Assembly: GCA_964016885.1 (NCBI GenBank)
Contig: CAXHJY010000671.1
Coordinates: 1 to 64,000, forward strand
Direction of reading: 5' to 3'
DNA from: Eledone cirrhosa
Taxonomy: Eukaryota
DNA: 64,000 bases
In this document: piece by piece, positions 1 through 64,000 of the stretch
Numbering within the stretch: the first letter of the stretch is position 1
How the letters are laid out: each line of letters opens with the position of its first letter
Notes under the pieces: generated by a model
Told to the model about the DNA's origin: nothing
The model's input: only the letters and a program-made list of their open reading frames with translations
Database searches by the model: none
Program-made: the position numbers and the translations under genes

Positions 1-45703: not shown

Positions 45704-46252
45704 GTTACTCCATAAATGAAAAAATTTATGAAATGTGTGATACATTTTTTTAGTTAATTTATATACCTGTTTTTTTTTTTGTTTATAATTATAGGACTTA
45801 AAACCATTAAGACAAGTTTTTTTTTATAGCCCTATGCAATTTCATGGTAGCTTTCGCTTTAATTTGAAAGAACTTTTACTGATGATAACCACACAACGCG
45901 TTTTCTAACGTGCTTACTTATACTTTTTTCCTTCAACAAATGGAATCTTTGCCAAGGTCTTTAAAATGAGATCAGTTTTGAACATGTCTCAGGTCTTTCA
46001 ACTTTGTTGTGCCATGCCTACTGCCAAACAATCAGTCATTGCAGAGAGAAAAGGAAAAGGAATTGAATAAATACCCCCCAAACCCCACCCCTCCAAAAAA
46101 AAGCAAAATGGACTCCACCAACAATAATATAATAAATAAATAAATAAATAAATAGATAAATGAAAGTAATATATTTGTTGCATAATCCATCATGTTACAT
46201 TATTTATTTCTTATATATTGATTCCCTTTATTTATTCATGTTTGTGCATGTG

Positions 46253-46283
<31 letters not shown>

Positions 46284-46371
46284 GTGTGTAAATATATATA
46301 TGTATATATATACATAAATGTATATATATATGAACATATATATATATAAATATATACATTTATATATAAAT

Positions 46372-46405
<34 letters not shown>

Positions 46406-46440
46406 CTAGATAAATATATATGTATATAAATATATATGTA

Positions 46441-46579
<139 letters not shown>

Positions 46580-47007
46580 GTGTATGTGTTATTTATTTAA
46601 TTGTTTGGTCTTTTTGAAGAGAAAATGTATTGGATTCCAAAGGATTCCTGCTGTCAGAGAATCTTGGTATTTTCTTTGTATATGTGTGTGTACATGTGTG
46701 TATATATGTGTCCATGTGTATATGTATGTATACACATACACTCACACAGATAAGCATTCACATTAACACACAGAAACTGATTATATGCGAATAGGCCTAT
46801 ATGTGAGTGTGTCTGTGTATTGTGTGTTTATGTGTGTGAAGGGGGGGGTGTATCTACGTGTGTCATTTTGAAAATAAAAAAAATTAAATTAAATAATCTA
46901 AAATTTACTGTATATATATATATATATACAGAAAAAAGAGAGAAAGAAATAAAAAGGAAAAGAATAAATTTTTCTTCCTAATAATCGTATTTTTCTCCCT
47001 GATATAT

Positions 47008-47100
47008 ATATTGTTATATTTGGGGAGGGTCATATTGTTATAATATTGCCAGAAATATTAACACACTCATTGTTTGGTTGGTTTTCGCGAAAACCACCAG
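47008..47100 (+). mobile_element. family E diverged fragment
   Basis: atattgttatatttggggagggtcat..ttgcca..ttggttggtt matches the family E arm. Confidence 0.5.
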
Positions 47101-47197
47101 AAGGCTGAGCTCAAGCCGTTTCGACGGCTATTTTCTGAGTCCAGAAATAGCCGTCTAAACGGCTTGAGCTCTACCGTCGGGGTCATACTTTTTCCTA
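47101..47197 (-). mobile_element. family A hairpin, copy 4 (tail lost)
   Basis: ggctgagctcaagccgtttcgacggctattt..ccagaaatagccgtctaaacggcttgagctctaccgtcggggtcatac. Confidence 0.75.
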
Positions 47198-47500
47198 TAT
47201 ATACATATATAATAGAAAAAAAATAGAAAATACTAGAATGTACACCCCAGTACCAACATCAATAAACCTGAAAGACCCACACCACACCCTTCGTGGGAAG
47301 AATGTGGGTTTCAGATTAATCCAGGTGTAACCATTTGTAATTATTTCGCAGTTGACTTAATGGTGTGAGAGTGATGTATTACTTACTGACATCCCCACTA
47401 CCACCACCATCACCATAACCACCACCACTACCACCACCACCACCACTTGCCACCGCCACCACCTCTACCTATCTATCTCGTGTTATTATTTTTACACAAG

Positions 47501-47692
47501 GGGCGGTGAATTGGCAATATCGTAGCGGGTCGGACGCCATGCTTTGACGCATAGAGTTACGGCCCTTGCCATTCTGAGTTCAAATCCCGCCGAGGTTAAC
47601 TTTGCCTTTCATCCTTACGGGGTCGATAAAATAAAGTACCAGTAATGCACTGGCAATTGCTGGCCTTGTGCCAAAAGTAGAAACAGTTATTA
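47501..47692 (+). mobile_element. tRNA-derived SINE, full length
   Basis: A-box-like tggcaatatcg, B box gagttcaaatccc, conserved centre and 3' end. Confidence 0.85.
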
Positions 47693-48364
47693 TTTATACA
47701 CACTTTCCTCTACACCCCATACATCTCATTCTACATTTCCTCCTACTTCTCTCTCATCACCACCTGATGTTGTTACCCGGAGATTTACCCATCTGCATTG
47801 TTGAGGCTTCCAAAACGACCAATTTTATTATTCCACAATGCTTCAAGCAAACTTCAACACTCTCATATATATATGTATGTATATATATATATAATAATAA
47901 AATATAGAGAAAAATACTGCAGGTAGCACATGGATAACATGTAATAAAATGAGTCCCTCATCAGTGATTTGCCGACGATCATCGATATTTCATTGCATTA
48001 AAAATCATATACCTCACGTCGGTGCAATAATAACCAAAATAAGTTATTAGGACAATTGAAACGCGTAAAGCGAGTGAGACAGGAGAACAACACAGAGTAT
48101 AGCTAACCGTAGGGGAAAGAAACAAGCTTCAAAATTATTCTGTTTAGCATAAGCTAGGTGAATATATGAGCTTTTAGAAAACAGACCTGACACGAACTCT
48201 GGCCATGTGAGAAGAGAGAAAAATAGCCTTCGTGGTGTACAGGATGAAATGAAGAGAAGAGAAACAGTGAGTGAGTGAAAGTGTGAGGAAGAGTTAACTG
48301 ACATGACAGAGGGGGAGAAACAGAGAGACTGGGGGAGCAGTAAGAGAGAGAGAGAAAAAAACAC

Positions 48365-48394
<30 letters not shown>

Positions 48395-48399
<5 letters not shown>

Positions 48400-48500
48400 A
48401 AAATGGAACGGGAACAGAGCAGAGAGGCAGTACAAACAACGTTTCACTCTCTTGAAAGTGTGGGGGGGGGACGTTTCAGGCATAAGCCCTTCTTCAGGCG
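48395..48500 (-). mobile_element. Penelope-like terminus with minimal hammerhead core
   Basis: Minus strand CTGAAGA-a-gggc-ttat-gcct-GAAACGTC, then a tail ending gttcccgttccatttt similar to 62221-62320. Helix I is broken. Confidence 0.5.
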
Positions 48501-48659
48501 AAAGGGCGGTGGGAAGAGAGTTCCGAGGGTGTGTGGGGGAGTGGTGGAGAGACATTTAGAAAAAAGGAGGGGAAAGGGAGGAAAAACGGTGGAAGTGGTA
48601 CAAATAAAAATAAAAATAAACATGAAGATAAACAAGTGGTGGAAACAAGTATATATATA

Positions 48660-48697
<38 letters not shown>

Positions 48698-48878
48698 CAT
48701 GCATGTATATATATATTATACGTAAACAGATAGTCTACTGAGAATATGATATATTTAATTTTTAAGTCGGTCAGCCAAAACGAGATTGGATTCCACTATA
48801 AATTTGAACAAACGTTAATATCTGTATTTTCCTCAGTTAATATAGAAATATGTAGGTTTATATACATATATATGTGTG

Positions 48879-48910
<32 letters not shown>

Positions 48911-49097
48911 CAATTGCGTGTGGGAAGTAAGCTTTATGTATATATAGTCTAGGCAAAAATGAAATATATAACTATCCAAGTGGATTAAAATCCATCATTC
49001 TGAAACATAGAAAGTCAGACATACTGACACACATTCATGAATGATGTGTAGGTCGGTATGTAGTACATATATGCGTATCATATATGTATATATACAT

Positions 49098-49136
<39 letters not shown>

Positions 49137-49140
49137 GATG

Positions 49141-49191
49141 AGATTCTACAGGACTAGAACTGTTTCATTCTTTAGAAATCATCAGGAATCT
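49141..49191 (-). ncRNA. type I hammerhead ribozyme, family B
   Basis: agattc-CTGATGA-tttc-taaa-gaat-GAA-ACAG-ttctagtc-CTGT-A-gaatct. Helix I shows a compensatory pair change relative to the 54443 copy (gattc/gaatc vs gcttc/gaagc). Confidence 0.8.
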
Positions 49192-49497
49192 GGGTATCAA
49201 AAAATAAATATGGTATTTATAGGTCTCTACAAGTGGTAGGAGAGGGTGGGGAGTGGGATGGGTGTAGGTCATTGGTTGATAGAAAAGGGAATTCATTAAA
49301 AGCTAATTCTACAAAGCTATAGTTTATTTTTATTAATTTTTGTTTTTAGTAACAATATATATAATGTAATCTGAGTTTTTCGAACATTAATAATAATATT
49401 ATTCGGTTGCTTTGCAATTATGCAAATAAGCCTCATTTTTAAAGCCATGTCAGTAGAATGAGCCCCTCATTCTTGCTCTTGCGTTGGCATGTAAACA

Positions 49498-49547
49498 GAA
49501 CTGCAGACATTGATGTTTCTGGGTATTACCCTTCATCAGTACAGTTC
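49498..49547 (-). ncRNA. type I hammerhead ribozyme
   Basis: gaactgta-CTGATGA-a-gggt-aat-accc-a-GAA-AC-atcaat-GT-C-tgcagttc. 8-bp helix I, GUC site, near-palindromic helix III. Confidence 0.8.
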
Positions 49548-49599
49548 ACTGTTCACCTGCCAACAGTCAGAGCTAGTGAATTTTTTATCTTTTTTTTTC

Positions 49600-49638
<39 letters not shown>

Positions 49639-49750
49639 GCACATACATACATAGAAATATACTAGTGTAATTATAAACATATATGATCCGTTTATACACA
49701 TATATATATATAGACGGAATGTAAGCGGATAGCTCGTTAAACTTAATTCT

Positions 49751-49858
<108 letters not shown>

Positions 49859-50041
49859 TATGTGTATTTATATATATATATATATATGCGTGTGTGTCTG
49901 TGTATGTAAATATATATATATAGTTGGTAAATGATATATATGTGTTTGAATGCGTATGTCTACGTATAAATGAGTGTATGGTCGTGTGTGCAGAAGTATG
50001 TATGCATATGTGTGTATAAGTGTCTGTGCAAATAGTATGTG

Positions 50042-50088
<47 letters not shown>

Positions 50089-50674
50089 TAAATAATTATT
50101 GGATTAATTTAACAGAATTAATTCCGCAAAGATCAATATCTTAATGTAATTTAGATATCGATTTTGTTCAATATCGACTCTTATCTCTTATCTTGCTACA
50201 TTTATTTAAGACGTCCAAATATTTCTAACTTGGCAGTTGAGATTGTCTGTCAAGACAATACAATTCAATCTGGATAGAAACTATACACTGTATCCTATCG
50301 TAATAGTATAGAAAATTGAAAATTACTTTTGAACGATAAGGACATAGATTTAGTAGTGAATATATTGTTACATAGAATATATTGTTCGAGGACATCCGTC
50401 CGTAGCGACGATGTGTGTTCCAGTTGTTTGAACATTGGAAAATCCTTTTCGTGAAATTAACAAGCATATGACTGAGTATTCCATAGTTCCAAGCATGCTA
50501 AGATGACTGGAACAAAGTGAAGCAACGCGTCGTCAGGAATCAAACGATCTTTAACTAAATCCCCTAATCTCCAAGCCTCGCTCCTTCACAACTGTGGATA
50601 TCTATTTATGGACATACGTAATGATTAAGGATTTCACGGCCAGTGTCATTTACCATAGTTTCGTGTTGATCAGT

Positions 50675-51320
50675 AACCGCATCTGTATCAGTGAACTGCT
50701 CAATATTATCAAACTTAGGCGGTGGATTGGCAGCGTCGGTAGAGGGTCGGACGCCATGCTTTCCAGCATAGTTACGTCCCTTTACGATCTGAGTTCAAAT
50801 CCCGCCGAGGTTGACTTTGCCTTTCATCCTTACGGGGTCGATAAAATAAAGTACCAGTGATGCACTGGGTAATTGCTGGCCTTGTGCCTAAAGTAGAAAC
50901 AATTATCAAACTTATACCAATTACATCAATTGTCAACTCAAGAGTACTGAAACTATACGGCCATATAAAAAGATCAACTCGTGGTGTGAGTAGGTTATGC
51001 CTGGAAGGAAGGTTGGCTGGTAAGAGAAGCAGAGGCTGGAAACCAAAACAATGACTTGACAATGTCAACTGAACTTGATCTTTGCTCTTTAAAATCTGCT
51101 GCTGGTGATCGAAAGGTATTATATATTGCTGGAAGAAATGTTGGCCGGTAAGATAAGCAAAGGCCGGCAGCCAAAACGATGGCTTGATAATGTCAATTTA
51201 TGGACTGGACTTGATCTTTGTTCTTTAAACTCTGCTGCTGGTGATCGAACTTTGTGGAGAGAGATATCTCATGTTAATGCGCATTCTGCAACTGGCGGAG
51301 TTTAGCGTCTAAAGAAGAAG
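50675..51320 (+). mobile_element. RTE-type LINE 3' fragment, interrupted by a SINE and with a partial tandem duplication
   Basis: ..LKLYGHIKRS..LEGRLAGKRSRG.. is repeated as LEEMLAGKISKGRQPKRWLDNV..DRTLWREI. Ends aaagaagaag. Confidence 0.75.
50718..50901 (+). mobile_element. tRNA-derived SINE, full length with 13-bp TSD
   Basis: TSD attatcaaactta at 50705-50717 and 50902-50914. A box tggcagcgtcgg, B box gagttcaaatccc. Confidence 0.92.
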
Positions 51321-51534
51321 CGTATTGATCTGAAGTGACATAAGTTAAGGTGTTAAATTGGTTAGACCGAAGCTGTTTCGAAAATTGGCGGATGTATACG
51401 ACTACTCATACAACACACACACACCATATATCTATATGTATTTATGTGTGTGTGTTTGTGGGTGGGTGGGTGCATATGTATGTGTATATGTTGCAGGAGA
51501 GTTTTGTGTGTTGTATTACGTATCGAAAAGTGTG

Positions 51535-51619
<85 letters not shown>

Positions 51620-51773
51620 AAAATGAAAATAATAGGCTGCCCGTTGCAAATGGTGGGGCATGTGAAAAAGTAGGTCCTTCATCAGTGACCCTCCAACCGT
51701 CCCAGGCATTTCATCGCTTTAAGGGCCATATGCCTCAGGTTGGTGCGAACAACGGCTAACGACGATATATATA

Positions 51774-52032
51774 TCGTTTCTGAATTTGTTTAGCAAGATT
51801 CTTTATCTGAAATCGTGTGTTGAAACCGATATTGTTATACTTTGGGAGGGTCATGTAACGAAAGGACTATGACTATATATAAACAACTATCTGGTTGTGG
51901 AACCAACCAACCAACCAGAAATTTATAAGTTTGTAGATTTGTAAATTTATAAATGTATAAATATATAATAAATTGAAGTGAAAGCAACTGGTGCGTGTGT
52001 TTCTTATTGGCAACATGACCCTCCCAAAGTAT

Positions 52033-52040
<8 letters not shown>
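51774..52040 (-). mobile_element. family E arm+tail element
   Basis: 28-bp inverted arms 51829-51856 / 52013-52040, one-sided tail 51774-51828, TA flanks. No hammerhead core seen. Confidence 0.7.
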
Positions 52041-52079
<39 letters not shown>

Positions 52080-52183
52080 TATATATGTGTGTGTGTGTAT
52101 GTGTGTGTGTGTCTGTGTGTGTGTGTGTGTGTTTGTGTGTGGTCTTCTCTGTCTTCTCATTGCAAACACACACACACTTTATC

Positions 52184-52236
<53 letters not shown>

Positions 52237-52277
52237 ATCTATATCTATCTATTTCTCCCTCTCTCTCCCTCTCTCTA

Positions 52278-52320
<43 letters not shown>

Positions 52321-52893
52321 CAGCAAGCTTCCCTACATTACACTACACTGCACTGCAATGGACATCATGGAATCAGAGACGCCAATTTTATGGCGCTCCT
52401 CGTTCACATATTTACCTCTTTACTGCCCCAAGTTATCCATGAACGTTTGCATGAATAAATTCCTTCGAATACAAATATCAATATATAAATAATATAAATA
52501 CCATAAAAATATCTAAAAGGATAAAAAAAAAAAGGCTTTATTGTGTGATTGTTTTGTAAATTTTCCAGATAAAATTACTTCCAGAATCTAGGGAAATTCA
52601 AGGGATAAAAACTTTTTGAAAACAAACAGAAATGAATTTCTGTTCTTTAAGATTGGAAAATCCTACGTGATCAACTGCATTTACCATATGATTGATATAA
52701 ACGAATTACTTGTGTTTATTTTATTTCAGCTGCATTGTAGTATTTAAGTTAGAAAGATGTTTATCAAAAACTGTGTTGTAGTGGAACTACTAAGAAACTA
52801 AGCTTATGGAATTGTTAGAATAAGAGCGATAAGGCGAAAAACGATAAGACAATAGAGGCGAAGAAAAAAAGGAAGTACTACAATAGAAGCTCT

Positions 52894-53025
<132 letters not shown>

Positions 53026-53053
53026 GGTGGGTGTTTATCTTTGTGTGTGTATG

Positions 53054-53137
<84 letters not shown>

Positions 53138-53463
53138 AAGCTTAAGTGAAATTAGAAGAGTAAAATAGGCAACGAATATTTATATATATATATTTATATA
53201 TATATAGATATATATAGATATATATATATATATATATACACACACATATTTATATAATATATCTGTGTGTATATGATAGAGTGATAAAGAGGTGGGGCTG
53301 AGAAAGACAGAGCACTCTTCTGTCTCGAACTGGAAAAGTGAAGATAACACTAGATGAAATTATGAATACACACCTTCAATGTCTTTATTATATATCAACA
53401 CACGCACACACACATACAAACACATACACTCACATACACATACACACACAGTCTCATACACAT

Positions 53464-53498
<35 letters not shown>

Positions 53499-53611
53499 CA
53501 TAGATATGTGTGTGTATATATATATGTATACATTTATATATACACTTATATGTATATATGTATATATGTATAATATATAAGATCAAAAGATGGTTAAAGG
53601 AGTTCCATGTA

Positions 53612-53678
53612 TTTTATTATGCGCATTTCAAAAACAAACATCATCATGCAATAATATTTGTGTTTTCATCAGATAAAA
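53612..53678 (-). ncRNA. hammerhead ribozyme, family D (left arm)
   Basis: Reverse complement of 53798-53864. Confidence 0.78.
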
Positions 53679-53797
53679 CAGGAGAACATGATATGAAGGC
53701 TAAAAAAAACACTTGTGGATAGTGCAGTTTTAAATCAACATATCAAAACTGCACTATCCACAAGTGTTTTTTTTAGCCTTCATATCATGTTCTCCTG

Positions 53798-53864
53798 TTT
53801 TATCTGATGAAAACACAAATATTATTGCATGATGATGTTTGTTTTTGAAATGCGCATAATAAAA
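53798..53864 (+). ncRNA. hammerhead ribozyme, family D (right arm)
   Basis: ttttat-CTGATGA-aaacacaaatat..atgtttgttttt-GAA-ATGCGCAT-A-ataaaa. Confidence 0.78.
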
Positions 53865-54085
53865 TACATGGAACTCCTTTAACCATCTTTTGATCTTATA
53901 TATTATGTATACTCCAGTCCTACAAACTGTAGAGTGCTTCTTATCCGATATCTGCATTGCTTTATTGTACTACAATAAAACTCACCTCCTACATTATGTA
54001 TATATGTATATATATATATTTATATTCAATGATATTAATTGAATATCCCGTTTGCCTATATATATTTATATATGTAATATTTATA

Positions 54086-54114
<29 letters not shown>

Positions 54115-54117
<3 letters not shown>

Positions 54118-54310
54118 GGAAAAGCGTCAGAACCCCGACGGCAGAGCTCAAGCCGTTTCGACAGCTATTTCTGGACTGAAATAGCTGTCGAAACGGCTCG
54201 AGCTCTGCCGTCGGGGTTCTGACTCTTTTCCTATTACCCACTCTACTACCCAAAGTATTGAGTACTCTGATACGTTATGGTCCACCTGGTTCTTTACCAC
54301 ACTTCCTTCG

Positions 54311-54312
<2 letters not shown>
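54115..54312 (+). mobile_element. family A hairpin+tail element, copy 5
   Basis: Arms ataggaaaagcgtcagaacccc... / ...ggggttctgactcttttcctat plus a tail as in 5589-5664. Confidence 0.82.
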
Positions 54313-54382
<70 letters not shown>

Positions 54383-54388
54383 GAAGGA

Positions 54389-54437
54389 GCTTCTACAGGA
54401 CTAGTACTGTTTCATTCAGATGAAATCTTCAGGAAGC
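54389..54437 (-). ncRNA. hammerhead ribozyme, family B (left arm)
   Basis: Reverse complement of 54443-54491. Confidence 0.78.
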
Positions 54438-54442
54438 TCAGT

Positions 54443-54491
54443 GCTTCCTGAAGATTTCATCTGAATGAAACAGTACTAGTCCTGTAGAAGC
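54443..54491 (+). ncRNA. hammerhead ribozyme, family B (right arm)
   Basis: gcttc-CTGAAGA-t-ttc-atct-gaa-t-GAA-ACAG-tACTAGTc-CTGT-A-gaagc. Palindromic loop III, GUA site. Confidence 0.8.
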
Positions 54492-54578
54492 TCCTTCTAT
54501 AAAATAAAAAAATTTTACTCTGCCATGTATTGAGTACCTTACTTACTGTGGTTATCCCCGACTCAACCCGGGACCTAC

Positions 54579-54625
<47 letters not shown>

Positions 54626-54634
<9 letters not shown>

Positions 54635-54941
54635 AGGACAAAAGATGGTTAAAAGAGTTCCATGTATTTTATTATGCGCATTTCAAAAACAAATATCATC
54701 ATGCAATAATATTTGTGTTTTCATCAGATAAAACAGGAAGACATGATATGAAGGTTAAAAAACACTTGTGGATAGTGCAGTTTTAAATCAACATTTTTGA
54801 AATGCGCATAATAAAATACATGGAACTCTTTTAACCATCTTTTGTTCTTATATATTATGTATACTCCAGTCCTACAAACTGTAGAGTGCTTCTTATCCGA
54901 TATCTGCATTGCTTTATTATACTACAATAAAACTCACCTCC

Positions 54942-54946
<5 letters not shown>
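54626..54946 (+). mobile_element. family D element, copy 3 (full left arm, shorter right arm); hammerhead on minus strand at 54667-54733
   Basis: The left arm ends at the same gcagttttaaatcaaca point as copy 2. The right arm starts at tttttgaaatgcgcat. Same tail. Confidence 0.85.
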
Positions 54947-54987
<41 letters not shown>

Positions 54988-55407
54988 GTAAATTGCAAGT
55001 ATTTTCACGAACAATACAAGAGTACTCAATAAATATAGTAGAGTGAAATATCTCTATTTCTTAAAAATTGATGGTCAACTCAATCTACTGAAACTTATAT
55101 TTGCAGACTATTTACAAAGTTTGTGGCTGTCGTACTCATCTAATGGACAGCTATAGAAATCCTTCTTCTATTAAGGCTGCTAATGTGTTGCATGCTTGTG
55201 ATCACTGCAAAATATTTTCCACTCTTGTATGGAAATTTTAAGTTATAGAAGTTTTTTATAATTACAATATATCTTTATACATAAATATCTGCAGAGAGGC
55301 GGAGTGGAGGAATAGGGGCGGGTAGGGGGGGGGATGAAGGGTAGAGGGGAGAGGGGAGAGATTCAGAGAGATAGAGAGAAAGAAAGAACGAATGAAAGCA
55401 AGCAAGC

Positions 55408-55475
<68 letters not shown>

Positions 55476-55822
55476 AAAAAAGAAAGAAAAAGAAAGAGAG
55501 AGACATAGAGGGAGAGAGGAAGAAATAGAGAGAGTGAGACAGAAATAGAGAGAGAGAGAGGGAAAAGAGAGAGAGAGAGAAAGGGAGAGAAGCATACACC
55601 CACACACATACACACACACACACACTATATATATATAGAAAGAGAGAGCGAGAAAGAGAGAGAGAGAGAGACAGAGAGAGAGAGAGAAATAAGTAGATAG
55701 ATACGACGTATACATATATATATATATGCGTGTGTGTTTCTGTGTTTATCTATGTGTGTGTGTGCCTGTGTGTTTATGTATGTATGTGTGTGTATGTCAT
55801 GTATGTATGTGTATGTTATGTA

Positions 55823-55912
<90 letters not shown>

Positions 55913-56289
55913 AGTATGTGTATGTATGTAACTGTATGTATTTATATAAAATGGAGAATGTTTTAGTAGTTTGTAAATTCGATGATTTATAGTCGGAGAT
56001 ACGGACAGTGGAGTGGAGCTGAATGGGGGGGGGGGGTACTAGTGAGGAAAGAAGAAGAAGAAGAAGAAGAAGAAGAAGAAGAAAAAGAAGAAGAAGAAGA
56101 AGAAGAAGAAGAAGAAGAAGAAGAAGGACGACGACGACGACGACAACAACGACAAAAACAATAGCAGAAATAACAACAGCAACAATAACAACAACAACAA
56201 TAACAAGAACGACGACAAAAACAACAACGACAGCAATATCAACAACACCCTAACGCTAACCCTAACCCCAACTCAACACAAACAATATT

Positions 56290-57000
56290 ACTAAAGATAC
56301 CGACACCTCCACCATCGCCAACAATAACAACACCAACAACAGCACCAACGATATCACCAACACCACCACTGCCAACAACGCTGAAGATACCACCCTCACC
56401 ACCATCACCACCAACACCCCCCACTGCCAACAACGCTAAATATACCACCATCACCACCATCACCACCACCACCAACACCCCCACTGCCAACGACACTAAA
56501 TATACCACCATCACCACCATCACCACCAACACCCCCCCCCCCCCACTGCCAACAACGCTAAATATACCACCATCACCACCACCACCACCAACACTCCCCA
56601 CTGCCAATAACGCTAAAGATACCACCATCACCACCATCACCACCAACACCCCCACTGCCAACAACGCTAAAGATACCACCATCACCACCATCACCCCCCA
56701 CCCCACCCCACCCCACTGCCAACATCACCACCATCACCACCACCACCACCCCCACTGCCAACAACGCTAAAGATACCACCATCACCACCACCACCACCAA
56801 CACTCCCCACTGCCAATAACGCTAAAGATACCACCATCACCACCACCACCACCAACACCCCCACTGCCAACAACGCTAAAGATACCACCATCACCCCCCC
56901 CCCCCCCACTGCCAACAACGCTAAAGATACCACCATCACCACCATCACCACCACCACCCCCACCCCCCCTGCCAACAACGCTAAAGATACCACCATAACC
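56290..57000. repeat. minisatellite ccactgccaacaacgctaaagataccaccatcacc.., ~12 copies of ~50-65 bp
   Basis: Visible directly. Confidence 0.88.
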
Positions 57001-57290
57001 ACCACAACAACAACACGAACAAGGTAAAGGATTTCCATTCCACGATTCATCTGCTAGGAGAGAGAGGGTGAGAAAGGGAAAGAGAGAGAGGGGGAGGGGA
57101 GGGGAGGGGGCGAAAACAATTTTCTTAAATAATACATAAATTAGAAAAAAAAATAATAATTTTAAAAAAATTGCACAGAGACAAACAAAATCATGGAAGA
57201 AGAAAAAAGAAGAAGAAGAAGAAGAAGAAGAAGAAGAAGAAGAAGAAGAAGAAGAAGAAGAAGAAGAAGAAGAAGAAGAAGAAGAAGAAG

Positions 57291-57352
<62 letters not shown>

Positions 57353-57760
57353 CTACAGCAACAACAGCTACAGCAACAACATCAACAATAGCAACAACAA
57401 CATCAACAACAAATAGGTAAAAATCAAATACAAATATATATAAAAATATATATAATATAAAAGAGGAAAATTGGAGAAACATGAAGAAGAAGACAGTTTC
57501 AGTTATAAAGAAAGATTTTCTGTGAAAATAAAAGTACTTTGTAATAAATTTCTTGGTGTAATAGTGGTGCAGTGGTGGTGGTGGTGGTGGTGGTGGTGGT
57601 GGTGGTGGTGGTGGTGGTGGCGATGGTGGTGGTGGTGTTTGTGGTGGTTTTGTTGAAGGTGATGTCAGGAAAAAAATGGCAGCTAAGTGCGTATAGAAGT
57701 ATAGTAGTTTGGTTTCGAGAAATGATGGAGTGAAATTCATATATATACTTATATATAAAT

Positions 57761-57851
<91 letters not shown>

Positions 57852-57903
57852 AACACAGGGAAATCTGGTGGCAGTATATCTCTATCTATATATATGTTTA
57901 TTT

Positions 57904-57941
<38 letters not shown>

Positions 57942-58607
57942 GCATATACATACATATATGGATAATTATATATCCAACCGCATAGTTATATATCCAACCG
58001 CAAAGAATACATACATACATATACACACACATACACACACACACACATACATACATATATATACATATATATATGTGTATACATATATATATACATATAT
58101 GTATATACATATATGCGTATACATATATATATATACGTACATACATACATTCATACATACATAAAGAAAATGCTAGCGTGAAATAAAGATAGAGATAGAG
58201 AGGTATATAGAGACAGGTGAAGAAGGGCGAGTAGGTTGGAAATATACTTACTTCCTTCAGCAGAGAAAATGCAGTGACTTTGGAACTTTGGCATCATAAA
58301 TCATGCCATGGAAGCAATGGTAGGGGGTGAGGGGCATGGAAGGCGTGTCGGGTGGGTCAATGATGAGAGAAACTCACATACGAAAACTGATACAAGACAA
58401 CGAAAAAACACAGACAAAAAACACAGACAAAAACAACATTTTTGAGTTTCTTACCAATAACTTCGTCTTGGAGTCTAACATGGTTTTGGAAATTTCTTCA
58501 ATTTAGTATGTGTATATATTATACATCTGTATATATATGTCTATGTATCTGTTTGTATGTATGCGTGTATGTATGTATGTATGTATGTATGTATGTATGT
58601 ATGTATG

Positions 58608-58638
<31 letters not shown>

Positions 58639-58733
58639 GTTTGCATATATGTATATATGTTATGTATATGTATACGTATATGTATGTATCTATCTTTCTA
58701 CCTCTCTCTATATATCTATATCTATATATGTAT

Positions 58734-58898
<165 letters not shown>

Positions 58899-58918
58899 TA
58901 TACATATATATATATATA

Positions 58919-59078
58919 TTCAGGTTTGTGGTTCACCATTGTATAGAGCTGGTCTATTCCGTATGGTCAATCGTAATGTAATAATATAGAGAGTACTCAA
59001 CGTAAAGCAGTTCAACCGTCGTAGTATATTAAACCTTTCAAGGATTTACACAAATCCAGCCTCCTGTCATTTCATTAT
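58919..59078 (-). mobile_element. family I element, collapsed copy
   Basis: Tail homologous to 2288-2380. The segment 59035-59072 is the inverted counterpart of 2441-2487. Confidence 0.5.
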
Positions 59079-59104
59079 AATATTATATATATATATATAT
59101 ATAT

Positions 59105-60490
59105 AAACTTTCATATCAACAGTGACATAAACCGCCTTTACTTGAAACGTAAGCAGGGAGGCAGAGGCCTAATATCAGTCCAGACAGCATTTGAATGTCG
59201 CATCATATCCCTCCGACAACATCTACGAACCTCGAAGCGTAGGGGCCCGTCTCTCGAGCAAGTCTATCTGCATGAAACAGATAAGATCATGAGAGTTGGT
59301 TAGGAACTCCTCGAGAGATATTTCCTGTGTGATAATCAAAAACTCACACCCAGGGAAGTCGCTCAGCAGTATCGCAGTGAATCCATATATGAAAAACTGC
59401 ATGCTTATCAGCAAAAAATCATGCACGAATATGTTGCCAGGAAGCTCCAGAGTGAGAGCAATATAGATAAGGAAAGTAGTCTATCTTGGACCAACAACCG
59501 CTATATTGATTCCCACTTTGAAGGATACGCTTTTGCAATCCAAGAACAGGAAATTAACACTAAAATACCTGATTCACAAAAGAGATAGGGATGCAGGCAA
59601 AACACCTTGATGTGATAACAAGTGCAGACTCTGCAGAATTAACATCGAGGATATCACCCATGTCATCAGCAGCTGTCCAAAGATGTCATCGCGGTACTAT
59701 CTACCTATGAGGCATGATGTAGTGACCAAAACACTGTACACTGCAATCCGTAGAAAAGATAGCTCGATAATAAAGACATTAAAGCTACAGCAATGTTGAA
59801 GACATCCACATACATAATATGAAAGAGTACTGGTGGAATGTTCCAGTAAAAACCCCAATAAAATGCAGGCATAACAGACCAGATATAATGATTTGGGACA
59901 GGGAAAAGAAGGCATGCACAGTAGTGGAAATTAGCTGCCCAGCAGATACCAATATAATATCAAAGATTAGCGAAAAGGAGAATATTTATGCAGAACTAAT
60001 GAGAAATCTGCAGATACTCCATCCTGATTACAGATTCAGATTTATGCCTGTGATTATTGGGGGCACTGGGGTATGTTAGTAACTGCCTCAATATAAATCT
60101 TGAGAAGCTGGGCTTCACAGGAACAGAAAGAACACAACTATTTAGGAAATTACAAGTACAATCCATTAATGAAACAGTAAAAATATGTAAAACATTCCAA
60201 AGATTTTGTATCTAATAACTGCATATACACATGTACAGATACAAAGCATATATACATGCACACATACAACTCAAAACATACACATACACGCATACAATAA
60301 CATCCATATCTACACATGCATACATACATATCTACCTAGTTGATGTTGTGTAAATTCCAATGAGAGAGTCTTGTATCTATGTTAGAAACCGACTCTCTCT
60401 CTCTATTGGTAAAAAATTTGTGAAATAATTGTTTCTACTTTAGGCACAAGGCCAGCAATTACCCAGTGAAATAATAAAACCAGAACATAT
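59105..60490 (+). pseudogene. 5'-truncated R4/Dong-like non-LTR retrotransposon (post-RT region, CCHC knuckle, restriction-like endonuclease), disrupted
   Basis: RLYLKRKQGGRGL (59133-59171), AIQEQEI, CRLC..EDITHVISSC..RHD (59623-), RPDIMIWD..VVEISCP..K..Y (59876-), stop at ~60213. Multiple stops and frameshifts. Confidence 0.85.
60430..60465 (-). mobile_element. 5'-truncated SINE 3' end inserted in the LINE 3' UTR with 10-bp TSD
   Basis: TSD gtgaaataat at 60420-60429 and 60466-60475. Confidence 0.75.
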
Positions 60491-61062
60491 ATATACATAC
60501 ATAACTATATACATACATACATAACTATATACATTTATACACATGTACCTATATACATACATATGTACCTATATATATGACGTCTACGATATCAAGGTTG
60601 TCAGTATTCAGATAAAAGAGCCTTGTTTCGCTATTAGAAGCTGTCTCCTTCTTTATTAGTTAAAAATTGAAAGGAAACACACACACACAAACTAGACACA
60701 TACATGAGGACACACACACACACACGCGCGCGCGCGCGCGCACATACAAACAGACAAACTACACACCTTAGCTCACACATACACAGACAAACACACACAC
60801 ACTAACACACAACAACCCCCAACTCTATCCCCTTACAAATACACTGCAAAGAGGGACAGATACACACAAACACAGACAGACACCCCCCTCCATATATATA
60901 TATACAGAAATACATACACACATACATACACACAAATGCACATACACAGAAATAGAGACTGACACACACGCACACATATACACAGATACACATATATTTA
61001 CACATACACACAAAAACACCAACAGACGCACACACACATACACACACACGCACGCCCACACA

Positions 61063-61117
<55 letters not shown>

Positions 61118-61491
61118 GCAGTTTTGTAACAGGTGTCACTTCCTATTTACCAATATATTGTATAGTCGAGAAAAATATCATGGTTGATTTACACCAATTC
61201 AAAGAGATGACTTATCTCCCCTTTTTTTTACAGTACATTAAGTGTAACTAAAGAAGTAAGGAAGATAGAGAAGAAAGAGGGGGTGCTGGATGTGCTTGTG
61301 GTAAGGGTAGTGAGTGGCGGGAGTGGGGGGGGGATACGTGTGGAGTAGGTTTAGAATGTGGCGTGTGGAAAGACCACAACAGACGTCCCTTTGTAGGTCG
61401 ATCAGGAAAGGAGAGAGAGAGTCTCTCTCTCTCTCTCACTCTCTCTTTCTTTCTCTCTCAATCTCCCTTTCTCTCTCTCTCAAATTGCCTT

Positions 61492-61545
<54 letters not shown>

Positions 61546-61547
61546 GA

Positions 61548-61590
<43 letters not shown>

Positions 61591-61594
61591 GAGT

Positions 61595-61746
<152 letters not shown>

Positions 61747-61838
61747 CGAGAGAGAAAGAGAGATGAGAAAAACAGAGCGAGAGAGAAAGAGAAGTATATA
61801 GATAGATATGTGTGTGTGTATGTGTGTGTGGGGGGGTA

Positions 61839-61869
<31 letters not shown>

Positions 61870-62139
61870 GCGCGTGTGTGTGTGTATTTTATGTTGTACT
61901 TTAATAGTTTAGATAAGACTGCGGGGGAGTGGTATGGTGGTAACATGGGTTATGGTGGTTTATGTGGGCTGTGACTAGCTTCTCCTATACTTAAACTTCA
62001 TTATCATACCGATGTGATGAAAGAGATGTTATATATCTGTATGTAATTATATATGTATATATTCTTTCTCCAAAATGGTTGACTGAATACACACGTGCTT
62101 TTTCTTAAATAATTATTTTTTCGTCCCTTCTACTTCTCA

Positions 62140-62576
62140 CTTTATCTTTCTATTTCTATTTCATTTTATTCTCTTTTTCATTTTTCATTCTACTTTCTGA
62201 TAAAGGACTAGTGTCCGAAACGTGAATACTCTGTTACTACTATATCAAGCATTCAACTAATATATTTCTTTCTTCAATGTGCTGTGTTTCTTGCTGTGTT
62301 GTTCCCGTTTACATTTGTGTGTGTGTTTATATATGTGTGTATGTATGTATGTATGTATCATGAATGGACCTGTTATTTTTATCTAAAGACATTAAAGACA
62401 TTTTTTTTCAAATTCCAACCCACCCGTCCCCTCAATCTATCTTATTTCTCATTCTTTCTTCTGATGAAGAACTAGCGTCCGAAACATTAAGACCCTCTTC
62501 CTGCCATATCAAGCGTTAACCTAATATATCCCTTCCATATACTGTACCGATTGTGTTGTTATTTCTATTTACCATT

Positions 62577-62580
<4 letters not shown>
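62140..62580 (+). mobile_element. two diverged tandem Penelope-like termini with minimal hammerhead cores
   Basis: 62197 CTGATAA-a-ggac-tagt-gtcc-GAAACGT and 62461 CTGATGA-a-gaac-tagc-gtcc-GAAACAT, each followed by a tatcaagc..ctaatatat..tgtgttgtt tail. Confidence 0.6.
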
Positions 62581-62633
<53 letters not shown>

Positions 62634-62857
62634 TGAAGTGAATGTTTTAAATAGCAATGCGTGTCCTAGTTGCTTAATGTCAGGTGAAGACTGCTTGTGA
62701 CATTACCCTGTAAGCGTTGAAGCGTTTCACAAACAAATATATATATACCATGACATAGTTTTAAGGCTGATCCTGTGTTACACAGGGCCTAACAAAACAG
62801 GTCCTTTGAATTACATGTAGAACAGATCTTTTTCTCCGACTGGACAGAGAGGACAGA

Positions 62858-63076
62858 AATAATTGATTCTACTTTAGGCTTAAGGCCAGCAATTTGAGGG
62901 GAGGGGAGGGGAAAATCTATTAAATCGATCCCAGTACATTACTGGCGCTTTATTTTATCGACCCCGTAAGGATGAAAGGCAAAGCTAACCTCGGCAGGAT
63001 TTGAACTCAGAACGTAAAGGGCCGTAATTTTATGCTGTGAAGAATGTTGTCCGACGCTCTACCGATTCTGCCAATC
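62858..63076 (-). mobile_element. tRNA-derived SINE, full length (long-3' variant)
   Basis: Reverse complement of the SINE consensus, including the gatttaat..ccctcccc segment also seen at 20625. Confidence 0.85.
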
Positions 63077-63598
63077 GGACGTATTTCCCCATCGTTCCTA
63101 AAGGCAGGAGAGCTGATACTGGGAAATAAAGTGTTTAGTTCAAGGATCCCAAGCACCACTAGAAATCGAACTTCGTTCTTACAATATGGAGCTAAACATC
63201 CTAAGCACTAACCCACATGTACAGACGCACCAACACTCCTGGAGCAACGAGGAAATAAAGAAGATTTGTTTACAAGCTAATATCGCATCCATTAATACAA
63301 TAGGAAATGTATTCCTATATATTTTTTCAAGGAAATAAATAAAAATATTTCTCGCCTATCCCACATATCTTCCGGAAATTTCCTTTTTAAAAAACTAAAG
63401 ACGTCTTTGTGACGTTCTTTCAAGGAAAACATTCAATAACAACATAGAAACCAAACATACCACAGGAAATCACCATCTTCAGTCAATAATGTAAAATTCA
63501 GAGTTAATATATAGTACACACACACCACAAAACGCAGAAACACGCATGAACACACACACACACACATACACACACACATAAATATCATGTGAAATCAA

Positions 63599-63639
<41 letters not shown>

Positions 63640-63848
63640 TCATATTGATTTCGCGTTTTATTTTCCAAGTTTTGCGGAAGTTCGTCGACGACATATAAGT
63701 GTATCTGATGGCGCCATGTCATGTGATGTCGCACATCACGTGACACAACGCCATCTTGTCCATTGCTTTTATAACTGCTACCAAAGTCCACTATAGATGG
63801 CTGTGATCAAATTATAAAGGATCAATAAGGACAACTACATGGCGCTTA

Positions 63849-63982
<134 letters not shown>

Positions 63983-64000
63983 GTGTGTGCGTGTGTGTGT

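Follow-up and report, generated by a model that had tools for sequence, protein, structure and literature searches.

A cluster of hairpin-and-tail elements with predicted hammerhead ribozymes, strung along TA repeats, raises two questions: what the elements derive from, and how they came to be inserted. The cluster occupies positions 53,571-54,946 of a 64,000-nt stretch of the Eledone cirrhosa genome (contig CAXHJY010000671.1, positions 1-64,000), hereafter called the window, and consists of four elements, D1, A, B and D2, from families D, A and B. An initial annotation of the window regarded these as Penelope-like pLTR pieces with hammerheads, and proposed that they belong to three unrelated, ORF-less families that may form a non-autonomous, retrozyme-like RNA system. 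The former view is borne out, and ORF-linked pLTRs were found for D, A and B. The claim of ORF-less, non-autonomous families is not: all three connect to frames encoding a reverse transcriptase (RT) and an endonuclease. We give a probability of roughly 0.7 to the reading that three protein-coding Penelope-like elements (PLEs) of the Hydra type gave rise to all four elements as short pLTR copies, which entered a TA tract successively and were each likely made by two reverse transcriptions, primed from either side of a single cut and running toward the 5' end of a capped mRNA.

The genome searched comprises 3.0 Gb in 1,796 contigs. The sample consists of query-centred loci and 39 fixed 10-kb stretches; individual loci are cited by L numbers.

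Structure of the cluster

The features of the cluster are listed in Table 1. All four elements lie where they were originally placed, as inspection of the sequence confirms; in D1, the inverted arms computed at 53565-53731 and 53745-53911 are 167 nt long and 99% complementary. The left arms of D1, A and B reach +1. The untemplated base of D1 is a C at 53744 on the plus strand, that is, a G in the sense of the element, and the parent base before +1 is C. In B, an extra G is found on both arms, and the +1 bases of the two arms are unlike.

Table 1. Features of the cluster in window coordinates; +1 is the 5' start of the parent family
Feature	Position	Strand	Description
D1 inverted arm	53571..53744	-	family D pLTR, arm-end site to +1, one untemplated base added
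D1 hammerhead, inverted arm	53610..53680	-	complete (predicted fold)
D1 direct arm and tail	53745..53995	+	parent +13 to ~+260; 98% to L132
D1 hammerhead, direct arm	53796..53866	+	complete (predicted fold); predicted cut after 53858
Linker D1/A	53996..54114	.	52% TA repeat, ~45 nt other sequence; target tract
A inverted arm	54115..54177	-	arm-end site to +1
A direct arm and tail	54178..54312	+	from +7; 87% to intact subfamily
Linker A/B	54313..54375	.	TA repeat and T run
B inverted arm	54376..54439	-	reaches +1 (A), with untemplated G
B hammerhead, inverted arm	~54387..54439	-	complete (predicted fold); CTGAAGA at 54432
B direct arm and tail	54441..54580	+	first bases G, T (parent C, A), then parent +2; 99% to L325
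B hammerhead, direct arm	54443..54491	+	complete (predicted fold); CTGAAGA at 54448; predicted cut after 54486
Linker B/D2	54581..54625	.	TA repeat
D2 inverted arm	54626..54794	-	parent +175 to +3
D2 hammerhead, inverted arm	54665..54735	-	complete (predicted fold)
D2 direct arm and tail	54794..54946	+	parent +108 to +258; 105 nt shorter than D2 inverted arm
Linker D2/fragment	54947..54984	.	TA repeat
Degenerate tail-like fragment	54985..55060	-	TATTGAGTAC motif as in A and B tails

The elements had been described as separated almost wholly by (TA)n. TA repeats do make up 52%, 60%, 98% and 100% of the four linkers in order, the exceptions being the other sequence in the first linker and the T run in the second. 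The tail-like fragment, originally drawn on the opposite strand at 54985-55260, is recognisable on the minus strand at 54985-55060, and the sampled loci give no support for a reach to 55260. This fragment has four weak homologs (82-90% identity); no parent was found for it among the sampled loci, and no hammerhead core by descriptor scan.

The motif GTATTGAGTAC, or a close form of it, is common to the tails of A and B and to the fragment (window 54250-54265, 54525-54540 and 55017-55032), and D has TAGAGTGC. The end of Hydra-2_Amil carries GTATTGAGCAC (Craig et al. 2021 supplement, PMC8557442). This tail motif, in the forms GTATTGAGTAC, GTATTGAGCAC and TAGAGTGC, is a candidate protein-binding signal.

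Elsewhere in the window, more D and A stubs occur in both orientations (21780-21977, 5450-5665, 14625-14805, 35545-35749 and 47092-47214), and a longer copy of a B relative on the minus strand at 49133-49250 has kept an upstream TATA-like box at -30. A further family of dispersed repeats, about 190-210 nt long and found at 20625-20835, 41829-42520, 47502-47698, 50718-50906 and 62857-63080, is presumably SINE-like.

Coding parents and their clade

Families D, A and B are the terminal repeats (pLTRs) of elements encoding an RT and an endonuclease in the Eledone cirrhosa genome, with parent proteins of 800 aa for D, 716 aa for A and 754 codons for B. In the loci that match D best, 11 of 37 arms continue upstream, first through a 3' UTR of about 0.9-1.2 kb, then into the RT and endonuclease frame; the D endonuclease is followed by the pLTR in 29 of 30 loci. 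The arrangement pLTR-ORF-pLTR is present in five of eight wider stretches (L132, L134, L135, L137 and L138), with an open frame of 821 codons (800 aa from Met). For A, the first link came from one locus in which the A tail runs into a Hydra N-terminus; a search with that N-terminus placed A directly upstream of it in 20 of 30 loci, and A bounds intact frames of 784 codons in tandem units of 3,531 bp. Head-to-tail arrays of at least four near-identical intact A elements, with a period of about 3.53 kb, were observed at L277-L278 and L280. For B, 19 of the 30 loci found by pattern search extend into a common upstream sequence, and in six loci B lies downstream of the C-terminal part of the 754-codon frame on the same strand. 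A different Hydra-type endonuclease lies upstream of B at L294/L330.

Identity between the short copies and the ORF-linked pLTRs is 98-100% in both B and D. The three families are young and present in high copy number, with all 150 scored matches to the D endonuclease at 98-100% identity and many frames intact. At least four Hydra families in this genome retain intact frames.

Contrary to the initial view that the three families are unrelated, their proteins are 36-50% identical to one another. All carry R..RW, SDKT, YRDD, CxCX5C, CxxC..E and N..CxH and are without CX2-5CxxC, and the published definition of the Hydra clade comprises RWK-like and DKT motifs, the CxCX5C linker, CxxC/CxH flanking E and N, and no CX2-5CxxC (PMC8557442). 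Based on motifs and pLTR traits, we assign the D, A and B parents to Hydra-type PLEs, as new families. Of the traits by which PLEs are recognised, partial pLTR-ORF-pLTR tandems, the inverted 5' copy and the optional tail are present; the upstream pLTR was not seen for B, no copy among the loci examined joining an upstream pLTR or tail to the ORF start.

The predicted structure of the A protein, the one family modelled (pLDDT 93), has a telomerase RT as its best Foldseek match (E 2.7e-8). The endonuclease alone, as a low-confidence model, matches GIY-YIG nucleases best, weakly (E 0.18), and its VIY..YIG..R..H aligns with a Pfam-positive GIY-YIG at a probability of 13%. A Pfam search detected no domain in the three Hydra proteins and a PDB sequence search no match; there are 2,216 homologs at about 40% identity, nearly all without a name.

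Two other candidate parents were rejected. A junction of A with a Neptune-like GIY-YIG element (L036/L092) is a chance one: in 30 of 30 loci, the Neptune-like family comes with a pLTR of its own. This abundant family (L140-L169; 89-97% identity, Pfam GIY-YIG) has a minimal hammerhead core, TA flanks and two 3' ends, but its 5' starts are scattered. The other candidate, considered for A and for B, is a fourth Hydra-type family with many 781-codon frames (L217-L246, e.g., L218 and L221); in the downstream sequences listed, its 3' end is distinct from both A and B. That end has two end sites and TA flanks, and no canonical hammerhead was picked out in this family.

Hammerhead folds

Descriptor scans of both strands find five complete type-I hammerhead folds in the cluster, in agreement with the earlier count: two in D1, one in D2, two in B and none in A. 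Rfam at the gathering threshold has no match anywhere in the window. The folds are therefore predicted from descriptor scans and from their likeness to published Hydra hammerheads. In B, stem I is GCTTC/GAAGC and stem III ACAG/CTGT, with the predicted cut after GUA. Among 15 B-like hammerheads, one clear compensatory pair is found in stem I, and stems II and III are invariant; this helix covariation lends modest backing to a ribozyme fold with predicted cleavage.

The right arm of D2 is missing the 5' core and the 5' strand of stem I, so that its hammerhead is incomplete. The window A element likewise lacks these parts and retains only the 3' half of the hammerhead of its parent. In the full A parent the hammerhead is complete; its core is of the U3-A8 kind (TTGA.AA/CTGA.AA), located further upstream than the A stub, and its stem II is long. 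A U3-A8 variant has been described for Schistosoma PLEs (PMC4209133). A canonical CTGANGA immediately ahead of A was rejected as the parent core, there being only eight such cases genome-wide, all at junctions.

Further hammerhead-like folds of other families lie beside TA repeats or element ends in the window, at 6506-6568 (-), 10290-10366 (+), 23055-23114 (-) and 49498-49547 (-). Many more families with such folds, several with a U3-A8 core, occur in the sampled loci.

Target sites, orientation and copy number

The proposal that such elements land repeatedly in (TA)n is well supported. TA no more than 26 nt from the tail end is present in 109 of 139 copies of A, 110 of 116 of B and 92 of 99 of D (79-95%), against a background of 9%. 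By contrast, the same polarity of the four elements does not reflect a rule: among 52 pairs of neighbours from different families at most 600 nt apart, 24 have the same and 28 the opposite orientation (p=0.68), the three pairs of the window included, and without these the numbers are 21 and 28. The polarity of the window cluster is thus due to chance. Of the two properties whose randomness genome-wide would, according to the initial annotation, count against its reading, flanks are non-random in the sampled copies, being enriched in TA, and orientation has no bias among the sampled pairs.

Tails in the 39 fixed stretches (390 kb) number 7 for A, 6 for B-like elements and 4 for D; rough extrapolation gives tens of thousands of short copies of each. 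One of the 39 (L203) contains a four-element A/B cluster of mixed orientation.

Ends of the copies

Each of the three families has two 3' end sites, which we call the arm-end and tail-end sites. Most short hairpins combine an end of each type: 60 of 66 pairs do so in D and 89 of 93 in B. In A hairpins, a tail is paired with a shorter end in 58 of 66.

At the other side, 114 of 166 arms, taken from loci not picked for the family concerned, start within -5 to +15 of +1, and 14 extend beyond -20. A G precedes +1 in 34 of 41 arms that start there and is found in 14 of 85 at other starts with a parent base other than G; before +1, the parent base is T in A and C in D and B. By family, the proportions are 16/20 for A, 6/8 for D and 12/13 for B, against 12/55, 2/24 and 0/6 at other starts (Fisher p = 7e-6, 8e-4 and 3e-4, respectively). 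Exact G-start matches number 2,111 for D and 375 for B genome-wide, versus 0 for reversed-pattern controls, and the 60 matches inspected (30+30) are all junctions, none running into parent upstream sequence. Note that G accounts for about half, not all, of the junction bases: at D junctions genome-wide there are 2,111 G and 2,151 A/T, and B arms with a changed +1 (C or T; n=236) have G in 133 and another base in 103. Part of the extra-G cases can come from microhomology with the opposite arm.

A TATA-like box is located at -29 to -31 in A, the A2 subfamily, B and the B2 relative, and has been retained while the spacer diverged; D has no such box at -30. In B arms genome-wide, +1 is often T, C or G and not the parent A, while -1 is G. 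As a speculation, this variable base could come from misreading of a modified cap-adjacent nucleotide. In the literature searched, mostly open-access papers, we found no report of a cap signature or a fixed 5' end in PLE copies.

Proposed insertion mechanism

What the copies display directly is the identity of the families, the TA flanks, the two 3' end sites per family, the fixed 5' start with the extra G, and the pairing of arm-end with tail-end. With some confidence, although less than in the overall reading, we propose that the thousands of short hairpin-and-tail copies record the PLE insertion reaction. Two RTs, one to either side of a double-strand cut, would each begin at its own fixed position within a capped sense mRNA and copy past the cap, with an extra G and errors at +1 as the outcome, and the ends of their products would then be joined.

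In this scheme, the GIY-YIG-like domain would cut both strands of (TA)n, and the tail-end site would serve for priming by one of the resulting 3' ends, the arm-end site for priming by the other. With the upstream pLTR in use, both priming sites would be only 60-260 nt from the mRNA start, which would yield short cDNAs; priming in the downstream pLTR would instead yield long 5'-truncated and full-length copies. Each cDNA would reach the cap or stop short of it, and the two ends would then be joined head to head, either bluntly, with 1-3 added bases, or by microhomology. The hammerheads would be carried along and would not set the template end. Since TA remains to the left and right of every insertion, clusters would build up.

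Several of these steps have published counterparts. The PLE protein PAc cuts and extends both strands in vitro, with two internal starts of reverse transcription that flank the tail, and can do so without cleavage by the ribozyme (PMC11167929). PLE promoters sit in the pLTR (PMC2377424, PMC3846280), and an extra G is the mark of cap copying at full-length L1 junctions (PMC11702581). The capped start at +1 in D, A and B is itself deduced from the DNA sequence only.

An alternative with the same parents would have the hairpin made by fold-back or self-priming of a single cDNA, or on an antisense template, and would regard the 5' wall as a structural stop or as a nuclease-trimmed end to which C is added by terminal transferase. 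Head-to-head palindromes of rotifer PLEs have been interpreted as self-priming on antisense RNA (PMC3846280), and the two arms start at most 10 nt apart in 157 of 209 hairpins here. However, either arm can far exceed the other: the arm side reaches at least 10 nt further 5' in 39 of the 209 and the tail side in 13. In some joints, including that of window B, the +1 base also differs between the arms. Because lengths are unequal in either direction and +1 bases differ, neither arm is simply a copy of the other. A structural stop would suit B, in which +1 coincides with the foot of hammerhead stem I, and would suit D for its want of a TATA-like box, but +1 lies inside stem II in A and about 60 nt before stem I in D, and the extra G goes with +1, not with truncation points elsewhere. 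We consider this alternative unlikely.

A further possibility is that the short elements are self-propagating non-autonomous units, retrozyme-like or SINE-like, with their own transcription, hammerhead cutting and mobilisation in trans. Retrozymes have been proposed to derive from pLTRs (bioRxiv 10.64898/2026.07.22.740005), the hammerheads of D and B are predicted to be complete, the short copies number in the tens of thousands by the above extrapolation, and three short direct duplications of B are known (L074, L368 and L433). In L368 and L433, a new copy that begins at +1 follows on from a truncated tail, and these two may show the template jump behind partial tandems. Such propagation is very improbable, and largely refuted, on several grounds. 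The upstream TATA region is absent from the short copies, and the short A copies have no complete ribozyme. The joints vary among copies; because they differ from copy to copy, the hairpin is taken to be remade each time. Only one of the 166 arms starts within 3 nt of the hammerhead cut site. Core sites with a same-strand partner at most 700 nt away number 0 of 97 in D, 6 of 192 in B and 4 of 151 in A, and no cleavage-to-cleavage, that is, tandem, hammerhead array is present among the core sites sampled. Finally, the near-identity of short B and D copies to ORF-linked pLTRs speaks against separate families, and the retrozyme-like system of the initial annotation is not upheld.

Inverted arms and TA flanks would also fit MITEs or DNA-transposon TIRs with a TA target, a contrary case that the initial annotation itself had named, but the tail is asymmetric, the joint is variable, the families map instead to RT-encoding parents in direct continuity with their frames, and symmetric TIRs without a link to RT were not encountered, which leaves this reading practically no chance.

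Significance

The array in the window thus consists of four ordinary by-products of three new Hydra-type families, and the cluster itself is ordinary. Less ordinary is the single fixed 5' start of each family with its untemplated G, which suggests twin-primed cDNAs extending to the 5' end of a capped mRNA. The origin of the tandem and inverted structures of PLEs was named as an open question by Craig et al. 2021 (PMC8557442). Young, high-copy families such as these offer a statistical record of the insertion reaction as well as ready substrates for work in vitro, and make this question testable. In repeat annotation, stubs of this type are at risk of being misread as MITEs, SINEs or retrozymes.

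If the proposed mechanism is true, one mechanism would account for both the head-to-head pLTR palindromes and the tail, and the promoters of three families would have been mapped from DNA alone. In addition, since the start of family A lies inside the hammerhead, only the downstream pLTR could hold its whole ribozyme.

Comparison with known systems

TA targeting, hammerheads, inverted copies and tails are already published traits of Hydra elements and PLEs. Craig et al. 2021 (PMC8557442) describe (TA)n targets and hammerheads in nearly all Hydra families, including Hydra-1_Obim of Octopus bimaculoides. Like D, A and B, members of the clade have a single ORF with RWK-like, DKT, YxDD and CxCX5C motifs, CxxC/CxH around E and N and no CCHH, a hammerhead in the pLTR, (TA)n targets, and an inverted 5' copy with a tail. 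Stem III of B (gaa-acag...ctgt-a) is that of Hydra-1_aMil, Penelope-1_NV and Penelope-1_SK in the same source. There are also differences from that account: the A unit is 3.5 kb long, whereas Hydra elements are generally <3 kb; the tails here are about 70-85 nt, whereas 30-40 bp is given for PLEs; the D, A and B hammerheads, compared by eye, are unlike that of Hydra-1_Obim; and A, with its U3-A8 core and long stem II, differs from the Hydra clade as listed. The repeat annotation of Octopus vulgaris (PMC13282606) reports recently active Penelope families and, in the portion available to us, gives no detail of a fixed start or an extra G.

PAc, a Poseidon element of Anolis (Frangieh et al. 2024, PMC11167929), resembles the proposal made here in its two internal reverse transcription starts bounding the tail and in the extension of both target strands; its AT-rich target and a ribozyme that is dispensable in vitro are in line with it as well. 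PAc belongs to another clade, and parts 1-2 of that paper neither mention a fixed capped 5' end nor offer an explanation of head-to-head short copies.

Non-LTR retrozymes (bioRxiv 10.64898/2026.07.22.740005) share with the present elements pLTR-derived type-I hammerheads in short non-coding units. As described there, however, retrozymes are direct tandem repeats with a hammerhead per unit, whereas the copies here pair head to head, have their hammerheads on opposite strands, and end at points unrelated to the cut site.

In L1 twin priming (PMC11702581), as in our proposal, a second reverse transcription from the reciprocal DNA end results in an inversion, and an extra G occurs at full-length 5' junctions. 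The two L1 cDNAs cover adjacent, non-overlapping parts of the RNA, whereas here the two would overlap on one and the same part, and either is able to extend to the 5' end, which would produce a palindrome.

Follow-up and report, generated by a model that had tools for sequence, protein, structure and literature searches.

The hairpin at positions 54376-54504 of the window, that is, the whole 64,000-nucleotide stretch of Eledone cirrhosa DNA analysed here, is almost certainly the stub of a Penelope-like element (PLE) of the Hydra clade and represents its pseudo-LTR end. The most probable account of its formation, to which we assign a probability of roughly 0.6, is an abortive Hydra-clade PLE insertion in (TA)n in which two run-off cDNAs were joined head to head. 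As a self-antisense ribozyme, the description under which it had initially been annotated, it is an ordinary by-product of PLE integration; the palindromic hairpin itself is real and abundant, and its kind is already known.

Architecture and hammerhead core of the hairpin

The hairpin is a perfect inverted repeat with 62-bp arms (54376-54437 and 54443-54504) and a 5-nt loop, and its folding z-score against 200 shuffled sequences is approximately -24. The plus-strand arm (54443-54504) is a sense pseudo-LTR arm that begins at the 5' edge of the family, while the minus-strand arm (54376-54437) is an inverted, 5'-truncated and tail-less pseudo-LTR arm, a layout also found at sister loci; its outermost five bases (54376-54380) overlap a T run. 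A one-sided PLE tail at 54511-54580 (plus strand) corresponds to sequence that lies directly upstream of the ORF in long copies. The left flank (54314-54380) consists of the (TA)n target followed by the T run, and the right flank (54580-54633) is (TA)n target that also borders the next insertion, which belongs to family D. In the junction loop (54438-54442), G and A precede the minus arm and G and T precede the plus arm, the parent carrying C and A; these bases are probably cap-derived or untemplated. The copy at 54376-54504 is identical to the family sequence.

The initial annotation placed a whole ribozyme in each 62-bp arm, and both the coordinates and the perfection of the arms are borne out: the plus-strand hammerhead occupies 54443-54491 (C3 at 54448, cut predicted after 54486) and the minus-strand one 54389-54437 (C3 at 54432, cut predicted after 54394). 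Since any perfect inverted repeat containing a ribozyme has it twice by symmetry, its presence on both strands gives no information beyond the palindrome, and what needs explaining is the existence of the palindrome itself.

The hammerhead of each arm comprises CUGAAGA, a U10.1-U11.1 mismatch, a 3-bp helix II, GAAA, a 4-bp helix III, a palindromic loop and a GUA cleavage triplet, with a helix I of 5 bp on the plus strand and of 7 bp, including two loop bases, on the minus strand. The type I core (CUGANGA/GAAA/NUH) with its three helices is complete, and positions 10.1 and 11.1, paired in type I hammerheads, carry the U-U mismatch. At least four hammerhead families of the genome that are unrelated in sequence have this mismatch (L051, L221, L247 and window positions 54448 and 36195); it is listed as a natural tolerated variant (PMC3088659), and corresponds to the usual state of the Hydra hammerheads tabulated in PMC8557442, which have U on both sides of helix II. 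A compensatory helix I pair separates the hairpin family (family E) from its sister subfamily, a copy of which, with the compensatory change and a conserved TATA box upstream, lies at 49133-49230 on the minus strand. Among the 150 listed of 398 Rfam matches there was no hammerhead model, and only sub-threshold miRNA hairpin models fell on the site.

Similar to the minimal hammerheads of PLEs (Cervera and de la Pena 2014, PMC4209133), the ribozyme is of type I, with a short helix I and a palindromic loop III suited to dimerization, whereas helix III has 4 bp here instead of 0-2 and U10.1-U11.1 takes the place of G-C. The same source describes low, dimer-dependent activity of PLE hammerheads, as well as paired hammerheads in Schistosoma that lie on opposite strands at distances of 100-700 bp. 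Type I hammerheads of other families also occur in the window, at 6518-6556, 23062-23107, 49506-49539 and 54673-54727 on the minus strand and at 21869-21923 on the plus strand, the one at 49539 having an A-A mismatch at 10.1-11.1.

Genome-wide copies and affiliation with Hydra-clade elements

A 24-mer from the arm has 2,853 exact matches in the genome, compared with 0 for the control. The first 100 matches form 76 clusters, and 21 of the 24 close pairs among them are arranged head to head, 16 of these within 103 bp. The copies reside in (TA)n, and the 70-bp tail is present on a single side of them; one tail was present in 11 of 12 two-armed loci and two tails in none of the 12. The shortest arms measure about 30 bp, and the longest are inverted copies that flank 4-6 kb of element. 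The junctions of 52 two-armed inserts comprise 29 overlapping ones, 4 blunt ones and 19 with inserted bases, and an identical junction was found with the tail on either side (L001 and L002 versus L007) in different sub-lineages. The junction of the present hairpin is found again in another sub-lineage, there with the tail on the other arm. The whole ribozyme is present on both arms in just 22 of the 52 inserts, as expected for a by-product. Searching DNA with the tail alone yielded no candidates, and exact patterns were used instead. Three same-strand tail matches about 1,060 bp apart at G000:C1:118475562-118477704 possibly represent a tandem array of a short derivative.

Long copies run upstream through a microsatellite-rich UTR into the ORF, and among eight loci picked for long ORFs, seven have the identical ribozyme and tail before and/or after an RT/GIY-YIG-like ORF, in direct tandem in L070 and inverted in L066 and L067. 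By motif pattern, the ORF of L064 contains YRDD (356) and a GIY-YIG-like motif in two parts (595), together with RWR at 47, DKT at 125, CxCX5C at 576, CxxC at 676 and CxH at 704. RWK (which appears here as RWR), DKT, the CxCX5C linker, CxxC and CxH are given as marks of the Hydra clade in section 11 of PMC8557442. No significant RT or GIY-YIG match was returned by Pfam for the 433-aa C-terminal part of the ORF. The anatomy is likewise that of the Hydra clade, with a (TA)n target, an inverted 5'-truncated copy, a one-sided tail and a hammerhead in a pseudo-LTR linked to the ORF. It is from these motifs and this anatomy that membership in the clade appears highly probable. A second, more abundant Hydra-type ORF family (L061, 1945-3246, minus strand) shows about 78% identity and many open frames of 758 aa.

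Among C-terminal EN+ PLEs, the Hydra clade (including Hydra-1_Obim and Penelope-13_HM) resembles the element in its ORF motifs, its (TA)n target and its pseudo-LTR hammerhead with U flanking helix II. Inverted 5'-truncated Hydra-clade copies with a one-sided tail have been described (Craig et al. 2021, PMC8557442), and the same combination is found here; Penelope-13_HM has a hammerhead on both strands owing to an inverted copy (PMC8557442, File S2). By ribozyme sequence, however, the element represents a different family from Hydra-1_Obim, and it departs from the Hydra elements described in that study in having a tail of about 70 bp rather than 30-40 and a long, microsatellite-filled 3' UTR. 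It also forms many hairpins that are one ribozyme long and have a fixed 5' edge, for which no description was found in the sections of PMC8557442 considered here. The parental 3' UTR contains long (TG), (TA) and (ATTT) microsatellites that vary among copies (1.5 kb upstream in L035, L043, L049 and L058), and the element therefore spreads microsatellites. A non-LTR retrozyme, a class made of head-to-tail tandem units each with a hammerhead (definition from 10.64898/2026.07.22.740005), was considered and rejected, as the present structure is a head-to-head stub of a coding element.

Origin of the palindrome

In the proposed mechanism, the endonuclease would cut (TA)n, and two cDNAs would be primed on the two cut DNA ends, with reverse transcription beginning at two fixed internal sites, one at the pseudo-LTR end, about 60 nt from the 5' end of the RNA, and the other at the tail end, at about 140 nt. 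Each cDNA would run off the capped 5' end of the RNA, at a pol II start below a TATA box, and end-joining via microhomology or short templated inserts would then close the gap, so that in the joined product the two copies of the ribozyme would be trapped in a duplex. The family, the anatomy, the parent ORF, the independence of the junctions and the sharpness of the 5' edge are direct observations within this model.

A biochemical parallel is provided by in vitro work on Anolis Poseidon (Frangieh et al. 2024, PMC11167929), in which two internal start sites of the PLE reverse transcriptase delimit the tail, synthesis proceeds to the template 5' end, both target strands are cut and extended, and uncleaved RNA is the main template; inverted copies or a fixed 5' edge were not found treated in the portions of that study drawn on here. 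Ribozyme-cut RNA was rejected as a template for the present element, with 0 of 30 tail-anchored copies ending at the ribozyme cut site. The mechanism behind PLE inverted copies and one-sided tails has been named as an open question (PMC8557442), and with thousands of young, sharp-edged copies, twin priming can be tested directly against self-priming and a transcription start is predicted to the base.

The strongest alternative, which we consider unlikely, starts from the same PLE stub and derives the palindrome from self-priming or fold-back of a single strand, the edge being an RT stop at helix I of the ribozyme rather than the RNA 5' end. Head-to-head PLE palindromes have been reported before, and self-priming is the published reading of their junctions (PMC3846280). 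It would also suit the coincidence of the edge and helix I's 5' end in three families and the mirroring of one private variant in both arms of L014. The tail arm is equal or longer in 41 of the 52 two-armed inserts, as self-priming would favour, and these 41 fit twin priming and fold-back alike. In the other 11 the tail-less arm extends further 5', so that a simple fold-back of tail-primed cDNA is excluded for those inserts, some of which could be explained by later deletions. Self-priming is further opposed by loop-free perfect palindromes at a 4-bp site (7 of 52 inserts) and by single-armed copies (L051, L091 and L245) that stop at the same edge. Taken together, the variable junctions, the further reach of the tail-less arm in 11 inserts and the identical junction with swapped tails fit two primed cDNAs better than one that folds back.

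The 5' edge as a candidate transcription start

Among 30 position-ordered matches, 11 arms end at -7 to -5 relative to C3, 13 further 3', 1 at -37 and 5 at or beyond -74. A second sample, drawn from 40 of the 54 remaining clusters (two of which repeat earlier loci; long pairs and those already sampled were left out), gave 52 arms, with 17 ending at -7 to -5, 15 further 3', 4 between -8 and -60 and 16 beyond. Loci L001-L030, retrieved with a query that contained the loop, do not enter the edge and extra-G counts relied on here. In the parent, the first base of the TATA box TATAAATA lies 29 nt above the edge A (-6 from C3), and TATAAATA is kept in sister variants at 30 and 33 nt above the edge with a diverged spacer.

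Copying of a cap is expected to add an extra G. Among non-palindromic arms, a G in place of the parent's C directly before the edge was found in 12 of 19, 8 of 16 and again 8 of 16. An extra G was found in 1 of 5 arms keeping the A in the sister subfamily, 5 of 14 in family D and 3 of 5 in family C, so that these other families show it less strongly. The signal is modest, and the opposite arm's own sequence can often supply the G. In family D, the edge is an A in TCA context and is used by 14 of 26 arms, with the A kept in 14 of 14; lying 71 nt above the ribozyme core, this edge is argued not to be set by the ribozyme, which counts against an RT stop at helix I. A TATA box at -30 is absent from families C and D, and just 5 of 28 family C arms stop at the edge. 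A short spliced leader was also considered as the source of the loop bases and rejected, since the inserted bases are variable and in many cases duplicate neighbouring sequence.

The sharp edge thus probably marks the capped RNA 5' end, that is, the transcription start. This step, read from DNA alone, is the weakest part of the run-off mechanism. An RNA 5' end at this position would account for the arm length of exactly one ribozyme: transcription would begin at helix I, and the RT would start some 60 and 140 nt further downstream. PLE promoters have been placed in the pseudo-LTR (PMC2377424, PMC6765202); that of Penelope in D. virilis is internal and TATA-less (PMC2377424), and a TATA box plus initiator was noted in one pseudo-LTR (PMC3846280). 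The reading of the fold-back point as a transcription start was not found in the literature searched, and papers outside the open literature could hold it; what may be new is that the arms end sharply, 5-7 nt ahead of the core, TATA-aligned and often with a cap-like extra G. A broader proposal, to which we give somewhat less than even odds, is that short PLE hairpins are fossils of 'strong-stop' reverse transcription, in which the fold-back point would map the start site genome-wide and each abortive event would deposit a dsRNA template against the ribozyme end of the element.

Predicted folding and remaining explanations

The hairpin might instead be a mobile MITE-like or viroid-like unit copied whole, which is very improbable. 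Such a unit would be consistent with the hundreds of near-identical short hairpins expected from the counts and with the exact recurrence of some junctions, but neither the junctions nor the arm ends are constant, one junction is shared by inserts of different sub-lineages that bear the tail on opposite arms, and arm lengths grade up to whole-ORF inversions. The superficially viroid-like design that had been suggested is not supported: the layout is the insertion anatomy published for PLEs, made afresh with every insertion, and its junctions and arm lengths differ from case to case. Viroid-like RNAs are defined as circular RNAs that replicate through both polarities. Avsunviroid RNA is rod-like and carries a hammerhead in both of its polarities, and viroids use two different ribozymes in rolling-circle RNA replication, whereas the present case is a single ribozyme sequence duplicated in DNA and known from DNA alone.

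A marginally weaker candidate is a selected self-antisense ribozyme switch or a dedicated Dicer/ADAR substrate. A 62-bp perfect duplex is a plausible Dicer/ADAR substrate if transcribed. Small RNAs are also known from rotifer Penelope copies (PMC3846280). The predicted energy of the hairpin, at -111.7 kcal/mol compared with -30.9 for the best fold that retains the ribozyme helices, favours the rod by about 80 kcal/mol and leaves no second state for the conformational switch that had been proposed. The earlier expectation that, on either strand, the antisense arm emerges first is right, and prefix folding predicts that the ribozyme of the second arm pairs into the rod as soon as it is transcribed. 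For an isolated arm, the active monomer fold accounts for 0.2% of the predicted ensemble (<1%), while two isolated arms are predicted to prefer a double-hammerhead dimer (cofold -26.8 kcal/mol). The ribozyme in the hairpin is consequently predicted to be silenced (dead), not switching.

The restriction of two whole ribozymes to fewer than half of the inserts, as counted above, also speaks against selection for a switch or substrate, as does the window, in which no long open frame resembles a host gene or the element's ORF. Furthermore, an ADAR footprint was absent from 261 genomic hairpins, the mismatches numbering 429 G-T versus 434 A-C with no A-to-G polarity, and the lowest p among the 52 hairpins with at least 6 transitions was 0.02; heavily edited copies are under-sampled in this set because loci were found by near-exact matches. 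Lacking a TATA box, the stub would depend entirely on read-through for its transcription and would then fold as a non-cleaving rod, and it is through read-through that service as a Dicer or ADAR substrate is possible. If read through, the numerous perfect hairpins would add up to a considerable amount of dsRNA, in a group of animals whose RNA is known to be heavily edited.

Finally, an assembly artefact is practically negligible: perfect palindromes can arise in long-read libraries from fold-back chimeric reads and the window sits on a small contig, but copies on different chromosomes have the same one-sided tail and fixed ends, and contigs of other runs join the left and right arms, none of them spanning the whole stretch.

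Related insertions in the window

Families C and D had been described as sharing the layout of the hairpin, and the head-to-head repeats with one motif per arm are indeed present in both, but ribozyme activity in family C is doubtful. The family D insertion (53570-53906) has 162-bp arms at 53570-53731 and 53745-53906, with hammerheads at +53804 and -53672, a canonical core and a tail that extends rightward; 15,179 exact 28-mer matches to this family were counted in the genome. The family C insertion (35945-36264) has 147-bp arms at 35945-36091 and 36118-36264 with hammerhead-like motifs at +36195 and -36014, and the family has 28,945 exact 28-mer matches in the genome (window 35945-36264 and L192-L221). 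Its doubtful activity follows from the core, which reads CAGAAGA (U4A) with a CUU triplet throughout the copies examined, so the ribozyme may be inactive family-wide. In another family D insert (54626-54857), the sense arm is cut inside helix II, leaving a whole ribozyme on one strand only. An additional fold-back family, with a one-sided tail, a recurring junction region and no CUGANGA core in these copies, is found at 54120-54230, 35624-35744, 5461-5594, 47097-47198 and 14705-14784. The short motif GAGTAC or GAGTA is common to the tails of three families (54524-54555, 54254-54268 and 35852-35868).
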